Source of the DNA: Selaginella moellendorffii | Lineage: Eukaryota; Plantae; Lycopodiophyta | Direction of reading: 5' to 3' | Length of the DNA stretch: 64,000 bases | Assembly (NCBI RefSeq): GCF_000143415.4 | Contig: NW_003314408.1 | Span: forward strand, 241,860-305,859 | Shown here: piece after piece, positions 1 to 64,000 of the stretch | Layout: every line of letters starts with the position of its first letter | Position numbering within the stretch: position 1 is the stretch's first letter | The notes under the pieces: generated by a model | What the model was told of the DNA's origin: nothing | The model's database searches: none | The model's input: the letters and a program-made list of their open reading frames with translations, nothing else | Translations under genes and position numbers: made by a program

Positions 1-476
1 AAACTGTTTTTTCAATGTTTTATACCAATTCCTAATAAACTTTCAAATTGGAAAACTGTTCTATTAAACAAAAGTAAGCATATTTACCATAACTAAAGCT
101 AGTGGCATTGATTTGCTTACAAATGCAACTATAGATCTCTTATTCTTTATATAAAACTTAATCTTCAAAATATCAATAATCCAAAACATATTCACTGTTT
201 AATAAATAATTATAAATTAATTATTTTAAGAATATTCTAAGAAATTCGAACCAGAAATAACTTAAAAGGGGAAAAGCTATTTAGAATTATTTGACCTGTT
301 AATTGCTATGGCAGCTAAATTTTGACTGGCTGGGACGAGTAGGTTCCGGTCAAGCGGAGGCAGCAGCGGGTTTTCTACAAACAGGTGGGTCGCCGCGCGC
401 GGATCCCTATAATCCTTCTCTCCTCTGGTTTGGTTTCTAGGCTTGAGTGAATGTTTTGAGCATCGCCAGTAACAAT

Positions 477-2539
<2,063 letters not shown>

Positions 2540-2817
2540 AGCGAGAAGTTTGAACGAAGAACGAGGAAACAATTGACAGGACTTATTTAACTTCGCTCGG
2601 CAACCAAATTTCTTCACGGAAGAGCTAGAGGACGGAAAAGACAGTACAGTCAGGCATTGGAAAGATTGGAGTTATCTGTTTTTGTGAGGAGTTTCGGATG
2701 CGTTGAATATCCGACCGTTGACTTAAAAGGTAGACAAGAAAAGCAGTTATTTTGCATAAAAGATATTTAAACACGGATGATCCAGTAAAGCTGTTTTTAA
2801 TTATTGTTTAGGGATTA

Positions 2818-4878
2818 ATGACGGAGATCCGGGCGCTGGATGAGCTGCTGGGGCATGCCGAGTCGCGGCTTGCAGCACAGTGCTTCAGTGTTCCTTACCA
2901 GGGCCATGCGCACGAAGAGCTCTACCGCCAGGTGCGTGAGCTCCGTCGAAAGGTCCGGCAAGCCCTCCACTACAGCGTGTATGCTGCGTTTGTTCAAACG
3001 TCGGGATTTGGCAAAACGAGGGCGGTGTTTGAAATGGCGTGCCTGGGGGTGTATATCTGCTACTGCAGCCTGGCAGCCAAGGGCTCCTCCGCATTTCCTC
3101 CCAGGACGGAGCTCCTTGCGGACAGGCTTTCGGAGGCAGCGAGCGAGATCGAGATGGTGCTGTATCTCAAAGCTTGGCTACTTGTCTTGTACGAGGAACT
3201 CCAGCGAGGTGTCACCGCCCAGCAGTGGAAAGACATGCAGCTTCCCGGCGGCGGGAATCTGGCCAAGAGAGTCCACCAGGTGTGGAGTGATCTCCTTGAC
3301 AAGCCTAACGAGGAGGAGTGGATGGTGTTGGACGATCCAGACAAGGCGAGTGCTGCCATGTTGGAAGATCCGATAAGTAGAATCAATGGCATGTTTCCGC
3401 CTTCGGCTTCTCGGCCCCGTGTGATCTTCGTGTTCGACGAGGCCAGAGGACTGCAGGACGACGCAGAGCTTGGAAAGGCTCCGTTCAACCAAATCCGGAG
3501 AGCTCTCAGGGTGTTTTTCAACCACAGGCAGTTCTTTGCTCTCATGCTGGACACGGCTTCAAAGATCTGCAAAGATTTTCTCCCGAGGAGGAGTGAAGAG
3601 GACAGCGCAAGAGCTTTGAAGCTTGCACTGGGGCTGCTTCCGCCAATCTACTTCATCCCCACCCTGAGCGTCAACAAAGTTGTGGCGGGGAAGACGAAGG
3701 AGGAGTATGTGAATCCGTTCGCCTGGATGACATACGGCCGGCCTATGTGGGCAGCGAGGCTTGCAGTAGAGAAGGATACAGCCAGGCTTCAGGAGTTTGC
3801 AGTGCAGAAGCTGGTGGGTGTTGTGCGGGGCGAGTTTCATGGCACGCAGGTGAATGTTGAGGAAGGGGAGATGACGGAGAGCCAAGCCATTGCAATGCTC
3901 ACGGCCTGTGCAGGTTTGCAAGTATGTGCTCGCTCGCCTCTTGCCGAAGTAATGGCTGCGTCGCATATGAACTTGGTGCTGCGGGTGGCGAAAGGCCCAA
4001 GCCGGATATTCGTGGGGCTTCCAGTGGAACCCATCCTTGCCGAAGCAGCAGCAGGGCTTCTGCGCGACGACATCGTCAAGCAGAAGGCGCTAATGCACGT
4101 AGAGAGCGCATGCATGTCTGGCTACGTGACCCCAGGCCCCAGGGGCGAGTTCGTTGCCAAGTTCATTTTGGTGGCGGCATCATGGGCCTTGGCAGACGAC
4201 AACTTGGACGAGCACTACCTCCGTCCGGTTCCCGTGGCTGACTACGTCCGCAAGCTTCTAGTCAATGGGCGGGCCGATCATGCCTCCTTCAGGGAGCTCG
4301 AGCGCAACCTTCCAGCCGGCGGTATGGTTTTCTTCAACGCTTTTGTAGCCGTCAATACTGTTCCGGACGAGGCCATGCTCGGGAAGTGCTGTGCGAGTGG
4401 CTGCGCCATCATGTACAGCGCCGACAATAACTTGCCAGGAGCTGACGCGATCATTCCGGTATGGAAACCCCAGGGGATGACATGCATCGTCATCTCGGTG
4501 AAGAACTTGCAGAGGGCCGGGTGGCTAGAGAAGGCTTCGGTGGACAAAGTCAAGTGTGAGTTCACAAGAGTGGAGGTAGCACAGGGTTTACCAGTTCTCT
4601 GCACGGTGGCAATGTCGCTCAGGGAACCCAGCATGCAGGACTCAACCAACTGGATATTGTGGGATGATCTTCCCGACATGCATAGTCATGTCACTTGCTA
4701 CGGGATCCAGCACAACTATGACTACTTGTCCACTGAAGTGAAGCAGCTGCTGCAGAGCATCCTGGTTACCGTGCCTGATCCCATGCACGGTGCGAACAAG
4801 GAAGAGGCGGAGTGGATCAAGCAGATGTTGCCAGAGCGTTTTGAGAATGCGGAGAGGCTCTTCCGTCGCTGGAATTGA
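2818..4878 (+). CDS. Intronless 686-aa P-loop NTPase + C-terminal restriction-endonuclease-fold protein (Crinkler/CR-NTPase+REase type)
   Basis: Single long GC-rich ORF. Walker A variant VQTSGFGKTR (about 2992-3021), Walker B VIFVFDEAR (about 3421-3447), then YGRPMW, PVEPILAEAA, GPRGEFVAKFIL and a PD-(D/E)xK-like end GADAIIPV...CIVISVKN. The family call rests on recalled motifs. Confidence 0.75.
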   Translation: MTEIRALDELLGHAESRLAAQCFSVPYQGHAHEELYRQVRELRRKVRQALHYSVYAAFVQTSGFGKTRAVFEMACLGVYICYCSLAAKGSSAFPPRTELLADRLSEAASEIEMVLYLKAWLLVLYEELQRGVTAQQWKDMQLPGGGNLAKRVHQVWSDLLDKPNEEEWMVLDDPDKASAAMLEDPISRINGMFPPSASRPRVIFVFDEARGLQDDAELGKAPFNQIRRALRVFFNHRQFFALMLDTASKICKDFLPRRSEEDSARALKLALGLLPPIYFIPTLSVNKVVAGKTKEEYVNPFAWMTYGRPMWAARLAVEKDTARLQEFAVQKLVGVVRGEFHGTQVNVEEGEMTESQAIAMLTACAGLQVCARSPLAEVMAASHMNLVLRVAKGPSRIFVGLPVEPILAEAAAGLLRDDIVKQKALMHVESACMSGYVTPGPRGEFVAKFILVAASWALADDNLDEHYLRPVPVADYVRKLLVNGRADHASFRELERNLPAGGMVFFNAFVAVNTVPDEAMLGKCCASGCAIMYSADNNLPGADAIIPVWKPQGMTCIVISVKNLQRAGWLEKASVDKVKCEFTRVEVAQGLPVLCTVAMSLREPSMQDSTNWILWDDLPDMHSHVTCYGIQHNYDYLSTEVKQLLQSILVTVPDPMHGANKEEAEWIKQMLPERFENAERLFRRWN

Positions 4879-7800
4879 TAGCATTTTCCTTTGTTAAGGT
4901 TAAGTGAATATCTAAGTATATGTGCTCTTAAACTGAAAACTACAGGAAGCATTTTCATGCTTCTGTTTTCAAAGAACCTCTGTCACGGAGTTCCTCGCGT
5001 GTTTGACAAAGTTTTTTTCTAGTATTAAGTCGCAAATCTTTGCTGAAGGAATTGATCCTAAAACATTTACTGAAACTTAGCCATATTTAGAACGAGAGTA
5101 AACAAATATAATTTTTAAAAAATGATGAATAAATAATCTGAATGGACCCCAATTTATTTTATGGATCATCCCCAGATCATCTATATACAGATTGATAAGG
5201 TTCATCTACACGATATTCTTGTTTAAAGGTTGGTAAAAACATAATATATGCATATAATACAATTCAATGGTTCTATGGAAAGGGATGGTTTAAATTTGAG
5301 TTGAATTCATGAGTTAAGCTCAATTAAGCTCAAGTCAATATCAGCGTAATTTGATTTGTTTGTTGGTTTATTATTACATTTATAATAATTAAGTATTATG
5401 AATTTTATTGTTGACAAAGAGTGCAAACTTAATAAAATAAAAGCTATTGATTGGCTATGTGATCTTAACAACTTGCTCAATTATACGTTTTAGCTAACCA
5501 TATTAACATACAATGGTAGTTCTATCTTTTAACTTTTATCCACACTATCAAGACTGAAAACTACAAAAAAAAAGAGTGTGAAAAATATTCTATTGGCATC
5601 CACTACATTATAATTATGTTTTTTATTGGGCATCCAAATACTTGTTTCATTACCATGATCACAATTTTAATTATAAAAACAATCATACAATAGTAAAGCA
5701 TAACTCAAATAACAAAATAGGCTATACAAATCTCTTTTGTAAGATTGTTGCCACTTTAGTGAGATAGAAATGGATCAAGCTAAAGTGCCATTTTAAAAGA
5801 TATTCCTGTAGTTGCTATTGGAAAAGATGAAGAAGTCATTTCTCTCTCAGAAGTAATATCAGAAAATGAATTATAAAATATCTGGACCACTAAAAAAGCA
5901 CAAAATAAAATATTCTCAAAGCCCATCTAGGTATACTTAATAGCATACCAAAAATATAGACTCTTGGTGAACTTTAAACTATTAAATTCAATTTGTTACC
6001 AGTTCTATTAACTTATTGTGGTCTATGTAAAAGAACTCAATTAAAACATAAAATTCATCAAAATCACACACATTTTAACTTTTAAAGTCTCATCAGCGTG
6101 GGTATGCAAACTGGATTTTACTGCATGCAATAATAGGATTTATTATCAATGATCCAAAATATAGGAAACTTTATTATTATTTTTAAAATACTTATTATTA
6201 AAAAGGAAAACACTTACTTTACTACCCTTAATCCATATATCACCTCTTCCTTCATGTTTAAATATCACCAAAATTTTAAGCTCGAGTATGAAAATCAAAT
6301 GGTTTTGGCTGGAAACAAATTTAGAAAAATCTATCTAAGTATATTCTTTAGTATAAAGGTATAATGCTAATTGTTTTACTTATTATTGAAACAAACCATG
6401 CTAAGATCTACTCTGATTTCTCCCTTGGTTTGTGGCTTGATCTCAAGCGAGGGATTGTACTTGGACAGGCGTGACACACCATGGAAATCCATTACCTCCA
6501 TCTTCTCATGCTCTTGACATGATATAAAGGATCCATGATACGTACAAGGTTCCTACAAGTTGGTTCTTGTTTAGAATCAAGAAGGTGATGAAGTGATATA
6601 TTCAATTAGAAGTCAGCAGAGCCCTTTATTGATACACAACTGTACCAAGTTCGATGGCTCCGTGCCTGCCTGGAGCCTTCATCTTCAATAACGCGCCATA
6701 TGCCTACAGTATGGCCTGGTCTTGTCACAAGCACTTTGTTGGTCCCCACAATGGTTGCATTTACAAGGAGTACGACCGTGACATTGGAGTTTTGAGGATT
6801 TTCTTCATCAGGTATAACCTTCTGGGTGTGTGGTTATTTGAGAGCTACACAAGCTCACAGGAAAAGGGAAGCTTTTGTCAAACAGGTGGTATGATGACAA
6901 GAATTGGAAACCGAGACAACACTTTGTCATTGCTTGTTAGGAGCACAATTTACGGCTTGCTGCACAATATTAGGGCAAAGAAGACTTTCGTTTTACTCCT
7001 GGAGAAATAAGGAAGAATCGCAGTATTTAAAGGGTATTATGATATTTTCTTATGGTTTTGTTCTTTGGCCTTGTGTCAAATTTTTAAATATTTTAAAATA
7101 TGTATGAGATGTAAAAAAAACCCATTATTTCATTTAAAATTTAAATATTTTATAATTAAAATGATCATTACAATGTCTCCATATGTGTTGTCAAAATATG
7201 GAAGTACTGTTTGTGTTGATTCTTCACTAGAATGTCATAGAAAAGCTTGATCCCAGTAACAAAAGTTCCCATTAATGAAACTAAGATAGTTTGTCCAGGC
7301 AGTCCTACAATAAGAGTACATTTTTTTTTAAATATTAAAACCATACCGAAAGAAACAATTTCACACCAAGCTGTTCATCCTACTCAATCTAAACGGGACG
7401 GAACAGCCTCACATCAGATGCCACAGAGGAACTTAACCAAGAGAAAGAGAAAAAACTGTCGGTCAGTCCGCATTGGGGCAAATTGGTCTTTGCTCGCTTT
7501 TCCTGTACGATGCAAAGAAGAATGGCAGTGGCAGCAAATTGAGGAGGAAGGAGTGATCTATTTTGTCGAGAACTTTACAAGGAGATTCCTCTGGAATGTC
7601 ATAAGTACAAAGTTTACACTGCAGAAAGTGGACAGTCCTTCACTCTCTTTTGGCCTTCCTTGTGTTCAGACGCTCACGCCATGGACGGTGCATTAGATTA
7701 GATTAATCGCACTTAAACTAAACACACACTGCTTAGCACTAACACTCCCTCCCCAGTGTGGTCCACGATATGACAAACTTCGCTTCACTCATGAAATCGA

Positions 7801-8594
7801 CGTTCGATTTGCAGCTTGTTGACGCCAACTCACGTCATTGACGGCTAGATTCCGCTGACGTGGCTCAGCCACGCTGGAAAATGCCCGGCCAGCGGGGCGG
7901 CGGGTCATCATTTCCACACTGTGGCCATATTCATGCCAAGCGACTCAACCGCGGTTAGGTCTTGTGACCGCGGTCACTCCATCCAGAGTATAGCTTTCTT
8001 GTTCTTTTTGTGGATGCGAGGGAGGGAGGGAGATGGTGCGCCTACACGCTCGCCTCGCCCACCCGGGCGCACAGTTCTTGTTCTTGATCTCCCAGGCGCC
8101 GGGGCAGATGGATGGCGCCATAGATGCGCGCCGCGTCGAGATCGGCGGAAAAGATTTCGCTCGCGTTCTCGCCATTTTCGGCGCCGCGCACCGCAAATCC
8201 TTCGTCTTGGAGCTGGAATCGCCCCCGAGGTACGTAATATCGAGGTATCCGCCGCGACGAGCGATTTAGGAGGCCGAATTGCAGTGTGTCGAGCCGAATT
8301 TCTTCGGATTCCACAGTGTCAGTGTCGCAATAGGCCCCGGCCTTGATCGCTAAACCTGTCGTGTGGATCCGGCCTAGAAGTAGAATCAAGTGTCGCGAGT
8401 TTCTTTCTTGGCAGGGTTTTTGGTGCTCCGTTCGTGCGTGGCACTGCATATAGGAAGGATTGTGATGCATGGCATGTGTCGATGGGAAGTTTTGCTTGCG
8501 AGAATAGCCTTGGAGAGCTTGCAATCGCTGATCAAACAAGGCTTGAGGTTTTTCCAGGAGAAATCTCGAAGGTTTTGTTGCTAAATTGTGAGTG

Positions 8595-8689
8595 TGTCTG
8601 TGATATTGACAAGGCTCAATCAGGCTGCAATGCTACTCGAGCTAATTAGTGATGCTGCCAGCTTGAGCCGTGCCAATATCACATAGATA
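8595..8689 (+). ncRNA. MIR171: MIR171 precursor hairpin 1 (mature 3p TTGAGCCGTGCCAATATCACA at 8663-8683)
   Basis: The 3' arm carries the conserved miR171 sequence. The 5' arm 8599-8619 (TGTGATATTGACAAGGCTCAA) is its reverse complement with 2 mismatches, and pairing extends below the duplex. Confidence 0.92.
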
Positions 8690-11600
8690 GCTAGCCATGA
8701 CTTCCCTGATCCCGCGTGTTCCTCGAGTCGAGCTTGACGTCTTGGACTTTCCATTTTCAAAGGCAAATTCTTATTTTTCTTCTTCTTCTTTTTCCATTGG
8801 ACTTTGCTAGATTGTCATGGCCAAGTTTTCCGGTTCCGTATGCTTAGCTCTTGACTAAGTTGCTTAAACAAGTAGCAATCGCGCGAATGTGCTCTTTCCA
8901 GCTGACGTGCTTTGCAGGCTTTGAGTAATCTGGCCAGCTTAGAATCCATTCTTGAAAGGAACGCGATGTTCATCATGCGAGTGGGGACTAGGCTATCACT
9001 CTGGGAGACCGGGCGGCGTGGTTGCAATGGAAGTTGAAAGAAGGTAATGTTTAAGCTATTCTTTTCTTTTTTTCTCCCCCGCGGACTATATCGTATTCTA
9101 TCATCTTTTCTCAAAATGTCAACTTCCGAGCTAGAAAGAGACCTTTGAATTGCTGCAAACCAGCTGTGTCGAAGGCGATCACCAATCGAGCGTTACGCGA
9201 GAAGATTTTAATGTTTTGAGGCATGGGCGACAAGATTGAAGCGGGGTTGACTAAATTCGAGTAAGAAACTCTTGGAGGATTTGAGGCCGCGCGCATGACA
9301 CTGGGTGTAGTGAGCTATATCTGGGAGAAGTAAAATTAATCCTCGGAGGACCTTGGCCTGGGGAATGTTCGCAAAGAAATGGTCACAGTGCTCGAAGGAT
9401 GGCATGATTTGTAATGCTGGATGTGTGAATATGTTTAAACAAGCCATGGTACCATTTCCATGCACGCTTGGATTGGACCTAGTTAAACTATGTGTTGACC
9501 CGTGAAATCCTAAGATCGTTTTGGAAGCTAACAACACAAGCTATAGTTATCAACACACACCAAAAACTTTCTTACCCCTTCCCTCCACGCGAGGTCAAGG
9601 CCGTCATGATGATTTACCCGGGTGTCGAAACAACCATCTCGGATTCTTTACTTTTTTCTAAGTTTTCACCCTCTCTCGGGAATCATGAATCCACGAAGGA
9701 ATCCATTAAGGCAGCCTCGGAATTTCTCGAAAGTTTAATGAATGGTACATTTTGTGCTTGCATTGCAATGCAAGCTAAGGTAAAAATGTAAGCTTATAGC
9801 TGACCTCCGTGTTATTATAATTGTTTAGCATCTTTCTATGAAGATTTGCAGAGAGAGCTACTCTAAGAGTTTCTACCATGAGGGGGCAAAAAGGAAGACA
9901 AGCACAAGCTAGATAAGTTCTATAGCATGATGTATGTGGCATGTGGCGCATGCCACCATGATCATCATGATCTCCACCCCCGGAATTTCCACGCACGCCG
10001 AATTGTACCGTGGAGAACACCGACCGATCCCCCAAGGAAAGGCATGCGCCACCCCCATGCCATTCATGTGATCCCCATCTCCCATAGATTCTCTCCCCAT
10101 GCAGCAAATGCCCAGTTGCGGCAAAAGCAAGCGCGCAAAACGCACGCCCCTTTTTCGTCAAGAGGATGGAAGACTCTTGCTCCAGGCACGATGTCACGAA
10201 ATACCACTTCCTTGACACGCGAGGTGTCAATCTTTTGAAGTCTCCGTCCCAAAGACAAGAGATCGATCCAAGCGCGCTTTTCGTGAGAACCAGGATGATT
10301 ACACGGAGAAATGTCTTTCGTCAAATGGCTGGCTTGACATGCTCGCAAACTTCCATTCGCTCTCGTTCTCTCGATGTTCGAAGTATTTTATTTCTATGTA
10401 GAGGTCGTATAGGCAGTTGACTCACTAATTTACTAGCATGCCTTGTCCTGATATCGATCATTCAAAAACATGGCGCTGCCTCCAAAGTGATTATCACAAA
10501 TCGAAGCTGGTTTTCCTGATATACTCCATGGCCAGCCCGCGCCCCCTCAAGAACTTTCGCATTAAACTGTGTCGTTTCTTTGAGTGGGATGGGATCCATC
10601 TATTCCTCGCCTTGATCCCAGAGCGATGATTCTATACTAATATATATACACATATATATACACCTGCAACTACACGAAATCGAAGTATTCAAACGCAATA
10701 GCAAGTTATAGTCGTCGCGTACTGCTTGGATCTTCGTAACTGGATCACAAAAGGAGACCGCGACCATCAACATTGAGCCGCGCGAAAAGAAAGCTTTGCG
10801 CATGAATGAATGGAGGCGTGCCGCTGGGACCAATTTCCCTCGCTTAGATTATCTTGTATACAAATGTATTCCAGTTCCCAACAACAATAGCTGGGGGGCT
10901 TCACCTAAGTTTTACATAATTTCTTTGTTTTCTCTCCAGTTATTTTGGTGTGTAGATCACGGGATGGCGTACAGACGTACGCAGCATATTGTATCTCTAC
11001 ATGCTCTTTGAAAGTCAAGGTTTATGCTTGTATATACAGTGTTGAGCGAAGCTTTACCACAGCAATCATTCGCTTGTGCATGCTTGAGCTCGAAACTTCG
11101 AGATCTGGAACAAAATTATATAGCATAATGTTTGTTTAGCTTGTCTTTGTTACTCCTGACCCTCGCCTGATCATCTAGCTAATGGATGGTGAGTGACTTT
11201 TGCAAAATGGGTGTGTGAAGAAAAGGTGGCCAAACAAAAAGAGGGGAAAAAGTGGTGGCTTGTCCAAGGCTCGCAATCATGGAGACAAAATGTACAGTGT
11301 TTGTTTTTCTGTGACTTTGTCTAACTGTTTGATTTTGAATGATCATTCTGACAATCTGCATTTCTGTGTTGTACTGGAGAATAAGTCACAGGAATAAAAA
11401 AGCTCAAGGGCAAGGAAGAAAAACATCAGATCAGAAAGAAAAGAACTGGCATCATTCCTTTTGATACCTGGCAATTGGCTTCACTCATTTCATCTCCCTG
11501 GCTTGGCTTGTGGTGGCTTAAACCTTAAAAACTGCATAATTATACCTAGCTTGGCATCTTGGAACACATGAGTTATCAAGCAAGTATTGTTTATCTATGA

Positions 11601-13116
11601 TACATTGGTGATTGGTGTGTACATTTAAAGTCAATCAGTCACAATTCCATGGAGAATTCCCTTTGAAGCTGCTGGGTGGATCTATTCTCGACTTCCAACA
11701 AACAGGATTTTCAAAAATTCGAATTCGGCATATTCGGATTGTTTTTTATGCGCCATTTTTCTGGGGGGACTAAAAGTTTGATTTTCCTCGGAAGATGGAA
11801 AGTGTGTGTGTGTTGCGGGGTGAATGAATGGGAGAACGAGGGCTATAAAAGCTGTGCAGCATGGGGCTTGATTGAGCATGCGTTTTAAGATCCTTTTTCT
11901 TTTGGGTTTGTTCCTCTTCTTGAATCCACACGGGCTGATCGATTCCTTCCCAGATTCCTCTTCCTCTTTCTGAATCTGAAGTACTGAATTCCTCCTTCTA
12001 TTGGTGTGTTATTATGGAACAAGGTACCATAGATGCAAGATAAAGCAAAATCCATCCAAATCACCCTCTCCCAAGTGCAAGAAAGTCTATGATCACACAT
12101 ATATAGGTGAGGCTTTTGTTTCCATCCTTTTTGTGTGTAGAACAAAGGGTGTGGATTTTTTGGTGGGAATGAATGCAGCCCGGATGCCTTTGCCAACATG
12201 GGTGTCTGTGAAAGCTTGCAGGGGAATATTCGCATGGGTAGCTAGTCATTATGCTGGTTTCATCTTTTCTTTGTTGCTTGGGCAGGCAGCGAATTGTAAG
12301 TAATTGTCTGGGTGGTGGGGGAATTCTTGTGCTTTCGGTGTCTCCAGATCTTGGGTTCTTGTGAAAGTCTTTGAATTTGCGCCTCATAATGTGTGTATGC
12401 ATATATAGGTCCTGATTTTGTTGGATTTTCATGGTTTTGATTTTGGCTCTCTCTCTTTCGGGTCGCTCTTGGAGGAACGGGCAATTTTTTCTAATCTCAT
12501 TGCATTGAATTTGGATCTTGAATTTGTGTGTTGCTGTCACTGCAAGCTGGTTGCTGATTGGTATGGCGCGATGCAAATTTCTCCCATCTCAATCGAGCAG
12601 GCGCATTCATATCGATCGTTTTCTTTGCTCTTTCTTCGTGTTTTTGTTTGTTTGCTTGTTTTTCTTTCTTTCTTTCCTTCCCATACAGGCATATGTGCGG
12701 AATGTGTAGGTCTTGACAATGGATGCTCGCAACAAGGACGTCAGCAAGGAAAGAACAAGGTGAAAATTTTCCTTTTCTCCATTTTTAAAATGGACGAAAG
12801 ATCGCATATCAGATCCTCTTGGCGATCACTTAAAGGTAACAGGTTAATTCTCTCACAGTCCCTCCTCTTTGGTACCGCGATGGCGATTGCCTGCTTGCGC
12901 TTTCTTTCTTTCTTTCCTTCCTCTCTCTTCCTGCATAATTGCCGATCACAAGCTCGAGTGGTTCTTCTTGCCTGCTCTTCACTTGACAGAATCCCAGCAT
13001 GTTTTTCCCCGACCATTAACTCTACACCACTCCCGTAAGCTTCAAGCGAGCGAGAACGAGCAATCGTCTAGTGAGAAGCATATCATCTCATCAATCACTC
13101 ACTGCCAGTCTAGACT

Positions 13117-13722
13117 TGTGTGTGTGTGTGTGGGTACAGTGGTTTTCCTTGTCCACGAGAGTGATGATACTCTAATCCAATCCAATGCATCCAAACAGTC
13201 GTCATCGCCCCGCTCTGGACAGTGCAAAGTCCTTGTCACCCCCCGTTTGTGCTCCCCCGTTTGCAACAGAAGCACACACACAAGCTTCACATAAACCTTT
13301 GTCATACAATTTGCCTCAAGCCTCTTTGTAGCCAAGGCCTCTATTCGAACCAGCAGCAGGGATTCAGGCCGGAAGCACGCATCTTTCCACTGCAAACGGC
13401 TTCTTTCTTCCTATCATTACCACACCAGTCCTTTTCCTTTTGTTGGGTGATAGCGGCAGAGAGAGCTTGCCAAAACCTCATCACAAAGAGTGTGAATGTA
13501 TGTGTGTGTGTGTGTGTGTGTTAAGAGCGAGTGCTTTCACCACTGCACAATTGCATTGAATTCCACCTCTCTGGACGACTGTTGCTGAGCGTGTGAGCGT
13601 GAGAGCAATTGAGAGAGAGTCACTGTGCGCGCTCTAACAGGAACAAACAAATAGTTTGTTTGTGTTTGTGAGGCACAGCAGCGGCAAAACAGTCGCAGCA
13701 GCAGCGGCAGCAGCAGCAGCAG
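13117..13722. repeat. Microsatellite cluster: (TG)8, (TG)10 and imperfect (CAG)n
   Basis: (TG)8 at 13117-13132, (TG)10 at 13501-13520, and a CAG/CGG run at about 13695-13722, all read directly. Confidence 0.85.
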
Positions 13723-15633
13723 ATGCTCACGCTTTGCTCATTTTCGCATCGTTTCCTGCCTAGTATTTCTTGTGTACTGAGCACAGGTTTTCATTGTATA
13801 GTCGTGTGGGAATTAACTTCCGAATGCCGCCTTTCCTTTTTTTTTCTCCGTTTTTTTTCTCTGGCTTCTGCTTCTGCTGCTGCTGCTGGTCTATCCTTGT
13901 ACCTATGCCGAAAATGAAAGGCGTACAAATATACACACGCAGTACTCTTGGGGAGGGTGTGTTCTTGTTGGTCTGCCTCGTACTGTCACTGAGAGCTATA
14001 CAAGATGATAGATCCACACACATATACCCTCCTTCACTCTCTTCTTCACTTCACACTACAGTTGACTTTAGAGGCCAGTTTTTCACTTTTATTTTTGCCA
14101 AAATGACAAATTCTTGTGCATTGGCTGGCTGCTGCTGCAAATGCCTCCTGGTTGTCCTGCACTAGAGCATTTAGTACAGTTGCACAGGGAAGTTGTGAGT
14201 TGTGTGGCATTACTTGGCTCTCTGGCTGTTCATTGTTACTATTTAGCAATTTTCTTGGGATTTTCCTTTCTTTTTTTTTTTCGGTTTTTTTGTTTATATA
14301 GGTGGCAAGTCATATGTCAGCATTTGTTTCTCAAAGACCTTACAGGAGGCAGCATAGAGATCTTAGTTACTAATCACTGCCAGGGGGAGGATCAAATTTC
14401 TTGTGATAGCTACAGTTTCCATCTCTTTCTTTCTCTCTTCCTTTCTTTCCTCTTCCTTCCCGACCGGAGCTCGACTTTCTCTTCCATTCCCTCATGCATC
14501 GATCGAGTGACTTCTTCTTCGTCTTGTTACTCTCTTCTTCCTCCTTTTTTGGTTTTCTTTTTTCCTCTATTCTCTTCCTTCCTGCTCAAATGCTCTTGGG
14601 CCGAGTCCTTGCTCCCCATGAATGAAGACTGATTGAGTTTGAAAAAATGTATGCATTGAATTGCCTCCTCCTGGCCACTCCTGCAGCTCGACAGCAGGGA
14701 GACCTCCCTCCTCATCGCAGATCTTTATCTTCCTTTCTCTTTTACCCGAGTTCCTTTGTTTTACTTCCACTCTCGGGCATTTGCAGATGCCCGAGAGGAA
14801 GAGAGTGTGAGAGAGTCAAAGCTGAGATCTCCTATCTCTTATTTTCCTGCTGGAGTGGAAGTATTAAATGAGAACAATGCTCGGAAGAGTCACCACGTTT
14901 CTTTCAAAGCATTCAAGGTGGCTGAAGTGCCATGCCATGCAAAGCCTTGACTTTTGAGGCACACATCCGGATTTCTTCTTTCTTTCACCATTTTTCTTTT
15001 CCACTGCTGCGACACTAGAGTCACTCTTCGCTCCTCCTCGCTGGTGTGGTGTGGTGAGAGGGGACCGGGCCTGATTATAAATAGAGCGTTAGAGAGTGTG
15101 GGACTTTATTGCCACGGTTTAAAATCTTTGTGGTGGTGATGGTGGTGGTGGCGAGAGAGGTGAGAGCCGGCCGATCGATCGATCATCGGTAGAAACAGTG
15201 GCGCAGCAGCAGGATGGATCGGATCAAACAAGCTTCGGCTTTGTAACCGCTGGAGGTTTCGGTTCTTCGCTGCTGCTGCTAGTATATATTCTTGTGCCAC
15301 TGTTGTTCTTGCCGGGTCGGGTTGGAGAGATCCGTTTGAGAGAGAGAGAGAGAGATCTGTGAGAATCTTGGCGTGGTTTTGTTTCTTCCCGGCATGCTAT
15401 CACTGCACTGCTACTGCAAGTATATCTTGCCTTTTCTCTCCTAACTGACGCTATAAATCGCTGCAGGCACCGCTTATCGATTGAGATCTTCGGACTGGAT
15501 CTCCAGATCGTCATTTTTACTATTCCTTTCTTTCTCGAGCTCTCGCGTGCTTTTGGTTTTCTCGTGAGCTAGCTCCACTCGGGACTCCACTAACGATTTG
15601 ATATTCGTCGTCGATCGTCCAGGGAAATACATG

Positions 15634-15729
15634 CGAGGTATGTGATATTGGGATGGCTCAATCAGATGGCGTTCGCTGCAATGCTCAGCCAGCGCTCTCA
15701 AATTGAGCCGCGCCAATATCACATCCTTG
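15634..15729 (+). ncRNA. MIR171: MIR171 precursor hairpin 2 (mature 3p TTGAGCCGCGCCAATATCACA at 15703-15723)
   Basis: The 5' arm 15641-15661 (TGTGATATTGGGATGGCTCAA) pairs with the 3' arm with 2 mismatches and 1 G:U. The antisense translation gives VILARLN, the peptide encoded by the miR171 site of HAM/SCL6 GRAS genes. Confidence 0.93.
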
Positions 15730-16700
15730 GAAAAAAAACTCTTCAAGATCGCTGCTGGTCTCCAGGTTCCTTGTTTTCTTTCTTTTTCAGTTTTTCTGTT
15801 TCTCCTTTGCTACTTGTCTTTGCTACTTCTTCTTGGTTGTTTGGAGGATAAAACTACGCGACGGTAAGGCATTTGGATCTACAAGTTCGTCGAAAAGTCC
15901 ATGCATTTAGATCTAGAACGCAACTGCGGCGATCGAATGCTTCCAGCTTTCGTCAAGCCTTTTTCCAGGACCCCAAGATCATCATATCATTTCTTTCGTT
16001 TCAGCTCCTCATGGTCGAGTTTGTAGACTCCAAACAAAGACGTTTGTCAATGATATTCCTTGCTTCTTTTTCGATGAATCCTTCCTTCTCTCACTCAGGT
16101 ATTACTCCAGATGGCTACTACCAGCTTACTTCCATCTAATCGGTCGGTCTTTACTCGTCTAGATAGACATTAATAAATAATGTGAGCCAAGTACCTCTAG
16201 AGCCTAGCTTTCAAGGAATAGCCTTTGAGCAATTTGGTTCTCTTACATTAAATAATCCATTTATGAGCACGTACTTTCGAACCAATCGTGGATATTCTTT
16301 TAGGGCTTATACAAAAGGTTTCCGGGCTTTTACGAATGTAGCGCCTGAGATTCCGGAATTGTCAAGTAGTACAAGGTCCACGCCTTAAGAGAACATACAT
16401 GATATTAAATTGTTCGGGAGGCCTCTTCATGCTTTCGTTTGCAGCATCCAGACTCCGCGAGAATGTTTACGTGACAAGTTCCAATCAGACAAAGCTTGAT
16501 AGCAACATCTGAGATGCCTGTGACGAGCACGAAATGAAAATCTAGAAACCAGATCAAAGAAAAAATCAACGCAAGTGGCTCTCCCAAGAACAGAGTGGAA
16601 ATCGTCACCTCTCTTTCTTATCGAAGTGCTGCATGGCAGCACACCTTAATTCCTGCGCTGCCGTCGCCCACAGTGGTGTTGAAAGTTTGTAGAAGAACAC

Positions 16701-16775
16701 CACGTGGAGATCCCACCGTAAAAGCTGTGGCCTCCTTGCGTCCTGGAGATTGGGAAGGGATGGGTTAATATAAAA
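16701..16775 (+). promoter_or_regulatory. Candidate core promoter of the GRAS gene (G-box and TATA box)
   Basis: CACGTG at 16701-16706 and TATAAAA at 16769-16775, about 80 nt before ATG 16851. Confidence 0.5.
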
Positions 16776-16850
16776 ACTTTGTACTCCAAGCTCCTAGGAA
16801 ACCAACAAACTTACCTGAAAAGTTTTGAGTGTCCCCCCTCCTCCCTTCAA

Positions 16851-18467
16851 ATGCTGCTCGATACCAGCTTTGATCGTCTAAATAGTAGCTTCTCCCCGAA
16901 TTGCTTTGGTTCTCCAGTCGAGGATGTCCCTATGGATACTTCTATCGCTGACATTCCTGTTTTGGTAGAGAGATGGAGCTTTGAGAGCCATTCACCTTCG
17001 TCCTTCGATGATAGCCGGAACTCCGAGGATACTGTCTCGCCCGACTACAGTGGTGAGTTCGTCCAGTCTTCAGCAGCTTGTGAGGACGACGATCTCAGAA
17101 GATTGATGAAGGCTATGCTCGATGACCATGAAAGGTCTTTCCCGGATCCCCAGCAGGTTGCCGTCAATCCAGTTTCTCCTCCACAGTATCAGCAGCAGCA
17201 AGAGATCGAGAGGAGTTTAGTCGACTTTAGGCACCACTCCCACGATGAAAGAGTGGACTTTGTCTACCCCGAACTTGGAGTGCAAGTGCATCCCTGGGAC
17301 GAAGGCATGGACAGCATCCGTCTTGTCCATCTGTTGCTGGGAGCAGCCGAAGCCATCGTCTGTGGTGAGGCTGATCTCGCCATAGCCATAATTGACCGCC
17401 TGAAAAGCTGCTGCTCCACTCAGTCAAGAACAACAATGCAAAGAATTGCGGCTTACTTTCGCGACGCTCTCAATTGCAGGCTCCACGGGCTGAAGTTCTT
17501 CAGCCGGACCGAGTCCCTGTTCGACACTGTCGGAGCCTTCCATGTCCTGCACGAGATCTGCCCCTACATCAAGTTTGGCCACTTCTCAGCAAACCAGGCC
17601 ATCCTCGAATCCGTGGCCGGAGAGCAAAGAGTCCACATTGTTGACTTTGATATAACGGACGGGGTCCAGTGGCCTTCGCTGATGCAATCGCTGGCTTTGA
17701 GAGCTGGAGGTCCTCCGCAACTCAAGATCACTGCTCTCTACCGGCCGAACGCCAAGGGGGCCCTCTCCACCACCCAGGAAACTGGGAAGAGGCTGGCCGC
17801 TTGTGCTCGACAATTCAACGTTCCCTTCGTTTTCAACCAAGTCCGAGTTGATGGAGAATCTGAGGAGTTCCGCAGCTCGTCCCTCAAGCTCATACAAGGA
17901 GAGGCACTCGTTGTCAACTGCATGCTCCATCTCCCACACATGTCATGTCACTCCCGGGATGCTGTCCGTTTCTTTCTCGGGAAGATGGCGGCCATCCGGC
18001 CAAGAGTCCTGGCGATAGTCGAGGAAGATCTCAGCTGCACGTCGACGACGTTCACGGGACGTTTCCACGAGGCCCTGTACCACTACTCCACCCTCTTCGA
18101 TTCCCTGGAAGCAACGCTGGCATCGGAGGATGAAATGCGTTCTCTGGTCGAGCGTGTCTTTTTGGGACCCCGGATTAAGAACACGGTCACTTCGGCCGTG
18201 AGTCAATCTCCTTTGGAAAAAGAAGCTGTGAGTCACGTAGACTTCTCCGGCAAGATGGTGAAGAACAGATGGTCGGGCCTTGCCGAAGCCGTCGGCTTCC
18301 AGCAGCGTTCTTTCAGCTCTTATAATCGTTGCCAGGCAAGGCTCCTCGTTGGACTGTTTCAAGACGGGCATCAAATTCAAGAAGACGAAGATACGATGTT
18401 ACTTTGCTGGAAATCCAGACCTTTAATTGCAGCTTCTGTCTGGAGTTCCAGCAGCGATCCAGCATGA
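16851..18467 (+). CDS. Intronless GRAS transcription factor, NSP2-like
   Basis: First ATG at 16851 (the ORF track starts at TTG 16779). LHRI motif IRLVHLLLGAAEA, MQRIAAYFRDAL, PYIKFGHFSANQAILESV, VHIVDFDITDGVQWPSLMQ, NCMLHLPH, RFHEALYHYSTLFDSLE, ERVFLGPRI and WKSRPLIAASVW. This combination is typical of the NSP2/SCL26 subfamily. Confidence 0.9.
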   Translation: MLLDTSFDRLNSSFSPNCFGSPVEDVPMDTSIADIPVLVERWSFESHSPSSFDDSRNSEDTVSPDYSGEFVQSSAACEDDDLRRLMKAMLDDHERSFPDPQQVAVNPVSPPQYQQQQEIERSLVDFRHHSHDERVDFVYPELGVQVHPWDEGMDSIRLVHLLLGAAEAIVCGEADLAIAIIDRLKSCCSTQSRTTMQRIAAYFRDALNCRLHGLKFFSRTESLFDTVGAFHVLHEICPYIKFGHFSANQAILESVAGEQRVHIVDFDITDGVQWPSLMQSLALRAGGPPQLKITALYRPNAKGALSTTQETGKRLAACARQFNVPFVFNQVRVDGESEEFRSSSLKLIQGEALVVNCMLHLPHMSCHSRDAVRFFLGKMAAIRPRVLAIVEEDLSCTSTTFTGRFHEALYHYSTLFDSLEATLASEDEMRSLVERVFLGPRIKNTVTSAVSQSPLEKEAVSHVDFSGKMVKNRWSGLAEAVGFQQRSFSSYNRCQARLLVGLFQDGHQIQEDEDTMLLCWKSRPLIAASVWSSSSDPA

Positions 18468-18794
18468 TTATTCAAAACTCGTTTTCCCTGTGTATAGAAA
18501 TAAGAGACACCTTGAGCAGAAACCAGCAGCTTTATCCGCATAAGCTTACGCTCTTATGCCGACTTTGTTCCAGACCAAGCTCTCGCTTGCTGTCTCACTC
18601 GGTTACAAAGAAAGCCTGCAATCCATATGAGAACGATGCTTCCTTTTAAAAGTTTGATTACCTCTAGCAGCTCGAGCTGAAAAGGATTTCCTGCATACAA
18701 AGCTTGAGTATCACCATAAGAAAGCGCAGCCCGTACAAGAATCGATCCTTTCTTATCTTTGCCTGTACATGTAACAGTCGACTCTAAAAAACAG

Positions 18795-19625
18795 TTACAT
18801 ATCATTTCCCGGACCGAGCTCCAGCATTTTAGCTTTGTCTCGCTCGGCCATCATCTCAAGGTATGTCTCCGGATCAAAATTATGAGGCTGGTCTGGTTTA
18901 TCCATCTCAATACCGATAAACGCGAATATAAAAAGCACGGTGTAGAGAAATAGATAAGTTGCCTGGAAGCGAAGGTCAGACCATACAGACAAGAAAGAAA
19001 ACAAAAACAAAAGAATAAAGATAAGGAGAAGATTACAGGCGCTCCGAATGCCATGCCGGTGAAGAGAATGGGCAGAAAACTCCATGATATCCATTCTAAC
19101 AAAACAAAAAATTACGATAGGAAAGAGGAAGAAAGAAAAGAAAAACCAAGAGCTCACTTTGGAGTCCTGACGTAGGACCTCCAGCTTTTTCAATCGTCTC
19201 AGCTACAATCTCCCAATATGGTCCTGCCAGCCTACACAAGGTTACTTTCAAGCAAGTAAGAAAAATTACATACTGTCGTCTTCGTTTCCATGCCACGAAT
19301 GAGCGCCATCGGCAATTCCCCAAGGAAAAGAATCCAGCTGCTCATTCATACGAAAATCTCACATCTTTCCCAGAAGAAAACGAGGAAAGTCCCATACCTC
19401 GTCGTCGCCCTTGGTCTTGGCCGGATCCCACACCTCATCCTCATCGATGTCGGGCTCGACGTAGAATCCGAGCTGCCCGTTGGGCGGCCGCAAGAGCAGC
19501 CTCGGCCGCGAAGAAGAAGAAGCTACGCGAATGCCAAACCCTAGGCCCTTGGCGCCGCCACATTCCTGGTGGACGGAGAGAGAAGCTCGCGGAGGAAGCG
19601 GTATGAGCGCCACAGCCATTGCCAT
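18795..19625 (-). CDS. PnsB5: Photosynthetic NDH subcomplex B subunit 5 (PnsB5/NDH18)-like, 5 exons
   Basis: Spliced translation gives a transit peptide, EPDIDED, WGIADGAHSWHG, GPTSGLQ.WISWSFLP...GMAFGAP and IEMDKPDQPHNFDP, matching recalled PnsB5 motifs. Confidence 0.85.
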
Positions 19626-19717
19626 TTAATCTGACACGTCAGCTAGGGCTTGTCGGAATCTCCATATTTTTAAATTTCCCGCTCAAACCTCTATCTAGGG
19701 TTTATGGTCTTTCCCGG
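19626..19717. promoter_or_regulatory. 92-bp bidirectional promoter between PnsB5 and the RFC1-like gene
   Basis: Divergent ATGs at 19625 and 19718. Telo-box TAGGGTTT at 19696-19703 and an ACGT element (GACACGTCA) at about 19633-19641. Confidence 0.6.
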
Positions 19718-21796
19718 ATGCAAGGCGCGGCTTTCTGGCGGCTGGATGGAGCACGGCGTGATGGCGCCGACGAGCGCAGGTCAGATTACACGAAGATTTC
19801 TCGATTTTTTGCGAAGTCACAGCAGCCGCTACCTCAGGTATGAAATTTCAGTCGGATGAATCGAGATTAACATCGTTCTTCTTCATTTAGTTGATGCTTC
19901 CAAGTTTTGAGGTGTGCTGTGCGAGGGAGGTAACTGTAAAGCAGCGTTTCTCCTTGGAGCCCAGGGTGTATCCTCCTCCAAAGAGGCAAAAGGCGGTTTT
20001 TCAAGCCGGGGAAAGCACGGAGAGATCCTTATGTGCTGAATCTAGCTTGTGGACACACAAGTATCGGCCGAGAACGAGAAGTGACATTGTGGGGAACCAA
20101 GTGCTTGTGAGTCTCGATTTTTTTTTCTAGCTTCTCTTATCTACAAGTTCTTTGTTGTCTGGTAGATCACGCGTTTGCATACTTGGTTACAAACATGGGA
20201 AGAAAACTTTGCTTCCAAGACGAGATCAGTAAAGAATGTTAAAAGAGCTGTTATAATCAGTGGGCCATCTGGTGTAGGAAAGACATCTGCTGCTGTTGCT
20301 GTTTGCGAGGAACTGGATTTTAGCCCTGTGATGGTATACTTGAACATCAAAAAATTTATGAGCTCTTAGCTAACTCCTTGTACTTGTAGGCTGTACATAG
20401 AAAGACCTGGAATATACGAGCTGACAATCAGTGTCTAACAACAAATCTTGGACTAAGTAAGAAGGTTGTCCTTATATTCGATGAGATAGACAACATCGAC
20501 GAGACAGCGATTCAGGCGGTGCTTAGCCTTTTACAACAGGGACGGCTTCCGATTATGTGCATCTGTAATGACATCTACGACAAGAGGCTTCGCAGGCTCA
20601 TGGAATATTGCTCAGTGCTGAAGTTCGAGAAACCCAGTAGAAGTGAGGTGCGTTTTCCTTTCTGTTTAGAAACTTATCTTTGCTTTTGTTGCAGATCTTA
20701 AAACTCCTCATTCAAGTCCAAGAAAAAGAGTGTTTACGTGTGGACAAGGTAGTTTCCTGTCGCTAATGTGTTCCTGATCTGAAAAGAAAACGGTGGTTAG
20801 TTATTTTTAAGCTCGCTTGTAGACAGCGCACATCGCGACGTTCGCCATGTTTTGATTCAAATGCAGGTACGAGCCTGTGTGTCAGATCGAGTTCTTACAT
20901 TGTTTTGCAGTATGCATGTGCAGGGTATTCTCTGAACTCAGAAGTGGATGTTAGAGATGCTTGCTTGGGCTCTTTTGGGACTATGGACAGGTCAGTTTTG
21001 AAAATTCTATCGGAAAGTTTACCGATCAGTGGATTTACAGTTTGTGTGCGGAAGCGGGTGAAGGAAGAGGAGCCAAAACTTCATACACAATAGAAGCTCG
21101 CCTGAACATGGTTCTTCAAGATGTCGGTTTTATATTCCTTCTTGTTCAGGTATGAGTATCATCAGGTGTGGCTAGTTCTGTCCTGGTTGTCCTGACGCAA
21201 CTGTGCAAACAGGAAAACTATCTTAATTACAAACCTTGCAGAGGAGCATCCATCCTGAATGCCTTCTCGAAAGCTTCAGATTACTTGTGCGATGGAGACG
21301 TGATGGACAAAAGCATTTGCCGTGGCAGACGGGAGCTGTCTGAGCTTTTCTCGATGATTTTGGTTCTTACCTGGTAAACTGCCGTGTTTCATAGAAGTTT
21401 TTATAATGACTGCTGCTTTACAGCTCATCCATTTTGCAAGGAACAAGACAATCCTTCGACACGACTGTAAGCGGTGCTTGTGCGGTTTTCCTCACGACGC
21501 TAACATGCCTCGTGATGCGCGTCACAGGCGGATCACAAACTAAGATTTCCAATGTGGTTGTCTAAGAGCTCTAAGAAAAGGAATTTATCCTTTAAGAGGT
21601 GAGCAGGATCTTGGTTGAATGATTTGTAACTTATCAACTGCTTAACAGATGTGATCTGGATACTCCTTCCTTCCTCAAGGGACAACTCAAAATAAGTGCT
21701 GACGATAATCCCAAGAATGTTCAGCATTTCAGCTCCAAAGCTCCCGATCCTACTCGAGCTTCAGAGGACCTGTTTGCAATACTGAGACATCGATAG
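19718..21796 (+). CDS. Short, divergent replication factor C large subunit (RFC1)-like AAA+ protein, about 12 exons
   Basis: LWTHKYRP...DIVGNQ, Walker A ISGPSGVGKTS, Walker B LIFDEID, PIMCICND, DVRHVLIQMQ, QENYLNYKP and FPMWLSKSS. Exon 1 (19718-19837) splices in frame to 19891. Stop TAG at 21794-21796. Confidence 0.8.
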
Positions 21797-23030
21797 AAAC
21801 TCAGTTGTTGCACTAAAAGGTTTGCGACTCTAAACTTCATATTTCCAATTCTTAGGAGCTCCTTTCGTGTGGTGCAGCTTCCTTGTTCCAAAGCCGCGAG
21901 TCCAAAAGTACCAAACGCTGATGCCCAGCACACGTCACGATGGAAAGCTCCTCACAAACCAGTCCATCATGTAAGTCTCAAAGCAGGGAAAAGTTGGACG
22001 AGTGGGGAGTGGAGGAGTGCAACTCGTCGGCTACCTCATATCGTCCATCGCCATCATAACATAAATCAAGAACATGCACCGGAAAGCATTACAGGTTGCG
22101 TGATTTTGCTCGGTAGTACATTCTGCCTCGTTCTTAAAACTCGGTACTAAACTGTGGCTCGAGTCCAGGTAGATAACTTGCGGACCCCAGCGCCCATCCA
22201 TCCAGATTCCAGCTTCGAGATCGTTGAAAACTCTATCAAAGTATATTATTATTGCTTGGAGAGTTGGGATCGATCTTTGCAAAACTAGAGAATTTGGGAT
22301 AGAAAAATCCTCTTCGCTCGGTCAACAACAACAAGAGAAATCAATATCAATCACTGTGTTACGTGATGTTTCCATCGTGATCCAGCACAGCTTCGGCTCA
22401 CGAGAAACATTTGGCTAGTGGTTAGCAAGACTGGAAAATGCAATGGTTCTGGCTAGCGAAGTTGAAGTGAAACGTGACAGCAAATCTAAAGGACGGGGCC
22501 ACCTTTTTGTACGTGCCCTGTTGTGCTCTCTCACGACGACTTTCTACGTTTTCTAAGGCTCCTTTATTCTTTTCGTTGGACACGGGAATCTTTGCCGAAT
22601 CTTTGGCAGCCGTTGGATATTGCAAATCTGGGGCGTTGGTATCCTCGTCAGCGGTCAAAGAGTTTAGCGTTTTAAACGTTTTCCTTAATTATCCATCGCG
22701 TCTTTAGTGCGTGGCGCCCGATTTTTCGTTTAGGTTATTTGGCTGCGAGCTCTTTTTCTTCCTTGCGTGCGCGGTCCTGGCGGGGCATCTGTCGATCAAT
22801 CGATGGATGATTGATCGATCGCTCTCGATCGCCAGGCGGCAAATGGAGGTAGTCTGACCTAAAAGATCGGCCGCCTTTCTTCCAGCTCCAGGGAAGCCGG
22901 TCCAATGCGAAAGGTGAGCGTGATTTCTAGGAAATTTCTTCGCTGATTCATCTTTTTCGTGCCATCGATCAGAGCTGAGGCAGCGCGGCCAGGTTCTTTT
23001 TTCTTTTCGATTCTCTCGCTGGGCTATCCG

Positions 23031-24959
23031 ATGGAAGATTTCGGCGGAATTCCGAGCGCTCTGCCCGATCTCCCGCTCGACCTCCTCGGATTGATCACAA
23101 GCCGGGTCGGCCACAGGGATCTCTGCATCCTCAGCGCCACTTGCCGCAAGCTTCGAAGCGCGTGCTCGTCGGACAAGCTCTGGCTCCCGCAGTGCCAGCG
23201 CCTGGCCGAGGGCGAATCCATCGACTTGAATGCCTGGAGGAGCGGGATGGAGTCACACCGGGCGCTCTATCGCTTCCTGGCTGGAGCGAGGCCCCTCCTC
23301 GGCATCTGGGTGCACCAAAACCCAGAGCTCGGCAACTTGGTGTACGTGACCTGGGGATTCCTCTCCATCATCGGCTGCCGGATCATCCCCCAGGAGCTCG
23401 GCCCGCGGGGGATGGAGCGCGGCCTTCTTTGGGCGCCAGTGTTCGAGGTGATTGGAGCTCCCGATGGATCGCTGGCCTTCTTCCTCCACGGCAGGGACAA
23501 GGAGGACTGGTGCTACCCGGGGCGAGTGGAGCCGGCGAGAGAAGGCTGCAACGTTTTGATGCTGGAGGTCGAGTCCTTCCTGGAGGCCGAGGGGGGGAGG
23601 AGGAGCCCGAGTGGCAGCCCGGACAGCACTCTGGCCGGTGTCGCGGTAGAGAGCACCTGCAGCAGCGACGACGATTGCTCCGGCAGGAGATTCAGCGCAA
23701 GGAGGCCGTCGGAGGAGGACGAGGGGATCTGCTTCGGGAGGCTGAGCTTCGGCGACCGGAGGCGGCTGCTGGAGATGGTGGTGGCGGAGATCCGGATCAA
23801 AATGCCGGCGCTGGCGCAGGGGCCGCTCATCTCCCGGCCGAGCTTGGCGTCCAAGAAGGAGCTCAGGGCGATGACCGAGAGGCACGCATTGCTGCTGTGG
23901 ATGTACGTGCATGGGGACCCCCGCAGCACAGAAACCGGTCGAGGAGGTGGAGAAGCGACGACGCCTTCTTCTTGCCACTGCCACCACCACAGGATTGTGG
24001 ACTCGGAATGTTTGTCTGGGAAGTTGGGAAGCTCGTACGCTAGCGAGGACAGGCCTGCTGCTGCCACTGCCACTGCTGCCACTTCTACGATCACTGCAAC
24101 GACGCCGGCTTCGAAAAGATCCGGTTTTGCGGGCTTTCTTAAGGCGAAGATTAGGCAGATCGTCCTGCGGAGTAAGCTGGCGGCACAGGAGGGGAGGAGG
24201 AAGAACAGGACGGAGGTGGCGTCACCGGGGGCAGCACCGAGCAGGCGATTGACGCTGCGGGAGTACCTCCGGCAGGGCGCCGGGGTTGGGCTCCGGCTCG
24301 AGGCGGCGAGCTTGAAGTTGACGCTCTACCGGGCCTGGCCGATCATCTGCGAGAACCGGTTCGCGCTCTACAAGCTCCCCGAGCAGAAGGCTGTGGAGGG
24401 CCGCGAGCTTGCCGGCCTGTGGGGCGGGACTTTCGGATGGCCGCCGGGGCGGCCGGACGGGGAGAGCAAGCCCGGGAAGCCACTCTTCTTCCTGCTGCTC
24501 TCGTACGACGACGAGGGCGATCGCGAGAGAGATGGTGGAGGAGGAGGAAGGCTGCTGATAGCGACCAAGATCCTGGAGGGGACTCACTACGTTCTTCATC
24601 CGAATGGATCGGCGATGTTCACTGCGAGAGTGGAGGAGCCATCGGCGGAGAGGTTCCCGTGGGAGAGTTACCGGGATGGGAGCGTCGTGGAGACGGTGGA
24701 GTGCTACCAGGGCGAGGGGATCTCCAACGGGTATGGGTTCCGGTACCCGAGCTCCAAGCCCGGGGCGCTGTTCGTGCACCGGAGTGGGATGCTCGCGTTC
24801 GTGTGGAGCGAGTCGCGGGCGGTGCTGACGCTGGAGAAGCTGGACGTGGAGGAGATGCTGCGCAACGGGGAGAGAGTCGGGGCTCTCACGCCCATCGCCA
24901 ACTTCGCCTATCACACCAAGGCCAATTCCAATGTCTTTGCTGGCTGTGCTAGCCATTGA
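23031..24959 (+). CDS. Intronless F-box protein (At5g39450-like family)
   Basis: N-terminal F-box LPDLPLDLLGLI...LSATCRKLR...LW, then GIWVHQNPELGN, GCRIIPQELGP, GLWGGTFGWPPG, ATKILEGTHYVLHPNGSAMF and GYGFRYP. Confidence 0.88.
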   Translation: MEDFGGIPSALPDLPLDLLGLITSRVGHRDLCILSATCRKLRSACSSDKLWLPQCQRLAEGESIDLNAWRSGMESHRALYRFLAGARPLLGIWVHQNPELGNLVYVTWGFLSIIGCRIIPQELGPRGMERGLLWAPVFEVIGAPDGSLAFFLHGRDKEDWCYPGRVEPAREGCNVLMLEVESFLEAEGGRRSPSGSPDSTLAGVAVESTCSSDDDCSGRRFSARRPSEEDEGICFGRLSFGDRRRLLEMVVAEIRIKMPALAQGPLISRPSLASKKELRAMTERHALLLWMYVHGDPRSTETGRGGGEATTPSSCHCHHHRIVDSECLSGKLGSSYASEDRPAAATATAATSTITATTPASKRSGFAGFLKAKIRQIVLRSKLAAQEGRRKNRTEVASPGAAPSRRLTLREYLRQGAGVGLRLEAASLKLTLYRAWPIICENRFALYKLPEQKAVEGRELAGLWGGTFGWPPGRPDGESKPGKPLFFLLLSYDDEGDRERDGGGGGRLLIATKILEGTHYVLHPNGSAMFTARVEEPSAERFPWESYRDGSVVETVECYQGEGISNGYGFRYPSSKPGALFVHRSGMLAFVWSESRAVLTLEKLDVEEMLRNGERVGALTPIANFAYHTKANSNVFAGCASH

Positions 24960-25073
24960 AGAGATAAATATTCTAGGAATATCCGCCTTCCAGCGAAGAA
25001 CCCTAAAAATGTGAAGAACCCTAAAAAGCAAAGAGCCCTTAAAACAGAGGGGATGGAGTGGTGAGGAAGCTTG

Positions 25074-25507
25074 ATGGGAAGCGCGGACGTGGACGCCAAG
25101 GTGCTAGCGGCGGGCAGATCGGCTTGCTACAAGGTAGACGATTGCGGTTGTGCGTGTGGGGTTTAGGGTTTATGCGGAGGGGATTATTCTAGGCACGCGA
25201 CGCGTTCTTCCAATGCGTGGAGAGCTCCAAGGGCGCTGCGACGGAGAGTGGGACGGTGGGGCTGCTCTATCCGGCGGATTGCAAGCACAGCCGGGCGCAA
25301 TTCGAGAAGATGTGTAGATCGACTTGGGTATTATTTCTCTCTCTTCTTTCCTGGCGTTTCTTTTGTTTCTCTTTGCGTGATCGGAGCTTTGTTGGTATCA
25401 ATCAGGTGAGGCATTTCGATCGGCAGCACTGTGCGAAGAAGAGAGCCCAGCGAATGCTGGAGCCCGAGACTCGAAGTGGTCCCATAAACTTCCCACAGGC
25501 TACTTGA
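25074..25507 (+). CDS. COA6-like / cytochrome c oxidase subunit 6b-family protein, 3 exons (only partly captured by the ORF track)
   Basis: Spliced product MGSADVDAKVLAAGRSACYK|ARDAFFQCVES...GLLYPADCKHSRAQFEKMCRSTW|VRHFDRQHCAKKR...: a CX9C-Xn-CX10C motif followed by WVxHF. Confidence 0.85.
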
Positions 25508-25648
25508 ATTCTTTCTCTAGCTTTTCTCGAGAGATGTAAATCTAGATGAGAGACGAGCACGAATTTTGGTAGCTAAAAAGAAGCGTTTTTTCTTGGTTAG
25601 AACTTTTGAGAGTACTTTGCAAAGAGATTAAATGGAGATGATAATTTC

Positions 25649-27321
25649 CTACTTTGCGAAGAAGTCGATCACCTTCCTGTATACCAGCGCAGTGGCGTCC
25701 ACTCCGAGCATCACGTCTCCGTGCGCGTAGCGAGGAACCACGACGAGTTGAGTCTCGGATGGAAGCTCTTTGACGAGCCGGGCGACGTCGTCCTTGTCAG
25801 CAAGCTCGTCTTTCTCGCCGCGAATGAGTAGGAGTGGGACGGTCCTGGGAAATGCTGAAAGGGAGTACGACGGTGGATCCAAGCTGCCATAATGGAGGAT
25901 GTTTCCAACATATCCGTGATCATACTTTTGGAACTCTCCTGAGCGCACCACTGTAGAAGAGAAGAACACCATGAATGTAGAAATACTACTCCATGCGAGA
26001 CACTTACGCTGCGCCATGTGTGCCACGTTCTTCATTGAAGTTGCTTGCATCTCGTAGCGATTGTAAAAGGGCCTCCTCGTCGTGTTTATGCAGCAATTCG
26101 GACCTTGAAGACATGCATTCTTAGATGAACTGAAAATACCAAAAAAAAGAAAGAAAGAAAATGCTTTGTTTACCAGTGACCATGTCCAGCAAGTTGTCAA
26201 AGCAGTCCACATGCTGCATACGTTGGGACCTGCAAACGGTGTTGATCACTCGCCGGCCTCCAGAGCTGCGCATTGATTATATTTGAGTTAGCCCATGGAC
26301 CGAGTATGGAAAAAGCACGTACTTTTCAACGCGGAACTCATAGACTCCGGCAACAAGAAGAATCTGAGCCAGGAAAATTTAGCACACTGGCTAAGAAAGA
26401 TATAGAGAGAGAGACGAACCCTGTCCAGATACATATTAGACGCAATGGAAAGCATTGGTGCATCCACATTCTCCAGATATGCAACAGGACCGAGCATTGC
26501 AGCCTTCTTTACAAGTCCCGAGACATCACTGTGCGCGAAAGCAGCAAAAGCTGTCATGGTGCCCTGTTGCAAACCAGAAGACGGGAATAAGAATCATTTG
26601 CCTCTATAAGACAGTCTTACCTGTGAGAATCCGACATACATTGTTCGCTGATTAGTTTGACTGTGGACGAAGCGCAGCATAGTCGGCAAGTCCTGCTCAA
26701 CAAGATTGTCCCAGCTCCAATCCCAGAAATCCTGCAGAAAACCAGTTGTTAAAGTTGGCAAATGAAACGGATGAACCAGAAATTGTGCATACATCGTCTG
26801 AGCGGGACAAAGTGGCATGGCCATAGCTGAAATTGGAAGTTCGAGTGTTTCCAAGGAAGACATCGTAGCCGGCGTCTGCGAGCTGAAATGCCAGCGAATC
26901 TCTCGGCTGATTGATCACCCAGATGTCCCCTCCCTGCTCAACCAAGCAACGGTAAAGAAAACGCCCAAGAATTTAGAAAGCACACCTGCATGATCCCATG
27001 GTAGAGGAACACAGGACCCTTGGATCTGTTTGGACCATACAATCGTTGGACACCAAGCAAAAACCCATCTTGTGTTGGAACCTGTTGAGAAGGAAGTTAG
27101 TTCGCAGAAAAAGAAAGCAAAAGAGTGTAAGCTCTACAGACCGAGAACTCCCTGCAACCATAGTTGTACGGGTGAACAAAAGTCGAGCAGAGTCCATTCT
27201 TGTTGTTGAAGACTTCGTGAGCGTATGGTGCCGCAGTCACCTGGTCGAGGAGGTACACGAGTTTGACGAGTAAACCCAAGGTAGCCACCCACCAAGCAGC
27301 TCTTCGGCTCCTACTCTTCAT
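25649..27321 (-). CDS. Triacylglycerol lipase (LIP1/MPL1-like alpha/beta hydrolase), multi-exon
   Basis: Hydrophobic N-terminus, SLAFQLADAGYDVFLGNTR, FWDWSWD...DLP, nucleophile elbow YVGFSQ|GT, MLGPVAYL, TSMKNVAHMAQ, KYDHG and YAHGDVMLG. Confidence 0.9.
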
Positions 27322-27972
27322 TGAAGAACGAAGTGATTGCCCTTTGCAGCCACTGATTTCAAGGCAGGGAGATTATATAGAGAAGCTGCTTCATTGTCTC
27401 CGGGGCTCTTGAGTCCCTATCCTCAATCCCTGCTGTACTATAAGACCGTTTTCATAGCCCCGCAGCCAGAGAGCCAGCCTGCTGCCAATTTTTATCTGCA
27501 AACTTCCAAGGCCTTTCAGCGTCACACGCGATCAGGCATCACGGGTGGCTGCTGATGTTGCACTCCTTCGGACAAAGATATCTCAAAGCGGAACAGCCAG
27601 CAAATGTGTAAACCCCGGCCCCGCCCAGCGAATGTAGATAAAAATTCCTGAAAGCCTGGCTCAAGCAACAGCGAAAAAAGCAATGGTGCTGCAATGACTT
27701 CCAGACTGCGTGCCAGTATTTACGCGTAGCAAATATCCCATTATGATTCTTGTGACCAAAAAGCAACCGTCTGTTACTGCCAGAGAGCCACTTCCCAGTT
27801 CCATTCATGCATGTCCACTGTAGGCCGCTGTACTAGCGGAAGACCCATTCACACCTGCAAGCACTGTTTTTGAGTGCATGCCATAACATAGTTTGAAAGG
27901 GGGTAGTCGGCAACTAACCCGTGAGACTATGTCTTGGCGGCGTAGGTCTCTATTAATTCGCCGCTTCGCATG

Positions 27973-29026
27973 TCAATCTTCGAGAATATGGCAACGCGTC
28001 GACATGTTTAGAAACTCGTCAAGATTGAGCTGCAAAAACTGGCGTACTTAGAAAACAGAGATAGAAGCTTCCATAAGCTTACCATGCCATCTTGGTCGGT
28101 GTCAAAAATTCTAATCATGTCTTGCAGTTCCTGCTTTGTCCAAGTGAAGTTATGTGCAGACGCTGCTTGTTGCAATTCTCGCAGCGAAAGGCCCCTTCTA
28201 CCTTCTGAAGAGTTAAAAACTTTAGGTGACAAGTAAGAAGAAGGCACACTACCACTTACGAACGATTGCGTGATAAAGAATGTCGATATCCTTTGTGGAC
28301 AGGTGAAACGAGCCTCTTGCAGCCTGAAAGCAACATGTAAGAAGCACATAATGAGCACAGGTTTAAATGCTATCTTCTTACCGGTTTTTTCCTGCGCTTT
28401 GAATCTTCTTTTACTGACTTCTTCACAGCTTTAGTTCTACTGTCGATTAAGCTTCCGTCATGTACCTCCTCAAGAGACAGAGCAATAGCCTACAGCCTCC
28501 AAAAATTTAATGACTCTCTCTTTCCATGAGAAAACAAATGTACAAACCTCTTGAAGATCGTCCTCGTCCTGCTTGAAATCCAAATGAGAATTCACAACCT
28601 CTTCGGTCTGTCCCATACGTAGCCGCAGTTTAAACAAAGAAGACAAAGAAACTCATATCATACCTTTGGTTGATTAGACTCTTCGTCCTCACTCATATGC
28701 TCACCATCACTGCTGTCCTCGGAAACATGCTCTTCATCAGCTGGGGGAACGTAATCCTCCTCCTCGTCACGAATCTCCCGTGTGACAATCATCTCCTCGT
28801 CACTCTCATCAGAGACCTCCTCATTCTTGTTGCTCTTGATGGCCCGCAATCTATCCGACCTTCTTACCGGCCCAGCCGATGTGCTCGGCTTCGCCGGCTT
28901 CGCTTCTCGAGCTGGAGCCTGCACTTGAGAGGCGATATCCCTGGCCAGATCGCGCAGCCCTAGCTCGGCAAGGCGCGCATTGTTTGCTCGAATGCGCTCT
29001 TGGCGTACCTTCTCGTAAGCGCTCAT
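27973..29026 (-). CDS. Protein with N-terminal S.YE..R..RI..N motif, acidic linker, UIM-like motif and C-terminal EF-hand (At1g73440-like)
   Basis: MSAYEKVRQERIRANNARLAELGL, DEDDLQE|AIALSLEE, and ELQDMIRIFDTDQDGM|LNLDEF. Stop TGA at 27973-27975. Confidence 0.78.
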
Positions 29027-29172
29027 CCTAGGGCGAGGGCAAATTCGAAAGATAACTAGGGCTTTTGGAAGGCGGGCAAAAGGTTTAAATGGATCAATTA
29101 CGCGTGGGCCACCTGGCAGCATGACGTGGAATGGGGAGGAGTAGGGTTTAGACGAGAGTGATCGCTTTGGCA
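29027..29172. promoter_or_regulatory. 146-bp bidirectional promoter between the EF-hand gene and SGR6
   Basis: Site II TGGGCC at 29105-29110, TGACGTGG at about 29122 and telo-box TAGGGTTT at 29142-29149, between divergent ATGs. Confidence 0.6.
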
Positions 29173-32100
29173 ATGGCGAGCGATGAGGAGCCGGCTTCTC
29201 ATCAATCTGGTAAGAAAATCTAGCCTCCATCTCCCTAATCTCGGTTCTATTCTCTTCGTTAGTCGTCATTCAAGCACTGGTTGGAGCGCTGTCTGATTCC
29301 TCGGACGCGGTCAGGGAAGCCGCGACGATTTCTCTTTGCAAGGATGCTAGAGGGTGAGATTGAGGATTTTCTCTCCAATTCTTATTTCGGCTTGCACAGA
29401 AGCGCTCATGTGATTTTGGATTGCTGCCTCACGAGCTTGAGAACTGTTAAACGGGTAATCAACTCTTTGTGCGCATTTTTCTTTTGCATCCTCACCTTCT
29501 TTTTTATTTTTTCTCTCGCTTGATCAGCGTGGAGGACAAGTAGCAGTTCATCGATCAAGTGTCTTGAACGTAATGGCGAGAACAATCCGCGACATGGAAA
29601 GGATGCAGCTAAGCGAAGACAAGATAAAATCCATGGTGAAAATCTCCTTCGCTGAGATGACGAGCTGCAAGGTCTGTACATTTTGTCCTTTCGATTTCTT
29701 CTTGCACTAACAGCTTTTATCAGGATCTGGATTCAAGCTGGGAACACGCAGCATCGAGTCTGCTGGTTGCAGTTTGTTGTCAAATGCCAAGCTTGGTAAA
29801 GCTTAGTCTCGCTTTCTTTCTTTTTTACCTACATTATTAGTATTGCTGCTTCTTCGTTTTCAGGTTATGGAAGAAATATTTTTGCAACTAGTCGGAGGCT
29901 CGGTGCCGGTGTTGGCATTGGTTCAAGCTCTTGCCGAGTTCTCGACAATTGATGGTAACTTCAGCTTATCATTATGTGATGGGATTTAGTTGGAAGCCTT
30001 TGTTTGAAGCTGTCCAGTTCGTCCCTCATATGAAAGGCGTGCTTTCTCGCGTTTTACCTCTTCTTGGTGGAATTAAGGATGCGCAGAAAAAAACGTTTGC
30101 TGATGGTAAGATAAATAATTTTGCGTTGAGCATATGGACTGATATGAATCATTGTCAGCTTTTGCGTGTTGGAGTGCCGGGATGATCGTGTATGTTGAAA
30201 AGTATCCGTCAGCTCCGTACCTTGGTCCTGATATGCAGTAAGTTACGGGAGTATCTTCTCATTTTTGTGTACTTAATGTAATTTACAGAGCTCTTTTACA
30301 CTCTGCATTTGATCTTTTCCTGGGAAGATGGCTCTTGGCTCGTGATGCAAAGGTATTTGCAGTTTCTTTCCTTAACTGACATAAATCTGGAACATATCAG
30401 GTTTCTTTGGCTACTGTGGAAGCTTTGGCTCAAATGTTCCCTCTCATAAATAAAATTCAGTTAAAATCGGCGTTGCCTAAGCTCGTGCCTTCTATCTTAT
30501 CAGTGTAAGCATCATTGAAAGTTTCTCTTTGTACATCACCCTGGCTCTTTTGTTATCATTAAGGTACAAGAAAGACTCCAGTAATTGTTTTCCAGTTACC
30601 CATGCTCTTCACATGCTTTTGGAAGTGGTTTTGCCGAGTGGTCAGCCGATGCTAGAGTTTCAGGTTCTTGTGTTTAGGAAACAGTTACCAGTATTAATAT
30701 GTTTTTCAGGCTGTTGTATCTATTCTTAATACGATTTTGCCTATGGCTTCCATCTACTCTCGTAAAGAACGAAATGGAGAAGCTTCTGCAATTTTAAAGG
30801 TAAAGCTTTAATTTTTCTTTTATCGTAACATTCTCGCTTTTCTGCAGAATTTTAACGAGGTTGCTACTTGCTTCGTAATTATTGGAACTGCCTTTCCGGA
30901 AGACCTTTTCAACTATCTACTCTCTGTGAGATGCTGGAGCTTTTATTCTCATTCGTTTCGGTTGATAAAGTGTTTTTTAAAAGCAGCGTTTGAATGCCAA
31001 AGAAATGGAAGCATCACTTGGAGTTTTTTTGATACTCAAACATTTACTCCCTAGGTACGCTAGCTGTTTATTCAAGTATGATAATTTCAACGGTGATTGT
31101 TAGACTTGCTACAAGCTGGAATGGTAAACGTTCCACTCTACTCGAGGCTGTAAAGGTCTCGCTGCAGGAGCCAAATTTGAACTTGCGGAAAGCTTTGGCA
31201 GAGGTATATTTCCTATATTTTGCATTCTGCAGGGTAGTTTTCACTTCTATTATCATTCAGCTCGTTGCGATCATGTCAGCTGTTGGGTTTTTGCAACAAG
31301 ATAACGACAGGATATTCTTAGAGTTTTTAGTTAAGCAGTCAGCTATTACTGATTCTGAGGTAAAGATCCTGCACTCACAGCAGGAGGCCCTGGAAATAGC
31401 GTTGGGCACGCGAAATGCTGAAATTCATCAAAATCACGTAAGATTTTTCTTTTTATATAGTTTCTTCCTAACCCTTAACGTCCCAGCTTCGTCTAAAAGT
31501 TGGATTCGTGTCGCCTTCAGAGCTGCGGGTTGTGTCCGATAAAATTTTATATTTGCTGGCAAGCACAACGCCTCATATGGAAGTATGAAGATACATTCAC
31601 TTCTAAGTTCTATACTGAATTTGTGGTCCAGGAGCTTATGTGGCCATTTCTACTGAAAGTCTTGATTCCGCCATGCTTTACAGGAGCGATAGCCACGGTA
31701 AGTTTCCTCCTAGAACCTGAGACATATGTTGACGACAGTCTTCCTTTCTTAGCTTTGTAAGTGCATTTGCGAGATTATCAAGAGGAAAAATGGCAAAGGC
31801 GAACCAGTCTATGTCGACTATAGATTGCAACCCGACGTTCCACGACCAGAGGTTTCCCGTCGAGGCTTTTTCTTTCTCTGATAACAAGCCAGTGCAGGAA
31901 GTGCTGGGAAGGTTGATCGTTCTTTTGCAGAATCCCCATGCCAGGAATCATCTTGCTGCATCAATTTTGACGGTGTCTTTTTTCTTTCCTTTGTTTCTGA
32001 CTTCTGACGTTTTCTTAGTTTCGCCAACAACTTTGTACTTTGTAGGCTCTTTTGAACATGTCCTCGCTGTTTCCAACCGCTGTCCAGTTGCTATGGGAAG

Positions 32101-35100
32101 ACGAGGTTCGTGTGTTAAGAACATTGGGCACGAATTAGAGTCTATTTGATGCAGATTCCAAAACTAAAAGCTTATATCAGCGACTCCGAAGATGACTCAT
32201 GGCAACAAGAAACATGGGAAGAAATGATATTACACGTAAGTGTTGTCAAACTGTTTCCTACTAATGTACAACATCAGCTTCTGTCAGAATCTGTGGACGT
32301 TATCAGCAGTTCTGAATGGACTATGTCTATGGCTAATGCTTTGTCTGGCCACTACTGTTTATACGAAGGAGATAACCAACATTGTGCCTTTTTGCACAGG
32401 TAATTAATTTTCTTTAAGTTTCTTTTCTGAACTTCTGTTGCATGTCTGTAGATGCCTTGGTGTGGTTCTGTCCAAAGTTGATAACAGAAGCTTTGTCCGG
32501 GAAAAGATCGCCACAATGTATAGGCAATCCAACGTTGCAGACACAGCTAATAGGCTTGGTCTAGCTATGGGAATGGGCCTGGTAAGTACTGTGGACATGT
32601 CTGTAAATGGTAGATGACTTTGTTCTGATAAAGGTAGCAGCTTCTCATTTGGATACCGTTCTCGAAAAGCTGAAAGATGTGCTTGAGAAGGAGAGTAGAA
32701 GAACAATCACGAGGTCATTCTACGTCCAATTCGAGGTTTACGTTAACGGACTTCATTGTGCAGGTTCTTGGCTTCCTTCTTCGCTCAAAGAGAAAAGGAT
32801 GTGGACAATATCTATGCGGCATTAGCTTTGATGTACGGTTATGCTGCTTCTTATGCTCCATCCACCGTTATTGAAGCTCGAATCGATAAGCTTGTGGTAA
32901 CTTTTATCTTTGAAAGCGCACTTCGTTTTACTAAATAGCTCTTTTCAAGGGAACAAATGTTTTATCAAGGCTACTTGATGTGAAAAGTGCCGCAGCTAAG
33001 CAAGCCGTTATCACGGCTATCAATCTGCTGGGTACAACGTTTTTCGAATCCTGACGAAACAAATTTTGGTTTTGTATTCCAGGCCAAGCTGTTATAAAGG
33101 CTGGCGCCCATGGGGTTCCATTCCCTTTGAAGAGGCGAGATACAATGCTGGATTATGTTATGACGTTAATGGTGTCCCAAACTTCTAGTTATGTTCTTGC
33201 CACACAAAGTTTACTAGAAGCGGATTCACTCCGAACACAGGTGAGATGGACGTTCCATTTTTTCATTTTTATTTTTAGTTTTTTACTCTGTTTTGTGGAT
33301 CCTCAAGAACTTGGCGATAAACGCATGCACCACCTTGGTATCTGTTGAGCCTAAGTTGACATCTGCATCAAGGGATCGTATACTTGAGGTGATAAAATTT
33401 TTGTTGGGTGATTTCTGCAATTGTTTATGAGAATGTGCAGGCTACTTTGAGGTTCTACACGCTACCAGCAGAACCTGCACCCGTTGTTGATTCCGTTTTG
33501 TCGGATTTAACGAACTTGCTTTGCGTAATTCTAAGAACCAGGTCTGTTTTCTAGAAATTAGAATTTACGATCGAAAGAATAAGATGTTTTGCAGTGGGGA
33601 AGATGGGAAAAGTAGAGCGGATCAAGTTCATCACTTGCTCAATAGTCTTGACCAATACATCTCTTCACAAGTTGATCACCACCGAGAAAGAGCTTGTATG
33701 TCAGTACTTGCGCTATTGCGAGAGTTCCGAACATTCTGTACTGCAGGTTGTAGTCACCTTTTCCTATCTTTATGCTTACTTTACAAAGTTGTTTCAGGTA
33801 CGCCTCTTCTTCCCTCACGCGACGCTTTGATTCTTGGAAAGAGAGTGATGATGTATTTACCTCGTTGTGCGGATGTTTCTTCCTTGATACGAAAGTCGTC
33901 TGCTCAGGCATGGAATCTAGGAAAGCATTAGGAAAACTGACATTCCGTCTGCAGATTATTGACCTTCTCTTCAGCATTGCTTTAACTTTGCCAAAACTTG
34001 GGGGTTCCTCAAGTATGGAAAGCAGGCAAGTTTCTTTCGGTGCATTATCCTCACTAGAAGAGCTCATTGCTGTTTCTAAATGGGTAAGTCGACTTTTGTT
34101 GGGTTGAGATATTAACCACTGTTTATAGGATTCTACTGCTGAGTTGGCTGGAACGTTACAGCAAATTGTTGGCGCTGTTAGCATTCTTTTAACCAATGAC
34201 GAGGTAAAGCTTTTTGCCCCTGCCTGCGCCAACTTTTGTTCTTTTCGTTTTTCCGCAGTATGTGTCTGCTTTGCAGTATTGCAACACAGCTATCTGTGAT
34301 ATAATCCCTCAATGTGGGGAGGGTGCTACTTTTGCTGTCAAACAGTTAATTCTGGAGAGAGGCAATCAACTCGGCGAGCGCGATATTCCTACGTAAGATT
34401 CAATTTGTTTCATGGTTTTAATGAAACTTTTTTTACAGTATAACGCAGTCGCTGTTTAAGGCTGCCACGTCTGTTGCGGAGGTTGGAAGGCGTCAGAAAG
34501 TGCTAGAAACCGTAGGTCAACATTTTTCCATTTCGGCGATAATTTTTTTTTGTCTGCAGGTGTGTTCTCTAGCACAAGAAACGCAATCCAGAATAGTTAT
34601 GAGTGAACTTTTAGCTGCAGCAGTCAGGGAGGCGCAAGTTAAGGATTCGCTGAAACACAAAGGATCATGGCCGATAGACGAAGCCTTTAAAGTAAGTCTT
34701 TAGTTTTCTACAATGTTTGCCTTCTCACACCGCTAGCAGGCATTTGCGAACCATGTGGATTTGGCATTGCCATTTCTCGACTATTTGGTGTCCGTACTGG
34801 ATCAAACTCCAGTTCTGAAGGACGACACGGACAAGAACGAGCAGTCTTCGCATGCTCCTCATACCATCGACTATTTTCCAATAGCTGCTGTCCGGGCACT
34901 GACAACAGCTTTCAGGTAAGCCTGGTGTATACCATTAGCTTAATATTGATGCTGTTCAACAGAGTAGGAGGGGATCCCATCAGGAAAGCTCTTGAACAAC
35001 GTTATGCAACAGTTTTTTGTGCGCTCTTGCTTCAAATTGGAGGCTCACATGGCACTACTGGTTTGGATAAGCAAGCGTCAAGGTAGGACATAAAAGATGC

Positions 35101-36890
35101 TGTACGTGACTAATTCTTGCAATTCTAGGGACATTATTCTTGCGTTCAAAACGTTTTGTAGATTTGTTGGGGATTTGGACATGGAGAATGTAAGAGATTT
35201 TTTGTGTGCTCATATAAACCATTTTTACGGATTTGTATCATGTGCAGGTTGTAGATAGCAGCATTGACGAGCTCTTGACTGAAGGATACTGGATCAAAGC
35301 CGTTGGAAAAATTGCGCATTGCGTTGCTTTGACACACCCGAAAAAAGTGAGCTTCTTTAGTTCTTTGTTTTGGACTCACAGGAATTTCTACAGGTTGGTG
35401 CAATTTGCAATCTTCTGTGGCCTGTTCTCAAAAGAGACTACGTTTTCCAAAGGATAGCAGCTGCCGCCGCTTTATCGGAATATGTCAAAACCAGGTTTCT
35501 TGGCTCTTCTGTTTCTTGTAACTAGTTTATTTTTATGGATGGTGGGGCAGTAGGGGGACCGCTGACGTTTTGGAACAACTTGTTGGAGTCTTGAGTCGCC
35601 ATATTGGAGATGAATCTCCTGTAGTAAGACGCTTATGCGTCGAAGGCCTTGTTCAGGTGTCTGTACTTGTTTTTTCTTTCAATAAGCTGTTCTTGTACTC
35701 CTCGACAGGTGCCCCATGACGATATGGCGCAATACGCACCGCAGGTGTTGGGTGTAATCGTTACTCTGATTGACGACGATGTGGAATCTGTATCGTATGC
35801 CGCCGTGCAAGGTCTCCCACTGGTAAGAGTCGGGTTTTCTCCGCTTTATTTGTTCTAATTACCTTCGCGTAGGTGCTCGAGATAACAACAGAAGAGACAG
35901 TGGTTCCGGTTTTGCTTAACCTCTGTGTACGTTTAAGATCTCTCCAGGTACTCGGTTTGTTACATACATGTTGGTTCAATGCTTGAAAGATTGTTGTTAG
36001 ACGAGGGAGAGCGTTCATATGAGAGCAGCATCGTTTGGTGCACTTGGGACGCTAAGTGCTTTTGCCACTGGATCGCAACTGGATGCATTTCTGGAGCAAG
36101 TAAGCTGAACCTTACCCGAGCAATGCTTATTCGTGCGCTCGTTACAGATGCACTCAATCCTCCCGCGTGTGCTTTTGCATATAAATGACGAGGATTCATC
36201 TGTCCGACAAGCATGCAAGGTATCCCAGTGAAGTGTTTCTTTCATTTACATTCCACTGTTGTTCTTTTTCACAGACAACATTCAAGAGAATCGCTCCTCT
36301 CCTTCAGGCTGAAGAGCTCAAACATGTGGCGAGACTCGACTGCAAGGAATCGGACAACAGGCTCGTAGAATCTCGATCTCCTCAAAGTGAAACTAACCTT
36401 TTCTCTTTCCGCAGGCTGTATTACGACGCGTTCTTGAAGGAAATAACGAGACATCTGATAACTCGATTTTCAGACAGATTGGACACATACTTGTCCTGTG
36501 CAATCCAGGTAAGGACGTGGTTTCCCTGTTGCTCACTCCTAAAAGAAAAGCTCCCGTTTGATTCCACAGGCGTTTGATTCGCCATGGCCGCGGGTCCAAG
36601 CCAACGCTGTTTCGTTTGTAGCCTTTATGCTGTCACAGCTCGAAGATCAAAGATCCTCCTCGATTTACGTGCCACAGGTAATGCTTGAAAACTTGGGAAA
36701 AAGTAAAAGTTCGCTTACTATTCTACTTTTATGCTCGATCAATCAGGTAGTGACACTGCTAATGCGAGCTGTCGAAAATTCGCCCAGCCAGATTGTAAGA
36801 GCCCGATCGGCATGGGCTCTTGGAGTTCTTCTTGAGCAGCTTAAATTGTCATCAAGTTTTAGTGGGGACGTTCTTGCGGGATGTACATAA
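29173..36890 (+). CDS. SGR6: SHOOT GRAVITROPISM 6 / MROH-family HEAT-repeat protein, dozens of short exons
   Basis: Spliced N-terminus [20 protein letters not shown]...VILDCC. Internal [74 protein letters not shown] and AFDSPWP.VQANA. Stop TAA at 36888-36890. Confidence 0.88.
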
Positions 36891-37524
36891 TGTGAATTAT
36901 ATGACATTAAATACAAATAACTTCGTGAATTTCTAAACTATCTTACAATTTATCATGACATTAAGAGAATTACACATCCAATGACTAATTAATGTAAACC
37001 ATTGGTTTTAAAAAATTATTTACTATAACAATCATTTCAATCATATGCCACTATTACTCTTTTTTTTAATTTAGATTATTTACTTTCAACTTTATGTCAT
37101 GAAAGTTTTTGCACAAAATAATCAAGAGTGATATTAAATTTAATTGAGAATTTATAATAAATGTTTAAGTTAAACATTGAGCTAACTAATTAAACTTAAA
37201 ATTTGTTGTTTATATGCATTATAAACTTAAATTTAAATTACCATAAAATAACAAAATATAGAAAGTTAGAATATCTTTACAAGATTCAATAACTAGGATT
37301 TATAATACTTCTCAAAGATTAATAACTTGTATAAATTTATAATTGAGAAAAGTAAAAATAATAAAAGAAACTACATAATAAAATTACTTAAATTTATTTA
37401 GTGATACTTTTGAGTAAGTTTAAGAATTTAAATTATAATAAATATTTTAAATTTATCACTATCTTTTATTTATGACTTTTAGAGTTTGTCATCAACTTAC
37501 TGTTAGTATTGTTTATTTTCTTTA

Positions 37525-37570
37525 GCATATGACAAATGCAAAATGATGCATATGACAAATGCAAAATGAT
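37525..37570. repeat. Perfect 23-bp tandem duplication in AT-rich intergenic DNA
   Basis: GCATATGACAAATGCAAAATGAT occurs twice in a row. Confidence 0.85.
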
Positions 37571-40500
37571 AATAGAAAATAAAAATATAGACATATTTAC
37601 AGAAATAGTTTCTTTATATTTTTCTACACAAAATTATTAATAGCATACGCTACTCTCACCTATAACATCACATTAAATTTTCAACAATAACAATTTTAAT
37701 ACTCACTTACTTCAAGAATTTTCAGTATTGGTTTGATTTATATGCCACTTCCATGGATCAATACAGAAAAAAAAAACAAAAATGTAAGAAATTTTAGATA
37801 ATAAAAAAAACACTATTTTGTAAAATATATAATCATAAATTACTATTGGAAACAATTGTAGAAATTTAGATATGCAAAAAACCTTTACACAAATAAAATA
37901 TAAATTTTTAATATAAATATTTTACTTTATTCAAATTATTAAATATTCCATAATATAAAGAACATTTTCAAATATTTTTTGCCCTAATATTATATAATAA
38001 AAAGATTTAAACATAAATGTTTTTTAGTAAAACAACTTATATTTGTTTAGTAATGGCAAGAAAAAGGGTAAACCCAAATATCTATTAAAATATTCTTTAA
38101 AAAACTACTTTGAGGTTACTCGAAGAGCATAAATTGAAAAGACATTTAGGCTTTTGAAAAGAATTATAGAAAATAATAAGTTAAAAAATTATTCTAAAAA
38201 AATTCAGTTTTATTTTATATATATATAGATAAATGCATAATCAACTATAAATTATCTGAAAAAACCAGAAAATTTAATAATTTTACAAGAGAAGGCTCTA
38301 TAACTTTTCAGATAAATTCCTTCCTCTTTGTCATCTAATATACATTTACATTCTTTCTTTTATAGGTGAATTCCCTTGTTGATCCTAAGAAATCTAAAGA
38401 TTATGTACTAGTTATTTCATCCAATAAGAAAAGGATGAAAGTTAGTGGATAACTTGTGCTAATCTTTACTTAAAGACTCTCAACGCACTTATATTATTGC
38501 ATGTAAATGCAAAATAATAAGAGGCAATAGATTTGAATATGACATATGGTTTGAGACGAAAATAAGAACTTGAGATATATTGACAAGCTAAATAATATAT
38601 CTTTTATGAAAGCCTACTTTTGTATTTAAAGGTTGTATTCTTTAACTTAATAACTAGTTTTCTTAATTCAAAAAAGGTTTTACAAAAAAGAGAGGCGTTT
38701 TGCTGAGGAATTTCCCTTTTTATAATTTAGACCTAGTTTATGTCTTGATGTTCTAAAAGAAAGGCAACCTCATTGCGCATACACATTTGCAAGAATAAAA
38801 AAGGGAAGATAAAAAACATATGTTCTTCGTTGTCAAGTCTGCAGTAGGTGCAGGAAGTCGATGAGTGGTCCTCTCTGTTACTAGTGCAAGATGCCACTGG
38901 ACACATGTCAAATTCATGTTTCACCTCGCTCAGCCAATGAGCACTTAGGGTTTCGGCCTGGATATAAAATGTATGAGCTAAGTATTTCAATAGATAGAGG
39001 AACTTATCAAGCAAGAGAAAGAGCCACTCCAAGTTTGTTTGTCTAAGATATGAGCTGGGGCACATACCATGGCTCCAAAGCCCAGCCAAGTTGTGGAACG
39101 TCTCTACAGCCTCGCTCAGAGCAGACACATCACTCTCCAGTCAACTTTCTTTCAAGAGATTTCTACTCTTCCTCTTGTCCAAATTTTGACAAGCATGGGC
39201 TTTTCCTTCACAGGTTGGCTACAAGGATTACCAATTCTTCTTCAGCTCATCCAATAGGCAAGAAGGCATGGATGGCCACTGCAGCTCAAGAGTTATATAG
39301 CAAATCATTATATAAAGGTGGTGGAAGATAAGGTTTATGATAGAATAAAGTGGATGGGTAATAGAATGAATATAAAATATAAAAATGAGAGAGTAGAGGA
39401 TTTTAATTAGGTAGGCTTGATGGTTTAGAGTTTCTTGAGCTGAATTCTTTGTACTTTTAGTTGCATGCTGTGAGAGAAAGATTAGAGGTGAGCTCTCTAC
39501 AGTCGAATAAATTTATAGTTCTAATTAATAGGCATATATAGTTTTACTATATTTGAAAATTATTCTACATGATCAATTTAATTAATAAATAGGAATCACA
39601 CTACTATTAAGCATTACTGCAATGTGCAGAAATTTTTTTGACAACAATTCAATGGAATTTAACAATTTCTATGTATTGTTTCTTTCCAAGAGGTTCATTC
39701 ATTTATTCATTTTTATATTATTCACAATGCCCCCAATTAGAAGAATGAAACCAATGGATTCAAAGTATGCTACCATCAAACACTTGTTCTGTTCAATCTC
39801 TTTTACAACATTGTCCCTTCCACAATAAAGAGCAAGTGGAATGGCTAAGAAGATTGAACACTAGATAATGAACTTTGCTAGTATTTGTGTTATGACTAAG
39901 GAAGCCAACTTTTTAAATAACGAAAGAACCAAACCAAAGACCAACTAGTTTTCCTACCATTCTAAAAACATGTTATCTGTTTTGCAAGCTATACAGAATT
40001 ATAAAAGCTCCCAAAATTTATGGCACATTGCCACCAAGAAAACTTTCTTTCCATGGTGAAGTACCATAGATCCACCAAAACTGCCAGATTCTTTGTTAGG
40101 TACCAGTGCTGCAAGGCCGACATTCTATCTCACTCTCAGAATCGTTCTCAACACTTGCACTCGGGTTGAAGCTCTGGAATGATCCACCAGAGCTAGTGTG
40201 CATTGAGCACAGCATTTTGTGAATCAAAAGCTTTGAAGTTAATGTCTCACGTAAACAAGATGAAACCCTCAAGAGGAGCTCATGAGCGTCAGCCACCTAA
40301 AATAGAATAGGTGACAAGAAGAGTAGAATCTACTTGCATATTCTGTATAGAAAAATAATGTACCACTCCAATTGAAGGTGTACATGTATGTAAACATATG
40401 ATGCCATCGTCATAGCTTTCCAACAACCAGAGAATCGACGGCTCTAGGTGGCACCACGCGCTGCAACATCATTGGCTCCCAAGTATTCCGGACCCTCCTT

Positions 40501-40769
40501 CCCACATGGACGATGTGAGACCATCGTAAGCTCCGGCCCATGCCCATCCATGGCCTCATGCGCATGCCCATGGATGTCCCATTGCTTAAGAGCTAATCGC
40601 GATTATTTAGTGGCCGGGTTTTATATCCACGGCCTTTGTTTGTTCGCCAGGAGAGCTCGTCCTCCGCCCCCCCGCCGGGATTTCTCCTCTCCTCCACCCC
40701 CTCCGCGCGGATCTCACATTTCTCCCGATCTAGCTTCTCAATCAGCGCCGCGAGCGAGGGGATCGAGCG

Positions 40770-42776
40770 ATGGATTGCGCTCCCGGGGCGTCGCTGTCGG
40801 CGGCAAGGGTAGGTCTCAATTTCCAGCACGGAGATTTCCGGAGCGCAAGGCCCAGGTCTGGCTCCTCCATCGCCTCGTCCTCCGGCCGCTCCGGCGCTCT
40901 CGTCGTCCAATCCAAGAAGAAGGGGCCCGAGGAATGGAGCTATCCGTGGCCCAAGAAGATCACCAAGGACATGCAAAAGGATGCGCTCAATCTCCTGTGC
41001 CGATACAAGCCCCTGCCGGTCAAGCCCAAGCCCGTGACGCTCCCGTTCGAGAAACCTATCATCGATCTCGAAGCTAGAATCGAAGAGGTATGATCTTACA
41101 CTCCATCTAGAGCTAGCAAAAAGTTTTGGTTCCATCCTCGCTTGTTCTCTTTGCTTGCATGCCGTGTTTTTCTGTGCTCGTGTGTGATCTTTGGCTCTAA
41201 TGACCTTTGGTTTTCTCGATATCAGGTGCGAGATCTTGCCAATAAGACTGGCGTGGATTTTAGCGGCCAAATCGAAGAGCTCGAGCAAAAATACCACCAG
41301 GTTGGTCCGACGAGTTTTTAGTTCCTGCTAAGTTTTGTTTTTGTTGGCAGGTCCGGCAAGATCTTTACAAGAATTTGACACCGGTCCAGCGATTGAATCT
41401 AGCACGTCATCCGAACCGTCCTACATTCTACGATCATGTTTTAAATATGACTGACAAGGTAACACAACGGCCGTGGACTTGTTTTCCATTTTTTTCGAAG
41501 CCTTCATCTTCTTAGCCTTTGAACTTCGTGTTTCAGTGGCTGGAGCTTCACGGTGATCGTGCTGGTCACGACGATGCGGCTATAGTTACAGGAATCGGAA
41601 AGATGGAAGGCATGAGCTTTATGTTTATTGGACACCAGAAGGGACGGAACACCAAGGAGAACTTGTATCGGAACTTCGCCATGCCTCAACCTTGGGGGTA
41701 TGTATAGCGTTCTTTCACTTGCAGAAAGTTATATGCCGTGGTTCTTTTTCCAGATACCGTAAGGCTTTGAGGATGATGAAGCATGCAGCGCACCATGGAT
41801 TTCCTATTTTGACATTTGTGGACACTCCAGGTGCTTATGCCGGTCTTGAGGCCGAGGAAACTGGTCAAGTAAGAAACTTTGTTTTGTGTTCTTGTTTTCT
41901 GACTTCCCTCTTTTATCTTTGCTAGGGAGAGGCAATTGCTATGAACCTCAGAGAAATGTTTGGCTTGAAGGTTCCAATTATAACAACCGTCATTGGAGAA
42001 GGTGGCTCTGGTGGTGCACTAGCAATTGGATGTGGCAACAAGATGCTTATGATGGAAAACTCCGTCTATTACGTGGCCAGGTTTGTACACTTTCTGGAAC
42101 CTCTTCCGGTTTCTAACTTTTCCCTTCCTCGTACAGCCCTGAAGCGTGTGCTGCGATTCTTTGGAAGTCCGCTGAAGCTGCGCCAAAGGTAATGCGAAAG
42201 TCTTCTGGTGCGTAAATTTTGACGAGATTCGATTTTGTCTCCAGGCAGCAGATGCTCTGAAAATTACGCCAACCGACCTTAAGGAGCTTAAGATTGTGGA
42301 CGAAATAATTCCAGTAACCAAAGCCTGTTTTCTTCTCTGTTTGCTAACAGAGATCATCGGTTTTGCAGGAGCCGCTTGGAGGCGCACAGTACGATCCCGA
42401 AACCGCCTCGAAAAACATAAAGAAAGTTTTGCTTAGACACATGGAGGTATGGATGAACGTCTTCCGTTTCGAGACATAAATTTCGTCGTGATTGCAGGAC
42501 CTGCTGAAGATGGATACTCAGTCCCTATTGAAGCAACGCCACAACAAGTACCGCTCAATCGGAGAGTTCGAGGAGTTTGCGAATCTCGATTCCTCCGAGA
42601 AGCGCAGCATGAAACCCCGCGACGCGCCTGTCCCGGAGGAGCCGGCGGAGGAGCTCCTCCTCCCAGACGGCCTCTCCACGTCCAAGCCAGCGAATGGATT
42701 TCCATCGTCTCTGCGAGTGGATGGAGTCCCAGTGAGCAGCGTCGAGTATGCGAGTGCAAAGGAAAGAGCGGTCTAA
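40770..42776 (+). CDS. CAC3: Plastid heteromeric acetyl-CoA carboxylase carboxyltransferase alpha subunit, about 10 exons
   Basis: [73 protein letters not shown] and EPLGGA. Confidence 0.95.
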
Positions 42777-43058
42777 GTTAAGTTTTCTCCATTCCAAGAT
42801 CACCAAGAACAGCAAGAAAGAAAAAAAGAGGAAGTTTTGGGACGAGCGAGCTCTCTACTAACAACCACGAGACGACAGATCAGAAGAAAGAATATAGCGC
42901 GTAGGATCACAGCTCCAAGATGGTGTGTAAAACTATCTATACGTATCATTGGAATAATAAAAGAGTGAGGTTTCTTTTGAAACTATAGGGCAAGATGGAA
43001 GAGCGCTATGGCGGAGCAATGTGATGATCGATGATGCGCGTCTAGGGAAGATTTCCTC

Positions 43059-44392
43059 ATGGCTGCATTGGCGCAGAGTGGAGCTCGGCGCATTGGATTT
43101 GGGCAACCGCTGCTAGTTTCCTCGAGGCCAAGACCTAGCTTGGCCGTGCCGGGGAGAAGAACGCGCGGCTGGAAGCGATTGCTCGTCAGGGAGCGATCCT
43201 CCACACAGGTAATCGCTCGCATTTTTCCGAAATTCTTTCTCAAGCCGGGCATGGATCGTTTCTGCCAGTGGGAGTTCCTCCTGCCGTGTTCCTTCTCGTC
43301 ACAAAGCGAGGGCAGCGGCGATGACGACCAGTATAAGGGCGAGCCGGGCGATCCACCATCGTCGTCGTCTCCAGAGCTCTCCTGGTGGATGAGACTGCGG
43401 AAGGCAAGGTCTCGTTACATTCTCACACTCCATTTTTCTTTTTCTTTCTTTCTCATTCATCGCGAGCTATGAACTTTCTTCTTTTCCACAGGTCGATTTT
43501 CTCCAGCTCCTTCTAAACCGCTCCCACAAAGACAAGGCCTGGGCAGTCCCCTGGACAGGGCACACCATCTTCCAGGTAAAAACAATCAATCTTTTCCATT
43601 GAGAGCTCTTTGGCTCGAGCTCTCGAGCTTTCTCTTCTAGTGTCATCCAACTTCTTTCCATTTTCTTGACATTTTCTTGACAATTTATCTTCGATCTCAG
43701 AACTAAAAGCTGGTATCTCTTTCTTTCAGGTGATGTTCTTGTGGTTTGGAGCCTTCTGGCTGGTTGGCTCGTGGTTCATCCCCATCGCCGCTCACGCGCT
43801 GGGCTACAGCAAAGACTCGCTCACATACCGCGGCCAAGCGCTCTACAGCCTCGTCACGGACATCGCCGAAGGCACTGTCGGGCTGGGAATCCTCCATCGC
43901 TGCCTCGCCGAGTTTCATCCCCTCTCCAAGGACTGGTTCCCGGTAAGTTGGCAGGGACAGTGGTACGTCGAGGCCTGCCTCGGCTGCCTCATCTTCCCGC
44001 TCGTCAATCGCCTCTCGCAGTTCAACCTCGATCTCCTGCCGCTGCCATCGCCATTCACGGCCTCGAGCGTGGAGCAGTCCATCTCCGCCAGGGATCCCAT
44101 CGCCACCCTCCTCTACGCGGTGGTGGTGTCTGTGTGTGCGCCGGTGTGGGAGGAGGTGCTCTTCCGGGGGTTTTTGCTGCCATCGCTCACGCGCTATCTG
44201 CCTCTGTGGGCGTCCATCGCCATCTCCGCGCTCGCCTTCGCACTGGCGCACTTCAGCCCCCAGCGCCTCCTGCCGCTCACTTTCCTGGGTCTTGTGATGG
44301 GGGTGGTGTTTGTGAGGAACAGGAATCTCCTCTCGTCTATGCTGCTCCATAGCCTGTGGAACGTCTTTGTCTTCGTGGAGCTCCTCAGGTGA
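43059..44392 (+). CDS. CPBP (CAAX protease/Abi) family intramembrane metalloprotease, probably plastid-targeted
   Basis: Transit-like N-terminus, WAVPWTGHTIFQ|VMFLW, APVWEEVLFRGF, FALAHF and LLHSLWN. Confidence 0.9.
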
Positions 44393-44704
44393 TAAGCTAG
44401 AAAACAACCGCGAATTTAATCAAAAGAAATTTTGCTAAGTCGTAAACATAACAGAATCTCATTAAAAAGAATCTAATCTGAGCAAGAGAATCTTTGAAAG
44501 TTGCATTATAAACAACTTTGCTACCTGCAGATAAGAAGAATATAACTTAGCGTTTTGAGATTATTTTGATATGAATAGTAAGTCAATACATTTTTTAAAA
44601 AAATTCAAAGTTAAAAGCAAGTTTTCTTCTACTTTAGGTATTTATTTCATTAAAATATTTTTAACATAATCGCTTGATACCTTTTTCGAGCCAATGCCCA
44701 GTAG

Positions 44705-45553
44705 TTAAGAAAAGTCTAGATCACCCTTTTGATGGTTTCTAGAGACCAAGTAGAGAATCCCAAAGGTGGCAAGCATTGCGATCCAACCGCCAACCGTGAC
44801 GCGTGTCGAGGCGGCGAGGATGGGCGCCTTCCCAAGCCTCGCCCCGCATGCCCCAAATGCCGCCAGTCCCATGCTTGTCGACAAACCGATAGCCGCCAGC
44901 CGCCAGCGGTACGCCTCCACGAACCCCGCGGCAAGCAGCGGCACAGCGCCGCCGGTGGTAAACGCCACCGCCGACACCGCAGCCGCCTGCCACGGTCGCG
45001 CCAGCGCGTCCACGTCGATGCCCAGCTCCTCCCTCGCATGGACTTTAACCACGTCCTGGCCGTCGCGGGATAGCTGTGCAGCCACCTCTCTCGCCAGCTC
45101 CGGTGTCAGTCCGCGCGTCACGTATATCTGGGCCAACTCCTCTAGCTCCCGTGCCGCCGCGTCACCCCCGGCGGCGTGCTGCCGCCGCTCCCTCTCTATC
45201 TCGGCCACCTCGGTGTCGCGCTGCGAGGACACCGACACGAACTCTCCCACCGCCATGCTGCACGCGCCGGCGATGAGGCCCGCGATGCCCGAGAGGATGA
45301 TGCTGCGCTCGTTACTGTTCCCGGCACTCACGCCCAGAAGGAGCGATGCTATCGAGACCAGGCCATCGTTGGCGCCAAGGACGAGAGCCCGCAGCCACGG
45401 AGCTCTGTGAGCGACGGGGAGGCCGCTCCCGCAGTCCTCTTTGGCCGCTTCTCCATCTCCCTCGGTTTGTTGGTTTGCTGCTTCATTTGGTAGCTCTGCC
45501 TCGTGATCTAGTTGCTTTTCTAGATCCTCGACTTTGGAACCGTGGAAACACAT
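44705..45553 (-). CDS. VIT1/CCC1-family vacuolar iron transporter-like protein (nodulin-21-like), intronless
   Basis: RAPWLRALVLGANDGLVS, AGACSMAVGEFVSVSSQRD and HAREELGID...PWQAA. First ATG at 45553. Confidence 0.92.
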   Translation of the reverse strand: MCFHGSKVEDLEKQLDHEAELPNEAANQQTEGDGEAAKEDCGSGLPVAHRAPWLRALVLGANDGLVSIASLLLGVSAGNSNERSIILSGIAGLIAGACSMAVGEFVSVSSQRDTEVAEIERERRQHAAGGDAAARELEELAQIYVTRGLTPELAREVAAQLSRDGQDVVKVHAREELGIDVDALARPWQAAAVSAVAFTTGGAVPLLAAGFVEAYRWRLAAIGLSTSMGLAAFGACGARLGKAPILAASTRVTVGGWIAMLATFGILYLVSRNHQKGDLDFS

Positions 45554-45913
45554 GATCGAGCTTCTCAAATACCCGACATTTTCTGCGATCCAAACCGCAA
45601 TGTTAAAATCTAAATTAAAAAAAAAAAAAAACGATTAAACATGCCTTACCTGTGCTGTTTCCAAGATCTGGGAGAAGAATTCTAAAAGTGGGGCAAGAAA
45701 ACAAATGTGAATACCTGGTAACTGAAATATATAATTCTCGGATCCCGCAAGAGCAGCATTCTCGTCCGAACGCGTGGTCTTAAGTTGTAACGAACTGTGG
45801 AGTCCATGAGCCGAGCACACTCCCCGGTCCCACTGTTTGGTTTCTACGAGGGAAGCTTTGTCCGTGTCTGTCTCGTCCAACTCGACGCGGTTCGTCACGT
45901 CACTTCCTCCGCA

Positions 45914-46036
45914 TCATACGTTATGCTCCTCCTTGTCGTCTGGGAGCTGCATTCCCATCATTCCCAGACTGGTCCTGCTGCGATGAGTACGAGTCGAGCA
46001 AGTTCTTAAGCAGGTTCATGTCCACGTCCACGGGGC
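45914..46036 (-). pseudogene. Isolated 3' fragment of an ecdysoneless (ECD/SGT1-family) gene
   Basis: The minus strand reads PVDVDMNLLKNLLDSYSSQQ and, after a frameshift/deletion, LGMMGMQLPDD...stop. This matches the recalled ECD C-terminal motif. No upstream exons are present. Confidence 0.75.
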
Positions 46037-46875
46037 CTGGAGTTTTTTATTTCTTTTTCTCTGTGGCGTGCAGGATATGACGAGCGCAAGCTATTGTGGT
46101 CGTCCTTTGAGAACCAGCAGTTCTACACTGTCGATGTGCAAGTGCCGGGTAAGTCAACTGCAGACACGTTATCTCATGTTTTTTTCTCTTGCGTACTACT
46201 GTACAGGTCTCTCGTCGCTGGATCAAGTGCATGTTGAAAAACATGGAAGGGGTGTGCTTGTTTCCACGGAGAAGGACGTTTACCGCCCTGAGAAGCTTGC
46301 CGTTCCTCTTTACACAATGTCGACGGTTTAACAGCTAATCTGCAGGATGAGATTCTCACCATTCGCCTTCCCAAAATGGTCGCTGCGCTTGAAGGGACAG
46401 CTTCGACAGTGCCAACTGAGGACTGTGACGAGGCCGAGCTGGACATGAGTATTTTGTTATTTTTCTTTTACCTCTACTAATTTCTTTTCCTTTTCTGCTG
46501 CAGCCACGAGCAAACGTCTCAAGGCAGCTATTATAGATGACAAGCATCATGTCAAAGTTCCAGGTATGTCCCTGAAAACTTTCACGTTTTCTCAATAGCT
46601 TTCTGTGCAGGAAGTGATTGTGGACAATACAGGGCCGGAACTCGTCGTTAAGACCACTGCCAACGTCTTCCACCAAACAAAGTTTAAGCTTCCCTCCAGT
46701 GCTGACGTGAAGCAGGTGAGAGCGTCTTTCTGGAACAGCTTGCTTACCATTTGCATTCCCAACAGTGCAACAGACACTCGGGAGCTGAACATGAGTATTT
46801 TGTGTTTTTTGTTTTCACCTCTACTAATTTCATCTCGTTCTCTGCTACAGCCACAAGCAAATGTCTTGAGGCAAC
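46036..46875 (+). pseudogene. 5'-truncated, frameshifted copy of the alpha-crystallin-domain exons at 53666-54540 (introns retained)
   Basis: Near-identical to 53666 onward, starting inside intron 1 (CCTGGAGTTTTTTATTTC...), with several small deletions and no exon 1. Confidence 0.88.
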
Positions 46876-49800
46876 TTTTGCCTCTATATTTGTGAGTCTA
46901 TAAAGATACTACATTAATAGCTCTAAAAAATAAACAAAGATTGCAAAAGTCCTCTTTTAGTTTCTCCCATGGCACCTTTACCCACTAACATAGCTTACAT
47001 GATTTTCAATACTTGGAAGATATTAATTTTTATATTCCTCTATTAAAATTACATTTAATCAAACTCATATCTTAACAGGGGTGTTGCAGAGCTGAAAAAG
47101 TGTGGCATAGTATAAACTCTTGAATTTAGACTTCTTGAGAAATCACTCCAACTCAATATTATTCAAATCTAAAGACATTTAAGTATAAAACCTTTAACCA
47201 ATTGGAAAAAGGTCCTTCTCCCTTTATATTTGAACTTAATAAATTGTCTCTTAAGTCATTCTTTTTATAATTTAACTTGATTCTCTAGAAGTCTACGCTT
47301 TTATGAATGGAAGTTGAAAGTTGTAGCTCTCCCAAGAGCTTTACTCTCTTGACAACTTACCCAAACTAGGTTTGACAGATGTCAATCTCAACATATGATG
47401 TGATTTCACTAACTAACCAATAGAGTCAAACCTGAGACCTCCTTGATACTAAATATAAACTCATGAATTTGGACTTCTTGGGAGTTCACCTAGCCCAATA
47501 TTATTCAAATCCAAGACACTTAAACTCAAGTATCTCAAAACCCTTAACCAATTGAAAAAAGAATGCACTTTTATTCATAAATCTTTCCACTTTATTTGAA
47601 CCTAATGAATTGCTTCTCAAGTCGTTCTTTTTATACACTTAGATATTCCACTTCTAACTTTACAAATTTATATTTACTTTTCTTCACGTAAAGTTTGCTA
47701 TTATATAATAATATGAAAACCTTGCACAAATACACCTTATACTCCTCCATATTCTTGTTAAAAACAATCTCCATAAACTCATAAAAAGAATGCCTAAACA
47801 CCTCCATCATCAACCGAATAAATATAGTTGGTGTATTTATCAAACCAAATAGCATAATTATGTACTCAAAATGCTCAAAGCTCATGTTGAATGTTATTTT
47901 GAAAATATATGTGTTATTCATTGCAATTTGATGATATCCACTCTTCATATCAATCTTGGTAAACACTTAAACTTCACCAAGCTTGTCTAAAATATTATCT
48001 ATATGTAGCATTTGCATTTTATCTTTCACCATCTTTTTGTTCAATACACAATAGTCAATATATATTTACATTGACCCATCCTTCATCTTCATAAATAAGA
48101 CTAGTGCACCAAAAAGAGACTTACTTGGTTAAATAAATCCAAAGTCAAGTAATCCCTTCATTTATTATTGAACTTCTTGTTCCTCTATATAGTTTACCTA
48201 AAATGGACACCAGTAAATTGGCCTTGTCCCTAGCTCCAAAGTAATTTTATGCTCCACACTTTGTAATAGAGTTAGCCTATGAGGAAGTTTGGATAGAAAA
48301 GCATCGAAAACTTTTTTAATACATTCCTCTCTTGCACATGTGCCTTAGTCTCCTAAATCATGAATAAATAGCAAGTAACTCAAAAGTGGCTTTCCATTAT
48401 GATAAGCTCACTTAAAAAATGTAGCAAAGAACATAACAATTGAAGGCTAAATTCTCTCTCCAAACCATATATCCTTAATGCCATTATACTCTAGAAAGAC
48501 ACATTTAATGCTCCATTTTATTTCTAAATCCATCTTCACCAACCATAGCATCACAAGAATAGAACCCATATAAATGTTGTTTTGCTAACCAACACTTTTA
48601 ACCCTTCTACGCAAGCATTGACATGTTGAGTAGGGGTAATTGGACCTTCCACCATGTATGTGTTTTTAAGTTGTGCTTAACAAACTTTGCCAAAACAAAA
48701 TTGTCATCAGTCTCACTATCCAGTAAAATCCACATTGAACCTCTATAGAACATGCCCTTTAGCATTAAAGCTAATGCATGAGTAACCTCTATTTTGTTCT
48801 ATACATAGTTGAATTAACAAACAACGATCAAAAGCCTCTTCTTATGACCGGAATAGGCTTTTTTGTCATCCTCATACTGCAAATTTTGCAACTTCTTAAT
48901 ATACAACTTACTGTTATTAGAAGATTGGCTATTTTTTTTGCTATGTTGTTTTCTTCAGTTGTAGACAATCAACTTTGTAGTGTCTAAGCTCACCATAATA
49001 ATGACAATGTTTAACAAAGAACTTTGGCTTCTTTTACCCCTTTGCATCCAAAGTAGTTACCATAGACTTCAACTTGTGATATTTATTCCCATCTTTATGT
49101 CAATAGTGATAATCATGATTGTTCTTGACAAAAATACTCAAACACTTGTGAAACTCGTGTTTGTCATTGTTATGTTGATGAGCCACATCAAAAAGCTCCT
49201 TCAAACTCTTAAATGGCTAAGAATGATGCAAGTGTTGCCATATACTCTTGTTGTAGAGGCCATAAATGAAGTAAGATTTATTTTAATTTGGATCCTTTGT
49301 TGGAACACAACTAATGAAGTAAGTAAACTTCTCAATATAATTTCTGAGCGTCATTTTCCCTTATTGGAAATCTTGAAGTTCCATGTAAGCATTCTCCATG
49401 TCATAGTGAGGGGCAAAACATAAATAAAAAGTAACCTTAAACTCATCCATAGTAGACACTAATGATTTATTGTCTATAATACAAAACTCCTCAAGCCAAC
49501 TTTACTATTGAAAACTCATATCACATAAAACCATTGGAATAGTCATTAAAGCTTTTGCATCTAGAATTCCTCTAGCAGCAAAAAACTTTTTCATATTGGC
49601 TAGCCAAGCCAAAGACTCATTCACAGCACCATCAGTGGAAAAAGCTGAAATCTTAAATTAATCCAACAAGTAAGTTTTACTTAGAGTGCCACCACATCCA
49701 CACCCACGCATGGTATCATCATGTCATGCATCTCATCTTGCATCTTTTGCTAATTTTAATTAAGGGCTTGTATCTCATGACCAACATCTTGAATAATTCA

Positions 49801-50605
49801 AACTTCTGGGACTTCATTGGCAACTTCATTATGTGGTCATAACACAAATTATAGCAAATGAATGTTATAACATTTCCAAAACTTTAATAGACAAACTTTC
49901 AAGGAACCAATGTACCAAGTACCAACAAATTCATTTACAAGCTATAACAATTGAATGTTATAACTTTTCTGAAACCTCAATAGACAAATTCTTAAAAAAC
50001 CAAGGTACTAACACTATCTTTAGTCAAAAATACTACAATATTACTATTTATAAGTAAATAAATTAGCATCATTATCAACTATTTTAGGATTGATCATCAT
50101 TTGTAACTTTGTAAAGCAAGCAACTTTATAAATATATTGCTCATGATCACCAATATATGATATTGAAATCATAATGACTTGATTATTAATTACAAGGAAA
50201 GCCCAAATTAGTACTATAAAGATTTACATTAGTATAATATGCTAACTTTAATCAACAAAATACAACATAAATGCCACATTTCATTAATAGAGATTTACAA
50301 CACTAACACCACTAACATTATTTGCGGTATAGATAAACTTATGCCACTTTTTTTCCAACCAAACTCAAAATTTATCAAAAACCAAGGAACTCAATAAGTT
50401 CCAAAAAAAAGAATTAAGCATTATAACCCAAGTCTAAGCAAAATAGTTTAGCTCTTTATCACTACCCATTCCATGGCATACCATTTCTAAAACCACCATA
50501 ACTAACTTGTATTGAAGTAAGGATTCTTGATTACATGATGTGAACACGAGTAATAATATCACACCTTATTATAGATTATTTCTCAAAGAGGAAAAGATAA
50601 TTTAT
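46876..50605 (-). mobile_element. Decayed Ty3/Gypsy retrotransposon remnant (leader, gag, protease, RT, start of integrase)
   Basis: RT motifs FTKIDMKSGYHQI, FEYIIMLFGLINTP and KYKF..VEYL at 47640-48200; protease-like LLDSETDDNFV at about 48700-48730; integrase N-terminal remnant (LLQSL) at about 46880-47060; many stops. Confidence 0.85.
47111..47637 (-). mobile_element. Decayed TRIM with two 5S-bearing LTRs (Cassandra-like), nested in the Gypsy RT
   Basis: Related direct repeats at 47111-about 47275 and 47454-47637. A PBS-like TAGTATCA (minus strand, 47444-47451) lies just after the 5' LTR, and the internal part is about 180 bp non-coding. Flanks CATAG/CTTAG resemble a 5-bp TSD and split the RT motif EYL|GH. 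Confidence 0.72.
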
Positions 50606-51341
50606 AGTCCCTAATCTCTTTTTTCAAACTTAAAATAAATTAAACCTCAAGCTTGCACCCTCTAATGGAGTCACATTTAAGGATGTATGTCATTACAACA
50701 ATAACTTGCCTTACAACATTCTAAAAAAAACTATAACAAATATCTCTTAGTGCATTCATCCTTTTCTTTAAGACTTTTGCAGTTTATAAGTGATTTTAAA
50801 ATCCTTCTTTTGTGTAACTTGTGAAACATTTAATTACAATTGCTAATGTGGTGATATAATAACTTTTTTTTCATATTCAAATTTCACTAAACCTTAAGCA
50901 TGCATTCTCACTGCCTTCATTCTAGCCTAGCAATTAAACTCACCATCTAACCTTTTTTTCAAACTCAAACTTGACTAAAACTTAAACTTGTGTTCACACT
51001 GCCTTCATTCCGGCTTAGCAATTAGACTCACCATCACTGGGCTGCGATCAACAGCATGCTTGCAGCACATTCTCAGCCAGGAAGAGATTAGCACAACCAT
51101 GGAGCCCATGATCACCCTGCAGAGCACACTCACCATCACGTTGAGCTATGAGACGTCATTGTCAGTTGAGCTACAGTCGTTATATTTATCTCTTTGCTCG
51201 TTACAAAAAAGTATGATCAAGCTAGTGAACGATCAAACTAGTGAATGCCGCCTTGGATGATAAATTCCACTCCTGCCATGGAGAGCCACTCATAAACTGG
51301 TATGCTGCCCACGAGCCTCATCTCATGCTCATAAAATGTAC

Positions 51342-52739
51342 ATTGTCACGTTGAGTCAAAAAATTCCAACAGGTGCTTGTTGTCTCCAAAGTCCCTGGAA
51401 AGCAACAAACAACTATCAGTGATCCATGAGCATTCATAAATTTACAATACTGCTATAGTTGTGTTCTTGGAAGCCCCTGTAAAAAAAAAGTCATTCAGAG
51501 GGAACTAAGGAAATCCTTTTACCTTTATTCAACAAATACCCCTGCCTTTCATATGTGTCACGCTTGCCAGTAAAGCTTCCACGAGTGGAAACCGCTGGTT
51601 GTCCTTGCTGTTGAGAGCTCGGGCAACTTGTTCCAGTAGTGCAGCTGCGTCGACACGAGCAGGTCCAGTACCTGTATGAAACCTGAAAGAGTTACGTACT
51701 GAGAAACGAAAGCCTAGCGACTTAATACCAAGAACATCTTTAGTTAGAAGTGGTGCTGTAGCAGACGTGTACGAAGTCCACGCCACCTCCAACGCGCTCT
51801 TATTGTCAACCACCCTTGACATCTTTGTTAGTGGAAGGTGTGCACCCTCATCCCTGACAATTAACATAAGCCAAAATCAAAGAAAATTGAAAAACCAAAC
51901 CTGAACTGCTTAGCTAAGATGTAGGGGTAGGAGCCCTTGAGAACCTGTTGTATCTCACCCCATGCAGTAGTGTTGCAGCCACTCCAGAGTCTGTGTGTAG
52001 CGACCTAATACAAAAGAAGAATATTTTAAACACACAAAGGAAATTACCATACCAGGAAGTACGCTCGAGTTAACAAGCTGACATCCCTCGGCGAGAGACG
52101 AGCCCAGTCAGAATTCCCATGTTGCGCAATAGTCTTCAATGCTGCATACACGTTACCGGGGTACCCAGCTAAATCGCTGAGCCGGTCGTAACCTGAAATA
52201 TACCACTAAGAACTATTATTGTGAAATCTTTAATCCATACCTGACAGCTCCATCAAGTCGTTGACAGCTGCCTCCACTTCTGCTGGTGTCGGATTTCCCA
52301 GGTTCGGATTATTTATCGCCAACTGGATCCCAATCTCATGCTTGAAAGCATAGAGAGTTTCTAAGCGGATTTGCTTTAGAAACTCAAAATACTGGATTTG
52401 CAGCATGGTAATGGAGGAATCAGCTCCCAAAACAACGACCGTTTCTTTGTTCTGTCCAAACCTATGTAGTTCAGCAAGCTTTACTCGATCCAGTTCTTCA
52501 ATGTCGATTCCTGTGTCGAGGAGAACTCGAGCAAGGGGCTTCTTCAACGCTGCCACACCAGAGTCTGTAGATAAACTCGCAGAATTTGATGTAACGCCAT
52601 CACCGCTTGCCACATTGCCTGCCGACTTCTTCAATGTGCCATCACCGCCTGCTGGCTCCTCCATGCCAAGAGCCTTTGCTAATCCATCCCTGAAGGCCTT
52701 CCCTACAGAGACATACCTTCGCAGCTTGAAAACCCGCAT
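51342..52739 (-). CDS. Multi-exon gene of unknown function (3' end uncertain)
   Basis: A first exon of about 166 codons, then in-frame exons bounded by canonical short introns (YDRLSDLAGYPG..., VATHRLWSG..., DEGAHLPLTK...). No recognisable motif. Confidence 0.6.
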
Positions 52740-52798
52740 TGCTCTAGGCCCAGCAAAACCCTAGGCAGAGTCACAGCAAGCGAGCCAAGCCCTAGAAT

Positions 52799-54704
52799 AT
52801 GTTCAGGCGGCTGATTCACACAGCAACGGCGACTAGGAGTAGGAGCGGCATCCACACAGCAATCGCGAGTAGGAGTAGGAGCGGCAGCGAAGGGAGGAAT
52901 GTCTCTCAGGTGAGCAAACCACCCACCCAGGAAGCCTACAAAGAGTTTGGAGAGTTTCTGTGGATGGTGATGCTCCGCCTAGACAACCGTGTCCTCGGCC
53001 AAGCCTTTAAGGTGCTGGGCAACTCTGATCTTACCACCAGATGCCTCCAGGGGTATCTCCTGCATCACAGGCTCAAGTACACCGAAATTGTGGGCGGCCA
53101 ATTCCCCCGTCTTGAAAAACCACTCGGGTTTGACGACATAGGCGACTACCCCGTCCCATATACACACATGATCAAGCTCGTGGACGACGTCTGGGAGGAT
53201 GCAAAGCGGGACTCGCGTGGAGAGCCCCCCCTACATTACTGCACACGTGAAGAAACACGCCTCGTCCACGACTTTTGCCGGAGTCTTGCCTGCCGAGCCG
53301 AGAAGGAAGTCTTCTCCGGGGAGCCAAACGTGCACGAGTTGCAGGAGCAGGCGCGTCTGTTTGGCGCTGAGTGCTGGACCAGGTTCTTAGGTCTGCAGTC
53401 CAGCAACCTCACCATTCTGATCGAGGAGCAATCTAGCTCATATGCTACACCAGTCGTTCCATGCACTGATTTCTTCTCCAACGCTTCCTTGACGAAGTGT
53501 GCCAGGAGCATCAAGTTGGCGCAGGAGGTGGCTGATGCCGGGGGGCTGCCGCAGTTCCCTGATCACGGCGGTCTAGTTGCTCTCTACAACTTTGAGAAGA
53601 AACATGCTTACCAGCTGCTGCTAAACTGCCTCAAGCACATTGATAAAGGTATGGCTTTGATCCTGCCTGGAGTTTTTTATTTCTTTTTCTCTGTGGCGTG
53701 CAGGATATGACGAGCGCAATCTATTGTGGTCGTCCTTCGAGAACCAGCAGTTCTACACTGTCGATGTGCAAGTGCCGGGTAAGTCAACTGCAGACGACGT
53801 TATCTCATTTTTTGTTCTCTTGCGTACTACTGTACAGGTCTCTCGTCGCTGGATCAAGTGCATGTTGAAAAACATGGACGGGGTGTACTTGTTTCCACGG
53901 AGATGGACGTTTACCGCCCCGAGAAGCTTGCTGTTCCTCCTTACGCCAACGTCGACGGTTTAATAGCTAATCTGCAGGATGAGATTCTCACCATTCGCCT
54001 TCCCAGGGTGGCCGCTGCGCTCGAAGGGACAACCTCGACAGTGCCAATTGAGGACCGTGACGAGGCCGAGCTGGACACGAGTATTTTTTCTTTTTTTTCT
54101 TTTACCTCTACTAATTTCTTTTCCTTTTCTGCTGCAGCCACGAGCAAACGTCTCCAGGCAGCTATTGTAGATGACAAGCTTCACCACATTCTTCGTGTCG
54201 AAGTTCCAGGTATGTCCCTGAAAACTTTCACGTTTTCTCAATAGCTTTCTGTGCAGGCGTGTCGCGAGAGGAAGTGATTGTGGACAATACAGGGCCGGAA
54301 CTCGTCGTTAAGACCACTGCCAACGTCTTCCAGCAAACAAAGTTTAAGCTTCCCTCCAGTGCTGACGTGAAGCAGGCGAGAGCGTCTTTCTGGAACGGCT
54401 TGCTTACCATTCGCGTTCCCAAGAGTGCAACGGACACTCGCGAGCTGGACGCGAGTATATTGTGTTTTTTGTTTTTACCTCTACTAATTTCATTTCGTTC
54501 TTTGCTGCAGCCACGAGCAAACGTCTCAAAGCAGCTATTGCAAGCATCACCACATTCCTCGTGTCGAAGTTCCAGGTATGTCCCTGGAAACTTTCATGTT
54601 TTCTCAATAGCTTTTGCTTTGCGACCATGCAGGCTTGTCGCAAGAGGCTTGTCGCGAGAGGAAGTGATTGTGGCACAGAACGTCTTCCAGCAAAGGAAGT
54701 TTAA
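52799..54704 (+). CDS. Protein with an unknown N-terminal region of about 280 aa followed by two alpha-crystallin (HSP20-like) domains and a frameshifted third
   Basis: Exon 1 is 52799-53648. ACD1: YTVDVQVPG|LSSLDQVHV...VPPYANVDGLIANLQDEILTIRLP. ACD2: HILRVEVPG|VSREEVIV...FKLPSSADVKQARASFWNGLLTIRVPK. The third repeat has a 7-nt deletion that leads to a stop at 54704. Confidence 0.75.
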
Positions 54705-56475
54705 GTTGACCGTCTCTCCGGCTGGCTTACCATTTGCAGTAGGAACAAGTTTGTTATGTATTACAACTTCACAAGAAAGCAACCATATCCATGTTTAGCC
54801 ATCTTGAGATTTATTTTTATAAAGGTTTAGTTCCAATGAAGTTCTAAGAGTAAAATTATTCTATTTCTTTTTGTTAAGAAAATACTTAATTTAACACAAT
54901 AAAAGTATAAGATAATGAGTGTCATGTTTACTTTTTGGAGTTATTTTTCATACATGAATATTAATGTTTTTTTCATTAATATGTTTTCATCCTATGAGGC
55001 ACAACAGGATTCAAAACATGTAAGATACATTGTTGTTTTAAAATAGCTTAGAATATGCTTAGAATATTCTTTATATAGTTACAATTTTTTAATCAATTTT
55101 GTAGTCTAGCTTTTCACAAACCATCCAATGATATAATCAGGCATATTCTAGGATGATAAGGTTAAAACATTTCTTGGTGGTGAGTTTTCATGACATATGG
55201 AAGATTTAAGCATTTTCTTACTAATGGTTGAACAACTTATCATTTCAGTGGGACCCATCGGTCTGTGCCTAGAGCAAAAGCATTTCTTTCATTAACCACC
55301 TGAAACAGTGAATATTATGTGTCATATAGGCATCAACATGGCATCTGGCGGAAGGCTTGTATTTTATCATATTTTGCTTATGAAAGCCACAGCATCACTG
55401 AACCCTACACATGCACTACTTCAGAAGCAATATATGAATGAGAATATATTTTACTTTTAATTTCTTGAATGTTTCAAGAGTACTTCATTTTTCTATAATC
55501 TGAAGTTTAGAAGAAATTTAATGGATAAATAACAATTATGATTAAATAGTTATGCCTGGATATTATAGGAATATGTTTTTTACCAATAATAGAATCTTAG
55601 AACATAAAATTTAAATATTCCACATTTAGGGTCAACAAGTATTTAACTTGTTACAGACTGTGCACACTCCACAATCCCACACTCATTGTTTTCTATGAGG
55701 GAAGCTTTATCTGCATGTTTATCTCGTTAAAATTGATATAATTTGTCATGTCACAGCAACAAGTGTGTCGCAAACTCATGTCTTGTGGTTGTCGATGTCC
55801 AAGCTTATATGCAATGCATCCAAACTCTGTGTTGGTGCTGAGAGATCTTTGCTAGGGGTCCCCTATGACTTTTCAAATGGTGCTGGAGTTGGAAAAGTGC
55901 TTGGAGAAACCACCACTTGGGCAAATTCTTCACTGTGCTAGAGCAAAGGAATTGATGTGAAATCCTTAGATTTGTTGAAGCCAAGGGACCTTTGGACTTG
56001 TGTAGTGATGGTAGAGAAGTCAAGTGTTAATGTAGTTTAGTCTGTGTTGAAGAAGTTAATCATATTGCACTCAACAATTTAGACCTCTGGTAGCATATCA
56101 TCCTAAATAAGTTCTGGGAAAAGAACCTTGAGAGCTTGGTCAACTTTAGTGATGGAAGAAGCATCCACTTGACAAGTTGGATGGAATTCTGCCATGAAGA
56201 TGAACATAAAAATAAAGAAGGAAAAAGTAAAAGAAAAGTAATGAAAAGTTATAGATAATGAGATCTAGAAAAATCCATGCACTCTTTAGAGACAATCAGA
56301 GTTGCCCCTCACCTTCACCAATGTGAATGTATAGAATAAAAAAATAGAATATAATTAGTCATTGCAAAACCTTTCTTGAAAGTGTTAATTGTTGTAATAA
56401 AAATCTTTGCCATTGGGATAGTGCAGAAAAATCCTCATCACTTGATGTAACAATGCCACTTTCACTAACAGAGAA

Positions 56476-57135
56476 AATGAATGTTATAACTTCTCAAAAC
56501 CTCAATATGCAAACACTTAAGGAATTAAGGTACCATCACTAACCTAGTATAATGAATCATCTTTGAGAACCTAGTTAAAGATATTACAATACTACTATTT
56601 GCAAGTAGATTAAGGTCATTATCAACCACTTTAGGGGATATCATTGTTTGACCAAGAAACTTTGTAAACTCATCATTTACAATGATATAGATATGATATA
56701 AATTTAATTATTAGTTGAGCAACACCATAAGCAAGCCCACATTGATATTACAATTTTTTTCACTAGGTTTAAATGCAACATAAATGCCATATTTTATAGA
56801 TAGAAATTTACAACTCCGAACACCACTAACTTCATTCACAACATAGATAAGCACATGCCACTCTCTTTTTAATCAAACTCAAAACTAATTCAACACCAAG
56901 CTAATCAAGGATCAATAATAAGTTTCTCTAGAAAAGAATTAAACATTGTAACCTAAGCCTTTTAATAGCAAGCCTAAGTGAAATGGTTTAATGCTTCCCC
57001 GCTATCTAATCCATAGCACACCACCATAACAAATATGCATCAAAGCATGGACTCTCGATCATATAATATGAACACGAGAAATGAGATCATTATCTTATTG
57101 TAGATCATCTTTCGGAGAATGGAAGATAATTTATA
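56476..57135. repeat. Diverged second copy of the non-coding segment at 49857-50605 (Gypsy leader region)
   Basis: Colinear shared blocks such as AATGAATGTTATAAC, CAACATAAATGCCA, CACCACTAAC, ATGCCACT, GAACACGAG and AAGATAATTTATA. Confidence 0.75.
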
Positions 57136-57970
57136 TGTTTGATCCTTCATTCAAAATGACTCTCTTTTTGACTCAAGTTGACTAAACTTTAAACTTAGGT
57201 TTGTATTGTCTTTAATCCAATTATAAAAAAGTTTATGAGAATGACTACTCGAAGTAATAGACTAATCCATATAGTCTTATTTGACCTGCTCATAATCATG
57301 TATAGGAAGGATCCATTAGTACCTTGCTAAAAAGTTATAAACTAGCCTATATGCCATTTATAACAAACCTAGTGGATATTTATTTTTACCTATAGTAATA
57401 TAGTAATAAATTATGGTAACCACAGATAGGGTAACATTAATTCTACCAACTCAAAATGTAACATTAAGTTGCTAATGTATGAGCCTAAGCATATACAAAT
57501 GATATTTCTCAAATCCATCTTATAAGCCAAAGTAAAAGCTTATACAATTTGGTATAAATGGTATGTGCTAATATCTATACTTAAGAACATATGCAAAATG
57601 CACACACAAAGATTAATTTCTCAACTAGCTTGGGTGAAAATTGATAAAGGGTTTAGTAGTACTGACTTCCTGCCATTATGGCAATAAAAAAAAAATTTAA
57701 AAGGACTTGTTGATATGTAGCATTTGATACTTATAAGCATATTTGCAGCAAATACAAGTGCTAACAAAACTAACAAGTTATTATAAACTAGCGTTAAAAG
57801 AAAAAAATTTAGTCTCTCTAGACTATACTATATTTCCTCTTGAGGGCTTTATACCTCCATTCCACTATAAGTCTTAGGGTAAGTTAAATTCCTTACCTTA
57901 CCACGTCTTAATATACCTTTGAGCTTCCCTTCAACCTATGTTGACCACATGGTCAAAACTAATGTCTAAC

Positions 57971-59913
57971 AATTTCCCCCCCCCCCCCCCCCCCCAATAA
58001 AGTCTTTGTCCTAAAGATAAGTTGTACTAATGATTACCCTTTTTGAGGAACTTTATATAAGCTTTTGGTCCATCCTTCGTAATTGTACACATCAAAGAGG
58101 TGTTAGGCCCTTCACTCCTAGATAGTATACTTTTCAACTAGCTAACATAGATGAATTTTCACCCCAACTAACAGTGGCACCCAATAAGCTACTTTACCAA
58201 TGCGCTCTAACATTTCATATGGACTAACATATTTATAAAAAAATTTATAACTCTTCACACTCCACAAAGGCACTAAGGTGTTTTGCTGCTCACTTGATGG
58301 AAAAATCATTTGCACAAAGACAAGGTCTTCCACTATATATTCCTAGAATTAGTGATGTTTATTGGTAAACTTCTTCGCTTTGCCCTAAGATACTTGTAAA
58401 TTCCATTTGCGAAATCAATAAACATGTATGTACATTCCCTATATCCCAATGGGATTAAAAAAAATTGGGTGTGCTACCCTCTCAATGAGCTACTTTATGT
58501 GATCCTCTTGTGTCGCAATTAGACCTAATCCTGGAGTAGAAGTGGACATGCTCATCTCTTTTGGATCATGTCGATATCCAAGTCTCCCCATTGAGTTGAA
58601 TGTAGAACAGAGTTTAAGGGACACCACTGCTAGTGGATCTCACCATCTACCATTTTATCGAAATACGAGAGCCACATGATCCTCCATTCCTCTAGCTGTC
58701 TTGGTTTCACCCACTCTTTCAGGATGGTGTAATGAAGACGCACCATTGCAAGAATGAGTCTCCACCACGATGCCACCACCACAGATATCCTTATTTGTTG
58801 CCTATTGAAGTAACAATGTCCTCACTTATTTCCCATAAAAATGACAATGATTTCGTACCTCCCAAAGTGCTTACACTTCTGTTGCTCTCTAGATATATCA
58901 ACACTCATGGCCCATCACCTCCCAGATTGACATCCCGACTTCAACTCTTTGTAAACTCCTGAGTTTGGACTTCCCGGGAGGTCACCCAACCCAGTACTAT
59001 TCAAACCCAAGGACGCTTAACCCCAAATATCCCAAGACCCTTAACCAATTGGAAAAGGGGGTGCACTCTTGTTCATGGGCCCTTTCCCTCTATATTTGAA
59101 CCTCATGGATCATCTCTCAAGTCGTTCTCTTTGGTTGCTTACACTCTTGTCATGTCCCACCGGACTCGTATACTCCATCCATGCTGTAAATTCCATTTGT
59201 TTACCACTAGAATCCCATTAAGTTCTATAGACAAATCAATTGCCTCTAAATCAAGTTTGTTATGAACATCTTTGCTTAAATGCAAGCCCAACTCCAATGC
59301 TATTTAGAGATACCTTCCAAACATGGCAAAATATAAACTATATTTGTTCCACTATGTTAGCTATTGTTATAGGTGAATTGCACCACGAAAAATATAGGTC
59401 CCACTATCCATGCTTTTGGTCAATGCTATAGTGTAGCATATCCTCCAATACTTGATTTACATGTTTGATTTATCTGTTTGATTTCCACTTGAAAGTTTCA
59501 AAGTCATTTGGATAGCCTTTACAAAGCTCTTTTAGTGAACTTTAAGTCTTGATCACTGATGATGTCCTCTGCAAATTAAAATCAGGAAAAACCTTCTATA
59601 AGTAAACTATAACTACAATGACAGTCTTCCAAAAAGCCAACAACCACACATACTTTATCAATAATCTACTATAACCCACATTGCTCCTTTTGCCTTTATG
59701 TTTGTGGCAAATAAGTGATGAAGTTCATAAAAATACTTTAAAGAATAAGCAAAATTTGTAGAAGTCCCCTTTTAGCTTCTCCTGTGGCACCTTTACCCAC
59801 TAATAGAGTTTGCATGATTTGCAATATTTGAAAATATTAACCTTTATATTCCTCTATTAAAAATTACTGTTAATCAAACTCATGTCTTGCTTAGATGTCA
59901 CAATATGGCCTAG
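57971..59913 (-). mobile_element. Decayed Ty3/Gypsy integrase region with polypurine tract and start of 3' LTR
   Basis: Minus-strand remnants YCKSCK, GLLQIL, MNFITYLP, WVIVD, QTDKSKHVNQVLEDML and PYEMLERIGKVAY. A G20 tract (C20 at 57976-57995) is followed by TGTTAG at 57971. Confidence 0.82.
58950..59143 (-). mobile_element. Solo LTR (194 bp) containing a 5S rRNA internal-promoter segment, with perfect 5-bp TSD
   Basis: Termini TGTAA...TTACA, with CTCTT on both sides (58945-58949 and 59144-59148). The segment 58967-59021 is the reverse complement of the plant 5S rRNA A-box to C-box region, about 47 of 55 matches against the recalled consensus. Confidence 0.88.
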
Positions 59914-60052
59914 TGTAAACTCTTGAATTTAGACTTCTTGGGAGGCCACTCAACTTAATACTATTCAAACCCAATGACACTTAATCCTAAGTATCCCAAG
60001 ACCCAAGACCCAAAACTCTTAACCAATTGGAAAAAGAGTGCACTCTTGTTTT
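59914..60052 (-). mobile_element. Truncated copy of the 5S-bearing LTR
   Basis: TGTAAACTC...GACTTCTTGGGAGGCCAC...CTTAACCAATTGGAAAAAG...TGCACTCTTG is colinear with 58950-59075. Confidence 0.8.
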
Positions 60053-63000
60053 GTTGAGGTGTGACAATGAAATACAATATATTAATTATGCATTTAAGCA
60101 TTTTTTTGATAGTTAGGATTATGACCTTGACATTCAAGGTTATGATCTTGACTATCAAAACTCAGAAAGAAGTGGCAATTGCCACCATGCAAGAGTAGTT
60201 AACGGGGAGAGTTAGCACTCGACCCCTATCTTTATCTCTAGCCTATCACCAATACACATCCATTTGCTCAAGACTCAGAGTATTTTAGTGATGTCAAGCC
60301 TCTCCTTACTCACGACTACTCGTATGAGCTTTTTTGGGGATTGAAGGTCTCAAGTTAATTTCTAATTAACTCATGTGTTCAATAGCTTGTTCTAGGGCAA
60401 AAATTACTACACCAACACAAGATTAATAACATCAAAAGCCCTTTGTTATTTTGCAATCATAATAGCAAACTGGCGCAACTATTTGCAATTGCAAACCTAA
60501 CTACACCAAAGAATTTCTCTTAATTTTTATTGGTGACCATAGTGGGATATGAGACATTGCAAGAAGATTCAAAATCCGAACAAAAAATGCCAAGAAACAC
60601 ATCAAAGAGAAGAGAAATAGATGAAGTTAGTGAAATTGTGAAGATTTTAATGAAATTCAACAAAATGAGGACTACCCAATTGGATTGAAGATGGTAGAAA
60701 ACTAATACACATGTCTTCATTGAAATCAATGCAATTACAATTGACATTCAAGAACACTCAAGACTACGGGATTCAAGAAATTTTTTCTAAAGACTCAAGA
60801 AAGTTTTCCTGACACTTAGAAATATTTTTTTGAGAGTCAAGAAAGTTTATGATAGCAAACATGTCATAGAGACATGTTCCTTTGGAGACCGAACATATAC
60901 CAAATATAAAGATTGTCTTCTTTGTGGTTTCTAGAATTGCACAAAGCCATACACCAAGTGTTACTTGAAGAGGAGATATATTTATTGCATAGCCAAAAAG
61001 ACTACTTTGATAATTAAAGATAAAGAAGAAGTTAGCAAAGCAGTAGAGAAGAAAGAAGATTAAGAAAGATAGAAGCATTCACAAGCAAGATTATATTTGG
61101 TTTGACCACTTTGCAATAGTCTAGAGATTGGCATGGGTAAACCAAAGTCATATTTTCCATCACATTTTTATCAATTTCTTAGGAACATATAAATAAGAAA
61201 ATTTTATACCAGTTACTTTAATTTTTGATAACTAGCCCTTTTGAGTGCTAGTAGCAACCAAAAATAGGACTGTTGAATATCAAATCTGTCAACTCTTCAC
61301 TAGATGAAAAAATCCCAACACTCAAGAAAATGCAATGATTTTACTTCGACTACTATAAGGACTAATTAGTAACACATTACCAACAACAATGATTATCTAA
61401 GTTCATGATCATGCACATCAAAATATAGCAATATGCATCAATGAAACTAGAGACTATCGACTCTATCATCAACCTACACCAACAAAAAATCTCAAGATTA
61501 GAAGATTTGCTATAAATGAACGACCCCAACTTTATCTCCCACCACATCTAAAAGTTCCATTGCACTTGAGAGTTCAACCATAACAAGCAAGAGTATGAAT
61601 TCCAGGACAACCATCACGTCAACAAGTGCAAGAACAACTTTGAATTCAAGCTTATACACAAACTCGAAAAACTCAACCTCAAGATTCAGTTTGAAGCACC
61701 GAAATTCCAATCACAGTCACTCAGACCAACGTGGAAAATACCAACTAATAATCTTAAGAGAAGTTCAAAAAATCATTGAAACATCATAACAAGAAACTCA
61801 AAAAATACAAGACCACCAAGAACAACAATAAAATCAGAAGAAGAAAACGTGAAAATTGAAGAAATTGCAATCATAACATTTCTCACCTTTAAATGCAAGA
61901 TACAAAAAGACTCCTGAAGGCACTCAAGAATCTGCCTCTTAAGATTCAAGAAAGAATTGTCAACAAAGTCTACGATCAATAAAATTAAGAAACACATACA
62001 CTAATCTGTGCTGGAATCATCATCTATTGCAAGAAGTTTATAGGAAATTAAGAGAAAACCAAACTTTACAAGTGGAGAATTATCTTCGAACTTTCCTAGA
62101 TCTCCAACATCTACCTAGATCAAGAATACATTTGCCAAAGAGAAGAAAAACAACACCACAATCAATATAAAGTATAACAAATTTATAAAAAACTTCCAAC
62201 CTTTCTATTACAACAAATTAAAGAAATCATTCTTCAAAGGATACATTACATCCGTCGGCACACCCACAACAATTACAAGATGAAGAAATACGAAGAGGAA
62301 CTTTGGCAAAAGAATGTTGAATACACCCCCAAACATTGCAACTAATAGCTAAAGAAATATATCGGAATCTATATCTCATATGGACTATGATTGAAGATGA
62401 AAAAATACAAGAATCAAATATCATCATTGATTGGAGAATATGGACGCTCATAGTGAGGACGTGCAAGACTTTATACAACACAATTAGAGGTAGGCCATAA
62501 TTACTTTACAACAAATTACACAACAAAAACTTGTAAAAAGAGTGGCTAGAATATGCCTTCCTGTTCAATCCTAAAGTTGGCAAGCAGTGACCTTGTTGAA
62601 AACTAAACAACTTTATTGAGCTGATTATGATATAATAATGTAAATACCAACACACAAGATCATGTTAGTCTACACCACACGATTCTATAACTACACAACA
62701 TTTCCTTAAGAAGAACACAACAAGCCAAAGATAACAACAAGAAATCCAACAAAATGAATTCAAGAAACCAAATTCAAGAAAAAACAACAACTCAAGAAAA
62801 ATCCAGCACAATATCGAATATACAAGCACAAACCTGACCCACTCAAGATACAAGAGCGAGATTGACAACAAAAAAATCAAAAAAGTAGAAGACAACTCTA
62901 GCAACCTTCAACACTAGACAAATAGAAAATTCAAGCTCAAAAAGTAATCCTTGAGACAATATTCAATGACTACGACAAAACAAACCAAGCAACACAAGTC

Positions 63001-63179
63001 AGCAAATCAAGTTGCACAACTACAACAAAATTAAAAGAAAATTCAACATTAGAAGATTTACAATTAAATGAAGATATACCACCACTAGAGACTCTAGAAT
63101 ACAAAGGTTACACCATCAACAATTATCAATCGTATCCACCATCATAAAAAAACAAGTTTTAAGCAACACCAAAGACATG

Positions 63180-63560
63180 TCACTCATTAATTTAACACCA
63201 TATGGCAACATAATCACCTATCTGATTTTTACTAGAAGTAAAATAGAAGATGTAGAAAGACATCTCCAACAATTCAACCTCATTATCAAAGTTAACTAAC
63301 AACAGGCAAACGAAACACTTCTTTTTCCTTTTACACTCAAAGGCAAAGCACTCGAATGGTACTACAACCTCGAAAAAAAACTCGACTACAAAGAAAAAAT
63401 CAAAAGATTTAAAGACAAATATCAACTTGATGGCACAACTGCTGAACATTTAGAACACCTCAAGAGTATCAAATAAAAAAGTAAAGAAGACATTGAAGAC
63501 TATACCCAAAGATTCAAATATCATGTAAACCATTGCAAAAATCTACTCACTGAGCAAGGT
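63180..63560 (+). mobile_element. Retrotransposon gag remnant within A-rich decayed element DNA (about 60100-63560)
   Basis: LFPFTLKGKALEWYYNL at about 63321-63370, then EDIEDYTQRFK, with frameshifts and stops. Confidence 0.75.
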
Positions 63561-63895
63561 AGTTACATTTGGAATGAGTAATCAGTATTTCGAATTATTT
63601 ATATATTTCTGGTCATGTCAAAATGTTGAAATGTACAATAGAAATTTCAAATTTATTTGAACTTCAACATTCCTATTTTTATTTGGGACCAATAAAGCCC
63701 AAAACTTTCTATAGGTTCAAACGAACTTCTAATTCTAGAAATAGTATTTTATTGTATAAATTGCATTAGAAAGATTAAAAAAATAGAAATTTCTCTAACA
63801 TTTCCTTATAAGACTTATAGTTGACTATGTTCACTAGCATTAACTTGAGTGGAAATGAGTTCAACTTGTGAGCTTAACTCAAGTTTGGACCATCT

Positions 63896-63948
63896 TATAA
63901 GCTCATGAATTTGGACTTCCCGGGTGGTCACCTAACCCAGTACTATTC
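63896..63948 (-). mobile_element. Fifth 5S-bearing LTR copy, cut off by sequence starting TGTAAG at 63949
   Basis: GGACTTCCCGGGTGGTCACCTAACCCAGTACTATTC matches the solo LTR and then stops abruptly at a TG-start, probably a nested LTR insertion. Confidence 0.75.
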
Positions 63949-64000
63949 TGTAAGCCACAAATTTTTCCTTTCCAATTTGCCAGCTTACCTCGTCTATCCG

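Follow-up and report, generated by a model that had tools for sequence, protein, structure and literature searches.

Two MIR171 hairpins upstream of an NSP2-orthologous GRAS gene lacking the miR171 site in Selaginella moellendorffii

A 64,000-nt stretch of Selaginella moellendorffii DNA (referred to below as the window; scaffold GL377712.1) was analysed, with a second haplotype scaffold compared alongside. Covariance search with Rfam model RF00643 (MIR171_1, gathering score of 48 bits) identified two MIR171 hairpins, each covering model positions 1–101 of 101, on the same strand as a downstream GRAS gene orthologous to NSP2 (SmNSP2). The following features were mapped in window coordinates:

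8592..8692, + strand: MIR171 hairpin 1 (RF00643, 57.0 bits, E 3.4e-8)
~8600-8620, + strand: star arm of hairpin 1, 5' of the mature miR171
8663-8683, + strand: mature miR171 of hairpin 1, TTGAGCCGTGCCAATATCACA, in the 3' arm
15076..15458, + strand: TATA-like boxes upstream of hairpin 2 (TATAAAT at 15076 and 15452, TATATAT at 15283; motif scan), candidate promoters of its primary transcript
15634..15732, + strand: MIR171 hairpin 2 (RF00643, 56.8 bits, E 3.7e-8)
~15642-15662, + strand: star arm of hairpin 2, 5' of the mature miR171
15703-15723, + strand: mature miR171 of hairpin 2, TTGAGCCGCGCCAATATCACA, in the 3' arm
15733..16850, + strand: spacer from hairpin 2 to the NSP2 ATG, 1,118 nt
16769..16775, + strand: TATAAAA box ~80 nt upstream of the NSP2 ATG (motif scan), candidate promoter of NSP2 itself
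16851..18467, + strand: intronless NSP2-orthologous GRAS gene (ORF, 538 aa; Pfam GRAS)
17385..17405, + strand: ancestral miR171 site, now decayed, within leucine heptad repeat I (protein and codon alignment)

An earlier note on this DNA had described two full miR171 hairpins 7 kb apart, and the covariance matches, mature sequences and folds confirmed both at the positions listed above, with a start-to-start distance of 7,042 nt. Each hairpin folded into a single stem-loop (−41.2 kcal/mol and z −3.0 versus shuffles for hairpin 1; −54.9 kcal/mol and z −8.75 for hairpin 2), with few mismatches in the miRNA/miRNA* duplex (two in each, both symmetric) and no large asymmetric bulges. The minus strand of both hairpins also matched RF00643 (52.6 and 53.5 bits), as expected because the stem is near-palindromic; the + strand was assigned from the canonical mature miR171 in its 3' arm. 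Four occurrences of the miR171 core pattern were counted in the window (0.04 expected), all within the hairpin arms, and the 18-nt core of hairpin 2 was a perfect complement of the canonical HAM site. When aligned to each other, the hairpins matched only across their stem-loops (~98 nt at 66%) and had unrelated flanks, and recent tandem duplication was rejected on these grounds.

Four smo-MIR171 entries have been counted for S. moellendorffii in miRBase (PMC4788410), and the window hairpins are probably among them. The mature sequence of hairpin 1 is identical to a sequenced fern read that was matched to smo-miR171b-3p (PMC5426797), in line with the suggestion in the earlier note that the hairpins might already be catalogued. 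In You et al. (2017) smo-miR171c is given as TTGAGTCGCGCCAATATCATG; it belongs to a different locus, outside the window. The reading that the window contains every MIR171 gene of the species (two loci on two haplotypes making up the four miRBase entries) was dropped because this smo-miR171c has another sequence, which the window lacks.

It is improbable, in our estimation, that the two hairpins have fallen silent or are decaying, with the active miR171 of the species coming only from a miR171c-type locus. The miR171c type (3,761 reads) is among the S. moellendorffii candidates in the accessible part of You et al. (2017), and the window's core sequences are not among the candidates given there, but the study covered a single tissue and used a read threshold. 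Both hairpins still form nearly perfect duplexes and match the Rfam model over its full length, and a miRBase smo-miR171b entry, cited in PMC5426797, agrees with the mature sequence of hairpin 1. Both hairpins, furthermore, have the same sequence on two haplotypes that differ by ~1% in the surrounding DNA, although this is a weak point since only ~2 differences would be expected.

The GRAS ORF aligned to positions 1–373 of 374 of Pfam GRAS (PF03514, E 4e-101), indicating a complete domain; the RefSeq model starts at the ATG at 16932, giving 511 aa. Its best match among solved structures was NSP2 (9x2r_B, 1.3e-83, 284 bits), with weaker matches to DELLA (3e-58, 201 bits) and SCR (182 bits), and the top 120 homologues were of NSP2 type. 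SmNSP2 was placed as sister to Diphasiastrum NSP2 with 94/94 support in a tree of NSP2 sequences only, with no non-NSP2 outgroup. The source annotation names the gene ‘nodulation-signaling pathway 2 protein [Selaginella moellendorffii]’. NSP2 is a regulator of symbiosis, and its clade is characterised by functions in symbiosis or strigolactone signalling together with NSP1. The ORF is the single-copy NSP2 orthologue. Both haplotypes carry it intact, and the two copies differ at 11 synonymous and 12 non-synonymous codons. An NSP2-like GRAS gene in the same orientation ~1.1 kb past hairpin 2, as previously proposed, was thus borne out by Pfam, structures and tree, the distance from the hairpin end to the ATG being 1,118 nt. 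The hairpin–hairpin–NSP2 layout was repeated on the second haplotype scaffold (collinear, 97.8% identity over 21.6 kb). Taken separately, the parts are ordinary, namely MIR171 genes of catalogued type for the species and an annotated NSP2 gene.

The 8–16 kb portion, called apparently gene-free in the earlier note, proved to have no Pfam-recognisable ORF. Nine ORFs of 131–206 aa in 7–16.8 kb gave no Pfam match above noise, and hidden protein genes were rejected there accordingly; the sole annotated gene in this interval was an unsupported 111-aa model overlapping hairpin 1.

The miR171 target site was compared across eight other NSP2 orthologues, from three liverworts (Marchantia paleacea, M. 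polymorpha and Calypogeia), three ferns (two Adiantum species and Ceratopteris), the lycophyte Diphasiastrum, and Vigna. All eight carried a codon-invariant site, GTGATATTGGTTCGGCTCAA, which encodes VILVRLK and pairs with the local miR171s at a penalty of 4 or lower. Out of 104 invariant amino-acid columns, only four had identical codons in all eight orthologues, every one of them inside the site, and the site was the most invariant 21-nt window of NSP2 (17/21 versus a median of 6). SmNSP2 was scored against four miR171 variants (the two local miR171s, smo-miR171c and mtr-miR171h), and none of them had a complementary site anywhere in 15730–18800, with best penalties of 10.5 or worse. For the two local miR171s the best penalty in SmNSP2 was 12.5 on the window haplotype and 10.5–11 on the other haplotype; for smo-miR171c and mtr-miR171h it was 11–12.5, and SmNSP2 was rejected as a target of these other isoforms (11 or worse).

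At 17385..17405, where the orthologues read GTG ATA TTG GTT CGG CTC AAG (VILVRLK), Selaginella reads GCC ATA ATT GAC CGC CTG AAA (AIIDRLK), which departs from the NSP2 site consensus in heptad repeat I, VIL[VA]RLK. Nine of the 21 nt were changed, the penalty versus the local miR171s was 14, and the sequence was the same on both haplotypes. These alignments indicate that the ancestral miR171 site of NSP2 was destroyed in the Selaginella lineage and that SmNSP2, as judged by complementarity, is not a miR171 target. The status of the site concerns the regulation of NSP2 and not its orthology.

No MIR171 was detected within 10 kb of NSP2 in any of the eight species (liverworts, ferns, Diphasiastrum and Vigna) by Rfam search and by screening for miR171-like 21-mers on both strands. 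MIR171–NSP2 synteny in other plants, which the earlier note had raised, was not found at this range, and among all flanks of 10 kb the linkage was shared only between the two haplotypes of S. moellendorffii. A looser ancestral linkage in the large fern and Diphasiastrum genomes would still be compatible with these results, because flanks of 10 kb are short for such genomes. A weak miR171-like 21-mer (penalty 5.5) was observed 2 kb downstream of M. paleacea NSP2; having no counterpart in M. polymorpha, it was taken as chance rather than as a linked miR171. We found no published description of MIR171–NSP2 linkage in the literature searched.

Our main reading, to which we give a probability of about 68%, is that the hairpins are two independent old MIR171 paralogues acting in trans on HAM-clade mRNAs, and that they came to lie beside NSP2 by lineage-specific accident. 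They would be separate genes in a gene-poor 9-kb stretch upstream of NSP2, each probably driven by its own promoter and cut by DCL1, with the 3'-arm miRNA passing into AGO1. The expected targets would be HAM-clade GRAS mRNAs encoded elsewhere in the genome with a canonical GAUAUUGGCGCGGCUCAAUCA site; S. moellendorffii HAM orthologues do carry the canonical miR171 site (PMC3727082). NSP2 itself would have escaped miR171 through destruction, in the Selaginella lineage, of a site kept at codon level from liverworts to angiosperms, and is probably transcribed from a TATA promoter of its own into an mRNA whose short leader has no upstream ATG. Most likely the adjacency arose by accident in a very compact genome and does not reflect a conserved regulatory module; the neighbourhood is probably incidental because the SmNSP2 site has been lost and no MIR171 lies nearby in the eight other species. 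The same two results, and the lack of any sign of a birth relic, weaken the idea of a co-regulated module put forward in the earlier note, in which a miRNA family sits beside one of the genes of the family it targets: the linkage is real, on one strand and in both haplotypes, but the NSP2 concerned has no site. Rough priors from gene counts, which we take as assumptions, place a MIR171 at random beside any GRAS gene in ~0.5% of cases and beside NSP2 in ~0.01%, so that pure chance is somewhat uncomfortable, even allowing for post-hoc selection.

A functional coupling in cis, which we regard as unlikely, would place the MIR171 genes in one regulatory domain with NSP2, or hairpin 2 inside an extended precursor of NSP2. 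The two outputs would then be linked through DCL1 cropping or transcriptional interference, and the ancestral trans site would have been lost as superfluous or damaging once miRNA and target were always co-expressed. The genes are on the same strand and 1,118 nt apart in a layout common to both haplotypes, and the only NSP2 without a site among nine species is the one beside MIR171 genes. Site loss and linkage, however, amount to one event in one lineage, and their coincidence therefore has no statistical weight. In the spacer, a donor-like GGTAAG at 15863 and an acceptor-like TTTGCAG at 16438 could splice out half of its length, and a T-over-A skew on the + strand from ~11.5 to 16 kb spans hairpin 2 and could be the mark of a long + strand transcript; the skew nevertheless ends ~800 nt before NSP2. 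Against a shared transcript, the TATAAAA box at 16769, 80 nt before the ATG, is followed by no ATG up to 16851, whereas the rest of the spacer upstream has 16 (the last at 16760) as well as an AATAAA at 16172. These signals weakly favour separate promoters for the hairpins and NSP2. Haplotype divergence in the spacer was not below that of the remaining intergenic DNA, so that it is no better conserved. P1BS-like phosphate-starvation motifs (GGATATTC; one at 16290, three at 11–12.3 kb) were uninformative as a shared control, with 19 in the window versus 12 expected. The proposition that cis-coupling replaced the trans-acting miR171 site of NSP2 and that hairpin cropping or transcriptional interference sets NSP2 output is very unlikely in our view; if true, genomic position would have taken over from sequence complementarity as the tie between this miRNA and its target.

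Hardly credible is the remaining alternative, a form of the relic idea raised in the earlier note, that miR171 arose by inverted duplication of an NSP2/HAM ancestor and that Selaginella alone keeps the founder beside its parent gene. As a family, miR171 is as old as land plants. In NSP2 (VILVRLK) and HAM (ILARLN) the sites fall at homologous positions of leucine heptad repeat I and, as NSP2 is reported to be the sister family of HAM (PMC8910752), the site probably predates the split between them. A birth relic nevertheless lacks sequence support: searching the window by tblastn with SmNSP2, its own gene masked, returned noise alone (E 4 or worse) and no GRAS fragment; the hairpins have no GRAS similarity beyond their 21–24-nt arms, and their flanks are unrelated. 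The S. moellendorffii genome has at least one more MIR171 locus elsewhere, of the miR171c type; no MIR171 was seen within 10 kb of NSP2 in the eight species, three liverworts and another lycophyte included; and it would not be parsimonious for a single lineage alone to have kept the linkage for ~450 million years.

S. moellendorffii offers a natural case of NSP2 escape from miR171 control with two MIR171 genes adjoining. If the adjacency is functional, it would be an unusual miRNA–target relationship rewired into cis; if it is not, it serves as a warning that a miRNA can come to lie beside a target-family member without targeting it. Liverworts, ferns, a lycophyte and a legume all conserve the nucleotide sequence of the NSP2 miR171 site, which lies at a position homologous to the HAM site, while a 2022 review still describes the miR171h–NSP2 module as conserved only in mycorrhizal angiosperms. 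Both the conservation of the site and its loss in Selaginella may be of interest to symbiosis and small-RNA researchers.

Several known systems invite comparison. The miRBase smo-MIR171 family shares species and family with the window hairpins, smo-miR171c being a different locus. The miR171h–NSP2 module of Medicago truncatula and other arbuscular-mycorrhizal angiosperms (Lauressergues 2012, Hofferek 2014) involves the same miRNA family and target family, and the Vigna NSP2 site pairs with mtr-miR171h at a penalty of 2. That module, however, works in trans through a conserved coding-sequence site, whereas Selaginella has lost the site (penalty 11 or worse), its MIR171 and NSP2 genes are adjacent, and the window encodes no isoform of the miR171h type. 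In the MpMIR171–MpGRAS10/MpSCL module, the M. polymorpha NSP2 orthologue is probably the same gene as MpGRAS10/MpSCL, since only one Marchantia GRAS gene has a miR171 site according to the literature; unlike that of Selaginella, this orthologue has an intact conserved site, and no MIR171 lies within 10 kb of it. Young MIRNA genes beside their parent gene (MIR161/MIR163 type) likewise adjoin a member of the target family, but they have extended arm similarity and a parent target site, neither of which is present in the MIR171–NSP2 pair, and MIR171 belongs with the most ancient miRNA families of plants. There is also a likeness in isoform type to the miR171–HAM module (SCL6/22/27, LOM): the window has no HAM gene, the neighbouring GRAS gene being of the sister clade NSP2, but its miR171 isoforms are of the canonical HAM-directed type, and the hairpin 2 core complements GATATTGGCGCGGCTCAA perfectly.

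Two full-length matches to the Rfam family MIR171_1 (RF00643, gathering score 48) were found on the plus strand, the strand of the downstream GRAS gene:

8592-8692, plus strand: MIR171 hairpin 1, full-length RF00643 match, 57.0 bits
8663-8683, plus strand: mature miR171 of hairpin 1, TTGAGCCGTGCCAATATCACA, 3' arm
15634-15732, plus strand: MIR171 hairpin 2, full-length RF00643 match, 56.8 bits
15703-15723, plus strand: mature miR171 of hairpin 2, TTGAGCCGCGCCAATATCACA, 3' arm

Both folded as single stem-loops (-41.2 kcal/mol, z -3.0 for hairpin 1; -54.9 kcal/mol, z -8.75 for hairpin 2), with two symmetric mismatches in each miRNA/miRNA* duplex. Minus-strand RF00643 scores of 52.6 and 53.5 bits were as expected, because the stem is near-palindromic, and the canonical miR171 lies in the 3' arm on the plus strand only. 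All four copies of the miR171 core in the window (0.04 expected) fell within the hairpin arms. Similarity between the two regions was confined to the stem-loops (98 nt, 66%) and the flanks were unrelated, so the duplication is old. The second haplotype scaffold, GL377583.1 (L008), is collinear (97.8% identity across 21.6 kb), carrying both hairpins identical base for base and at unchanged distances from NSP2. A fern read consisting of the hairpin 1 mature sequence plus one base has been matched to smo-miR171b-3p (PMC5426797), and four miR171/170 genes of S. moellendorffii are counted in miRBase (PMC4788410). A single transcript was found by You et al. 2017 (PMC5569507) to contain both smo-miR171c and its star, and TTGAGTCGCGCCAATATCATG had 3,761 reads there; as the window lacks this sequence, at least one further MIR171 locus must exist elsewhere in the genome. 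The window's own isoforms were not found in those parts of the paper's candidate lists that were searched.

The ORF at 16851-18467 (plus strand), here SmNSP2, covers the whole Pfam GRAS model (E 4e-101), and its nearest solved structure is NSP2 (9x2r_B, 1.3e-83), with DELLA (3e-58) and SCARECROW well behind. Its best homologues are NSP2-type proteins (~ 50% identity) from liverworts, ferns, Diphasiastrum and seed plants; its protein cluster has members named Selaginella moellendorffii, one of them called "nodulation-signaling pathway 2 protein", and an exact protein match places the gene on the 305,859-bp scaffold GL377712.1 of assembly GCA_000143415.2. Among 17 NSP2-type proteins in a maximum-likelihood tree built with no non-NSP2 outgroup, SmNSP2 came out as sister to Diphasiastrum NSP2 (94/94) and had a long stem branch (1.48 versus 1.07). 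No second Selaginella NSP2-like protein was found among the best 120 homologue matches. The haplotypes differ in SmNSP2 by 12 non-synonymous and 11 synonymous changes; measured against our own neutral estimate of about three quarters non-synonymous, the gene is still under purifying selection. Both hairpins and the GRAS gene are real and of known kinds, and they do lie side by side, as the earlier note had proposed.

The same note had described 8-16 kb as apparently gene-free. None of nine ORFs of 131-206 aa between 7 and 16.8 kb has a Pfam match, and this interval contains a single annotated gene:

8014-9037, plus strand: annotated 111-aa gene model spanning hairpin 1, no Pfam match

Nothing corresponding is annotated on the other haplotype, and the supposed protein gene is probably either an ab initio artefact or a primary miRNA transcript. 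No GRAS fragment was found elsewhere in the window by tblastn. A (CAG)n tract (13690-13726) and a (CTG)n tract (13864-13888) lie ~ 140 nt from each other and make up an inverted repeat of 25 nt with 88% complementarity; the sequence is of low complexity and is probably meaningless.

Each 21-mer of 15730-18800 was scored with a standard plant target penalty. No site for the two local miR171s was found in this region (best penalty 12.5), contrary to the suggestion that the miRNAs and their own target form a module, and there was none for smo-miR171c (sequence from the PMC5569507 supplement) or mtr-miR171h (sequence from PMC8910752), with best penalties of 11-12.5; SmNSP2 is not a miR171 target. 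Nor was the linkage seen in eight other species. NSP2 genes with 10-kb flanks were compared from Marchantia paleacea, M. polymorpha, Calypogeia fissa, Adiantum nelumboides, A. capillus-veneris, Ceratopteris richardii, Diphasiastrum complanatum and Vigna unguiculata, a reach that is fair for liverworts and short for the large fern and Diphasiastrum genomes; within it, MIR171-NSP2 synteny was absent from all eight. No MIR171 was found in these 22-kb loci at the Rfam gathering threshold, the miR171 core pattern was not found in five of them, and when every 21-mer on either strand of the eight loci was scored, nothing other than a coding-sequence site came up. The adjacency was not found described in the literature searched.

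That coding-sequence site is strong and single in each of the eight orthologues; Diphasiastrum has TGTGATATTGGCCCGACTCAA, and the liverworts, ferns and Vigna share GTGATATTGGTTCGGCTCAA(GGA):

Site positions in the NSP2 loci: L002 (Marchantia paleacea) 11077, L003 11077, L004 11170, L005 11287, L006 (A. capillus-veneris) 11503, L007 10378, L010 11299, L009 (Diphasiastrum) 11215

The same 23 nt, GTGATATTGGTTCGGCTCAAGGA (codons VILVRLK), recur in three liverworts, three ferns and Vigna. In the protein alignment the site falls on the VIL[V/A]RLK codons of leucine heptad repeat I, which correspond by homology to the place where HAM genes carry their ILARLN site (PMC3727082). Codons were constant across the eight orthologues at only four of 104 invariant non-Met/Trp amino-acid columns, all four inside the site, and no other 21-nt window of NSP2 varies as little (17/21 positions invariant, median 6; 23/23 when Diphasiastrum is left out). 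The site is conserved at the RNA level, which points to a land-plant-wide miR171-NSP2 interaction. The homologous Selaginella codons read differently:

17385-17405, plus strand: GCC ATA ATT GAC CGC CTG AAA (AIIDRLK), both haplotypes

In the codon alignment the changes include synonymous ones, at Arg, Leu and Lys codons. Given codon-level conservation in the eight orthologues and decay in both Selaginella haplotypes, the site looks ancestral to land plants and was lost on the S. moellendorffii branch. The NSP2-like protein P0066 of A. capillus-veneris has a very long branch (1.79) with its miR171 site intact, so the site can outlast fast protein evolution, which makes the Selaginella loss more notable.

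The adjacency is most likely accounted for by two independent MIR171 genes whose trans targets would be HAM-clade mRNAs and which, in this compact genome, a rearrangement specific to the lineage would have put beside NSP2; the escape of this NSP2 from miR171 control would have come after the adjacency, or already before it. S. moellendorffii HAM orthologues carry the canonical HAM site (PMC3727082), so that a trans target is expected for the window's miRNAs. As to chance, we estimate that a given locus adjoins any GRAS gene with a prior of ~ 0.5%; with conserved MIRNA loci numbering some tens, the chance that one or more of them would show this coincidence rises to a few per cent, and the adjacency is therefore mildly surprising, not compelling. 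The estimate uses ~ 22,000 genes and ~ 50 GRAS genes.

That the lost site gave way to functional cis-coupling, the sole reading that would make the MIR171-NSP2 adjacency important, we consider improbable. The signals around hairpin 2 and SmNSP2 are:

15076, 15283 and 15452, plus strand: TATA-like boxes, 560, 350 and 180 nt upstream of hairpin 2
15863 and 16438, plus strand: donor-like and acceptor-like sites in the spacer (motif scan)
16290-16297: P1BS-like phosphate-starvation motif GGATATTC, 560 nt 5' of the NSP2 ATG
16769, plus strand: TATAAAA, 80 nt 5' of the NSP2 ATG, ATG-free between

The donor- and acceptor-like sites make spliced read-through possible. The remainder of the 1,118-nt spacer contains an AATAAA (16172) as well as 16 ATGs, and the spacer's conservation between haplotypes is not above that of other intergenic DNA; P1BS-like motifs show no significant enrichment across the window (19 versus 12 expected). 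The plus strand shows strong T-over-A skew at 8-9 kb and from 11.5 to ~ 16 kb (AT skew between -0.17 and -0.31, CT-rich tracts being frequent), which is gone from the last 800 nt 5' of NSP2; this compositional hint fits plus-strand primary miRNA transcripts ending before the NSP2 promoter, and the skewed stretches may correspond to long non-coding plus-strand RNAs from which the hairpins would be cut. The module reading fails on both testable features, complementarity and conserved synteny.

The Vigna site pairs with mtr-miR171h at a penalty of 2. For the Diphasiastrum site (L009:11215-11235) the best partner is the miR171c type of lycophytes (penalty 3), which You et al. 2017 (PMC5569507) list as abundant for Isoetes, S. 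uncinata and S. moellendorffii. In the latter site (…GGCCCGACTCAA) an A replaces the G of the others and matches a U of miR171c (UUGAGUCGCGCC…), turning G-C into A-U; this one covarying pair modestly suggests co-evolution of site and miRNA. A sequenced small RNA of the fern Dicranopteris pedata, CGAGCCGAACCAATATCACAC, listed in file 4 of the PMC5569507 supplement, matches the 18-nt site core GAGCCGAACCAATATCAC exactly; its core is exactly complementary to the NSP2 site, and a miR171h-like, NSP2-directed isoform therefore exists outside angiosperms. A 2022 review (PMC8910752) treats NSP2 as the sister family of HAM and the miR171h-NSP2 module as conserved only in mycorrhizal angiosperms, whereas the codon-level conservation across the eight orthologues argues for a much older origin. 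According to the literature, MpGRAS10/MpSCL, reported to be sister to the HAM genes, is alone among Marchantia GRAS genes in having a miR171 site; as the M. polymorpha NSP2 orthologue P0004 bears the site, the two are probably the same gene.
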